From NCBI GenBank assembly GCA_951406725.2, contig OX597824.1, positions 59,024,001 through 59,088,000 on the forward strand: a stretch of 64,000 nucleotides of DNA, given 5' to 3'. A program made the translations under genes and the position numbers. The stretch's first letter is position 1. Every line of letters starts with the position of its first letter. Below are positions 1 to 64,000 of the stretch, one piece after another. Source of the DNA: Octopus vulgaris. Taxonomy: Eukaryota. A model generated the notes under the pieces. That model did not search any database. It was not told the origin of the DNA and was given only the letters and a program-made list of their open reading frames with translations.

Positions 1-1302
1 TTCGTAGAATTGTACTGAAATAACAGACGTAAAACATACCAAAACACCGCCAGAAAACCCGATATGCTAGAAATAACAGGTAAACGACATTATTCTGCAG
101 AAACTTCCCCACTTTCGAAAAAGCTAAAAGTAAAATATTAGGAGTATGTAGCTTTTTGAAAGTAGTGAGGTGATGAGTGGATGTCTGGGAAGATTGTAAA
201 GTTTCTTTGAGAAAAAAAGAAGAAAATTCGGAAAGGTTCGTACTCTCTGTTTTCTTTTTAAGTGGATTACCAAGAAAAATTTTTTGAAAAAATAAAAATT
301 GAAGAAATTGAGATGAGGAGGGAGAAAATTAAATTATTGAGAACGTGTTTGTTGAGCGCAACCTAATCTCCTGTGTCGAAAACATAGGAATCGAAAGAAA
401 TTTAAGAAAAAAAGTAGAGGGTGGGGGGCACAAATGTCACCTCGGACCTGCTAGCAACAACAGGTAAAAGACAGGATTTCTGGGAAAACATCCTTTTAAG
501 TTTATACCGAAGACCAGGTTTTTAAATATGCTCATCACAAACACGAATTACAGAATAGAAAAAGGTAATTTCAACTGGATTTGAGCTGTAATTTTGCTCG
601 TGCACACACTAAGAAATAGCATAATTCGTACAGAAGTTTTACCTAAAGAGAAAAGAGAGAGGAAGAGAGAGAGAGAAAGAGAGAAAGTGTGTGTGTGACA
701 AAGGAAGTTATTTTATGGCATTCTTTCGTTTGTCAACTTGATCATATTGGTCGATCATATGGGATCATATGATTGTTCGTTAATTTCCGGGAAATTTTTT
801 GAATTTATGCTTTTAAGAGAGCAGAAATTGAAAAAATAGGAGAAAGTGAAAAGGCGATATTTGCTTTGAAGTGAGAGCAGAAAGTGAAAGAGAAAGTGCG
901 CGTGTGTAGGTGTGCTCGTGTGGGTGTGTGTGTGAGAGCGAAAGAGAGTGAAGGTGTGTATTGTCATGTATGTATTATTTTGCATGTATTCGTGACACTC
1001 ACTCGCTCTCTGTCTGTCTCTCCCTCCCTGTTTCTCTCTCTCTCACACACACACACGTACACGCGCGCACGTTACCTTTCATATACACGTATATAAATAC
1101 ATATTCTTTTTTTTCACTTTTTCCATTCATTTGAATGTGTCATGCTGGAGCACCACCTTTGGTTGAAAAAATCGACCCCAGGATTTATTATTTGTAAGCC
1201 TAATACGTGTGTTCATATCTTCCTGAATTTTTGACTGTGTATAAGTCGGTCTATCAGTCTACTTGTGTGTATGTATGTATGGTGCATATGTATATTATTA
1301 TT

Positions 1303-1717
1303 TTCTTTTATGCTCTTAACAATTTCAGGCATTTGATTGCGATCATGCTGGAGCACCGCCATTAGTCGAACAAATCGATTCTTTGTTCCTACTCCTATTC
1401 TTTGTAAACCTAGTACTTATTTATCGGTCACTTTTGCCGAACCGCTATGCTACGGACACGTAAACACACCAACATCGGTTGTCAAGCGAAGGTGGTGGGA
1501 GACACAAAGACGCTCACACGCACTTACACAAATACACACACAAACACATACACACACACGCATATTATAAAAGACGGACTTCTTTCAGTTTCCGTCAACC
1601 AAATCCAGCCACAAGGCTTTGGTCGGCCTGAGGTTATAGTAGAAGATACTTTGCCCAAGTTGCCACGCGATGGGACTCGACTATGTGGTTGAGTAGCAAG
1701 CTTCTTACCACACAGCC
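1303..1717 (-). mobile_element. tRNA-derived SINE, family A (octopus OR-type/CORE-like); an extra partial 3' piece lies at ~1105-1206
   Basis: Minus strand begins GGCTGTGTGGTAAG (A box), then a degenerate B box and CTTGGGCAAAGTATCTTCTACTATA. It has an internal (AC)n and a 3' part matching the copies at 11327 and 14810. Confidence 0.85.
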
Positions 1718-1718
1718 G

Positions 1719-1794
<76 letters not shown>

Positions 1795-1824
1795 TGTGTG
1801 TGTATGTATGTATGTATGTATGTG

Positions 1825-1857
<33 letters not shown>

Positions 1858-1912
1858 CATGTACGTATACATGCATATGCACACACACACACACACACAC
1901 ATACACACACAA
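1719..1912. repeat. compound (TA)n/(TG)n/(TATG)n/(CA)n microsatellite
   Basis: Read directly from the sequence. Confidence 0.95.
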
Positions 1913-2416
1913 ACACGTTTGTGTGTAAGTATGTGTAGATGTATACATGTAAGTGTATATACGAATATATTTCAGTATATGAATGCAAGATGTATGTAAG
2001 TATATATCGATATATTAAATTGCCGGTTATCACAATAATTAGAGATATTAATTTACAAGCTAAATAGCTTATCACCAGTTAATTCTTAGCCGCCACTCAC
2101 AAACTTTAAATCTAAATCCGTTGGTGTCTGAAAATGAGAGCCTTCATTATTGTTGCCCTTTGAAGTTAGGTAGCCCCGCGACATCTTCTGTTGTCAGTGT
2201 AATTAGATGACTGAAAGAAGGCTGTGAGTGTAGGTGGTGAGAAGGAGGTGGAGGAATGGAGAAGAGGAAGAAGAAAGGAAAGAAACGCGGAGGGAAAAGT
2301 AGTATAAAGAAAAATGGCGGTGGTGTTTCTTTCATTGATAATAGTGGTAGGCGTTTGAAACATATGATATAGCAGTAGAAGATAAGGATATGGAAGAACG
2401 TTGGTGATCAAATACT

Positions 2417-2504
2417 AACAACAGCAACAACAACAACAATAATAATAATAATAATAACATTAATAATAATAATGATAATAATAATAATAATAATTATTAT
2501 TATT

Positions 2505-2560
<56 letters not shown>

Positions 2561-2567
2561 TAACAAC

Positions 2568-2623
<56 letters not shown>

Positions 2624-2636
2624 TAATAATAATGAT
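2417..2636. repeat. (CAA)n/(TAA)n microsatellite
   Basis: Read directly from the sequence. Confidence 0.95.
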
Positions 2637-2645
2637 AAATACCAA

Positions 2646-2874
2646 TTTCTTTACTACCCACAAGGGGCTAAACACAGAGGAGACAAACAAGGAAAGACAA
2701 ACGGATTAAGTCGATTATATCGACCCCAGTGCGTAACTGGTAATTATTTAATCGACCCCGAAAGGATGAAAGGCAAAGTCGACCTCGGCGGAATTGGAAC
2801 TCAGAACGTAACGGCAGACGAAATACTGCTAAGCATTTCGTCCGGCGTGCTAACGTTTCTGCAAGCCCGCCGCC
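2646..2874 (-). mobile_element. tRNA-derived SINE, family B (MetaSINE-like central domain)
   Basis: Minus strand reads GGCGGCGGGCTTGCAGAAACGTTAG...GAGTTCCAATTCC (B box), then GGTCGACTTTGCCTTTCATCCTTTCGGGGTCGATTAAA, which resembles the Meta domain. Related copies at 6437, 18031 and 39824. Confidence 0.85.
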
Positions 2875-2890
2875 TAATAATAATAATAAA

Positions 2891-5700
2891 TACCAGTTAC
2901 AGTAAAGTCTGTCCCATCAAAAGAAGAAGTACCAGTTACAGTAAAATCTGTCCCATCAAAAGAAGAAGTGCAAGAATTTTGGAATAAAATTTGGGCAGAA
3001 GAAAAAACACACAATGAATTGGATTGATAGAATATCTACTGACTCACACTCCTTAGAAGAGAAAATGTGGGAAGGCATCAAGGTAGAGGATGTAAGATCT
3101 GCTCTGGTCGCAGGAAGTCAAGCAAATAGAAGTCTCCAGGAAAGGATAAAACTCCTAACTTCTGGCTGAACGCCTTCCCAGAGAGCTATGAACAGCTAAC
3201 AAAACTTTACAATGATGTTTTGCAACATCCTAGTATGATTCCCTCTTGACTAGTTTAACATTCCTTAATTCCAAAACATGAAGAAACAAATGAACCAAAA
3301 ATTATCTAGCCATAACCTACTTCACAACAATGTATAAAATGCTAACTTCTGTCCTGACTAAACATACCTATAATTTCTTAATAGAAAGTAGCATATTCCC
3401 TAATGAGCAAAAAGGATGTAAACGTGGATCTTATGGTTGTAAAGATCAGCTACTCATCAATAAGATGATCTTAGAAGAGTGTCACAAATGACACAAAAAC
3501 TTGTCAATAGCCTGGATAGACTATTAAAATGCTTTTGATAGCCTATCACATAGCTGGATTAAGAAACGTTTTGTCTAAATGCTGGTGATGTAAAAATTTC
3601 ATGTGGCATTTCCCAGGGTGATTCATTCTTTTGTCTAGCCTTAATACCGCTCTCAAAATTGCTCAATGATGCACAATACGATTATAAAATGTTTGATAAA
3701 AATATAAATCATCTCACTTACTTGGATGATTTAAAGCTCTTTGCAAAAAATTACCAACAACACAAGGGCTTACTAGCGATTGATAAACAATTCAGTGATG
3801 ACACCAGGATGCAATATGACCTCGATAAATGTGCAAAAGCTACCTTTATCAAAGGAAAAATGACAGAAACATCAAACGTTAACCTTCACCAGCAGAATGT
3901 CATATAGCTGTTAGAACCATCGGAGAGCTACAAATACCTAGGGGTAATTGAAGGGGACGGATTCAAACATTCAGTGATGAGGGAAAGGATCAGAAGAGAA
4001 TGTTATCGCAAGGTGAGAGAAATACTCAACACTGAGCTGAATGAAAGAAACAGGATCAAAGCAATCAATGCTTTAGCCATACCAATCGTGGCTTACAATT
4101 TCAATATTATTAACTGGTCAATTACTGAAATATGTAATCTTGACAGAAACATCTAACGTTAATTTTGACCAGCAGAATGTCATAAAGGAGTTAGAACCAG
4201 CGGAGAGCTACAAATACCTAGAGGTAGATGAAGGTGATGGAATCAAACATTCAATGATGAGGGGAAAGGATCAGAAAAAATGTTATCAGAGGGTAAGTAC
4301 AATACTCAAGACTGAGCTGAATGCACGAAACAGGATCGAAGCGATCAATACTTTAGTCATACCGGTGGTGACTTACAGTTTCAATATCATTAGCTGTTCA
4401 ATTACTGAAATAGGAAATATTCACAGAAAGATATGAAAATTGTTGACAATGCATGGAATGCTCAACCCTAAGGCAGATATAGAACGACTCTATCTGGCAA
4501 GAAAAGAGGGAGGCTGTAGACTTTTACAACTGGAATTAACAATGAAGATTGCCACAATCGGCATAGACACCTACCTGAAAAACTTTGATGACTGTATGTT
4601 AAAACTTGTCTCAAAACATGAAAACAAGAAAGCATCATACTCAGTAACAAAACGGGCAAAGGAATAGCTAAGTGAATACCAAATACAACAAATTCCAGAA
4701 TTAGACGTACTAGAAACAAGCGCAGGAAAAGCTAAGCGCATGAAAACCCGTGCTAAAACTGCTGCCTTAGATATTCTGACTGATAAATGGCAAGAAAAAC
4801 CTCTCAATGGCAAATACCCCAAAAGCGAATAATGCTGATGTTGACAAAGCCCTTACGCATCAATGGCTAATGACTTTTGGCTTACAATCAGAAACAGACG
4901 GGTTTATCATAGCAGTCTAAGATCAATGCCTACATACCAGGAACTACCAGGCTAACGTATAAAAGAACGGTAGCTTCCAAACATATCGTGTATGACACCA
5001 ACAAAATGAAACCATTGATCATGTTGTCTCCATGTGCAGTCATCTAACTCCTAGAGAATATCTCAACAGGCATGATTGAGCTACACAATATATTCACTGG
5101 GTAATTTGCAAGAACATGGACTTGCTCCATGATAAAAACTGGTGGGAACACAAACCACCTCCAGTGCTTGAAAATGACCATATCTCAATGCTCTGACAGA
5201 AAGATAGATGCAAATAGGCCAGACATCATATTGAAAGACTTCAGACAATAATCATGCCTTCTCATTGATATGACTGTCCCAATCGATATAAACATATCTG
5301 TCAAGACCTATCAAAAACTGAGCAAGTATAAAGATCTTAATATAGAAATTAGCAAAATTTAGAACCGGAATACTAAAACACTACCTGTTGTCATAGGTGC
5401 CCTAGGAATGATAGCAAAAGGGGCTGATTGCTACCTAACTCAGATACCAGGAAACCCCAAAATAGCAGAAATTCAAAAGATAGTGCTCATGGGAACTCCC
5501 AATATCCTGCGTAAAATACTGTCTATGTAATCTCAAATGTTCTTATGGTTTCTTAAACAATCTCCAGAACAACACTATGTACAAAACCAAATATATGCCA
5601 CCTAAGCATAACACCGGCATGAACTTCTAACTTGTTGTTTTTTGAGGTCTCTGACTGAGACTTGGAGCCAACTTGTACGAATGTGAAGCAAAAGTCATAC

Positions 5701-5702
<2 letters not shown>
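2891..5702 (+). mobile_element. 5'-truncated, decayed R4/Dong-type non-LTR retrotransposon (RT plus restriction-like endonuclease)
   Basis: RT motifs EQKGC..GCKDQLLI, AWIDY..AFDS, QGD and HLTYLDDLKLF. These are followed by RLYLARKEGG, ETIDHVVSMC, RHD..IHW, RPDI..D and P.VIGALG. The ORF stop is at ~5530, the 3' UTR runs directly into (TAA)n, and there are many stops and frameshifts. Confidence 0.9.
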
Positions 5703-5782
<80 letters not shown>

Positions 5783-5798
5783 AATAATAATGATGATA

Positions 5799-5860
<62 letters not shown>

Positions 5861-5886
5861 GGTGGTGGTGGTGGTGGTGGTGGTGG

Positions 5887-5918
<32 letters not shown>
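5703..5918. repeat. compound in-phase (TAA)n/(TGA)n/(TGG)n microsatellite
   Basis: Read directly from the sequence. Confidence 0.95.
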
Positions 5919-5920
<2 letters not shown>

Positions 5921-6422
5921 TGCCCTGATGTAGTGCCAGACAGTGGCTCTCATGGCTTCTGATCTTAACTGATTGGAAGTGTTATCATGTACATTGTTTT
6001 GTCTTGGTATTAAAGATTTGCTTGTCAGTTGTTTGACCGTAACCAGTTGAGCTTGTCACTTAGTGGTTGACAATATGTGCATTTCTGATCACGAGCAGAA
6101 GTAGTGGGGTTGAATCATAGCCATGTGTTGAGAGGGATTCTTTGGGGTTTGAATAATTCACCTCTGGAAACCCGGGTGTTTCGTTCAACATCCTTAAACA
6201 ACCCTTATTCAGAGACCTTTTCAGCGGGATGAATTGTAAGTGGGCTCCACCTGCAAGGTCATATGCTGTTTATCTTGATATGAGATCACCATGTCGCGCA
6301 CATATGGTTGTGATGAATGTGCCTAGTGTACCCTTATCAGATGAACAGTCATGATGGGTATACTGGGCTTCGTATATTTTACCCCAGTGTCACTTTGATG
6401 GCATGCACTGCTCTCTCACTCA
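5921..6422 (+). mobile_element. ~500-bp non-coding interspersed element ending in (TAA)n, a putative non-autonomous retroelement
   Basis: Homologous to 61347-61886 on the minus strand. It is flanked by TGA/TAA repeats, ends CTCTCTCACTCA-(ATA)n and has no ORF. Confidence 0.75.
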
Positions 6423-6436
6423 ATAATAATAATAAT

Positions 6437-6647
6437 CCTTTCTACTATAGGCTCAAGGCATAGAATTTGTGGGGAGGGGATAGTCGATTACATCGACTCC
6501 AGCAATTTACTTGTACTTAATTTATCGACTCCGAAAAGATGAAAGGCAAAGTCGACCCTGGCGGAATTTGAACTCAGAACGTAAAGACAGACGAAATATT
6601 GCTAAGCACTTCACCCGGCGTGCTAACGATTCTGTCAGCTCACTGCC
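6437..6647 (-). mobile_element. SINE family B copy
   Basis: ATCGACTCCGAAAAGATGAAAGGCAAAGTCGACCCTGGCGGAATTTGAACTCAGAACG matches the 2646-2874 copy. Confidence 0.85.
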
Positions 6648-6648
<1 letters not shown>

Positions 6649-6726
<78 letters not shown>

Positions 6727-6754
6727 TGATGATGATGATAATGATGATAATGAT

Positions 6755-6829
<75 letters not shown>
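6649..6829. repeat. (TAA)n/(TGA)n/(TGACGA)n microsatellite
   Basis: Read directly from the sequence. Confidence 0.95.
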
Positions 6830-8275
6830 CGCTACCTCTTATGACTGCTAATGAAAAAACACAATATTGGCCCGGCTGCAGCCTGTCGTTATCCTGCAAT
6901 GGACCAGCACACACAGCGAAGATGGAACAAATAACTCAATTCTTTCTGTGGTCATGGAGTGTTTCTACCGGAGCGTTTCTGTAGACGAAAATTGTGCTCA
7001 TAATATGGGAATCCGACAACATACGTATTATCAAATGGAGAGAAAGAGGAATGTTTCAACTTACGGAACAGAGATTATGTAATCAAGCTAGAGCAATAAG
7101 AAAACATCGTTGGTTCACAGAAGTAGAGTTCGAAGCTATCAAAAGCAGGGTATTGAAAAACAGCAGCAGATAAAACAACGAAAATGCAGTTCTTAATGAT
7201 AAAAGTAATCTCATAACAGAAAACAGAGATGAGATCTCTGATAAACCAAAGAAAAGGAACAGTGATAGCTTGCTCGATGAGAGATATATAGATGGTCTGA
7301 AAGAAGCACAATTAAACTATTGGTGACATGACAGATTGGCAAGAGGTAATCTACGGCAGAATAAAGGCAAGGATACAGGAGAACGATAGCGACATTATTT
7401 GCAACCAAGGTTGATCGGTGGAAATTGAACCAAGAAACGTAAAATGTGAATGAAATTCTGAAATACATCAGAACAAAAAACATCACAGGAACAAATAATT
7501 TGATCAAGGCAGCAAGTATTGTAGTAGCAGAAAATGTGGATGTTGATGTCAAGAAAAGAAATATAATGGGAGTGACAAAAGAAAAGATCCATGGTGGAAA
7601 GGAAGAATACAGTCAGCGTTAGATATACTCCCGAAGGACATCACTGTGTTAGACCGAAAAGAAAAGGGGTAGCTTAAAAGCGAGCAAAAATACAGGGCAC
7701 TGAACAGGAAGTATGATATTGAAAGAAAGGGTCTGAAAGTGGTAATGGAGGAACTGAAACAGCGCCTCGTTGCAAAAACTGAAACAAATAGACAGAACTA
7801 GTCATTTCAGTTATGGAAGTGAAGGAAATCAGCAAACAATGGGCAGCTGAAAGGCATCGAGACCAGATAGAGTTCAAGGCTACTGGCTGAAAAGATTTGG
7901 TGAATATTATGCACGAGAAGCTGCGCAACTCAACACATTGTTAAATGCCGACTAAGTAACACCAGAGTGGTTGAGAATGGGTGCTGTACTTGAAAAACAT
8001 CGAAAACGGCAATACGATATCCTGCTTGCCAATTATGCGGGAATTATTGACTGGAATACTCGCAGAGTCAATGTACGAACATCAGGAATAAATGGAGTCC
8101 TGCCACATGAGCAGAAGGGGAGCAAGCGTAAGTGTAGAGATACCAAGGTTCAACTCCCGGTAGACAAAACTATACTTAGAGACTGCAAGGGGAGAAAACC
8201 TAACATAGCCATGTCATGGATCGATTATCGTAGGGCATACGATATGATCTCACATTCTTGGATTATAGAATTATA

Positions 8276-8361
<86 letters not shown>

Positions 8362-10192
8362 TTTGGTGTTGCATCGAATGTTGAACGATTGCTTGGAAAA
8401 AGTATGGTGAAGTGGAGGACGGAACTGATAGAATATGAAAGAAGTTTAGGAACAATAGAAATCATGAGAGGCATATTCCAAGGGGACTGCCTGTACCCAC
8501 TGATCTTTGTACTGTCCATGAAAAAGAGGGGGAAGAGGACTGATTGGATGGAAACCCAGCATTAGAGCAAAAGAAAACAACATAGCATGGAATGTAAAAA
8601 TACTACACTAACACTGATTGTGAGGAAAGCAAAGGCTGTGTGTGTATTCAAAAGCCAGCAACAAAAAGTCAGCAACTTGTTATTCATGGATGACCTTAAA
8701 CTTTATGGTGAAGATGAATCCCAAGTCAGTTTCCACGTTAGTACGGTTTATACTTTCAGTGCTGATATCAGAATGGAGTTCGGACTGAAAAAGTGTGGTG
8801 TGCTAGTCTTGAAGTGAGGCAAAATCAAATGTATGGACGGGCTAGCGATATTATCGGGGGAGGTTTTGAAGCAGATAGCAGAGACGGGCTATAAGTACTT
8901 GGGGATTTTGAAAATGGATAAATTGATGAAGAAAGAAATGACTGAAAAATTTAAGGTGGAGTACTTACGCAGTCTGAGACTGATCCTGAAGTCGAAATTA
9001 AACGGACGGAATAAGATTGAAGCAATCAACACCTGGGCAGTTTCACTCCTTAGACATGGAGCAGGGCTAATCGCATGGACAGTAGACGAACTAAACAGCT
9101 TAGGCAGAAAGACAAAGCAGTTGCTGACTAAATATGGGAGACTCCACTTAAAAAGTGACACAGACAGACAGTATGTACCAAGAAAAAGAGGGGGAAGAGG
9201 ACTGATTGGATGGAAACCCAGCATTAGAGCAAAAGAAAACAACATAGCATGGAATGTAAAAATACTACAGAACTGCTCTTATTGGAAGTAAGAAGGTAAG
9301 GCTTGTGTAAGATGTAAGATTGCAAAGACGAAGCATTGTAAAAGGACTTGAGAATGAATGGAACTGAAAATAGGTGGATAAAGTAAAGAATGCATGGAGA
9401 ATTTCATAGGGACGTTGAAGATAAAAGAGACAGAGAAAAATATAGCTATGGATGACTAAAAGTGATTTAAAACCAGAAATGGAGGCTCTAATCTGTGCTG
9501 ACGAAGAGCAAGAACTAACAACTTAGACAACACATCAGAAGGTGATGAGTGCAGAATTTGTGGACAAAATGGTGAAACGGTATGGAATATTATCAGTCAA
9601 TGTACGCCACTAGCCCAGAAAGAGTATAAGAGACGTAATGACGACATAGCATGGATAGTCCTTTGGACACTTTGGAACAAGTATGGACTTGAAAGAGCAA
9701 AATGTGGTACGAACATAAACCCGGAAGCATCATTGAAAATTATAATGCAAAGGCTCTATGGGATTTTAATATTCAATGCAACCATGAAATAGAGAATAGA
9801 AAAACAGTCGTAGTGTTAATTGCAAGGAAAGCAAACGATGCTGGATCATGGATATAGCATGTCCAACTGAAAACAAGGTATGCGATTAGGAAGAAAGAAA
9901 AGTCGATAGATATCATTGGTTAGCTTTGGAGGTCAATCAGTTTTGGTCGATGGAAAAGGTGATAGTAGCACCAATAATTGTCGGAGTCCTGGGAACAGTG
10001 AGTAAAAATCTTGAGAAATATATGGAACAAATAGGGGATGCAATAAGGGTGGAGCACTTGCAGAAAACAGCACTACTTGGAACCGCTCGAATACTCCGGA
10101 TGGTGCTCGAAAAATAAGAGGTGTTACCTTAGTTCACTGGTAGTGAACAGCTGACACCGTAGTACATCTCCAGCGTTAGAAGCTGTGTAAAG
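6830..10192 (+). mobile_element. near full-length decayed R4/Dong-type LINE, a second family
   Basis: N-terminal VMECFYRS..TEQRL.NQAR motif. RT motifs EQKG..DTKVQL, SWIDYRRAYDMISHSWI, GIFQGDCL, LLFMDDLKLY and YKYLG. C-terminal YVPRKRGGRGL, CRICG..ET.W.IISQC, DIACP and PIIVGVLG..LQKTALLGTARILR*. A short ATAATAA follows the 3' UTR. Confidence 0.9.
8277..8362. repeat. (TAA)n tract inside the LINE RT region
   Basis: Read directly; it interrupts the frame after HSWIIE. Confidence 0.95.
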
Positions 10193-10204
10193 ATAATAAA
10201 TAGA

Positions 10205-10522
10205 ATGGGAATAAAAACCTCAAAGTTAATAATTATTATTAAAATTATAATTAAGGGTATCTAAAAGATACCACCATCCAAGAAATAGCAGCCAAAACTT
10301 GACTCTAAAACCCATGCTAGCCACCTGATAAGATTGGTATTTTAAATAACGATCTAATCCTTATTTATATAAATTTATATATTTATTTCGTCATTATATT
10401 CACTGCGGTGGTATTTTAACCATACCGCACGAGGAGTTTTAGGCGGGTAATTTAAACTGGTCGTGTGCATACGTGCATATATATGGATGCATACGTTCGT
10501 ATATGTAAGTATTCGTATGTTT

Positions 10523-10598
<76 letters not shown>

Positions 10599-10929
10599 GT
10601 ATTTATATGCTATCTGCGTGTATTCCACTGATGAAGGCAAAGCATTTTTTATGCAGGGCCAGAAATCTGGGATCTGGAATTATCCAGTAAACTTTTTGGC
10701 TAGTTTATTTTGTCATATTGTCTTCTCTCTTGGTGCTGTATGAACATTTAATGTGGTTTTAGAGTCAAGTTTTGGCTGCTATTTCTAGCATGGTAGTATC
10801 TTTTAAATACCGTTAATCATAATTTTAATTATAACTATTACCTTTGAGATATTTATTCCCATGCTAGCCACATGATAAGATCGATATTTTAAATAACGAT
10901 ATTATCCTTATTTATATAAATTTATATAT
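10205..10929 (+). mobile_element. non-coding Penelope-derived/retrozyme-like element with an inverted 5' segment and a direct terminal repeat
   Basis: 10205-10312 is an inverted copy of 10755-10862, and 10311-10382 is a direct copy of 10858-10929. An internal HHR lies at 10622. Confidence 0.7.
10622..10680 (+). ncRNA. type I minimal hammerhead ribozyme
   Basis: ATTCCA-CTGATGA-aGGC..GCATtttttATGC..GCCa-GAAA-TCtggGA-TC-TGGAAT. Stem I is a perfect 6 bp, the core is canonical and predicted cleavage is after 10674. Confidence 0.8.
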
Positions 10930-10936
10930 ATATATA

Positions 10937-11319
10937 CTAGCAGTATCGCCCGGCGTTGCTCAGGTTTGTAAGGGAAATAACTATAAAGCATTTTTAGAGA
11001 GTTATAGCCAAAAAATAGCAAAAAAATGGAAAAAAAATTATGGTAAATTTTTTTTGAGAGTTAAAAAAGGTGGAGTTGCGTCCCCTAGACGGTCTGTGGT
11101 TTGGGTTTCTGATTCTCGACCCCATGTCGAATTTATCGATTTTTTCAGAACTGGGGGAACTTTTCAAAATTTTCGCTGCGTTAGTTTTGAATTATGACAT
11201 TGGGCTATGTGTGTGTCAAGTTTCATCAGAATCGGTTGAAAGCCGTGGTCAGAGTGAGGGTACGAGAAAACAGACACACAGAAAACGCACAGACAAACTG
11301 CCGTTTATATAGAGAGAGA
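10937..11319 (-). mobile_element. non-autonomous Helitron
   Basis: Minus strand starts TC(TCTCTCTATATAAA) and ends with the GC-rich hairpin CCTGAGCAACGCCGGG followed by CGATACTGCTAG. It is inserted between A and T with no TSD. Confidence 0.8.
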
Positions 11320-11326
11320 TATATAG

Positions 11327-11671
11327 TAGGAATGGTTGTGTAGTAAGTAGCTTGCTTACGAACCACATGGTTCCGAGTTCACTCCCACTGTGTGGCACCT
11401 TGGGCAAGTGTCTTCTACTATAGCCTCGGGCCAACAAAAGCCTTGTGAGTGGATTTGGTAGACGGAAACTGAAAGAAGCCCGTCGTGTATATGTATATAT
11501 CGCTTGACAACCGATGCTGGTGTGTTTCCGTCTCCGTAACATAGCAGTTCGGCAAAACAGACCGATAGAATAAGTACTAGGCTCACAAAGAATAAGTCCT
11601 GGGGTCGAATTGCTCGACTAAAGGCGGTGCTCCAGCATGGCAACAGTCAAATTACTGAAACAAATAAAAGA
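11327..11671 (+). mobile_element. SINE family A copy
   Basis: TGGTTGTGTAG (A box), GAGTTCACTCCC (B box) and CCTTGGGCAAGTGTCTTCTACTATAGCC, with a 3' end GAAACAAATAAAAGA. Confidence 0.88.
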
Positions 11672-11719
11672 GTATATATATGTATATATATATATATATA
11701 TACATAATCGTTTTGAAAG

Positions 11720-12955
11720 ATTCTTGATGTGAATTCGTATGTTGAAACAGATATTGCTGTATTTGCGGATGGTAACGTTGCCAGTTTAGCCAATAAAAAC
11801 ACACGCACTATATATTTGGTGTTCACTTGTTTCAGCTTTATATTAATCGTATTTCAGCCAGAGTTATTTCGTCATACTTCTTTGAATTCATCAGTTGTCC
11901 TTTGCTTTCCTCTTTATTTTATGTGCGTCTTTTCTTACTAATGATCAGCCATTTTGTATTCCTCTTGTATGTGTCTTAATTTGCGCATGCATATATCCCT
12001 GTGTGTGTCTATGTTTAGTAAGTGTGTTGTGTGTGTGTGGGGGATGTGCCTGTATTATTAGTATCCCCTGTTTATACACGTTCGTTTCATTTTATTTATT
12101 TTGTTCGTTTGTTTATTTTTATCTACTTATTTTTCTTTTCTTTCCTTTTTTTGTATTTAATTTAGTTTAATTTATTTTGTTAATGTATATAGTTATTTAG
12201 TTCCATATATTTATTTGTGTATTGTATTATATTCATATTATTATCAGTTTATGGGGATCTTATTCTGTCATAGGTTGTGGTGTGTTGGATGTGTGTGCTA
12301 GTGTTCAGTTCTAGTTTCCTATTCAGGCTAGGTTTACGTTCTATTATGTGTGTAGCTTCCGTAATTTGTCTAGGCGTTGCGTCTGTTCTATGCGTGGACA
12401 AGATTTTAACTTCTATGTTGCTAAGCGAGTCCCCGTGTTCCTGCTCGGCGTGTTAGTAAAGAACCGATGAGACCTCTTCCTTAAGTTCCCTCTAATGCTG
12501 TTTTACCCGCTCTCCTATGCTCCGCGTTGTTTCCCCTACGTACGTCGTTGTCATGTTACTGCACCGTCCCTCTGTGCATCATATAGCTATACAGTTTGTT
12601 TGTGGGCTAAATCTACATACAATTTAGTTCCTATCAGTACAGGGGGTTCTACTGATTAGGGATTTGATAGGGTTGCCTGGCCTTTCTACAACATTAATTC
12701 TTAGCTTAAGTTTGTTCAGGGCCCTTCTAAAGCGGTATGCCAGTTCGCCTCTAGGGGTAGTGTCGACGAACATGACACTCTGGTATTTGTGGCTGTCATA
12801 CCATGAGTTGGCCTTCCCTATTTTCTTCTTAGCCCTTTCAATGGTGTTCCATTCCTATCGCTATGTATGTTAGTTTCAAATTTCTTCATGGCTCCATTTT
12901 ATACTCTGATCCTTTCTCTATGGCTGTATCCTAAGAACTGCATACCTTTTCATGG
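11720..12955 (-). mobile_element. Penelope-like element remnant (GIY-YIG endonuclease plus 3' pseudo-LTR region)
   Basis: Minus-strand translation near 12545-12310 reads TYVGETTRSIGERVKQH*..HAEQEHG..IEVKILST..RQITEATHIIERKPSLNRKLE. A degenerate HHR lies downstream at 11858-11897. Confidence 0.85.
11858..11897 (-). ncRNA. degenerate hammerhead ribozyme in the PLE pseudo-LTR
   Basis: Minus strand caa-CTGATGA-attcaaagaagtatgac-GAAA-taac-TC-tgg. The core boxes are intact but the stems are eroded; homologues lie at ~34205-34235 and 39621-39657. Confidence 0.45.
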
Positions 12956-13044
12956 TAAGGTAGGACAGAAAGCTTAAAGAACGCCTGACACACAACTCCA
13001 TACTCATGAACATGTACTCTCGCTATGTCGATGATATCAACGTA

Positions 13045-13047
<3 letters not shown>
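12956..13047 (+). mobile_element. inverted PLE reverse-transcriptase fragment
   Basis: DRKLKERLTHNSILMNMYSRYVDDINVV (YVDD catalytic motif), opposite in orientation to the adjoining GIY-YIG region. Confidence 0.75.
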
Positions 13048-13088
<41 letters not shown>

Positions 13089-14220
13089 TTACACTTATAT
13101 ATATATATATATAACTTTTACCGCCACATTGACCTTACTTTTAAGTACTAAACTCCGACCGTTTAATAATAGACATTTGATGCTCAAGAAACAGAAAAAA
13201 TCAAGAGACAAAGAAACGTGAGTGAGATAGAAAAATAACCGAAAAATTAACACAAAAAACAAGCACACAGTACTACATAGAGACCCCTACTCGAAGAAAC
13301 AGTTATTAAAACGTCCATTATCAATGTCATTTCATTTGACTTAATACCTACCACCTCAGTCTTCCTGACAGGCGACTTATGAAAAGGGCAGTCAGCTTGT
13401 TATAAACTCTATCAAGATTATTAAGTGCACAGGACCAAAGGTCATACTGTAATTACATGTTGATATTGTAATTATTCTGGAATACATATTTCTCTATAGC
13501 TATTTCATATGAATCTTACTATGGAAGCCACAAATCTACATACATACATACATAATTATATACATACATACATACATACATACATGCATTCATACATACA
13601 TATATACATACATACATAAACACATTCATACATATATACATACATACATACATATATACATACATACATACATGTAGATACACTCCCATATATACATATA
13701 TGTATATGTATACATGCACACAATATTAGACGTGTACTAATACCCTTTTTCCATCGATAGCATTATGCCCCAATGGTAGACTATTTTCTTTTGCCAAAAC
13801 ATGGTGAACGCTTATAGACTGAAAGCTTATAATTACTATTTACAGAGTTTTCACTCCTCACCGTATCTTAAGTTAATGCAGAATATTTTATTATATTTGT
13901 GCTTTGACTTGTAAACTGTTTAGGTTTAAAGTGTGAAATTATACACAGTAAAGTAGATGCCTCACTTTAAGAGCTAGTCCTCTAATACACAATACAAGAC
14001 TATTTTGTATTGTCTGTACACGGCGAACACTTAAAAGGCTTAACTCTCATAACTATTATTTAAAAAACAATAAAATATGCGTTAAAGCTTAAGGCTTAAA
14101 ATTATTTGAAGAACAATAAAATATCCTTTAATTCTGTGTTTGTGTTTCTTTTCGCCTATTCAGAATTTCAACAGATAGGGCCACCGGCCGAAGATTTTCC
14201 GCGGAGTATAGTTGACAGCG

Positions 14221-14503
14221 TGGAGGCACATTGCCAAGTGGTTAGAGCAGCGGACTCGCGGTGGAGGGATCGCGGGCTCGAATCTCAGACCGGGCAAAGT
14301 GTGTGTTTATGAGAGAAACACCGGCAGAAGAAAACGGCGAACTTCTGCTGACTCTTTCGCCACAACATTTTCTTACTCTCTCCTCCTGCATCTAGCAACT
14401 CACCTGCAACGGACCGGCGTCCCGTAAAGTTGGGGAACCTATACGCCAATGAAACCGGGAAACCGGCCCTTATGTGCCAGGCATGGCTCGAAAAGGAACA
14501 AAC
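14221..14503 (+). mobile_element. tRNA-derived SINE, family C (V-SINE-like 3' domain)
   Basis: Head TTGCCAAGTGGTTAGAGCAGCGGACTCGCGG..GGGCTCGAATCTC. 3' part CTGCAACGGACCGGCGTCCCGT..GAAACCGGGAAACCGGCCC. Confidence 0.75.
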
Positions 14504-14559
14504 ACCCACATAGTTAACAGTAGTTACATATTCAAACAAAAAAGTACGCAATACGTCAT

Positions 14560-14780
14560 AACGAGGATGTCGTTTATAAGTGTAAATTTAGAAAGAAAAT
14601 GGAGGCTGCAACAACCAAAGACACTATCACGGATCCCTTGTGAACTTTGTATTAGACGCTTCCATGCAAGAATCGGCCTCATTAGTCATCATAAACACAG
14701 ACAGAGAGGAAGAAGTAGTCAAGAAGAAACCAAATAAATCATCGGACACAATGAAACGCCGCCGCCGACAACGACGACGA
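14560..14780 (+). mobile_element. RTE (BovB-like) LINE 3' end
   Basis: IPCELCIRRFHARIGLISHHKH is the C-terminal zinc-finger motif typical of RTE ORFs; a short CGC/CGA tail follows. Confidence 0.7.
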
Positions 14781-14809
14781 TATATATACATATATACATA
14801 TATACATTT

Positions 14810-15050
14810 ATTCTTTTATTCTTTTACTTGTTCTAGTCATTTAACTGCGGCCATGCTGGAACGCCGCCTTAAAAATTTTTAGTTGAAGAAATCGTCCCAG
14901 AATTTATTCTTCGTATGCCTAGTATTTATTCTACCAATCTCTTTGGCCGAACAGTAAGTTACGCGGACACACCAACATCGGTTGTCAAGCGAAAGTGATA
15001 GGACAAACACAAACGCATACACTAACACACACAAATACATACATGCTCAC

Positions 15051-15111
<61 letters not shown>

Positions 15112-15268
15112 CGACAGGCTTCCATCAGTTTCCGCGTGGCAAATACACTCGCAAGGCTTTTGTCGGTCCGAAACTTTTGTAAAATACACTTGCTCACGGT
15201 GCCACGCAGTGGGACTGAACACGGACCCATCTGGTTGAGAAGCAAGCTTCTTACTACACAGCCACATC
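14810..15268 (-). mobile_element. SINE family A copy with internal (AC)n/(AT)n
   Basis: Colinear with the 11327-11671 copy in reverse. Confidence 0.85.
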
Positions 15269-15271
15269 TGC

Positions 15272-16080
15272 ATACCATCTGGTTGATAACATATGAAGAA
15301 TAAGGGCCCTTCTGTGCCTGTCTTTTGTCCGATTATATACGCAGTATAAGTTGTACGATTTTTACTCTGTCGTTGTTTATTTACAATACTTTTCTTTCAT
15401 TTATTAAGTAAGGGAAGGCAACGCAACCCGGCTTTCATTAATAGTAAGTGCGAATCTATTTCTAGCCTTCACTCTTATTCCTTTTCACTCTCATTCTCGC
15501 CATCTTACTTCTATTTCTAGGATTCCTCCTTTCTCCTTTTCCCCTTCGTCCCTTCCCTTGTTTTCTCTCTGTCGCTCTTTCTCTCCCTTTCTCTTGCCCT
15601 CTCTTTTCTCCGCCTGCTGCTGACACGTGACCCGTAGCCAGCCCTTCTTTCTCTCCCTTTTTCACACCGGTTGCGCAGTTGACCGGTCCTGAATCCTCTG
15701 TGCCCTACTGACTTGCTATTTTTTGTTTTGTAATCTTTTAGGATGCCTTCTAAGCGCTGGCCACTATTCTTGTCGTTTTGGCCCCAAGGCTATATTTTGC
15801 TCTTTTATTGTTTGTTTTGTCTTTGTCCAGCATCTTAAATTAGATTTATTGACTTTCGTATGTCCATTCTGTATTGTTTTATTTGCTCCCGGCCCTATAT
15901 TCTCTGCGACTTTCGCGGGCACCGCCCGCATGGAAGTTATTAGTCTTATCATAGAAGGTGCGAAACTGAGTAATACTATCTGGTTGATAACTGATGAAGA
16001 ATTAGCGACCATCTGTGTCTGTCTCCGGTCCGGTGGTACACTCAGTATACGTTCTACATTTTTTACTCTGTCATCATACA
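15272..16080 (+). mobile_element. ~800-bp non-coding element with diverged ~100-bp direct terminal repeats
   Basis: 15276-15375 resembles 15977-16077 (ATCTGGTTGATAAC..TGAAGAAT..TTTTTACTCTGTC). It has a pyrimidine-rich interior and CACGTGACC, and is related to 31440-32140 (minus). Confidence 0.55.
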
Positions 16081-16106
16081 ATACTTTTGTTCAAATATAT
16101 ATATAT

Positions 16107-16818
<712 letters not shown>

Positions 16819-16828
16819 CAAATATTAT

Positions 16829-17500
16829 ACGCACTCTTGTATTTTCAATGTATTTACACAAAAGCAAGGGATAAAACAAGTCCTTCAGTTTTCTATATAG
16901 TTTCCTTCCTTTTTGATGTACTTGGTTGAGCGGTCCACAGGCGTGTGTCTTCCCTCCAGGAAGGTTTTCAGTCGTGAATAATTTATGCACCATTTCCTTC
17001 ACATCTTCATTCATAGGAAATCGACGACCTCGTAAACCATTTTTGAACAGTCCAATGATAGTCGGAAGGGGCGAGATCTGGGCTGTAGGCATGGTGTTCC
17101 AGCACCCCAAAATCCAATTTATTAATGGTTTGAATGGTCTGGGTGGCAGTGTGTAGGCGTGCTTTGTCATGCAACAACAAAACTGTCTGCAACAATAGGC
17201 TTCGGCGTTTGGTGCCAATTGCTAGCTTCAGTTTGTTGGCCAGCAAAGTAAGGTATCTTGTACTGTTGATCATACACTCCTTTTCCAGAGAAATTGGATC
17301 ATTCCTCTTCCTTCTTATTTGCTGCACATTGCTAGTGGAGCGACCAGGTTGACACTGAAAGAAGAATGGTGTGATCAGACTCAAACTTTGATCACGTGAC
17401 TTTAATAGTACCAACTATAAGCACGCATGAGCCGAAGGCAATGTGATAATAATAAAGATAGGTTATGGCGAAAGTACGAATATTTTTTGACTTCTCCTCG

Positions 17501-17501
<1 letters not shown>
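16829..17501 (-). mobile_element. mariner transposon remnant, internally deleted
   Basis: LLLHDKARLH..VLEHHAYSPDLAPSDYH followed by LFKNGLRGRRF..DVKEMV. The minus-strand start TACGAGGAGAAGTCAAAAAATA resembles a mariner TIR. Confidence 0.85.
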
Positions 17502-17532
<31 letters not shown>

Positions 17533-17798
17533 TGTATGTATGTATGTATGTATGTATGCATGCATGTATGCATGTATGTATGTAAGTATGCATGTATAGA
17601 GTGTTTGAAATGATGTACAGATATTGTATATTGAGAACAAGGAGGCAGTCAGAATTTTAGATAATTCTTTATAATGCCACGGAAGTGTTAATAAAGAATT
17701 ATCCATAATACTGACAACCTCCTTTTTCTCAATATAAATATAAATATATATGTGTGTATGTGAGCGCGCGCATGAGTGTGTGTGTGCGTGTACGTGTA

Positions 17799-17900
17799 CA
17801 GGGTACAATGAATAAGCTGTCGTCTAAATAACGCAAAAATTAAAATAACACTGACATCTCATTTTAACAGACATATTTACCAAAATCACATAAAAATATC
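17799..17900 (-). mobile_element. terminal fragment of the Tc1/maT-like element at 52804-53600
   Basis: TACAGGGTAC..GTCGTCTAAATAACGCAAAAAT..TTTTAACAGACATATTTACCAAAAT is the reverse complement of ~53500-53600. Confidence 0.75.
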
Positions 17901-18030
17901 TGACAGAGTGAATTGCGTCATGGTACAGTTTTTCTCACAGACGGTGCCACTGCTATTCTGTGTAGTGGACAAAAAAACAAAGAATGCGCATGCACGACAT
18001 TAAAATTATAAAATGGCGATAATTTATCAA

Positions 18031-18201
18031 ATGGATTAAGTCGATTACATCGACCCCAATGCATAACTGGTTCTTATTTAACCGACCACGAAAGGTTGAA
18101 AGGCAAAGTCGACCTCGGCGGAATTTGAACTCAGAACATAACGGCACACGAATTATCGCTAAGCATTTCGCTCGGTGTGCTAACGTTTCTGCCAGCTCGC
18201 C
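18031..18201 (-). mobile_element. SINE family B copy
   Basis: AAGGCAAAGTCGACCTCGGCGGAATTTGAACTCAGAAC..TTCTGCCAGCTCGCC. Confidence 0.85.
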
Positions 18202-18750
18202 TATTGTATAATATATTAACATATACAAGCATATTACATGCATACACTGCACATATATATGCACACATGTATACACGCGCACGTATGCACGCGCACACAA
18301 AGTGAAGCGAGTACTTTTCTCTCTGTGTGTGTGTGTGTGTGCATGCGCGCGTGTCTAAACGTGTCTATCTTGAAAACAACGAAATATAATCAAGAGAAAA
18401 ACCTAGTTTGAGATGTCTCCATAGTGTATTCAGCTCTTATTTTGTGAATCCTGAGAAAACAACCGTCCGTTGCATGTGAAGTTGGTAGTAAATACAAAAT
18501 AAGACTGTGATTGTGTTTACATTAGAAACATCAATGTGGTACACGATGTGTTTTTGCTGCTGTATTGACAAGTTAACAGATTGAAGTGTTTCTCTAACGA
18601 TAGAAAATGGCGGTGTGTTGTGTGTTAACAGCGACATTGATTTGTTTTGGCAAGGCAAAGCAAAACGTGGAAAAGACGTGTGTAACAAGATTCCTCCAAT
18701 TGATTTTATTTCGTCTTTCATTAAGTCGTATTTTCTTGAGATTTCTCAGC

Positions 18751-18782
<32 letters not shown>

Positions 18783-18998
18783 GCACGCACACGCATGCAA
18801 GTACACGCACATACATACACGCACACATATGTATGTGTACATGTCTGTGCTTATATATATATATATAAATAAATACATATATGTGTGTGTATGTGTGCGC
18901 GTATGTATGTATACATGTATATGTGTATATGTATATAGACACACACACATATACTTACACATATACATACATTCATACATATGTACACACATACAGAC

Positions 18999-19030
<32 letters not shown>

Positions 19031-19835
19031 GTATAAAGTTGTTAAGTCGTTTGAATTTTTGAACAAATCATGATGCGGGCCAATCCTTGAAGAATGCTGA
19101 GAACACACTTTTTTCACGTTGTCTGAGTAACAATTTTTTGCAAAACGATTAGAAAAAGATAACGAAACAAACGACAAAATTCCAAATATAAAGGAGAAAA
19201 GAAAACTCGGTAAAATATATAAATTATTAAGAACAATCATTAAAAGTGAAGATCATTCCACAAATGTAGATTAAACAGTTTAACACTGCTCTTTTGTGTA
19301 GGACGTGTGTTTCTTGGGGACCAGCCCCTTATAACTTTAGCACCCTTTCTCTCATTTACGTGTCATGTCTTTTCCCCAGATCTAAGACGCCATATCTGTC
19401 AGCGCTGTGCCTTTTATATTTTCGCCTTGATAGTAGTAATAACAGCTAAACGATGTAATCTGTGAACAGATCAATTCGTTCAATTTGTTACATGTTTCGT
19501 TGTTATTACGTTTGTTTGTATCGTCTTGTATATTTGTTTGTTTATTTCACATGACAATTTCCTGATCCGGTTTAAAGACATTTTAAAAGTTGGATAACTC
19601 ACGTACATAGTTGAAGACATGTTGACGTAGAGCAGAGAAGAAAAACCGAAGAAAAAATTTGGTAAGAGAGAAGAAAATAGAAATAAATGAATAGGGGCAA
19701 AGACAAATATGGAGTTTAGGCTGAAACAGAAAACAGAAAGACAAGCTGAAAATAAGATTCAATGAGTGTAAAATGTCACGATGTATATTCACTTTCTAAA
19801 TCTCGTCTGATGCACACGCACACACGCACACACAC

Positions 19836-19883
<48 letters not shown>

Positions 19884-20041
19884 ACACACACACATTTACA
19901 TGCGTACACCATACAAACACACTCACACATACACACATATTAGAAAGCTAGACAGACAGATGGTTATATAGACAGATAGATAGCTAGATAGATATAGATA
20001 GACAGGCAGAGAGATATTGATCTACTTATATATAAATGTGA

Positions 20042-20072
<31 letters not shown>

Positions 20073-20119
20073 TGTATGTATGTATATACATACATACATA
20101 CATATATATATATATACAT

Positions 20120-20184
<65 letters not shown>

Positions 20185-20221
20185 TATGTATAAATGTGCA
20201 TATACACACGCAGAAACGCAT

Positions 20222-21612
<1,391 letters not shown>

Positions 21613-21726
21613 GAACTTTGAATCTGTTCTTCTTAATCCACAAGTTCCCGACTTTTTAATCTACATTTCTAATATTAAACACAGTGTTCTGGTTCCAGTA
21701 TTTGACTAAATAGTAATGAGGCGTAT

Positions 21727-21849
<123 letters not shown>

Positions 21850-23000
21850 ATTATTCGGACGCACAATTGCTGAATTATGCTGATAATGTAACATTCATTT
21901 CATGTAATCCTCTCAGACTATAAAGAATGTAAGCTGGCGAAATCTTATTCGTTCGGCGGAGTGCAATGTTAGATCAATATACTTTGGTTTTTAATCTCGT
22001 ATTGTGGAGCCATAATTCCGGTAGGAACTTCAGTATGTTCATAAATGGGCAAGCTGTGTATGCAGGTTCACTTTAAGTATCGCATTGCTAACTTGCAGAC
22101 TGCAACGATTATGCTGACTTTGAAGGGATAGTTATTGGAAAAGTTGGTTCGTTTCTTGAGCGTGAAATCTGGCTAGTGAGAGATAGAAATGTTGGATAGC
22201 TATTACCTGATAACGAGATCGTGAAGGTAGGCACTGTATTGTTGAGGTGGTAAGTGAAGGATTTGTCATATATGGTCGGACTCGTAACTGTCACAATGTT
22301 ATTTGCTGTGTATTCGGTTTGTGTGCAGAATTCCATTTAAGCTGTTACGCGATTCGGCAAAAGTTGTATTCAATATCAAATTTCAGCTCGTTATCGATCA
22401 CTAAAACCAGATAAATTCCGCAGCGAGGCTGAGATGGGCGAGTTGTGTGCGATGGAGATACAGATAGATCTGTGACTGGAGATGGAATGATGGTGACGGA
22501 ATGTGTATCGATTGTGAGAGTTATGCATTAATCAAAGTTGATTTTATAGAGAAATTATTATGGTGGTGTATATTAAATATCTAAAAATTGTGTAAATGGA
22601 CTCTTTTCACGGTAGATACAGCTGTGTAAACGTTCACTTCGGTAAATTGAAGCGAACGTTTCTGGAAGAATTGTGCCTGAATTCAAGTTGTGATGCATGC
22701 TCTGGAATCTTTCATATGTTTTGATGGCGTACGCTATGAAGATAGGAGATACCGCAGGAATTTCATGATGCAAAAGTTGTGCTTCAAAAAACCAGCAGAG
22801 AGAAAGAATTCAGGTAAAAGAAGGTTATTGACGATGACTGGATTCACAGCGCTTTTTAAAGTGGTGTTGCTCTGCCAGACTAAATCTTCGTACGTTTCTC
22901 CGGTAGTTGGATAAGTTCTCCCACGATAACAAATTTAATAATCTGATATTTTAGAGAGTGAAGAAAGAATTTCTGCGTATCTTTGAACTGTAGAAGTTAA
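21850..23000 (-). mobile_element. highly decayed CR1-group-like LINE; a short YADN-containing piece at ~21850-21900 is on the plus strand
   Basis: Minus-strand remnants LVIDNELKFDI and FTQFLDI, plus-strand DAQLLNYADNV; heavily disrupted. Confidence 0.4.
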
Positions 23001-24187
23001 ATGAAATGCAACATTGCAGGGGTGTAGGTGGGCGAGGCTAGATTTTAAAAATGGCTACCTGCATGAAATCTACAAATTTTATTCTGTCTCTAACCTCCAG
23101 CCAGGTAAAATATGCCGCAGCGAGGAAATATTCTGTCACACACAGATAGGTTTGCATTATATCTAGAGATGTGCTTGCTTGTTGGATTATTTGAATTAAT
23201 TCAGAACATAATTCAAGGAAAAACAAAAAACTTAATAATGCTCACATACCTTTTATTGCAACCAGTCATGTATTGTATCGAAAGGAAAATTATGAAATTC
23301 TGTGTTCCTTCGTGTGGTATACTTCCTTTACTTACAATAGCATCAGTATGAATTGAACAAATGCTGAGACTCTGCACATTTATTCGGCTTTTGAGAAAGA
23401 ATAGTCAAATCTTTATCAACTTACATCTTGCCAACTGAAAAATAGCAAGAACACATCAATTAATATTGTCCTAAATGGCTAAAACTACAGGTTGACTGAA
23501 GTTGTAATACTGTGGTCAAAGGTCTGCTCAAACTCACCAAGGACGATGTAAAACTATTTCAAACAACAAACTACCGAGAGAATGATTCTAAGTGGATGCT
23601 CGAATTATAAGAGACAACAGCCAAATCTGCATCAAACTTTGTCATACAATCTTAAGTAAGCGATGGAAACATCAGTTACTTTAGTCCTAAATGCCAAAGG
23701 GACCGGGTTATCATGGCTGGAATGCTTTGGGATTTGAGATCTGCTAAATAAATGTTGAACTTCTGCTAAAGAACAACAGTAACAGCAACGCGCATAATAA
23801 ACATCTAGTGATGTTGTGTATCGAACCTAGAGGTATCTGGCAAAACTCTGACCAAAACCCTAACTCAATACCTAAATCAATGTACAGTAACAATGCATTT
23901 GGAACGGGATGGAACGAACCAAGCGGCAGTAATGGAAAGGTCATAACAAAGTATTAAATGTGTGACAATTTCCATTGTTTCTCTCTTATCTATGTTATTC
24001 TATCTGGTGACCATGAAGAGTGTCTGACGACTGACCTCTCTCACCTCGAGTGGAGCAACGCTAATTATTTCGTTTCCCCCGATAAATTGATACTTATCGC
24101 TTAAGAATTAAAACTAAACTTAGATTATGTCTGTAATTGAATATCATAGAAGATATGCCCTGTAATGACATTTACGAGGAGGCCATA

Positions 24188-24257
<70 letters not shown>

Positions 24258-24361
24258 AACATACTTATTATATACATATATATGTATATATCTACATATA
24301 TATATATATATACACACACATTTACACACACAGATATATATATACACAAACATATATATTT

Positions 24362-24533
24362 TTTATTTGTTTCAGTCATTCGACTACGGTCATGCTGGAG
24401 TACAGTCTTTTGTTGCAGAAATCGATCCTATTATTCTTTGTAAGCCTAATACTTATTCCATCGGTGCCTTTTGCCGAATCGCTAAGTTACGGGAACGTAA
24501 ACACACCATCATCGGGAGACAAAGACAGACACA
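24362..24533 (-). mobile_element. SINE family A 3' part
   Basis: TTGTTTCAGTCATTCGACTACGGTCATGCTGGAG..GCTAAGTTACGGGAACGTAAACACACC. Confidence 0.8.
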
Positions 24534-24535
24534 CA

Positions 24536-24590
<55 letters not shown>

Positions 24591-24662
24591 CATACATATA
24601 AATAGATAGATAAAACTTACTTGGAAGAGGATGCGTGGCGCTCAGTCATATGATAATATAAG

Positions 24663-24728
<66 letters not shown>

Positions 24729-24973
24729 CAAATAAGAAAGTGGAGAGGATACAAAATGGACAGACATCAGCCAGTAAACCTTCCAGTATGTCTATTTATT
24801 CCAATGTATTAGAATGTATTACATGAATACATACATATTTATTAGTAGTACAGAATATCAAATATAAAGAGTTGGTAATTGCAAGAACAAGGGTGTGGAA
24901 GGGTATGATCATATAGGAACAGGTGATTGAATGAGTACATGAGCAAATGAGCAGATTGTCAGTAGGTGCTAGT

Positions 24974-25098
24974 TCCTTACGGCCGTTTCTGCCAAGAGAC
25001 AAGGAAATCTTCCAGGTTGTCTCCATCTCTTCAGTGTTGTGTTGGGATGAGGTGGCAAGACTTGGATAATGAATATGCCTCTAGGCTTCTTCAGAGGA
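24974..25098 (-). ncRNA. type I hammerhead ribozyme with a long stem II insertion
   Basis: Minus strand TCCT-CTGAAGA-a-GCCTAGAGGC...GTCTCTTGGC-a-GAAA-CGGCCG-TA-AGGA. Stem I is 4 bp, stem II pairs at 9 of 10 positions and stem III is palindromic. Confidence 0.8.
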
Positions 25099-25099
25099 T

Positions 25100-26030
25100 C
25101 TAAGTGGTTGGGAGGGCTAGCACATATAAAAAACAGTTAATAATCGCTATAGTGTGTTTGTCTTTTTAAGAAAAAGAGTAGAAAAAGAATAGGAGTGAAG
25201 ATGTGAGTGAAGTACATCTTACTATAATGATTTGGGTATAGCCAGATGAAATAAGATACAGACTTCCCATGATGTATTATCAGGTCCATGCTATTTCGTC
25301 CAATGGTGCATAGGTGAATAAATTCAGGAGGAGGTTTTTCAGGAAGGATAATTTTAGGCAGTAGCTAACATTATGTTTACATAGAACTTCAGTGGTGGGT
25401 TTGAAGGTATGGTCCGTGCTATGGAGGTGAAAGTTTATATGTAAAGTTAATAGGTACAACCTTGCGGATTGTATGGCATAAGCAGCTTATGATGATAAAC
25501 TCATCTTGGGAAATTAGGTATATCAGTGCATTAATGAGAGAAAGGGACGAGATGGGGTCAAAGTGTGATGTTAGTGTTCGTTACTTTTTGCCTACCAACA
25601 AGTCTCGAAATCCGTATGTGTAGTGGGGTGGATATTTACATGGATATATATATGTTTATACAACTATCGGTAATACTGTGTAATGCTAAAGGAGGGTAAA
25701 CCGTACAATTCTAATTAATTAATAATTTCGTACTGGAATAGTACTCCATTTCGGTCTTAGGGAAGGAGTTATATCAGTTGTAGGTGCAATTGGCGGTGTT
25801 TGTGTTTGGGTAAAGGTGTCAACTATGGTGTGTAGGCATCTATGGGTTTCGATGTATTAGGCATTATTATATATTATATCATATTCAATCATCTGATTGT
25901 ACATAATGGTTTATATTTAGTGTTGGGTAGTGTGCTATATTATTCTGATCAATTGCTAGGGTACATTTCAATTACTATGTGCTAGTATGTATGAGAAACT
26001 AGTCTTGCGTGTATTTTCTAAAGCTACATA
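25100..26030 (-). mobile_element. probable decayed Penelope-like element body upstream of the HHR
   Basis: It lies 5' of the HHR on the same strand; only faint coding-like remnants remain. Confidence 0.35.
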
Positions 26031-26134
26031 CGAGAGTGTTTTTTAGACCCAGTGTATAAGCTAGCTTTATGTAGAATATTCCTAACCAAGTGGCCACGCT
26101 TCCCTAAAATTTCGGGCCTAGAGTAGAAAAGAAT

Positions 26135-28470
26135 ATTTTTCTCCTTTTGGAACTACCTCCAACAATTCAGTAACTTCCATGAGTACATTTTCCTTGTAAC
26201 CCTGTCTTCAGCAAACCTTTTCAGCTGACTTATTTGTCCTTTATGTTCCCATTTCGAACATTTTATGTACAACATTTTACCGACCCGTTTTATTATTTTT
26301 GCTGTCTTCCCAACCTTCTTTTCTATTTCTGTACTCTTTCAAAACACCTTATCACCAGTTTTTCAATACTTGGTAGAATTTATAGTGTTCTCCCTAGTTT
26401 TTAGTTTCTTCCGGGTAATAACTTGTGAGCATCATTTCAACATGGGGTTTGCATGAACAGGTACTTGTGTTTGGGGTTACACAGTAAACTCTCAGGAATT
26501 GTATCAATGTTACATCATCTACTAACTCATTTCCGGATTGCTTTAGCGCCCTTTTGAACGTGTCCACAAAGCATTCAGCTAATCCGTTCGATCTTGGGTG
26601 ATATGGAGGTGTAGTGATATGTTCAATTGCGTACATCTTGCAAATATGCATTCGCCATAAATTGCGTACCATTATCGGAGACTATGTTATCCGGGACACC
26701 ATTCCACGCAAAACGTTCGTGCAGAATTTCCACTGTTACTGTGGAGTTCAGTTTTCGACATTCACACATTTCTGGCCATTTTGTAAAGCTAAACTACCAC
26801 TGTTAGATAATGATCCGTTTAACATTGAAATTTTATAGGTGGTGATTTCGCTGCAAGAGCACAACCTCTGCAGTATTTTACCAACTTCTCAATGTCTAGA
26901 TTCATTTTTGGCCAGTAAACTTTACTCTTCATAAGCGACTTCGTGTGGAATTTCTTTAATATTCGATTTTGTAGTGAGACAGGCATTACGGCCCTCTGTG
27001 CATACATAAGAACACTATCACATATCGGATACAAATTCGAAACCGTGATACGTCCACCCACATGTATGTTTTTATTTGTTTCTTCTGATCTCACTATTTA
27101 TTTTCATTCTCATGATTAACTCGTCCGTCTCGGCCTTCATTTTTATTTCCCCCAAAGCCACAGGCAATTCTCGCACAACGTTGCACAATGTATATTTTTA
27201 TTTCATTCTCGGCTCCTAACGCCGCAATCACTGTGTTCTTCTAGTGGTTCTCTGCATTTTGGTATTGACCTTGACAAACCATCTGCATTTTTTATATAGC
27301 AAATACTCCATTTTGAAGTCATAATTCAGTAGGATTGTTCCCCTGCTCTGTAATGTGTTGTCTGTATGTGTGAGGATACTCGTTTTTTATCCATAGATCG
27401 ACAATAATGGGCAGTGATCTGTATATGGAATATTCTTCCATGTATAAATTTATGGAATTTTTCTACTGCAAATATGATGGCTAATGCTTCCTTTTCTATT
27501 TGACTGTAATTTTTCTCAGCCGACAATAATGAACGCAAAGCCTGAACTACGGCTTTCAGGCTACCATCTTCATATTTGTGTAAAATCACAGCTCCTATAC
27601 CACTTTCACTAGCATCTGATGCTACTGCTATTTCTAAATTCGGGTCAAAATATGATAATGACAATTCCGACGGTATGACATTTTTAATTTCTTCAAAAGC
27701 TTTTTGGCATTTGTCCGACCAATTCCGCTTAACTTCTTTTTTAATAAGTTATTCAGAGGTGCTCTTAAATCATGCATATTCGGTATATATACCTAGTAGT
27801 AATTTGCAGGCCCCCAAAATGTTTGAAACGTTGTAATGTTTGTCAGAGGAGGCATATTTTTTATTTCACTCGCCCTTGACGGGTCTGGTTTGCGTCCATT
27901 TTCATCAATAACCTGCCCTAGATATTTTATTCCTGGCATAAAATATTCACTCTTTTCCTCGCATAATCTTTTATTTCTTCGAAGTCCCTTTTAACATGCT
28001 CAACATGTTGACCCGAGATTCACTTTTTATGAATATGTCGTCAAAGTAAGCTACAGCGAAATCCGAACCTGCGAGCATAGTGTCCATAACTTGTTGGTAA
28101 ATGCCAGATGCTACCTTTATACCAAAAGGAAGTCGATTAAATTTATACAATCATTTATGGGTATTTATTGTCAATAACTTTGAACATTCGTCATCAACTT
28201 GTACCTTCAAGTATGCTTCAAATAGGTTCAAATTTGTAAAAATCATTTTCCTCCATTCAACAACTACAGAAACATTTCCCCCGGGCTTGGTAACAAGTAA
28301 TTATACGGCATCAAACATCTATTTAAACCTATTGAAAAATCAGCGCATACCAGGATTTTATTATTTTTTCTTGACATAAATTCTTGCTGACACCCATTTA
28401 TTATAATCAATTTTTTCAACAACCATAATTAACTGATCCTCCTGTATTTTCTTTCACCCAAAGCGAGGAA
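26135..28470 (-). mobile_element. decayed Ty3/Gypsy pol (RT-RNaseH-integrase), no LTR recognised
   Basis: RT RLPFGIKVASGIYQ..AYFDDIF; RNaseH VASDASESGIGAV..NYSQIEKEALAIIFAV; integrase VYWPKM..CRGC and TPPYHPRSNGLAE. The domain order is gypsy-type. Confidence 0.92.
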
Positions 28471-28854
28471 CTTTTCAGCACCCCTCATATATATTATGTA
28501 TCTATGAATGCATATATATATATGTGCTCATTATTGTGTTTATTTAAAGCCACAATCGAAAACCAGAAATTCTGCTTTTTTTTTTTTTTAATACTTCAAT
28601 TCCAAATAGTAAGAGAACCTTTTATTTTTTCACAAAACAGATTGAGCTGACTATAAACGGACTTAGTTACCTAATGAAGTGTTTTTTATTATCTCGAAAT
28701 ATTCGAATATTAAAAATAGAATTTTTATACTCTTCTACACCTTTGTTTCAAATTTGCTAACAACCCACATTTTATTCTGTTTTATTAACACAAATCATCT
28801 TGCTCACACATCGCAATGCTTCAGAGAATGTTCAAACACCTATACACACACACA

Positions 28855-28856
28855 TG

Positions 28857-28890
<34 letters not shown>

Positions 28891-29033
28891 TGTATGTATG
28901 TATGTATGTATGTATGTATGTATGTATGTATGTGTGTGTGTATGTATGTATGTATGTATGTATGTATGTATGTATGTGTGTGTGTGTATGTATGTATGTA
29001 TGTATGTATGTATGTATGTATGTATGTATGTAT

Positions 29034-29098
<65 letters not shown>

Positions 29099-29113
29099 TG
29101 TATGTATGTATGC

Positions 29114-29205
<92 letters not shown>
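28855..29205. repeat. (TATG)n/(TG)n/(TA)n microsatellite
   Basis: Read directly from the sequence. Confidence 0.95.
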
Positions 29206-29206
<1 letters not shown>

Positions 29207-29408
29207 AACGTATGTGTATTTTTTCAATGTGTACAAATAGCACGGAAAAAATAAATAGTTACCAGGGTAGCAAAAGTTCACACAAGTGCTAAGGATATTA
29301 CACCCTGCTTATAAAGATAGAAATTCCAGGGTTGAGTGAAATGTTTTTGTATTACATAGAAAATTAAGAAATGGAATCAAACGCAGGTGTTATTCAAATC
29401 ATTTATGC

Positions 29409-29496
29409 TTCCCACATATGTTTCGAAGAAAGCATGGATATTATTCTGGAGGAAATAAAAATTATGTAAAACAAATGCAATCATCTCGTCAGGGAA
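29409..29496 (-). ncRNA. hammerhead relative of the 30837 type, with a G at the cleavage site and probably inactive
   Basis: Minus strand TTCC-CTGACGA-GATGA..TCTTC-GAAA-CATATG-TG-GGAA. Confidence 0.65.
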
Positions 29497-29878
29497 AAAA
29501 GAGAAACAATTTGTTTCAAATTTATGAATGAGAGTACGTAAATAGTGAAAGCTAGTATTAATTGTGTAAGAGTGTAATAGTGTAAGATAATCTATAAATC
29601 TATAGGGAAACTGGTAATCTCAACGGTAGATGAGATATCTAACTCCATTTAACTTACAACTTGCTGACATATTATATAACAAAAGACAGGCGACATGTAA
29701 TATGTCTGTTTACTTTCATTTCTGTCTTCACTAACGTTGAGTTCTATCATACGGTATTTAATAGCCTCTGTTTCTCCTTCTTTCTCTCTCGGTATATAAG
29801 TGATGTAGTGTGTACATATCTGTAGATAGACATGCATGCATAAATATATATATATATATATATATATGCATGTATATA

Positions 29879-29948
<70 letters not shown>

Positions 29949-30120
29949 CCTATCTATATCTATATCTATATATATATATAAATAAATGAAAGAATGGAGT
30001 CGCTTCAACCGTGTTTCTGACGTGAATTTGCTACCCAGGTTTCAGTTAAACGAATTTTCCATGCTGACGATAAACATAGGATAATTCATTCACCGATAAA
30101 CATAGGATAATTCATTCACC

Positions 30121-30198
<78 letters not shown>

Positions 30199-30303
30199 TA
30201 TGTGTATGCATATATATCTTGATATATACATATACATACATATATATATATATAAATAAATGAAAGAATGGAGTCGAACGAAGATGTTAACAACATTCCT
30301 TTA

Positions 30304-30385
30304 CTCTCGACATATGTTTCGAAGACAGCATGATTTCATTCCAAAGGAATAAAGGGTGCATTATGCAATCTTCTCATCAGGAAAG
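30304..30385 (-). ncRNA. type I hammerhead ribozyme (inverted copy)
   Basis: Reverse complement of 30837-30918 with the core and stems intact. Confidence 0.8.
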
Positions 30386-30836
30386 AAAGGGAGCCTCTCA
30401 GGACAACAAGACAAACAAAAATTTCGATGATTGCCTACATGGTAAACAAAGCGATAATGAGTGTTTTTTTAAAAAAACCGTTAGAAGAATTGACGTCAAA
30501 AATAGATAGTAGGAAGAGAAGAGATAAAGGAATAATAGGTAGGGAACAAGTGGAGAGGGAAAGGTACGTTGATTGAAAGAATGTTCGAAGGCTTAGGAAA
30601 GAATTTCTCTGTTGTAGTGGGGTGGACGTAAAGCTAATTGTTCAAACCACAGTGACTATCGTTATCATTTATATGTTCCCTACCTATTATTCCTTTATCC
30701 CTTCTCTTCCTACTATCTATTTTTGACGTCAATTCTTCTAACGGTTTTTTTTAAAAGACACTCATTATCGCTTTGTTTACCATGTAGGCAATCATCGAAA
30801 TTTTTGCTTGTCTTGTTGTCGAGAGAGGCTCCCTTT

Positions 30837-30918
30837 CTTTCCTGATGAGAAGATTGCATAATGCACCCTTTATTCCTTTGGAATAAAAACATGCTGTCTT
30901 CGAAACATATGTCGAGAG
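30837..30918 (+). ncRNA. type I hammerhead ribozyme
   Basis: CTTTC-CTGATGA-GAAGA[TGCAtaaTGCA; TTTATTCCtttGGAATAAA]TCTTC-GAAA-CATATG-TC-GAGAG. Stem III is palindromic and the GUC cleavage site is after 30913. Confidence 0.82.
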
Positions 30919-31175
30919 TAAAGGAATTTTGTTAACATCTTCGTTCGACTCCATTCTTTCATTTATTCATATACAACACACAAATTTCTGCACATGAACC
31001 CGGAGTTTCTACAATTGACAGGTCGCTTCAACCGTGTTTCTGACGTGAATTTGCTACCCAGGTTTCGGTTAAACGAATTTTCCATGCTGACGATAAACAT
31101 AGGATAATGCATTCACCTACTTATATATATATATATATATATATATACATACATATATGTATACGTATATATATA

Positions 31176-31390
31176 TTCTTTTACTTGTTTCGGCCATTTG
31201 ACTGTGGTCATACTGGAGCACCGCTTTCACTTGACTAAATCGACCTCAGCACTTATTCTTTGTGAGCCTAGTACTTATCTATCGGTTTTATTTGCCGAAG
31301 CGGTAAGTTACAGGGACGGAAACACACCAACATCGGTTGTCAAGCGATAGTTAGTGGTGCGGGAAATAAACAGAGATACAAATACATACA
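31176..31390 (-). mobile_element. SINE family A 3' part
   Basis: TTCTTTTACTTGTTTCGGCCATTTGACTGTGGTCATACTGGAGCACCGC. Confidence 0.8.
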
Positions 31391-31394
31391 TACA

Positions 31395-31439
<45 letters not shown>

Positions 31440-31443
<4 letters not shown>

Positions 31444-32140
31444 GAGACCAAAAGTATACGTACACCGCTATATGTATATATAAAACAACAACAACAAAAA
31501 ATGGAACAAGAACGTAACAGGCAACAACAGAACATTCGGGCAGTTAGACGATACAAAAAAGGATCGGAAAAAACAAGGACGTGTCATTTGGAGCTTTCAG
31601 TCCTCAGTCGAGTACCAGATCATCTTTGTAGTTTCGGCTGCTTACTCTCAAGACTACTCTAATCTGGCCCGCTCCAAGAAAATCTAAGCTAAGAGCTCTA
31701 GATTCATTCGAAGAAAGCAAGCGAATGTATACGAAAACAAGGATGAAAAAAAATAACGGAGAAATGATACACAATTACAAATACAAACAAGAGGACATTA
31801 ACAACAGGTGTCTTTCGACTAAGGACGAAATAAAGTTGGCGTGTTTAGAAGTGAAGCCTTAAGGCAGGAACATAAGCGATGAAAGTCATAGGAAGGAATA
31901 TAAGAGATGTTACACGGATGGTAATCGAACCAAGAGAGAAAGGTAGGCTTGGCCGAACACCGGTCACGTGAAAGGAGAGGCGAGAGGTAGGGGTAGAGTA
32001 ATTGAAAAGTTAGGAAGTTACGAGAAGGAGAGAAAAAAGGAAAGAAACAGAGTGAGGTAAACGAAGGGAAGGCCAAGAAATGTGAGAGAGGGTTGGAGCG
32101 AGAGAGGGAAGGAACGAAGAAAGGGTGAAGTAGACAAAAG
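31440..32140 (-). mobile_element. non-coding repeat related to 15272-16080
   Basis: The minus strand has a pyrimidine-rich tract, CACGTGACC and CGAAACT..ATCTGGT..ACTGAGGA in the same order as 15272-16080. Confidence 0.5.
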
Positions 32141-32157
32141 CAAAGAATAAAAGAGTT

Positions 32158-32560
32158 GTACATGGTTCCGGGTTCATTCCCACTACGTAGTACCTTGGGT
32201 AAGTGTCTTCTACTATAGCCTCGGGCAGACCAAAGCCTTAAGAGTGGATTTGGTCCGTCGTATATAAGTATGCATGTATGTATGTATGTATGTATGTATG
32301 TATGTATGTATGTATGTATGTATGTATGTATGTATGCATGTATGTATGTATGTATGTATGTACGTATTTGTATGGGTGTGTTTGTCCTCACCACCATCGC
32401 TTTACAACCAATGTCGGTGGGTTTACGTTCTTGAAACTTAGCTGTTCGGCAAAAGACACAGATAAATTAAGTATTACAATTACAAAGAATAAATCTTGGA
32501 GTTGATTTGTTCCACTAAATTTGGTGCTGCAACATGGCTGCAATCAAATGACGACAAGAG
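32158..32560 (+). mobile_element. SINE family A copy, 5' end missing, with internal (TATG)n
   Basis: CATGGTTCCGGGTTCATTCCCACT..CCTTGGGTAAGTGTCTTCTACTATAGCC. Confidence 0.8.
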
Positions 32561-32687
32561 TACATGTGTGTGTGTGTGTGTTTCTGTATCTGTGTGCGTG
32601 TCTGTATGTATGTGTGCCTATCGCTGTACCTCCGGCATTTTCTCCCACCTTGTTTCTGGTATATATATATATATTATACATATACAT

Positions 32688-32823
<136 letters not shown>

Positions 32824-33326
32824 GCGTCTGTATAAAGCCGGAAAGTTAAAAGAGCATAGAAGTACAACTCTTTAATCTTTTCTGAAGAAGATAATATAAA
32901 AGTAGAATGAAAGTGTGTGTGTGTGTGTGTGTGTATGTGCGCATGTGTGTGAGAGAGAGTGAGAGAGAGAGGAGAGAGAAAGGAGATAAAGGAGAAGTTA
33001 GTATTAATTGTGTGTAACATGACATTATTTTCCAGAGAAACATCATTGAAGTCGAAGCCTGATAAAAATCGGAACGTGTGTCTTTTGTTAAAAAGTGAAA
33101 GCATGATATATGATTAGTGAAGTAAAGTTCTTTGATGTCGGTCATAAAGTGGATGTATTTTGAAATTACTACACAAATACCATTTCTCTGATATCAATCA
33201 AACACTTTCAAGTTTACAAGTTTTATGTCAAATGAAATAATACCAGAAAACGATACACGTATGCTGCTTTAACATAGCTATGCTATTTCATGAACAACGA
33301 TCGCTGTTTTATGTATTGGCGGCCAG

Positions 33327-33369
<43 letters not shown>

Positions 33370-33370
33370 C

Positions 33371-33472
<102 letters not shown>

Positions 33473-33582
33473 TTCTGTCTCTAGCTAGCCTACTAGCTAG
33501 CTACAGTCACACACACACACGTCTGTATGTATATGTATGTGTGTGTATGTATATGTATGTGTGTGTATGTATGTATATGCAC

Positions 33583-34040
33583 ACCGTAAATCCTCGAGTA
33601 TAGTACGCCCTTGAGTATAATACGCAGGGGATTTTTAGGGGGTTGTACCTCTGCAAAACTTAAACCTTGTGTATAATACGCACCCCTTCCCTAACTTGAC
33701 TCGTGCGTAATTAAGCCAGCAGCATCTAGTCGAACAAACACTTCGGCGCATGCGAAATACAATAATGATGTTCTTAACTGTTATATGGGAATGTAAATAT
33801 GTTTGCAAATTGTTTTTGTTACATGTTATTCTCTGTTCTGGATGCTTTTATTTTAATAAATGTTGCTTACTGCAAGTTATAGATGATTCTTCATTTCTTT
33901 CAGGCTTAGCTTAAGGTATTTTCGCGTCCGACATCACAAAATGCGTCTGAATAAACATTGCAGCACAGCAAATAGAGCCTCGGACATTACTTAGAAAATA
34001 TTTTTCATTTTTGACCTCGTATATAGTACGCACTAGGGAT
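33583..34040 (+). mobile_element. Tc2/pogo-like non-autonomous DNA transposon fragment
   Basis: Starts CCGTAAATCCTCGAGTATAGTACGC, with reiterated GTATA(A/G)TACGC subterminal motifs at ~33613, ~33671 and ~34018. Confidence 0.55.
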
Positions 34041-34507
34041 TAGAATTTATGGAGAGTCAAAGTTGGGAACAAAAAAATACCAGTAGAGACATATATTGTT
34101 ATATTTCCTGACGGTCATTTTTTTTTTCTGTTGCCAAATACACGCACTATATACTCGTTCTTCACTCGTTTATTACTGTTCATAGCTTATCTTATGTCAA
34201 TTGTCTGGAAATATTTCGTCACACATCTTCATCGACCCTTTCCGTTCACGTGTATACTCCTGCTCCGCTTAGTCTATTCTAGCCTCCTTCTGTGATAAAT
34301 AACCTTATATGCGCATGTGTAGGCGTCCGTATCTGTGTATATATATATAGTCATATCCGTAGCTGATGATGGAGAGTTGCGTTAGGTTGGTATGGCTGCT
34401 ATTGTATGCGCGGATAAGTTTGATAAGACATGCATTTGATATTACATATATATGTGTGTGTGTGTATGTGTGTGTGTGTGCGTGTGTATAAACACAGACA
34501 CATACAT

Positions 34508-34538
<31 letters not shown>

Positions 34539-34619
34539 TAGTCAGACAGGTAGACAGACATACAGACATACAGACATACAGACATACAGACAGACAGACA
34601 GACAGATAGGTAGGTAGGC

Positions 34620-34674
<55 letters not shown>

Positions 34675-34679
34675 CAGAC

Positions 34680-34745
<66 letters not shown>

Positions 34746-37460
34746 GTTTCTTTATTGGCCACACAGGGCTGCACACAGATGGGACAAGTTACAAGGTAGA
34801 GCTTTTCTTTTGGGGGATGAAGAGAACAAAAAACAAAAGAAAAAAAAGGGGTGGCGTAGGTTTTCGATCAAGAGGGATCGTAAAAGGGAAGAAAGGAACA
34901 AAAACAAAAAAACAAAAAAATTGAATAAAATAAAAAGAATAAAAAGAAAAAAAGAAAAGGAAAAGGAACAAAAGGAAAGAGGAATGAAAAAGAAGAAAAA
35001 AGGGGAAAAAAAGGGGAAGAGGAAAAACAAGAACGATCAATAGGGATCGTGTATCACAGTGTTATGATATATGGTGTAAAGGGAAAGCAAGTAAGGTTTA
35101 TCCGTGGGAAGAAAAGCCTACGAAAAAGACCACGGTAACCTTGCTCAATATTGTTATATGTTACCACATTTGTTTGCAAGTGGGTAACCCTCTGTTTTCA
35201 ATTTCTGGGTTCATAGGATTATGCTCAAGGTGGCTTCGTCATTCATACGTGCCATCCTTGCTACATTCACCCATCTTTTTTAAAACATTCGCTAGACAAA
35301 ACTTGCCTCTCTACTCTCACTTTCCTTTTCAAGTGGTACTTGAAGAAGTTGATGAGAGATTGACCAGAGAGGAAAGTGTTTGTCTCCAATCCTTTCAGAC
35401 GCGTCCACCAGATACATTCTTTCGCCATAGCCACAAGGATGATGAAAATAGCTCTTCCTTCCCGTTTGAAGGAAGGAGGCGTGACAATATTGACGATAGA
35501 CTCAGCTGATAAACCGACTCGTCCCACACGTGACAGCAGTTGTTCGACATAAGCCCACAGGTCGGAAATTGTTGGACACTGCACGAGTGCGTGCAGAACG
35601 GTTTCGTCGCTCTGACCGCATCTCGGGCAGGTCGGCCCCGTGTTTCTCGAGCCGTGTCTGTAGAGCTTATCCCGAACGGGTAGCGCTTCTCGGTAGCACT
35701 GCCAGGCCAGGGATCTCTGGAAGTTGTCCATGGGCCCTGGCCCGAAAGTCGTCCTGAACAGGCGGGTCAGGTACTCCTCGTCGACGTCCAGGTTCGCCCC
35801 GAGCTCGTCGTCGTACCTCCCCTCCACTAATCCCCTATAGAATGCTTTGGTTGTGTTGAAGTCACTCAAGGTCGACCCGGGACGGCAGAGTTGCTTGAGA
35901 GCAACGCGACACTCGCGGTGCCAATCGCCCTTCCTCGGCCTCTTTTTGATCCACGACTGCAGTTCGGTCATGGAGACGAGCTGCGGGAAAGCGTGCCTCA
36001 CAAACGGCGACCACACCTGTTCACCGTCGTCTACATAGAGCCAGAGATGTCGCAGTCTCAGCGCGTGTCTGCGCATCATCAACCACGGCATGCCCAGCCC
36101 TCCTTTGAGCGGGTGTTGACAGCAAATGGATCGCCTGACCATCGGGACGCATCCTTTCCACAAGAAGCGAAAGAGAATGCGTTGTAGTTTGGTGATGGTA
36201 GGGTCGGGACAAGGTACGACGGTCAGGCGGTAGTAGATGACGGACGCGATGTACGTGTTCGCCACCTCCGCCCGACCTTTTAGAGACAGTTTCTTCTCGG
36301 CCCATTGCCGGGCGAGAGTGACCACCCTACTCGTTATCTCGTTCCAGTTCTTCTCCACTTGGAGGTCCGGACCAAACCAGACCCCGAGCAACTCAACCGG
36401 GCCGTCGGTCCAGCGTCCCACGACGGAGGCGCTGGTTGACGGCATGGGCTTGCTTCTCCAGGTGCCTAGTCGCAAGCCCACTGACTTTTCCCGGTTGATT
36501 TTCGCTCCTGTCACCGCTTCGTAGTTTTTCAGTGTCTCGCCGACCTGCTCGATGTGCTCGTGGCTAGACACTATGACGGTGACGTCGTCCGCGTATGCAG
36601 ACACGCTCGTCCCGCATCCCAGTTCTCGCGGGATGCCCCTCAAAGTTGCCAGCTTCCGCAATAATGGCTCGAGAGTCAATACGTATAGAAGCCACGAGAG
36701 GGGGCATCCCTGACGGACCGATAGTGCGATGTCGAAGGGTCTCGATAGATGTCCATTCACGCGAATTACCGAACGGATGCCTCTGTACAAAGCGGCTATC
36801 CAGCCGCGGAAGACGGGACCGAAGCCTGCCGCTCTGAGGACCGCCTCCAAGTATCGATGGTCTACCCTATCGAAAGCTTTCGATTGATCCAAATTGATCA
36901 GCGCCCCGCCCATGCCAGGTTCGTTAACTACCCTGTCTATGATGTAGCGCATCAGGTAGAGGTTGTCATGGATGGTCCGGCCCGGCACGGCGCATGTTTG
37001 CGCCCTGTCGACCAGTTTCTCGATGACAAGCGCCAATCTCTTGGCTAGCACCTTGGCCAAAATTTTCAAGTCTGCATTAAGCAGAGTGATGGGCCTAAAG
37101 TTATCTATTACATTTCCCTTGTTTAGATCTTTCTTCAGCAGTGTTACGGCTCCTCGGCTCACAAAACCAGGAATGTTCCCGTTTTGCTGCCAGTTGCAGT
37201 ACACCGCCGCCAAGAGATCTCCAAACAAGTCTGGCATACAATTGCAAAGCTCGTAGGGTAGACTATCCAAACCCGGTGATTTGTCCCTCGAGCATTCTGC
37301 CATCGCCTCCTGCACTTCCGCCGCCGTGATAGCACCTTCGCAGCACCCTGCCCTTCTTGTCGAGAGTCGTGGTAGGCTATGTAGGTAGGCACTGAAGTCC
37401 ACCCTACGTTCTTGCCCTCCACTCGTCACGAACAGTCGGGCAAAATGCTGCTGAAAGGCC
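34746..37460 (-). mobile_element. young 5'-truncated Tx1/L1-clade LINE inserted in (GATA)n
   Basis: It contains the ORF2 below and a 3' UTR ending GGCCAATAAAGAAA. (GATA)n flanks both sides, at 34621-34744 and 37461-37537. Confidence 0.93.
35267..37459 (-). CDS. Tx1-type ORF2 reverse transcriptase, N-terminally truncated with no endonuclease domain
   Basis: Open frame of 720+ aa: KSPGLD, NFRPITLLNADLKILAKVLA, LDQSKAFDRVDH, VRQGCPLS, AYADDV, LLGV, GGLG and the CPRC..ETVLHALVQC zinc knuckle. A probable 1-bp frameshift lies in the A-run near the C terminus. Confidence 0.92.
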   Translation of the reverse strand, partial: AFQQHFARLFVTSGGQERRVDFSAYLHSLPRLSTRRAGCCEGAITAAEVQEAMAECSRDKSPGLDSLPYELCNCMPDLFGDLLAAVYCNWQQNGNIPGFVSRGAVTLLKKDLNKGNVIDNFRPITLLNADLKILAKVLAKRLALVIEKLVDRAQTCAVPGRTIHDNLYLMRYIIDRVVNEPGMGGALINLDQSKAFDRVDHRYLEAVLRAAGFGPVFRGWIAALYRGIRSVIRVNGHLSRPFDIALSVRQGCPLSWLLYVLTLEPLLRKLATLRGIPRELGCGTSVSAYADDVTVIVSSHEHIEQVGETLKNYEAVTGAKINREKSVGLRLGTWRSKPMPSTSASVVGRWTDGPVELLGVWFGPDLQVEKNWNEITSRVVTLARQWAEKKLSLKGRAEVANTYIASVIYYRLTVVPCPDPTITKLQRILFRFLWKGCVPMVRRSICCQHPLKGGLGMPWLMMRRHALRLRHLWLYVDDGEQVWSPFVRHAFPQLVSMTELQSWIKKRPRKGDWHRECRVALKQLCRPGSTLSDFNTTKAFYRGLVEGRYDDELGANLDVDEEYLTRLFRTTFGPGPMDNFQRSLAWQCYREALPVRDKLYRHGSRNTGPTCPRCGQSDETVLHALVQCPTISDLWAYVEQLLSRVGRVGLSAESIVNIVTPPSFKREGRAIFIILVAMAKECIWWTRLKGLETNTFLSGQSLINFFKYHLKRKVRVERQVLSSECFKKDG

Positions 37461-37469
37461 TAGATAGAC

Positions 37470-37538
<69 letters not shown>

Positions 37539-37601
37539 TTCATTTGTATGCGAGGAGTCTGAGAGCGCGAAGGAAGGAATGACGTCTGAAAGTTTTGCTA
37601 T

Positions 37602-37681
<80 letters not shown>

Positions 37682-37769
37682 TAGAAGAGGAGGACGAGCA
37701 GGAGAGGAAGGAGGAGGACGAGCAGGAGAGGAGGAGGAGGACGAGCAGGAAGAAGAAGAAGAAGAAGAA
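37602..37769. repeat. (TAG)n followed by a GAG/GAA-rich tract
   Basis: Read directly; GGAGGACGAGCAGGA occurs three times. Confidence 0.9.
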
Positions 37770-38031
37770 GCTATCGCAGTACTGAACTCGCACTTTATTT
37801 ATCGATCTCAAAACGACGAAAGCTAAAATCAGGGCGCAGAGAACCGCAGCTCTAATGGAATCACACACACGCAGACATCCAAGCACACTCGCATAACCAT
37901 GTAGATGCATGCACTCATCTCGAATTTTCCTCTTTTCTCCCTCCCTCTCTCCCTTGTCTCTCACCCTCCCACAACCCCTTCCTCCCTCTCTTTGTCTCTC
38001 TCTCTCTCTTACCACTTCTCTCGATGTTTAG

Positions 38032-38136
38032 AAACCACCAATGGTGTACAACAAATGTTATGCTTACTCTCCAAGTTACTTAAAGAAGTTCAGCTTCAAA
38101 TGTTGGCCAGTTTGTGGCAACTTTCGAGATCGACTT
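38032..38136 (+). other. candidate 105-nt internal exon of an unidentified gene
   Basis: Long polypyrimidine tract with a TTTAG acceptor and a GTACGT donor. The length is divisible by 3 and two frames are open. Confidence 0.3.
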
Positions 38137-38173
38137 GTACGTCTTCCTTGCTTCTCCCCACATACACACCCTA

Positions 38174-38398
<225 letters not shown>

Positions 38399-39333
38399 CA
38401 TAAAACATACTATAATCAAATATCAAACAATACAATGACGAGAAGAAATGAATTAGATAAATTCGGAGTAAAGAAAAGAATAGCGGGATCAACTAGATAA
38501 GTTATAAGAGAAAGATGGTGGTGGTGGAAAATGTTTAGAGGTAAAATTAGTGATGGCCGAATGCTGGTCATTTGGAAATGAGTAATTACATACTTACTCA
38601 CAAATGCCTGAGTGTGTGTGTGTATGTGTGTGTGAGTGTGTGTGTGTGTGTGTGTGCGTGTGTGTGTGTGTGTGTATGCGCGCATATCTATACATGTATG
38701 CTTATATATCAATTTACGTTTGCATCAAAACGCGTGCAGAAGTACACTTATCAAAGGAAACCACAAATACACTCACTCACACACGTACGTACACATTTGC
38801 TCGCGCACGCACAATAAGGTGCACGCAGTAACACACATGCACATATGCATATTTATAGACAAAGAGAATCAGTTAATGAGTGAACAAGGGGCGGTGAGAG
38901 ATTTATAAAATGGCGACAAAAGAAATAAACCTGATGACGTATAAATGTTTCTCGAATCCGTTTAAGAAATCTGAAGTAATTTTGTGTGGTCATCTTGAGA
39001 AATAAGTGGTAGAAGACAGGATTCAAGTTACGGAGATGGGTAGGCAGAGGATACGTGATAATGATAAAGAAGAGGAAGGATGATGAGCAGAAGAAAAATT
39101 GTGACGATGATGGTGAAGTGTGGTAGGGATAGTGGTGATGGTGGGTGATAATGACGATGATGATGAGGATGTTGATTATAGTGTGGAGAGAGAAAAGTGT
39201 GGGATTATAGTGTGGGAGAGAGTGGTGAAGAGAAGGAAGCCAGAAGAATAAATAATGAATAAATAATATAAACAACACACCAGCCACAACAACAGCCACT
39301 GGGGTGATAAGCATGAAGAATACACACACACAC

Positions 39334-39389
<56 letters not shown>

Positions 39390-39453
39390 CTAATCGAACA
39401 TAGAAAATAACTATAACAACAAAGAGGACGTGCACATAGAATGTTCACCACAC

Positions 39454-39497
<44 letters not shown>

Positions 39498-39498
<1 letters not shown>

Positions 39499-39790
39499 GT
39501 ATTTCGGGATGGTCATTTTTTTCTGTTTTTCCAAATAAACGCGCGTACAATATATTTTTCTTTATTCGTTTATTACTGTTCTTGCTCCACTTACTCCATT
39601 CTCTGAAATGGAGTAAGTATCCCTGAAGACGTCACAGATGTGTGACAAAATATTCCAGAACAATGGAGATGAGTTAAAATAATAAAATAAGAACAGTAAT
39701 AAACGAGTGGAGTAAAAATATGTATTGTGCGTGTGTTTATTTGGCAAAAAAAAAATGACCGTTCCGAAATACATCTGTTTTGACACACGA
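39498..39790 (+). mobile_element. PLE pseudo-LTR fragment with inverted arms and an HHR remnant
   Basis: 39498-39583 is inverted relative to 39689-39773. CTGAAGA-c-GTCAC agatgt GTGAC-aAAA-tat-TC lies at 39623-39655. Homologous to 11730-11900 and 34085-34240. Confidence 0.6.
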
Positions 39791-39823
39791 TTTCACATCT
39801 TATTTCTTTACTGCCCACAAGGG

Positions 39824-40028
39824 GCTACATACAGAGGGGACAAACAAGGACAGACAAACGGATTAAGTCGTTTATATCGACCTCAGTGCGTAACTTGTAC
39901 TTATTTAATCGACCCCGAAAGGATGAAAGGTAAAGTCGACCTCGGCGGAATTTGAACTCAGAACGTAGCGGCAGATGCAATACCCTAGAGCGTTTCGTCC
40001 GGCGTGCTAACGTTTCTGCCAGCTCGCT
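39824..40028 (-). mobile_element. SINE family B copy
   Basis: Colinear with the 2646-2874 copy. Confidence 0.88.
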
Positions 40029-40072
40029 GATACCTGCAACATACCTGATTTCACATCTTGCAAAACGAATTG

Positions 40073-40112
<40 letters not shown>

Positions 40113-40499
40113 CTTTAATACACATACTGACAGAGCTACTAATAGTTTCATGCTTTTATGATACTTAGAATAGTGATATTTATAAAATAACGCCATGTAT
40201 CTCCAAGCAATATTTTGACGCTGTTAATATTATATCTGTTATAAAATCTAGGACGCTAACTGTGAGAAAATATGAAAAATGAGAAGATTGATGCAAAAAA
40301 TGGAACGAGAAAAAAGAAACTAAAGCAAGGAAAGCAAGATCCCCGTCGTCCCTGATTACAGAAACCTCAGTTAATGCAGCTGATATAGAATAAGATAACA
40401 TAAAATATGTCAATGTTTGCGAAACAGCAACTCGATCTGAATTAGTCTCCTCTAGTTCGATAAAAGAATCTGGAATTAAGCAATGTTTGATTTCTTGGA

Positions 40500-41225
40500 T
40501 CTAAGAAGAACATGAGATCTTTCTGCAACGCATTTCTTAGTTGCATTTCTTAGATCTATTGATATGGATTTCTGCACTATCCTCCATTCGATTGTATTTG
40601 GTGTGGAAAGAAGATAGGTGGTTTGCATAACGTTTTTTTTTTTTCTAAAATCGCTTTCATATAACCAGATTTAATTCTTTTTAATTAAGTTATCTTGAAG
40701 CGTTGCTGTAATTTTTGCCTCGCATATGAAGGAGTTTATCACACGCCTACTTAAGTGGGAAAACTTCATGATTTCGACTGTTACAACTAGGAGTGAACTC
40801 TTGGTGATTTTTACAACTTTCAATGTTCTTCATAGTGGGGCAGCAATTACTTAAACTCTTCTTGTATTTGTGATTTATTGGGAAATGCTTATCTAAAAGC
40901 GGCCTAATTTGCTAAATATAACAATGAATCTTTTCCTAAATTTATCAAGGTTATGACCATGAGATATTCCCAACCCATCGTCTCGATACAGATCAACACC
41001 ATGGGATGGAAACTTGGATTTCAATATAAAGAGCTCCACAAGATCACAAATGTCTGCACTGTTATACAATCTCATCAATGCATCAAACGATTCGTCTGTA
41101 TCTGATGTTTTAACTCATGCTCAGCCCTTGCTAAGTAGAAGAATTTTCTCGCATGCATGATTAGTTCAGATTTATTTGATCTATATCATCACACGTTTTT
41201 GTAAACTCAATCACCTTATCGTTGT
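40500..41225 (-). mobile_element. decayed Penelope-like (Naiad-type) RT fragment
   Basis: YNSADICDLVELFIL..LYRDDGLGI..LDKFRK, then KHFPINHKYK, which resembles RHFPVNHTYR of the 51365 ORF. Confidence 0.75.
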
Positions 41226-42004
41226 TTGATATTGGTAGTGGTAGTGATGGTAATGGTGGTGGTGGTGGTGGTGTTGATGGTGATAGTGTCGGTGGTAGCG
41301 CAGTAGATGGAAGTGTAGTAATGGTCGTGGTGAGAGATGGTGAGAGAAATGATGTGACTACAGTGAACGGTAGACGAGAGATCGCCATTGGCGTCCACTC
41401 AGGATCAGACATTTTCCCTAACAAAACTGACAATAGTATGGTTAAAGTAACTGACACCGCAATAGCGATTACCTGTTTGTAGCAATAATTTTGAGAAATG
41501 ACGAAATTACGTTGACTTAGCTACTGAAGAATTAAAAAATATAATTATATGGATCCCCCATTGATATCACCGATGAATACATTCCAGTAGTTCGAGTACT
41601 GAACTACTTACTTATTGAATAATAGTGCAAATTGGCTGAATATTTTAGCTACTTGTAACTCTAACATAATAAGAAAGTATAATCAGTATGTATGATAAGT
41701 TGGTTATTTGAATAGCAGGTACACTCAATCCCACGGGATTCTACAGTTTTCAGATACTGACAAACATTGGAACAATTCAAGGGGATCGTAGATGTCACCT
41801 GTTCAAGGAGTGTGATCGAACGCGGTTCTGGTACTTACAAAAGGAACATCTTCACCGCTGCTCTTGTCTGTATCATACATGAATGGAGCCTATTTTTATT
41901 GATCGCAGAGGACGATAAAATATAACTTTTCCAGTGCAGGATTTGCACCCAGGGTTTCAAGAGTCATAAAAAAACAAATAAAATGTATTTAATCAACGCA
42001 CTTA

Positions 42005-42260
42005 TTGCGTTGGTCAACTCTATCGAAGGCTTTCGACTATTCCAGATTGATCCAGACCCCAGCAGCGCCAAATCCAGATTTGTTACTCATTATCTATCTG
42101 ATGTATCGCATGAGGTGGAGGTTTTCGTAACTGGGTCTATTGGGAATCGCACTCGTTTGTACTTCTCTGATCAAACCACCTTCAACATGCCTCAACCAGT
42201 TTGCTAATACTTTGGCCAACATTTAACCTCTGCATTTTACAGGGTTGTGGACCGGAAGTT
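42005..42260 (-). mobile_element. older Tx1-type RT fragment
   Basis: LAKVLANWLRHV..QTSAIPNR..ENLHLMRYI..INLE*SKAFDRVD, homologous to the 35267-37459 ORF. Confidence 0.8.
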
Positions 42261-43378
42261 ATATATAATGTTCCGTTTGGTGGCGTCATGTCTCAGCAGC
42301 ATTAATACACCCGTCTCACAGAACTGAGAATTCTCACTAATAGAAATGGTAATAATAATAAACAGAAGTTGAAGAAGGAGTACAATCGCATGAGTTTATA
42401 CTGAAACGCTTGTAGAGTTGTTGTTGTTTTTGCTGCTGCTGCTGCTGCTGCTGCTGTTGCTACTGTGTGTGTGTATGAGAGCGTGTTTGTGTGTGTGAGA
42501 CAGTGAGTGTATGAGATCGTGTTTGTGTGTGTGAGACAGAGTGTGTGTGCGTGTGTGTGTGTATGTGCGTGTGTGTGTGTACGTGTGTTGTAGTTATTGC
42601 GATATACAAACGCTGTAGTTAATGTTGCAGAGTTTCTTTTCTGGTTGAAATACCGCGGAGTGTTGTATTTGCAAACTGACTGTGAATGTGTAAATCAACT
42701 GCAATAGTGATTATATATGTAAGGAAAGAGAGGGAGAGGGAGACAGAGACAGAGAGCGAAAGAGACAGCCAGAATTACACACAGATAGATAGACAAACAG
42801 ACAGACAGACTGAGGGAGAATGAGAGAGTGTATATATAGTTTAGAGGAACAAAATGAGAGGCTGAGAGAGAAATCGTTCATTAATTAGGTTACCTTGTAA
42901 ATGTTTGCAATCAATGAGGCGTGACATAAGACGTCTGCTGCACTCATTTACTGTGGAGTGGGTTGAATTTAGACTCCAGTACACTCCTGGGACTCAACTA
43001 GCATCCCATACCCACGACTACTGTCTCCTTATGAACGTCATTTGTCGCATTCATATTCATACAGGCATGCATGCATACAGACATATATATAAAGACACCC
43101 TCGTCTATACGACAATATATTTGGAACTATATACCTAGACACAAATACATACATGCATTTACACACATATATACATTCATACATATACACATACATATAT
43201 ACATACATACACACGCACACACACACACACACACACGCGCACACATACTGATGTATATGCGCGTGTGTATATCTGTGCAATATATATATATGTGCATATA
43301 TCTCTGTATATATATTTGTGCATGTAAGTATATGGATATGTGTGTGTTTGTGTGTTTGTGTGTGTGTGTATGCGTGTG

Positions 43379-43432
<54 letters not shown>

Positions 43433-43843
43433 AGTATACAAACACATAGATGTATACATAAGCATGATTATATATAGTAATATCTATCAACAACTTGCTG
43501 AGAATTTATTGGCTTAGGACTGAGAATGTTTATCATGAGACACCCTACGATGTTGGAGCGAATATAGAAATTTCTTGATTATAGGAGATTCGTTCATTGC
43601 TGAGAAGCTTGGTTACTCTATAACCCAAGGGCTTCCAACGAAGCATGGATATTGCCATTCGTAGTTACCACTACACACTACTAAAAATATAGGATATAGT
43701 TTAAAAATCAGATGCTTCTATGAGTGTGAGGGCAAAAATCTGAAAGCAACCTTTACTGTTTTTAGAATCTCCAGATTGTTTCAATTCTTGGCAAAATGTG
43801 TTAATTCTTCTTACAATATATCTCTAGTAGTAGTAGTAGTAGT

Positions 43844-43960
43844 GAAGGCGCGTAGTCTCTGGTTAGGGTGTTGAACTTACAATTGCAAAATTGTGGTTTC
43901 GATTCCTAGACAGACTGTGCGTTGTGTACTTGAGCAAAACACTTCATATCACCTTGTTGC
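43844..43960 (+). mobile_element. degenerate tRNA-derived SINE head
   Basis: GGCGCGTAG..TGGTTAGGG..GGTTTCGATTCC..CTTGAGCAAAACACTT. Confidence 0.6.
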
Positions 43961-43994
43961 CGGCTGCTTTGAGTTGGTCGTTCAACGACGACGT

Positions 43995-43995
43995 T

Positions 43996-44068
<73 letters not shown>

Positions 44069-44072
44069 CAGC

Positions 44073-44125
<53 letters not shown>
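43995..44125. repeat. (TAG)n/(CAG)n microsatellite
   Basis: Read directly from the sequence. Confidence 0.95.
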
Positions 44126-45046
44126 AAGAGGAGGGGGAGGGGGTGTGTGCTCTACAAGAACTACAAGAGCACAAACACGCAAATATGACCACTTGCCAGA
44201 AACATTGATTTTGACGACATCACTTCAGGTGTTTTATAGGGCTATCACCTGGCATCATTACTATATAGCATCTACCGGAAGTACATCTTCCGCAATTCCA
44301 TTGACGCAATTAATTTTATTATATTATATTATATATATTATATTATATTTTATATGTTGTATTATATTATATCATTTTATTTTATATTATAATACCAGAG
44401 ATACCCGTTGCTGCTCGGGTATTCTATCGAACAACCACCATGAAATTATGTAGAAATTTCAGGTCACATGATAACTAATTAATTGTATATCAACTCTGTG
44501 TATTATCTCTGACGTAGGAATTACAATGAAAATATTATTACATTACAGTACACAACACTGTATCATGTTGCTTTATATTTTGATAATAATGAATATAGCA
44601 TTTATATTGTGTACGTATATATGTTTCTTTGAGTCAAAATGTTACATTGCTATGGTTGTATACACACTATACTATTAAACACACCGGTATTTTAATCTAA
44701 GGTTGTTTCGCGTGAATATATTATATTATGTTATATCAAATTATATAATAGCTAACATAAATTTTCATTGGTTGATTGAGTGATTTCTCCTGTCGCGTTT
44801 TATTTCGTGCAGGAAGAGGGTGTGAGAGAGTAAAGGGGAAATACTGAGTTAGCATGAGATGTGGAAGATGAGTGCACATACTAGGCTTGGTGGCAAGCTT
44901 TGAGTAAAAGAACTCTGCGCACGCAATGATAGAGGAAGAAATATAGAAATAGAGGAAGCAAAGAAGGCGGACAGAGAGTAAATGACAGTAGTTATGGCAG
45001 GAATTATACAAATGAGAAATTTGTTTTATTTTATTTTATTTTGATG

Positions 45047-45099
<53 letters not shown>

Positions 45100-47106
45100 T
45101 TGTTTTATTTTGTTTTTGAAATTTACTATTTCTTTTATCATTTTGTACAAGTAAACTGAATTGAAATTATTGTATGTGTGCCATATTTTCTGGTGTTTCA
45201 CTGCAAATGTATACTTCTAGCGTTAAGCTTCATATGAGAGGGTAACTCTCAACTTATATTATACTAAAATATATAATATTACAAAACATTTTATTATATT
45301 ACATTTTATTATATTATAATATATTATATCATATATAACATTATATTATAACATTTTATATATTATTTTACATTATATTTACAGTACATTACATTACAAT
45401 AATTCATATTATATATTTCACATATATTATATTACGTAATTTTATTATTTTATAATGTATTTAGTATGTACATTCTCTTGTTTCAGGTTATAGATTTACT
45501 TCTGAGACCAATCAGAGATAAACGTGTAAATATGAACTTTTTATATATTTTATGTTAATATCACTTTTTAAAATGTTTCTCTGACAAATAATGTGGATCA
45601 GTAATAATGCTTAAATAGAGAACCCATAAACATTAATATATACTTAGACGAAAAGCACTCTCATGCACACACGCATACAAACACATTCATACACACAAGC
45701 ATGCACAGGCACTAATACACATACATATATATAGAAAACACAGAGTGACACATATAGGACACAGACATACACACACATATAAACATAATTTAAGATGCAA
45801 GTACTCACACATACATACATTCAGACGCAAACATACACTCACACGTGAAGACACTGACACATACACATAGAAACTGAGACTAAGGCATACAAAACACTCA
45901 TATGTAAACACGAAGGACAAACACAGTTTGTGACAAAGAAAGTACTCACCCACACACATGCACACACAATCATATGCGCACACAAACATACTTGCTCATA
46001 AACAAGCATCCACATACGAACGAACATATATATGTATATTAAATATAAAACACTCACCTCACATACATATTAACATACACATAAACCTCCGCACAAACAC
46101 ATGTATACGTATACACACTCAACCACATATACACACACATACACATGCAGATACTCAATCACAATAAAAGAGAGTGAGACATAGAGCACTCATGCGCGGA
46201 CACTACACATGTGCACACATATGCGCACAATTAGAGGCGGTGTGAATCCCGAACCAAATCTACCAAACAGTCAGATGCTGATGGACAGAATGGTGGACAC
46301 AAGTTTCTTTTTAATTGAAATTTCCCTCTTCAAACCTTAGTCTGTGTCGTGGCTGCCATCTTAGTTGAGATCACTTCCGGTAGTCCCGATTTGCATTTTG
46401 TTGCTATATTCCCAGCTTTCTCTCATTTACCGTGTTACCGACCTCTCTAACAGACATACACGTACACACTACCAATGCAGAAACAGCCGGGCGCCCGCGC
46501 AAACACACGCACGCACACACACAGACAAACACACACGCACGCACACACACAGACGAACACACACGCACGCACGCACAAACACACACGCACACCATTAACA
46601 CACGTATACACAATCACAGATCTCCCTACACACGCATCACCTCCACTACCACAACCACCACTACCACCTCCACCACCATCGCTACCATCGCTACCATCGC
46701 CGCCACCGCCACTTTGCTATCCTAATCAGTACTATTAACAACACCATCACCACACTCGTCTCTATCATCATTATTATTTTCTCCACTAGCGTCTTCACAA
46801 CCACTATTACCGCCACCAACAGCACTAACGCAACCATCTTCATCAATATAATTACAGCCACATCAATATAATGCTACCACAGCTACTATGATCATATTCA
46901 TGGTGACTACTGCTACTACACACCAACACCGTCAACATCATCATTACAATCACCTCTACCCTTACCATCTCATCTGAGCCATCACGTCAACAACTGAATA
47001 ATCATCGTACAAATCGACGGAGATTCATTTATTTCCTTAGATTCTCGTTTGTTCTCCCGTCCTCCCCTCCAATTTCCTTGTCTAGTAGAATTCATTCTTT
47101 CTCCCA

Positions 47107-47144
<38 letters not shown>

Positions 47145-47537
47145 TCCCACTCTACTGACCTCCTAGTCTCCAAACACTCTCTTTTCATTGTGTGTGTATT
47201 TGTGTGAGTGTGTGTCCAAACCCTCTCCTCTTTTTTCTCCCCCTCGCTCTCTTTCATACCTACCATCATATATTCCCCGCCCGTTTCTCTTTCCCTTTCC
47301 ACTTATTTGCGTATATGCTCGCGTATGAATAAATGTGTGTGTATAATATTCTCACGACAATTCACTCCAAGATCATTAGTGTCTCCATGTTGTCACTTTA
47401 CTGTTAACACCTAAAATGGCTTCTCTAATACGACTACATCAACGGCACTGAACTTCTCCGTCATGTTTGTTGCTTCGTGATTTCTTCACCATTCTAACAT
47501 TGTTTGTTTGATTAAACACAACATATTTGCTTATCAA

Positions 47538-47712
47538 TTCTTCTTCTTCTTCTTCTTCTTCTTCTTCTTCTTCTTCTTCTTCTTCTTCTTCTTCTTCTTC
47601 TTCTTCTTCTTCTTCTTCTTCTTCTTCTTCTTCTTCTTCTTCTTTTCTTCTTCTTCTTCTTCTTCTTCTTCTTCTTCTTCTTCTTTTTCTTCTTCTTCTT
47701 CTTCTTCTTCTT

Positions 47713-47802
<90 letters not shown>
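47538..47802. repeat. (TTC)n then (TTA)n microsatellite
   Basis: Read directly from the sequence. Confidence 0.95.
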
Positions 47803-48599
47803 GCCGTCAGCCTGGTAAGCCTCGCTTGACCTCACTTGACAAAAATAATGTATTTGCACCCTCCACCATCGTGGACAACAAGTTATTTGCTGTCGAGTGG
47901 CGAGTTTATTTTCCTGTTTTTTCCCCCAGTTAGGGGGGACAGGTCAATTGATTTTGAATTTTTAATCATAGTTGTTTGTGCTTTCCCCACCAACATGGAG
48001 AAAACAACAGCAACATACGGTAACGCTCATATGTGAGAATGCGTGAGAGAGTGAGGAGCGTCACCAAATGTCAATGAATGAGAGTGCGAGTGTACGAAGC
48101 GATTTCGGGCTGAAAAAAGAACAGACGAAAGCTGTATTTTTGGCGAAAAATAGGACAAAAAGGCCAACAGAGCCCATTTTTACGAGAAGGATCTCATTGT
48201 TCGAAATAAAAGCACCAATTTCGAAAATATAAACAATGAGAGCCCTTTCGTGAGCGAAGCAACGGAAGAGTTGAGTACAAGTAACAACAACAGCAAGAAC
48301 AACATTAGCAGCACGAGCGTCAACAACAGAGTCAATAACAAAGACAACAGCAACAACAGCAGCAGCAGCAACAACAGCAACAACAACAAAAATAGCAACA
48401 ACACTGACAAAAACTATGAAGGAGCTAAGACACAAACCGGTGCAACAGCTTGGATTAGCTCTTCTAAACTTTCTTAAGCCGGAGCAGCCAAGTCAACTCT
48501 TCAGATAAATACAATCCTCTGAAGAGGAAGTTTAAAATGCTAGAGAGAGACGGAACAAATGTAAAGTTATATACTCCACTTCCTACTTGAGACAAACCG

Positions 48600-49250
48600 G
48601 GATATGATACGCCGCACAGAGACGTACCGTACATTCCATTGAAAATCAAGAAGAGTGGAGAGAGCCACAGATGCTCAAATACAAAAAAGCTTTAGGTTCT
48701 GTGTGGAATCTAAAGGAATATATACAGAGAGTAAGGGCCTATGGAATGGTACACATTCCATTCCGCACCGAGGAAGAAGCTAAACATTGTTCTCTGAATG
48801 CCCTCAAAAGCGAGGAGCTGTTGTTAGTTCCTTTCTGCTGCGTCAGAGACTGGCCAAAATCATAATTCAACAAGTGCTGCCAGATGACCATAAAACTTCT
48901 CTTACAAACGACTCAAAGCAATGTGGATCTCATCCTGGACCGGACCCTTCTTCCTAGAGGTAGCATGCTTCCATTCAGGGTAGCTGGAAGGAAAGCAAAG
49001 TGCCACAGCTACTTTTCAACTAATCATTTAAAAGTCTCCTGCCCTAGACTGAAGGAAAAAGAGAGACGAACACCTCTCCTCCCTATACCAACAACGGCCA
49101 GCAGAACTCTAGCGACAAAAGCAACAGCACCATCAGCAGCAGAAGTTTCAGTCGTGGTACCACCAACACCAACAACCATACCGGCACCAAATTTACCAAA
49201 CTCTTCTCAGCACCCGAAGATGTTGCACATCCCGATGAGAAGCGGGTAGA
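48600..49250 (+). mobile_element. decayed LINE ORF1 (gag-like, probably Tx1/L1)
   Basis: GMVHIPFRTEEEAK.. and RVAGRKAKCHSYFSTNHLKVSCP (an eroded CCHC knuckle), followed by a Pro/Thr/Ala-rich linker. Confidence 0.55.
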
Positions 49251-49500
49251 CATCACAGGTGGAGAGTATGAATGCGATGAGGAGTAGAAGTTGAAAGCAA
49301 AACAAAAAGCAAAGCGGAAAAGCACATGGAAAAACAACAATCCACATCCACACATGCTGTAGAAAGAAAAAATCAAAGCGACAAAAACATATACACCCAA
49401 AATAAACACTGCATAGATACCACCACTCGAACACCTGAAACACAAGCTGTCCTACACACGCAACTACAACAACAACAGCAAACATAACAAGCACAAATCC

Positions 49501-49559
49501 CTCGCTGATGAAGGGAGAATCTTATTTAGATTAATCTAGAAATCGGAACCGATTCGGAG
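49501..49559 (+). ncRNA. type I hammerhead ribozyme, core intact and stems I/II partly eroded
   Basis: CTCG-CTGATGA-aGGGAGAATC ttattta GATTAATCTa-GAAA-TCGGaaCCGA-TT-CGGAG. The downstream TGCTGGCCACAGATAA..ATCCTTAT resembles the terminal repeat of the 10205 element. Confidence 0.7.
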
Positions 49560-49801
49560 ATAATTATATTTTTATGAATTTCTGTTAGCTTGCTTCCCTC
49601 GTTTCAGCATTTGGTGTAATGATATAAGTGGATATATTTTAAGTGGTTAGATGATTTAGCGTCTATTTTTCAGCGTATATTTTTAGCGTCTATTTTCAGC
49701 ATATTGGCTGTTTATAATGGGATAATTTTCACCTTAACAGGTGCTTTTTTCTGCTGGCCACAGATAAAAAATTTTTATAAAATTATATCCTTATATTACA
49801 A

Positions 49802-49838
<37 letters not shown>

Positions 49839-49849
49839 TTGTATCTCAA

Positions 49850-50095
49850 ACAATAAGAGACTCACTGTTTGCAGATGATTGTGCCCTAGTTACTCATACA
49901 CTGATAGATTTGCATCGGCAGCCAGCTATTTTGACACAACTAACAAGATAAAAATGAGTGAACTGTTGTATTAGCTAAGTCCTGGTAACAATCTAGAAAT
50001 CTTATCCGGCGTTTTCGTTGAAGGTAAAGCTCTGAAAGCAGTTGAAACTTTCATATATTTGGGTTGTACAGTAACAAGTGATGCAAAACTTGGCT
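49850..50095 (+). mobile_element. RTE LINE RT fragment
   Basis: IRDSLFADDCALVTH..LKAVETFIYLGCTVTSDAKL. Confidence 0.8.
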
Positions 50096-50211
50096 GGTTA
50101 TCTTTGTCTTCTCGCTAAAAGCTCATACGTTGTCATCGACGGGAGAGTCCTTCACATACATGCATATACATGTGTGTGTGTGTGTATGTGTGTGTCTTTG
50201 TGTGTGTGTGT

Positions 50212-50430
50212 CTTCTTTCACCTTTTACTTGTTTCAGTCATTTGAGTGAGGCTGCGGTCATACTGCAGCATCGCCTTGAAGGATTTTAGGCGAATCAATC
50301 GATCCCTGTATCTTTTTCCATTAAAGGATGGTGCTTATTCCATCGGTCTTTTAAGGAACCACTAAATTACGGGAACGTAAACACCAATACTATTTGTCAA
50401 TTAGTGAAGGAGGACGGGCACAGACACACA
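50212..50430 (-). mobile_element. SINE family A 3' part
   Basis: CTTTTACTTGTTTCAGTCATTTGA..GCGGTCATACTGCAGCATCGCC. Confidence 0.75.
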
Positions 50431-50434
50431 CAGT

Positions 50435-50522
<88 letters not shown>

Positions 50523-50565
50523 TATATACATGCACGCACAAATATATACATATATATATACATGC

Positions 50566-50600
<35 letters not shown>

Positions 50601-50843
50601 CATATCAAAGGGAAATGGAAATTAATAGAAATTTTCACTTCCAGTGGCCTAGCGTGTAAAAAATTAGTCAAAAGACTATGTATTTATTACTCATTAAAAC
50701 ACAGTGTACATTTAAACACATAAGGAATCCACTCGTGGGATTCAACACGCTAGAAAGAACAGCTAGGTTCTATAACCACAAAATTAGGGACAAAATTCGA
50801 CAGGAACAAAATGAAAAAATAAAAAAAATTTACCCTCTACTGT

Positions 50844-50914
50844 CCTGGACCAATTGGTTTCTGATTTTAGTTAAGCAAACATAATATTCGCTAGGTGAAA
50901 GCTTTTTCAACAGG
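50844..50914 (-). ncRNA. degenerate hammerhead ribozyme
   Basis: Minus strand CCTG-tTGAAaA-...-a-GAAA-CCAATTGG-TC-CAGG. Stem I and the palindromic stem III are intact, with two substitutions in the CUGANGA box. Confidence 0.5.
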
Positions 50915-51364
50915 TACACCTTTAGATTAAATATATAAAACACGAGACAGTCAACTATGTTCCTCATGTTTATACATCCTAATTTTTTCAAAATCTACTG
51001 CGCAGACGCAGCCCTTCGTCGGCAATAAAAATGCCTACTTTTAAAATCCGAAAATTTGTACAAATGTTTTGTGTGTGTGTTGTATGTAGTGTGTGCATGC
51101 GTCTATATGTGTGCATGTGTGTGACTGTGTGTGCGTGTGTGTGTGCATGTGTGTATGTGTATGTGTGTGTGTACGTGTGTGTGTGTGCGCATGTATGTCC
51201 GATAAGGACATTTTTAATAGCGTTGCCCCAGCTTATAATAAGGCTTTAAAAGATAGTGGTTTTAGCGAAAAAATCAAATATACACCTGTTACTAGCCCAA
51301 CAGTAAAGAAGAGGAAAAATAGAAATAGGAAGATCATCTGGTTTACACCCCTTACTCACCCGAG

Positions 51365-52084
51365 GTGACCTTCAATATAGGTAAATATTTCTTAACACTG
51401 ATAGATAGGCATTTTCCAGTTAACCATACTTATAGGAACCTCTTCAATAAACACAATTTAAAAATTAGTTTTATTTCTACTACCAATTTTAAAAATATAA
51501 TCACACATACCATACAAAAACCACAACTAGAAAACAGCTGTTCATGCAGGAATAAAAAATTGTGCCCGCTAAATGGAGCTTGCATGTCCGAGACCATCTT
51601 CTATGAAGCTACCGTGGACTCTATAACCACTAAAGACACCGTTTCGACGAAGAAATACGTGGGCCTTACAGAGGGTAATTTCAAGGCCAGGTTCAATAAC
51701 CACACCTTGAGTTTTAGGCACTGGAACAAAAGAAAAGCGACAAAATTATCTAATCATATTTGGTCTTTAAAAGATAAAGGTGTCGATTATAATATCCATT
51801 GGAAGATTTTGGCCAAATGTAAGCCCTATACCAACGGCAGCGGAAGGTGTGGTCTATGCGACATGGAGAGATGGCTTATCTGGAAAAGCAGCTTAGACCC
51901 TACTACATGTCTAAACTCAAGGACAGAACTTTTCGGATCATGCCCACATATGACTAAATTTTTGTTACGTTTTTGGTCCCCTAAAGAAAACAGATATATC
52001 TTGCTTTCTATATTATGTCCCAAAAATGTTTTTATCTCATTATACCTTTTATTATGTCATATATTTTTATATTTTCACACATAA
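51365..52084 (+). pseudogene. GIY-YIG endonuclease portion of the PLE ORF
   Basis: A 239-aa open frame carrying the motifs above; the RT core is absent. Confidence 0.85.
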
Positions 52085-52686
52085 TAATTTTTTCTGTACT
52101 TTTCTAGCCTGCATTTTTTCCTGTGCCTATATAGACATGTATATAGATTCATTTGTACACGTGTGTGAATATGTATGAATGGGCAGTTTTAGATGTGTGC
52201 GTGTGTGCGGGTATAAGAATGCATATATATATAGACGTTTTTACTTAGTATTTTTCCATTTTTTTGGCGGGGTGGGGGGCATATGTATATTCATTTTTTG
52301 TATATGCGTGTGTAATTATGCGTATATAAATATGTGCGGGTATGTACATATATGGGCGTGTGTGTGTATGAGTGCATAGGGGCATGTCCGTATATGAACG
52401 TGGTTTTTATGCTTTGTATACTTCCTTATGTTTTTTTCTGTTATCTTTAACCATGGTTTTTCTTGTGCTTGTGCGTATATAGACTTATGTATGAACTTTT
52501 ACGGTACGCATGTGTGTGTGCATGAGTTTGTATATATATGCGTATATATTTGTCGAAAAATGCGAGTGAAGATGTGTACGTTTTCATAGTGACGTATAGG
52601 TACGCACGTGGGTTCGCGAGCAGAATTATAATACAGTAATTTCCCTTTATATAACGGTATTTTTTCATAGCGTTTTTCAGCTGGCC

Positions 52687-52749
52687 AGATAACCGAAGAG
52701 ATGGTGTTGTGGATTTCCACTTCGGCATCTGAAACTCAGAGTTTTATCT
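52687..52749 (+). ncRNA. type I hammerhead ribozyme of the PLE, with a U4>C core change
   Basis: AGATAA-CcGAAGA-GATG..GTGGAttTCCAC..CATCt-GAAA-CTCaGAG-TT-TTATCT; stem I is a perfect 6 bp. Confidence 0.72.
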
Positions 52750-52803
52750 TGACTATTGAGTAAATGTAACATATTATTTTATATATATATATATATATAT
52801 ATA

Positions 52804-53600
52804 CAGGGTGCGATGGGTAAATCATCAACATTTTATATTTTCAATTTCGTGCATGCGCATTGTTTGTTTTTGATTTTGTCAAGTAAACAGTACAGTAGGG
52901 TCAGTTGGCCACCGTCTGAGAAGAAAAGAACGGCAACACTACCCAATTCACTCTGCCAGAAAGTTGGAAACGACATGCTGTACTGTTTGGCATTCGCGCC
53001 GGAAGCTCCAATACGGACAGTTCAGAGTGTCATGGTATTTGGAGTGATCACTAGTGATGGCGACGTTATTCACTTTCTCACACGGCCTCAGACTCAACAT
53101 GGAGGCCTACATCAAGTGCCTGGAGGAGGTAGTGCTGCCCTGGGTCGATAGAGTGGCTACTGGAAGACCCTATGTCTGACTACTGGACTCTGCACCATGC
53201 CACACATGCAGGAAAACCTAGTCGTGGCTGTCAGACAATTTTTGCAACCATATCACCTCTAACATCTGGTCACCTAACTCCCAAGACTGCAATTCCCTTG
53301 AATACTATGTATGGGGTGCAGTTGAGCGAGAGACCAACATAACTCTTAGTAACACCAAAGCTGTACTGAAGCCAAGGGTTATGGCAACATTCAGCAACTT
53401 AAACAAGGAGACCGTCCAGAAGAGTTGCAGGAGATTCCGAAATCGAATGGAGGCCGTGGTTGAAGCCAATGGTAGTTTTATTGAATAAATTTACTCAAGA
53501 TATTTTTTTGCAATTTTGGTAAATATGTCTGTTAAAATGATATATCAGAGTTATTTTCATTTTTGCGTTATTTAGACGACATTTTATTTACCGCACCCTG
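52804..53600 (+). mobile_element. Tc1/mariner-superfamily (maT/Tc1-like) deleted element
   Basis: Ends TA|CAGGGTGCG ... CGCACCCTG|TA. Transposase remnants VMVFGVITSDGD, DSAPCH and WSPNSQDCNSLEYYVWG. Confidence 0.88.
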
Positions 53601-53668
53601 TATCCACCAATGTGGTGTTGAAAACTCATTTTCATAGTTCGACATTTACGTGTATGTATGTATGTGTG

Positions 53669-53771
<103 letters not shown>

Positions 53772-53979
53772 ATGTATGTATGAATGTATGTATATGTATG
53801 TATGTAAGAGTAAGTACCCAAACGTAACTGGAAACGTTCTTTGTGGCAGAAGCCCATTGTGGTTCACGGTTCCGCCGCTAGAAGCCACTTGATGCGGCCC
53901 TCAGGCATCAGTCTTCCGATTGGTGTCATCCTATGGAGTCGGACTGTCACGTGCTGCATATTTGTTTTGCAGTGCTTCT

Positions 53980-54215
53980 AAACTGTTCGTCGATTTTTGC
54001 GATAGCTGAAACGAAAGAACAGCGTGGTTCTGTGAAATCCTGTTTTCTGTTTGGGAAAATGGCGGCCGAAACAGTTGTCATGCTGCAAACAGCTTAGAAG
54101 GACGATGCAAAACCCAAGTTTACGAGTGGTTTCCATGCATTAGAAATGGTCACTTGTCGCTTGAGGGCCAATTGTGTTCAGGACGACCGTTGACCTCCCG
54201 AACGAATAAAAGCAT
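53980..54215 (+). mobile_element. mariner transposase N-terminal fragment
   Basis: EQRGSVKSCFLFGKMAAETVVMLQTA..QVYEWF..SGRPLTSR. Confidence 0.8.
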
Positions 54216-54445
54216 CATAGATTATTAGGTTCACATCAGAGCAAAGACATTCCTACGTCCTGAACAGATTAAGACAATACAAAGGTATGAAAATATTGTT
54301 CTTAGTAGCAGAGCTGAGAATTTGGTAGAGTGTCTCGTCATGTTCAGATATTCGTCGACAAACATGAGTTTTTATGAAGTAAATGAAGTAATAATCTGAG
54401 GAGTGTACATAGCACTGGTCCTAAACATAACTTACAATACGACCC

Positions 54446-54512
<67 letters not shown>

Positions 54513-55779
54513 ATGTGTGTGTATGTGTGTGTATGCTGGATGTATGCATATTTGCATGTGGGTATATATATATATATATAGTTATGTATGTATGTCTGTA
54601 TGTATGAACATATGCATATATCTCTGATTGCGTGTATATGTGTAGATATATGTGTATATATATATATATATACACATATACATACATATATACATACAAG
54701 TATGTATGTATGTATGTATGTATATTTCTATGTATGCGCGGTTGGCTGTATATGTATGTATATGTGTATGTGTATATGTTTGTGTGTTTCACTAGCCACC
54801 TCTCCTTTATTCGTGTTATCAATGTGTTGGTTTCACGGTAATATTGTTTCCTCGTTTTTAATCGTTCTAATGATACCCTGTAACTTGATATCACTACATT
54901 TTTAATATTCTATTTTCAGTCTCTTCTCTGGGGTTTTCATATCTGCAAATAGCCGTACAGTCCAGATGTTAGAGTCATAACAGACAATAAATTTGACCCG
55001 TTCACTTGCCGATTAAAGCGCTGTAATATTATACTCGAAAATGTTACGCAGAAAAATGCAATCAACGCCTCACACATCACCACATTCTACTATCTCTCCA
55101 TCTCTCTGTTACTGCATTATGCCCACTATTGTCTCTGCTTCTCTCGTTGTGTTTATCTCTTTTTATTACGTTCTTCTATCCATTTTCTAAACGTATATAC
55201 ACTCATGCAGAAATACATATGGTAGTATGTAAAGAGGAAATCGTTTTAATAAATGAAGAACTAATTAAAAGTAATTTAATAACCATATGAAGAGAAAATC
55301 TTATATTTGTTAACGAGAAAATAACACGTTTCGCCTTTACTGGACGATGTCAACGAAGCAGAGATAATACAAGCCCGCTGTACCAGTAAACATATGTTAA
55401 TGAATGCAGAAATGTTTATGAATACTTTTGTGGCAAGTAACTATCTGGACAACAGAGAATAAAATTCGAGGTAAAGGAGGTAACATAAGTAAGTCAATGA
55501 CAAAGGCCATGATCACTCAATTTTGTGAGGATGCAAAGCACGCCAAACGCTTATATGTATCGTTGTATTTCTGTGACAGATATCGGGTAGACTAGAAACT
55601 AGACTTACAAAACGACGATGGATTAGTAGAATAGTTAAGATAGTGGAGGAAATCCCTTGTAATATTTTGCTACGTCCCTTTAGTTCTGATTTCAAATCGT
55701 GCCAAAATCGAGCCAAAATATCACGAAAAATTATTATATTCATCTGCCCTTGTGTGTGGACAACAAAACAAAAAGATGT

Positions 55780-56080
55780 TCAAGGCCAGTAATTTTAAGG
55801 GAAGAAGGAAGTCGATTACATCGACTCTAGTGCTCAACTGGTACTTATTTTTTCTATCCCTTGAGGATTAAAGATGACCTCAAAGCTGACTCAGAACGTA
55901 AAGAGCCAGAAGAAATGCCATTAAACATTATTTCTGTCTCCCTGCCTTAAGGACATCAGTTTTGAGGAAGGGGTCACTCGATATCAATGAGCCCATACAT
56001 AATGGTACGTTATTTTGCCGATTCCGATAAAAGGGAAACTTGACCAAGTACGATTTGAACTCAGAACGTAAAATGTTTTT
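55780..56080 (-). mobile_element. two degenerate SINE family B-like pieces
   Basis: AAGTCGATTACATCGACTCTAGTGCTCAACTGGTACTTATTT..ACTCAGAACGTAAA; a second TTTGAACTCAGAACGTAAA lies at ~56055. Confidence 0.65.
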
Positions 56081-56751
56081 CAGGCCTTTTAATAGTTCTA
56101 GCTAGTTGTAGTCCTGTAATAACAATAATATTAGTTTAAAAAAAAACAAAAAAACAATGTGCCATTACAAACATATTACGATAATTAACAATTTATTGAT
56201 TCCATAAATTCGGCAAAGTGTTCTTCCAAGTTTTTATCTCTCACTAACAATCAAAAACCATACATTATATTTTCATATGATTGTCCGTTAAAAGCAAAAG
56301 TGTTACATGATGGAGTAGCTAAAGGTATTTGATTACAAGCACCTAGTTCTGTAGTTCACTGCCATGGCAGGCGCTCTCGTTGTGCCTCACTTCATCTCAG
56401 CTGTCAGAAATAAATATAAAATCGTGTAGAAATGTTAGTGGCAATATATTGGCACCCTGTCCTCGGAAAACACAATGCAATCCTCAAGCCAAATCTATAC
56501 TCGGACATTGCGAACCCCTGGGGCGATGATGATGAGATGTATAAATTATCATAAGATACGAATTAATTGATAAAGAAATCAAAATATTCATCGCAGATAT
56601 GAAGTCGAGACGACAATGGATTCGTCCCCTATGGTCACACGACTTGTTAGAAGCAGTATCAATAACTGAACTCAAATCGCACCTTATCATCATAACTGAG
56701 ATCATATTAAACAATATCTGACCTTTTGTTGGATGTAACAACAAAAACGAA

Positions 56752-56848
<97 letters not shown>

Positions 56849-56859
56849 TGTGTGTGTCT

Positions 56860-57058
56860 ATGTTTGTCCCCTTTTCATCATTTGACAACTGATGTTAGTG
56901 TGTTTATGTCCCTGTATTCTAGCGGTTCGGCAAAAGATATTGATAGAATAAGTACCAGTCTTAAAAAAAAGTACTGAGGTCGATACATTCAACTATAATT
57001 TTTTCAAGTAGGTACCGCAGCATGACCACAGTCTAATGACTGAAACAAGTAAATGGTA
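56860..57058 (+). mobile_element. SINE family A 3' part
   Basis: TTGACAACTGATGTTAGTGTGTTTATGTCCC..GATAGAATAAGTACCAG..GACTGAAACAAGTAAA. Confidence 0.75.
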
Positions 57059-57079
57059 ACGGACAAATGATATATATAC

Positions 57080-57154
<75 letters not shown>

Positions 57155-57395
57155 GAAATGAGGTAATCAGAAGATCGGATGGTTCATATTTACAGATATT
57201 TATTTATATATTACATTTTTTACATATATATATCATTTCCTTCAGATCATTAGCGCTTTCTCCCATTCTAGTGGGGTTTTCAAATCAAAATAATTCCTTT
57301 GTGGGGAATTTTAATCATTTTATAGAGTTTCGTAGTCGTGGGGAGGAACAACACAGCACAAGAGGGTGAAGTGGATGAGGAGGAAGTGTGTGTAT

Positions 57396-57437
<42 letters not shown>

Positions 57438-57797
57438 TTGTATCTGAGGCTAAAGAGAAAGAGGGGAAGGGAGAGGGAAGAAGAAGAAGGATTTCCTATA
57501 TCAGTGAGTTTATATATATATATACATACATATAAACTCGCTCTCTCTCACACACACAGTCAAGCACATACGCAAACGTACACACACACATTCAAACGCG
57601 CACACATACGCGAAAAAATGCATACAAACAAAATGAAACACGCACTCACACACACACACACATACAAATACATACACACATATAGAGAGTCAATAAATTA
57701 TTTCATTTGCAACTCCCTTTCAGTAGCAAGCTATGGTTCAGAATATTCATACGCACATCAATACGATGTGCATCATTATTTGTTTGTGAGCGTGTGC

Positions 57798-57844
<47 letters not shown>

Positions 57845-58189
57845 CTAGCTGATTCCTGCATAAGGTTGTTACCAATCATGTTTTACAATTGAGCAAAAGG
57901 CAATTGCCGTTATCAATGTATGCTTTTTTAGATTGTCTAAACTAAACGCCAGCCACAGAAATTAGAAATAAGCAGCTAGCAGGCGGATTTGGCGATCAGT
58001 TTTCGATTACCGGACATACTTAGTTTTTCTATTTTTACAAAAATGATTTGCAAAAATAATTCTGGTGTTTGTTATTTTAAACTTTAGAATAGGTTTATAT
58101 CCTGCCATGTTCGTGTAATATGAAATTTTGAGGCACAGGTTTGGTTTCAATCCTACTGTTTATTAGTGTTTATCTTAGAATGTCAAAAG

Positions 58190-59268
58190 AGTAGAAAAAA
58201 AAAAAAGAAAGAAAAGGGGATAAAAAAAGTGCGAGTTATTTTATTGTAAAAGTTGAAAGTGGAGCTAAACCAGTGAAAAATTGATTGTCATATCAACCAT
58301 AAATTTGGCCAGAAAATCGTTAACACGCGCACAATTCAACTTTGGTTCCAAAATTTTCACATTGGTGACGAGAGTCTAAAAGATATTTGCGAACGCCAAT
58401 CTGGGATTGAAACCAAGTGCCTCTTTTTCTTTCTTTTTTTTTGGTGGGGGGGGTTTTAAACCTACGAAACAACTCGAGTGGTGGTTGTAGAAGAGCTCAA
58501 CGTAGACCATTAAAGAGTTGCTGGGCATTTGTTTTGTACAAGAAAAGCAGAAATCCTTGACAAATGGAAGCATATGATATGAACGAAAGAGAAAAATATA
58601 TCGCCATTAGAAAATCTGTTCCGCTTTTGTTTTGCATGACAAATTTATCCATTTCTGGATAGCATTGTAATATGGGATGAAAGATGCATTCTACATAACA
58701 GACAATAATGTTCCTCATAATGTGTTGATCAACTTTAAACTCCAAAATATATTACTAAACTGGAGCTTCTTCAGAAATTAGTTGTCACTGTTTTAGAATA
58801 CCACACTCCTTTCCTTTGAATTCTGGTGAAGCAATCACAAAAACAAGGTATAGCTAGGGAATCAACAAAATACACCTAGAACTGCAAGAACGGATGGAAA
58901 TGGACTAGATTGTCTTAATGCAACATCTAAAGGCATTGTTCTATAAATTATTGTAGACATTCAGCAAACTGGCCTGCTGAATTTAATCTCAACCATCTTA
59001 CATATCAGATCGTTCTCCGACCGATTATCTTCGAAGCATCTTGATAATTTTCCACCAAAAAGATTTTGCGACAGCCAGACAGTCGCAACTCATGACGACT
59101 TAGAAGAATTCATCACTTCTTGGACAGCATACTCTTATACTACTGGAATACACGTTTTCCTTCATGGTGAAAAGATATAGCTTCTAATGGTTATTAATTC
59201 GTCTAATGAAATTTACTCTGCTTAAAAACTGGTAATTAAAAACCGCAATAATATCGGCACCAATTTGA
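58190..59268 (+). mobile_element. decayed mariner (cecropia/Hsmar1-like)
   Basis: IQLWFQNFHIGDESL, IVIWDERCIL and PSYISDRSPTDY. The end AAAACCGCAATAATATCGGCACCAAT resembles the Hsmar1-type TIR. Confidence 0.75.
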
Positions 59269-59764
59269 CATCTGACTAATAGCTTGCACTTGTGAAAAAC
59301 AGCCGACAAAAGATCGATTATATATGGCAAGACAAATGTTTCGATTCTGCTGTAATTAACTGTGTAACTGTACAGGTGTATAGGCTATAGAATCGCTGAG
59401 AAAAACGTATAGTTTATCAAAATAACACGTATTGTATTTTATCTTCCGAGCAAATTTTTCGTTTGTTCCTTTCAGCTATGGTTTGTTTGACTGGTGCTTA
59501 TCTTATAATTTACTTTGTTGTTGCTTCCTGAATCCCTTTGTTTGCTTTCTTTTTCTTTTTCTTTTTTCTTTTGCATTTGTGCAGTCTTTCTTAAAAGCAT
59601 TAATACGCGCCTTGAAGTGCTTTGTAAAGATACATTTGACTGTCTGAATTGAATTTAAAGCTTCTAGATATATTTCGTCTCATCTTCATATGGGATTTAT
59701 GTGTTAGTAATGACAGTTATATAGTTAAGTTTTGTGTTCCATTATATTACAGATTTTACTCATA

Positions 59765-59767
<3 letters not shown>

Positions 59768-59827
<60 letters not shown>

Positions 59828-59843
59828 CATCATCATCATCATC

Positions 59844-59911
<68 letters not shown>

Positions 59912-59913
59912 CA

Positions 59914-59988
<75 letters not shown>
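59768..59988. repeat. (TTA)n/(TCA)n microsatellite
   Basis: Read directly from the sequence. Confidence 0.95.
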
Positions 59989-60184
59989 GTGTTTGTAGCT
60001 TTCATTATAGTTTTCCTCTTGGTTCTATTTTTAAAGTAGTTGATCTAATTCAACTTTTTTTCTTGCTTCTTCAACCACCGAAATTTGGAATTATTCTTCT
60101 TTCTAAATGGGTTTCAAGAGCAGTTTATTGACACAATGGTTTTATAATCGACACTTAAAGCATACTCCCACGCGCTCGTGAAAG

Positions 60185-60290
60185 TACATACATACATACA
60201 TACATACATACATACATACATACATACATACATACATACATACATACATACATACATACATACATACATACGTACATACATACATACATA
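60185..60290. repeat. (TACA)n microsatellite
   Basis: Read directly from the sequence. Confidence 0.95.
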
Positions 60291-61042
60291 TATAAACTAT
60301 ACGTAAGTGTGTACATTCAGAGCTATTGTTATTACGTAAACAGACAATGATTCACCGTGCGCTTAACTTAAATGCACGCGACTACCCACGCCACTCTAAG
60401 CAAACTCTTTCGTACTATCCAACTAAGTCACAATCACGGGCATATGTGCATTTATATGTATGCATCACAGAGATAAGTGTATTTGTTTATTTCATGTTAT
60501 TCTCAGCGAAAGGCATAAATATATATGGATACATACGTATGTATGTATATAAATATATATGTATACATACACATACGTAGACACTGATACACACACACAC
60601 ACATATATATATATATAAATACATACATACATGTGTGCGTGTGAGTGTGCATTTGTGGATAGATGGTTGCATGCATATGCATATGTATGTATGCACGATG
60701 CTTTCGTTTATCCATCTATACATCTACCAACGAGTTTTATATCTATTGGGACAAAGATAAGACGTTAATTGGATAAATATTATAACGTTCATTTCTGGTT
60801 AATTGTGCAAGAAATCCCGTCGTTTTCATCTCTTCCTTCTCATCTTCCTCACGTACTTTATATATCCGGCAAGTTGTTTGTGTGCATATATTTTCAGAAC
60901 ATTCTCAATATACGCGCGCGCACACACACACATACAAACACACACAAACACACACGCACGCACACACATTTATAGTTATAATTAAGAATTATAACTTTAG
61001 CAATTATAACTTTATCTACCTACCTACCGACATATATATACG

Positions 61043-61076
<34 letters not shown>

Positions 61077-61136
61077 GGTAGGTAAGTAGGTATGTATGTA
61101 TGTATGTATGTATATATGTATATATATATATGTATG

Positions 61137-61183
<47 letters not shown>

Positions 61184-61346
61184 CTTTGGTGTCCTGTACT
61201 CATATATGCGTGTATATGTACATGTAGAGGTAGGTACGTACATATATGTTTATATATATGCATATGTTTTATTTCTTTTATTAATATATATATATGATAT
61301 ATATATATAGTCAAATTTGATCTCAGAGTAATGATAACAAATTAAT

Positions 61347-61886
61347 TTATTCAAACCCCAAAGAATCCCTCTCAACACATGGCTATGATGCTCCCCCACT
61401 ACTTCTGCTCGTGATCAGAGATGCACATATCATCAGCCACTAAGGGACATGCTCAACTGGTTAAGGTCAAACAACTGACAAGCAAATCTGTGGTATTGAG
61501 CAGAATATTTGCTGTAGCCCATCTTTTATACCAAGACAAAACAATGTACATGATAACACTTCCAATCAGTTAAGATCAGAAGCCATGAGAGCCACTGCCT
61601 GGTACTGCTATTATTATTATTATTATTATTATTATTACTGAGTGAGAGAGCAGCACATGCCATTAAAGTGACACTGGAGTACAATTATACGAAGCCCCAT
61701 GTACCCATCATGATTGCCCGTGATGCATCACAACCACAAGTGCGCGACATGGTGATCTCTTATCAAGGTAAACAGCGCATGACCTTGCAGGTGGTGCCCA
61801 GTTAGAATTTTCTTCAGGTCGAGAAGCCCATCCCACTCAAAAGGTCTCTGAATAAGGTTTGTTTAAGGATGTTAAACGAAATACCC
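61347..61886 (-). mobile_element. circularly permuted copy of the 5921-6422 element
   Basis: On the minus strand, 61886-61639 corresponds to 6174-6422, then (TAA)n at 61637-61609, then 61608-61347 corresponds to 5930-6156. Confidence 0.8.
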
Positions 61887-61946
61887 TGATAGATCGCTAG
61901 CCACTAAACCTTTTTTTATTTTCTCTCCCTGTTTCTTTCTGTGTTC

Positions 61947-61982
61947 CTTTCTGTGGAAAAGCGTAGGTTCGAAACGTAAAAG
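61947..61982 (+). ncRNA. very short hammerhead-like motif with a non-canonical core, in a repeat spanning ~61890-62070
   Basis: CTTT-CTGtGGAa-AAGCgtagGTTC-GAAA-CG-TA-AAAG. Confidence 0.5.
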
Positions 61983-62465
61983 ATTTCCTCACTTCCCGAG
62001 CTTTAAACTAATACATCTGTTTGCTGTTTACACACCCATCTTCGTCTTTTGTGTTTTTGTAAATTCTCACTATATATATACATACATACATATGTATATA
62101 TATATATATATTCGTGCTCGCAAATCCACATTCACACGCAAAATGATGCACGTGCCAACTTATAGTTACCTACGTACATACACACAAGAGCATATACTTA
62201 TGACACATGACCAAACGAATAAAACTTTGTCAAACACAGCCGCCATATTGCATCTTCATCCTTCTCAAGCTACTCACTTACAATCGCCTCTCTTCACATT
62301 TGTCGACGTCAAAAACTCATGTCATTTCTTTATTATTGTTATTATTTTGCTTTGTTCGGGTACTGTGTTATTGTTGTTTTTGTTTATTTGTATTATGTTT
62401 ACTTATTCCAGCTTTCAATTTCTATCAATTTCTATAGAACAAGAGAGAAATTTGATAGGTATACA

Positions 62466-62560
62466 AGAAGAAGAAGAAGAAGAAGAAGAAGAAGAAGAAG
62501 AAGAAGAAGAAGAAGAAGAAGAAGAAGAAGAAGAAGAAGAAGAAGAAGAAGAAGAAGAAG
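62466..62560. repeat. (GAA)n microsatellite
   Basis: Read directly from the sequence. Confidence 0.95.
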
Positions 62561-63226
62561 CACAACAACAACGATGACGATGACGACAGCAACAACAAAG
62601 GAGATGGAAATATCTTTATTTTCTTCCTTCTGACTCTAGAAGTGTGAGAGAATCTTATATTACAACATGCTCTCCAGAAATGAGTATTAAAGGACACAAG
62701 CTTGGGTGTATGCATACGTGTGTTCATGTGTTTTTGAATATCTGTGTCTGTCTGTGTCTTTACGACTATGTATGTGTGCATATTTTATGATAATTCAAAA
62801 TGGTTTTCAACGTTGTCTGAGAAATGCATATTAAGGGAGATAAGAACGTCAAGAAAATAACATGTAAAATCGTTTCTAATATAGACATAAATCCTGGAAT
62901 TGCTACTGTTCTGTAAATTCTCTAAAGTGGTTGTGATATTTGAGGGCAGCCATTATTCAGAGTAATTGTTTCAAAAATGGGCACAAGACCTCAAATTTAG
63001 GGGAGAGATCAGCCGAAAATATCAACCCAGTATTTAAAATGTATTTAATGTATTTCACTACTGACTCTCCCTGAACGGCGACAAAGTTGTATCGGAAAGG
63101 TTTTGAATTCCAAATATAAAGAGCCGCACCAAATATTGTAATGCATTTTGTTCGGTGCAGTGGAATTTTGTCTTTTTATAACAATAACGTCAACAGCAAC
63201 GACAGGAGGAAGAGGAAAAGAAGAAA

Positions 63227-63324
63227 ATGATGATGATGACGACAACGACGATGAAAAGAAGATGATGATGATGATGATGATGATTATGATGATGATGATG
63301 GTGATGATGATGATGATGATGGTT

Positions 63325-63374
<50 letters not shown>

Positions 63375-63425
63375 GGTGGTGGTGGTGGTGGTGGTGGTGG
63401 TGATGATGATGATGATGATGATGAT
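63227..63425. repeat. (GAT)n/(GGT)n microsatellite
   Basis: Read directly from the sequence. Confidence 0.95.
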
Positions 63426-63899
63426 TCTACTAGAATTCCGCGTTTGTATATCAATATTTTGATAGCTTTCACGAATTTATAAAATTTATATACTCCGAGA
63501 GTAGCAGACACGGAGATGACAAACAAGCAGGAATCAATAATAATTTGGAGACTTGATATTTATTTTAGCATTTAAACCAAATATTTCAGAAAAAATTGTT
63601 TGTGTCAACAGAAACGAGAGGTAGCGTATTATGGTTACCAGTTTTGATTAGCGCATCTTGTTCCCGCTCTATTCCATTATCTCTTTTCTTCAAACTATAG
63701 AATTTTTCATAGCATTTCATTTTTATTAAACTATGGAATGTTTTGTGGAAGGCATAGAAAGAAATAAAAAGAAGGAAATAAATAAAGGATAGAAAGCTAC
63801 AGAGAAAGTGAAAGAAAGGATGATAGAAAGTAATAAAGAAGAATATTATATAAACAAAATATAATCTTCAGGATAAAGAATAATAATTATTCGGAGAAG

Positions 63900-63936
<37 letters not shown>

Positions 63937-64000
63937 AGCGTTTTCATGTGATTGTAAGTATATGTATACATGCACAAAGACACACACACACTCATCCCAC

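What the first reader, a model, noticed from the sequence alone, without database searches (positions are those of the whole stretch)
10205..10929. ORF-less A'-B-[HHR]-A-B element: retrozyme-like unit of ~550 bp
Seen: an inverted copy of segment A, a direct repeat of segment B spaced about 547 bp apart, and an intact HHR between them. Known: an inverted 5' piece plus a partial tandem repeat is the typical PLE insertion structure, and retrozymes insert as longer-than-unit copies from circular or multimeric RNA. Inference: a non-autonomous PLE-mobilised ribozyme element, with a diverged relative at 49495-49800.
Basis: partly seen in the sequence, partly recalled or inferred. Interest (0 to 1): 0.7.

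Follow-up and report, generated by a model that had tools for sequence, protein, structure and literature searches.

The report
Old hammerhead retrozyme, Penelope-type insertion
This is one old copy of a 547-base, protein-less repeat, found hundreds of times in an octopus genome, that carries a predicted self-cutting RNA motif and was likely pasted into TA repeats by a Penelope-type retrotransposon enzyme; the kind is known, and only the altered ribozyme core and the paired start points add detail.

Summary
Observation confirmed (element 10201-10933). The unit is an ORF-less 547-nt head-to-tail monomer with a type I hammerhead (predicted cut after C10674). There are at least 249 exact-motif copies, about 560 estimated. 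It is not the 3' end of a coding PLE: 0 of 60 motif-picked copies have a PLE ORF leading into the ribozyme. Copies are 5'-truncated and end in (TA)n at two fixed points about 100 nt apart (T1, T2). Two-armed insertions use one of each (24:2 and 14:0), the PLE 'tail' signature. Two-ribozyme dimers exist; no trimer was seen. The ribozyme core is intact, but the usual G10.1-C11.1 pair is replaced family-wide by A.A or a lone extra A; a younger sister family keeps G-C. 49500-49807 is a separate sister family. The family is old (duplicates within one insertion differ by about 8%). Cleavage, circular RNA and the partner PLE are unshown; one Neptune hybrid is suggestive. Verdict: new member of a known kind (non-LTR retrozyme / non-autonomous PLE). 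This scan already reported younger families of this kind elsewhere in this genome.

The parts
10201..10312 (-). Inverted arm A' (unit positions 10755-10866). Its outer end abuts the TAA-like tail of another retroelement and is neither T1 nor T2, so it is truncated or atypical.
10311..10386 (+). First copy of B (end of the tail, with the T2 hairpin). 5' start of the direct arm; 2-nt CC overlap with A'.
10387..10520 (+). Segment C, non-coding. Follows B head-to-tail across the family; an occasional third 3' end (T3) lies at its end.
10521..10599 (+). Internal (TA)n tract of the monomer, length variable among copies
10622..10680 (+). Type I hammerhead motif. Predicted cut between 10674 and 10675 (AUC); A.A at 10.1/11.1; near-palindromic stem III (AUCUGGGAU).
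10681..10833 (+). Monomer body up to first 3' terminus T1 (about 10805-10850, after a hairpin and an AT-rich run)
10834..10933 (+). About 100-nt optional 'tail' ending at second terminus T2 in (TA)n; homologous to the tail of the sister families
49500..49807 (+). 5'-truncated copy of sister family 2 (485-497-nt ORF-less monomer, same hammerhead architecture, ends in (TA)n)

Best explanation
This is an old copy of a 547-nt ORF-less repeat whose unit carries a predicted type I hammerhead and was likely reverse-transcribed into a (TA)n site by a Penelope-like element's RT/GIY-YIG protein, that is, a non-LTR retrozyme or non-autonomous PLE. Shown: head-to-tail units, no ORF, hundreds of dispersed copies, (TA)n at the 3' ends, variable 5' truncation, two fixed 3' ends, and two-armed insertions that pair T1 with T2. 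Inferred mechanism: the PLE protein cuts both strands of AT-rich DNA, binds an RNA holding more than one unit (a read-through multimer or a ribozyme-made circle), and primes cDNA from both cut ends. One end starts at the T1 hairpin and the other at the T2 hairpin. The two incomplete cDNAs join 5'-to-5' by microhomology, which gives A'-B-C-HHR-A-B. Whether the template was circular is about 50:50. The ribozyme would need a dimer, because its stem III closes a loop too short to fold well alone and is self-complementary.
For: 249 exact hammerhead-pattern hits, control 0; about 560 estimated from 12 of 27 copies. Order B-C-(TA)n-HHR-M-A-B is constant in 77 loci. Direct two-ribozyme dimers in L012, L020, L031 (546 nt apart), L150 and 2 of 60. 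No PLE ORF leads into the ribozyme in 0 of 60 loci, with about 2.5 kb upstream in 58 and less in 2. One-armed 3' ends: T2 40, T1 15, T3 3, other 4 of 62. Two-armed: T1/T2 24, T2/T2 2, T1/T1 0, other 13 of 39 (p 5e-6); independent set T1/T2 14, same-site 0, other 10 of 24 (p 6e-5). Duplicates within one insertion are closer (8.5% direct, 8.2% inverted) than between insertions (11.9%). 9 of 15 hammerhead pairs are compensatory across three families; 91.7% of cells paired vs 17-48% for slid controls. 27 of 30 copies chosen on downstream sequence read through the cut site. The same anatomy is described for PLEs (PMC8557442 Fig. 2 text; PMC11167929) and retrozymes (PMC7229834). An intact, young (TA)n-targeting Neptune with a 1312-aa ORF is in the genome, and L138 joins an older Neptune arm to this family in one insertion.
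Against: No coding partner with a homologous tail was found: Neptune tail z 0.5; Naiad_Ovul and Hydra-1_Obim 3' ends look unlike by eye; no open frame over 179 aa among 150 tail matches of the sister family. No array with three ribozymes in this family, whereas published retrozymes reach 62-mers (PMC7229834). The 547-nt unit is longer than the 150-450 bp given there. The G10.1-C11.1 pair is missing and the catalytic fold is not the lowest-energy fold. The window's own inverted arm does not end at T1. The L138 hybrid junction is unique and could be Neptune inserting into existing DNA. The compensatory changes are mostly one between-family event per pair, and the count of pairs changed on both sides did not exceed shuffles (112 of 500).
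Confidence: 0.85

Rival explanations
1. Non-autonomous PLE copied only from uncleaved linear read-through RNA of 1.5-2-unit genomic masters. The hammerhead is a weak or dead relic and no circle exists (a variant of the best reading that denies the 'retrozyme' life cycle).
For: A.A or lone A at 10.1/11.1 (an A directly before GAAA in 74 of 78 cores); 27 of 30 copies cross the cut site; no trimers; hammerhead mutants did not affect insertion by a lizard PLE in vitro (PMC11167929); 8 of 9 Xenopus dimers did not cleave (10.64898/2026.07.22.740005).
Against: Core boxes, the cleavage triplet, a self-complementary stem III and compensatory stems are kept across three families. No consistent 5'-unit vs 3'-unit differences that would mark a fixed linear dimer master: only 3 weak positions, two at the T1 edge. 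3 of 30 copies begin within about 5 nt of the cut site (too few to test).
Confidence: 0.4
2. The copies are 5'-truncated 3' ends (pLTRs) of a coding PLE, and the tandem look comes from partial-tandem PLE insertions.
For: Termini, tail, inversions and hammerhead are all pLTR features (PMC8557442, PMC4209133); a rare or lost coding parent with this pLTR is not excluded.
Against: Wherever copies extend, ribozyme is preceded by C and C by B, closing a 547-nt loop with no ORF; 0 of 60 have an upstream PLE ORF; flanks share only unrelated repeats.
Confidence: 0.08
3. A satellite-like or foldback DNA element spread by recombination or DNA transposition; the ribozyme motif is incidental.
For: Inverted arms and internal (TA)n could favour recombination.
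Against: Polar 5' truncation with fixed 3' ends, T1/T2 pairing, dispersal on many chromosomes and no long arrays fit target-primed reverse transcription.
Confidence: 0.04

Closest known systems
Metazoan non-LTR retrozymes (Cervera and de la Pena 2020, PMC7229834: passages and Discussion read; Li, Clavereau, Pollet 2026, 10.64898/2026.07.22.740005: abstract through Discussion read, supplements closed)
   Same: ORF-less head-to-tail unit, type I hammerhead, low GC (29% in L031), dispersed monomers and dimers, PLE as proposed mobiliser; unit length within the 51-972 bp range of the 2026 preprint.
   Different: No long arrays; unit longer than the 150-450 bp of the 2020 paper; 10.1/11.1 pair altered; expression, cleavage and circles not shown; cephalopods not covered in the text I read.
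EN+ Penelope-like elements, Neptune clade, and their non-autonomous derivatives (Craig et al. 2021, PMC8557442: passages and supplement searches; Frangieh et al. 2024, PMC11167929: main text read)
   Same: 5' truncation, partial tandem, inverted 5' arm, optional tail at one end, two initiation points, microsatellite target, hammerhead near the 3' end.
   Different: No RT/GIY-YIG ORF; tail about 100 nt rather than 30-40; no sequence homology to the active Neptune of this genome or to the published octopus Naiad and Hydra ends.
PLE-type hammerheads (Cervera and de la Pena 2014, PMC4209133: parts 1-2 of 4 read)
   Same: Extra nucleotide between A9 and 10.1 (in about half of copies), palindromic short stem III implying dimer cleavage, long stem II.
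   Different: That paper reports a highly conserved G10.1-C11.1 pair next to G12; here an A always precedes GAAA. A natural U.U mismatch at this place is reported (PMC3088659, passages).

Membership tests
Metazoan non-LTR retrozyme | Type I hammerhead in the repeat unit | tested here: met
   Core and stems present; covariation across families; Rfam models do not detect it.
Metazoan non-LTR retrozyme | Non-coding unit; no LTR, PBS or PPT architecture | tested here: met
   No meaningful ORF; 547-nt closed unit. PBS/PPT motifs were not searched separately.
Metazoan non-LTR retrozyme | Tandem copies with at least two consecutive ribozymes | tested here: met
   L012, L020, L031, L150, L221, L253. 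The window copy itself has one ribozyme (1.14 units plus an inverted arm).
Metazoan non-LTR retrozyme | Self-cleavage of the transcript | not testable with these tools
   Needs in vitro transcription; variant 10.1/11.1 makes it uncertain.
Metazoan non-LTR retrozyme | Abundant monomeric linear and circular RNA | tested here: inconclusive
   Only contigs of runs guessed to be RNA were available; these cannot show ends, strand or circles.
Non-autonomous PLE | 5' truncation, partial tandem, inverted 5' arm, optional tail, microsatellite target | tested here: met
Non-autonomous PLE | 3' end homologous to an autonomous PLE | tested here: inconclusive
   No homology to the active Neptune or to published octopus Naiad and Hydra ends; other PLE families were not enumerated; one Neptune hybrid.
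Autonomous PLE | RT plus GIY-YIG ORF between pLTRs | tested here: not met
   0 of 60 loci.

The most novel reading that the evidence does not exclude
Each two-armed insertion records one PLE protein dimer copying a single small RNA circle from both cut DNA ends, each subunit starting at its own hairpin (T1 or T2). The circle is made by an active hammerhead variant that has traded the G10.1-C11.1 pair for A.A or a bulged A, and a Neptune protein with a non-homologous tail mobilises it by recognising structure.
Probability: 0.25. Interest if true: 0.65.

Novelty: new member of a known kind. Interest (0 to 1): 0.36.

Why it matters
PLE mobilisation of animal retrozymes is mostly inferred from co-occurrence and pLTR similarity. 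This family adds genomic footprints (tail, two-armed T1/T2 pairing, one hybrid) that make the both-strand priming model countable. It also offers a natural contrast, G-C versus A.A at hammerhead 10.1/11.1 in sister families, for a simple cleavage assay. As a class it is known, this family is old, and younger families in the same genome are better test cases.

Tried and rejected
Rfam found no hammerhead. Pfam did not name the window's PLE fragments or the 1312-aa ORF. Partner hunts: a GIY-YIG piece and a second protein both returned the same Neptune family; its pLTR has no homology to this unit. Published octopus Naiad and Hydra consensus ends were compared by eye and by motif search in the supplement of PMC8557442, without a match. 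The idea that the tail is a relic ORF start gave no long ORF in 150 scored matches of 3360 candidates. The hybrid junction of L138 occurs once. RNA: no RNA holder listed; contigs of runs guessed to be RNA, under organism codes A-D, and of one run of unknown kind (code E) cover the family, but show no start, end, strand or circle. A 5'-end excess at the cut site was 3 of 30, inconclusive. The circular fold of the L031 monomer (z -6.2) is inflated by the TA tract and was not used. The first automated arm tally counted AT-only matches as arms and was redone with those dropped; 2 of the 14 pairs and one T2/T2 case still rest on short AT-rich matches. Literature: 'octopus'+'hammerhead ribozyme', 'octopus, Penelope, non-autonomous, repeat' and 'hammerhead, G10.1, C11.1, mismatch' listed nothing describing this family or this core. 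The Lunse et al. paper on PLE hammerhead variants is not held, and it or unseen supplements may already list this variant.

Full report
Observation. The three described features are present. Inverted arms lie at 10201-10312 and 10755-10866 (89%), and direct repeats at 10311-10386 and 10858-10933 (92%, 547 apart). A type I hammerhead at 10622-10680 has its predicted cut after C10674. All 16 pairs I assigned to stems I-III are Watson-Crick, but the bases flanking stem II at the core are A10635 and A10661, not G-C. The catalytic fold (-10.5 kcal/mol) is not the lowest-energy fold (-16.5). Rfam does not detect it.

Host and family. The genome is 2.8 Gb. Proteins labelled Octopus vulgaris are up to 99% identical to a coding PLE of this genome, so the host is an octopus. 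The unit has 249 exact matches to a tight ribozyme pattern, control 0. 12 of 27 copies picked without that pattern match it, giving about 560 ribozyme-bearing copies. The best relatives are 86-90% identical. Duplicated segments inside one insertion differ by 8.5% (direct, 19 loci) and 8.2% (inverted, 24 loci), against 11.9% between insertions. Each insertion was therefore likely one event, and old.

Is it ORF-less? In 77 loci the segment order is constant: B, C, (TA)n, ribozyme, M, A, B. The end of the tail joins directly to C, closing a 547-nt unit. I then fetched 60 further loci from the list of a 24-nt ribozyme pattern (168 hits, 100 listed; 57 taken in list order, 3 picked as close pairs). 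Of these, 26 reach C upstream, 9 show the B-C junction, 2 are direct two-ribozyme dimers, and 0 have a PLE ORF running into the ribozyme; only short Neptune tail pieces beyond TA tracts and one RT piece downstream were hit. No copy with three ribozymes was seen.

Termini. 3' ends fall into (TA)n or AT-rich runs at T1 (about 10805-10850) or T2 (about 10905-10933), and rarely at the internal TA tract. Both lie just after a hairpin followed by CC and an AT-rich run. One-armed insertions: T2 40, T1 15, T3 3, other 4 of 62. Two-armed insertions: T1/T2 24, T2/T2 2, T1/T1 0, with an irregular or T3 end 13, of 39. In the independent set: T1/T2 14, same-site 0, other 10 of 24. I ran this pairing test after earlier scan notes on younger families suggested it. 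[quoted passage not shown] The window copy is an exception: its inverted arm ends at unit position 10866, against the tail of a neighbouring retroelement.

Sister families. 49500-49807 belongs to family 2, a 485-497-nt ORF-less unit with dimers (L059, L066, L067), two termini and inversions. Its tail aligns with this family's (z 12). A younger family 3 (unit about 450-510 nt, one trimer) turned up in L089. Across 21 hand-picked ribozymes of the three families (11, 9 and 1 rows; three misaligned in stem II), 9 of 15 pairs change on both sides and 91.7% of cells pair, against 17-48% when slid. These are mainly single between-family events. Family 3 has G10.1-C11.1 in 27 of 31 cores. Family 1 has an A before GAAA in 74 of 78 cores, with AG or AA (about half) or G after CUGANGA. 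The 5' extra base is a known PLE trait, while G10.1-C11.1 is reported as highly conserved (PMC4209133); a natural U.U there is known (PMC3088659). The stem III sequence forms a self-duplex (-6.8 to -9.9 kcal/mol) but no hairpin alone, as expected for dimer cleavage.

Partner. [quoted passage not shown] Its tail is not homologous to this family (z 0.5), and another non-coding element does carry a Neptune-like tail; both points argue against it as the direct parent. Published octopus Naiad and Hydra ends do not match. In favour: L138 is one insertion whose left arm is an older Neptune 3' end (T1) and whose right arm passes through a 4-nt shared word from Neptune tail into this family and ends at T2. 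L089 joins a young Neptune arm 5'-to-5' to family 3. Each is a single case, and Neptune insertion into pre-existing DNA would look similar. The partner is not identified.

Template. 27 of 30 copies chosen on sequence downstream of the cut site continue across it, so the copied RNA was uncut or re-ligated. No fixed differences between upstream and downstream units emerged. Circle and linear multimer both fit. Public data were contigs only and decide nothing.

Comparison and verdict. It meets the testable criteria of metazoan non-LTR retrozymes (PMC7229834), which a 2026 preprint derives from PLE pLTRs (10.64898/2026.07.22.740005), and it has the insertion anatomy of PLEs. My searches found no paper on this octopus family, but Repbase, Dfam and one key paper on PLE hammerhead variants were not available. 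The scan has several younger families of the same kind in this genome and no note on this sequence. New member of a known kind; interest 0.36.

Noticed in passing
window 11700-13046: Decayed two-armed Neptune PLE: GIY-YIG C-terminus and pLTR with hammerhead remnant (11894) on the minus strand, RT piece on plus; about 74% aa identity to the active family.
   Followed up: yes
L101:2942-6880, L102: Young, intact Neptune family (1312-aa ORF, many near-identical copies). Its hammerhead-like motif reads CUGAUGCG before stem II, and its two 3' termini lie in the ORF's first codons.
   Followed up: partly
L089:1685-2125, L190-L214: Third, younger ORF-less sister family with canonical G10.1-C11.1 hammerhead and multi-unit arrays; in L089 joined 5'-to-5' to a Neptune arm.
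   Followed up: partly
L138:580-2000: Hybrid insertion of an old Neptune 3' end and this family, joined through the Neptune tail.
   Followed up: partly
L227, L265, L223, L146: Another non-coding repeat carrying a Neptune-like tail, found next to copies of this family at TA tracts.
   Followed up: no
window about 7900-10200: Decayed non-LTR retrotransposon 3' part with restriction-like endonuclease motifs and TAA-like tail (R4/Dong type, label recalled), abutting the inverted arm.
   Followed up: no
window 10937-11315 and 11330-11670: A repeat starting at the TA tail of the element (Helitron-like start, label recalled; also after T1 in L137) and a common SINE-like repeat.
   Followed up: no
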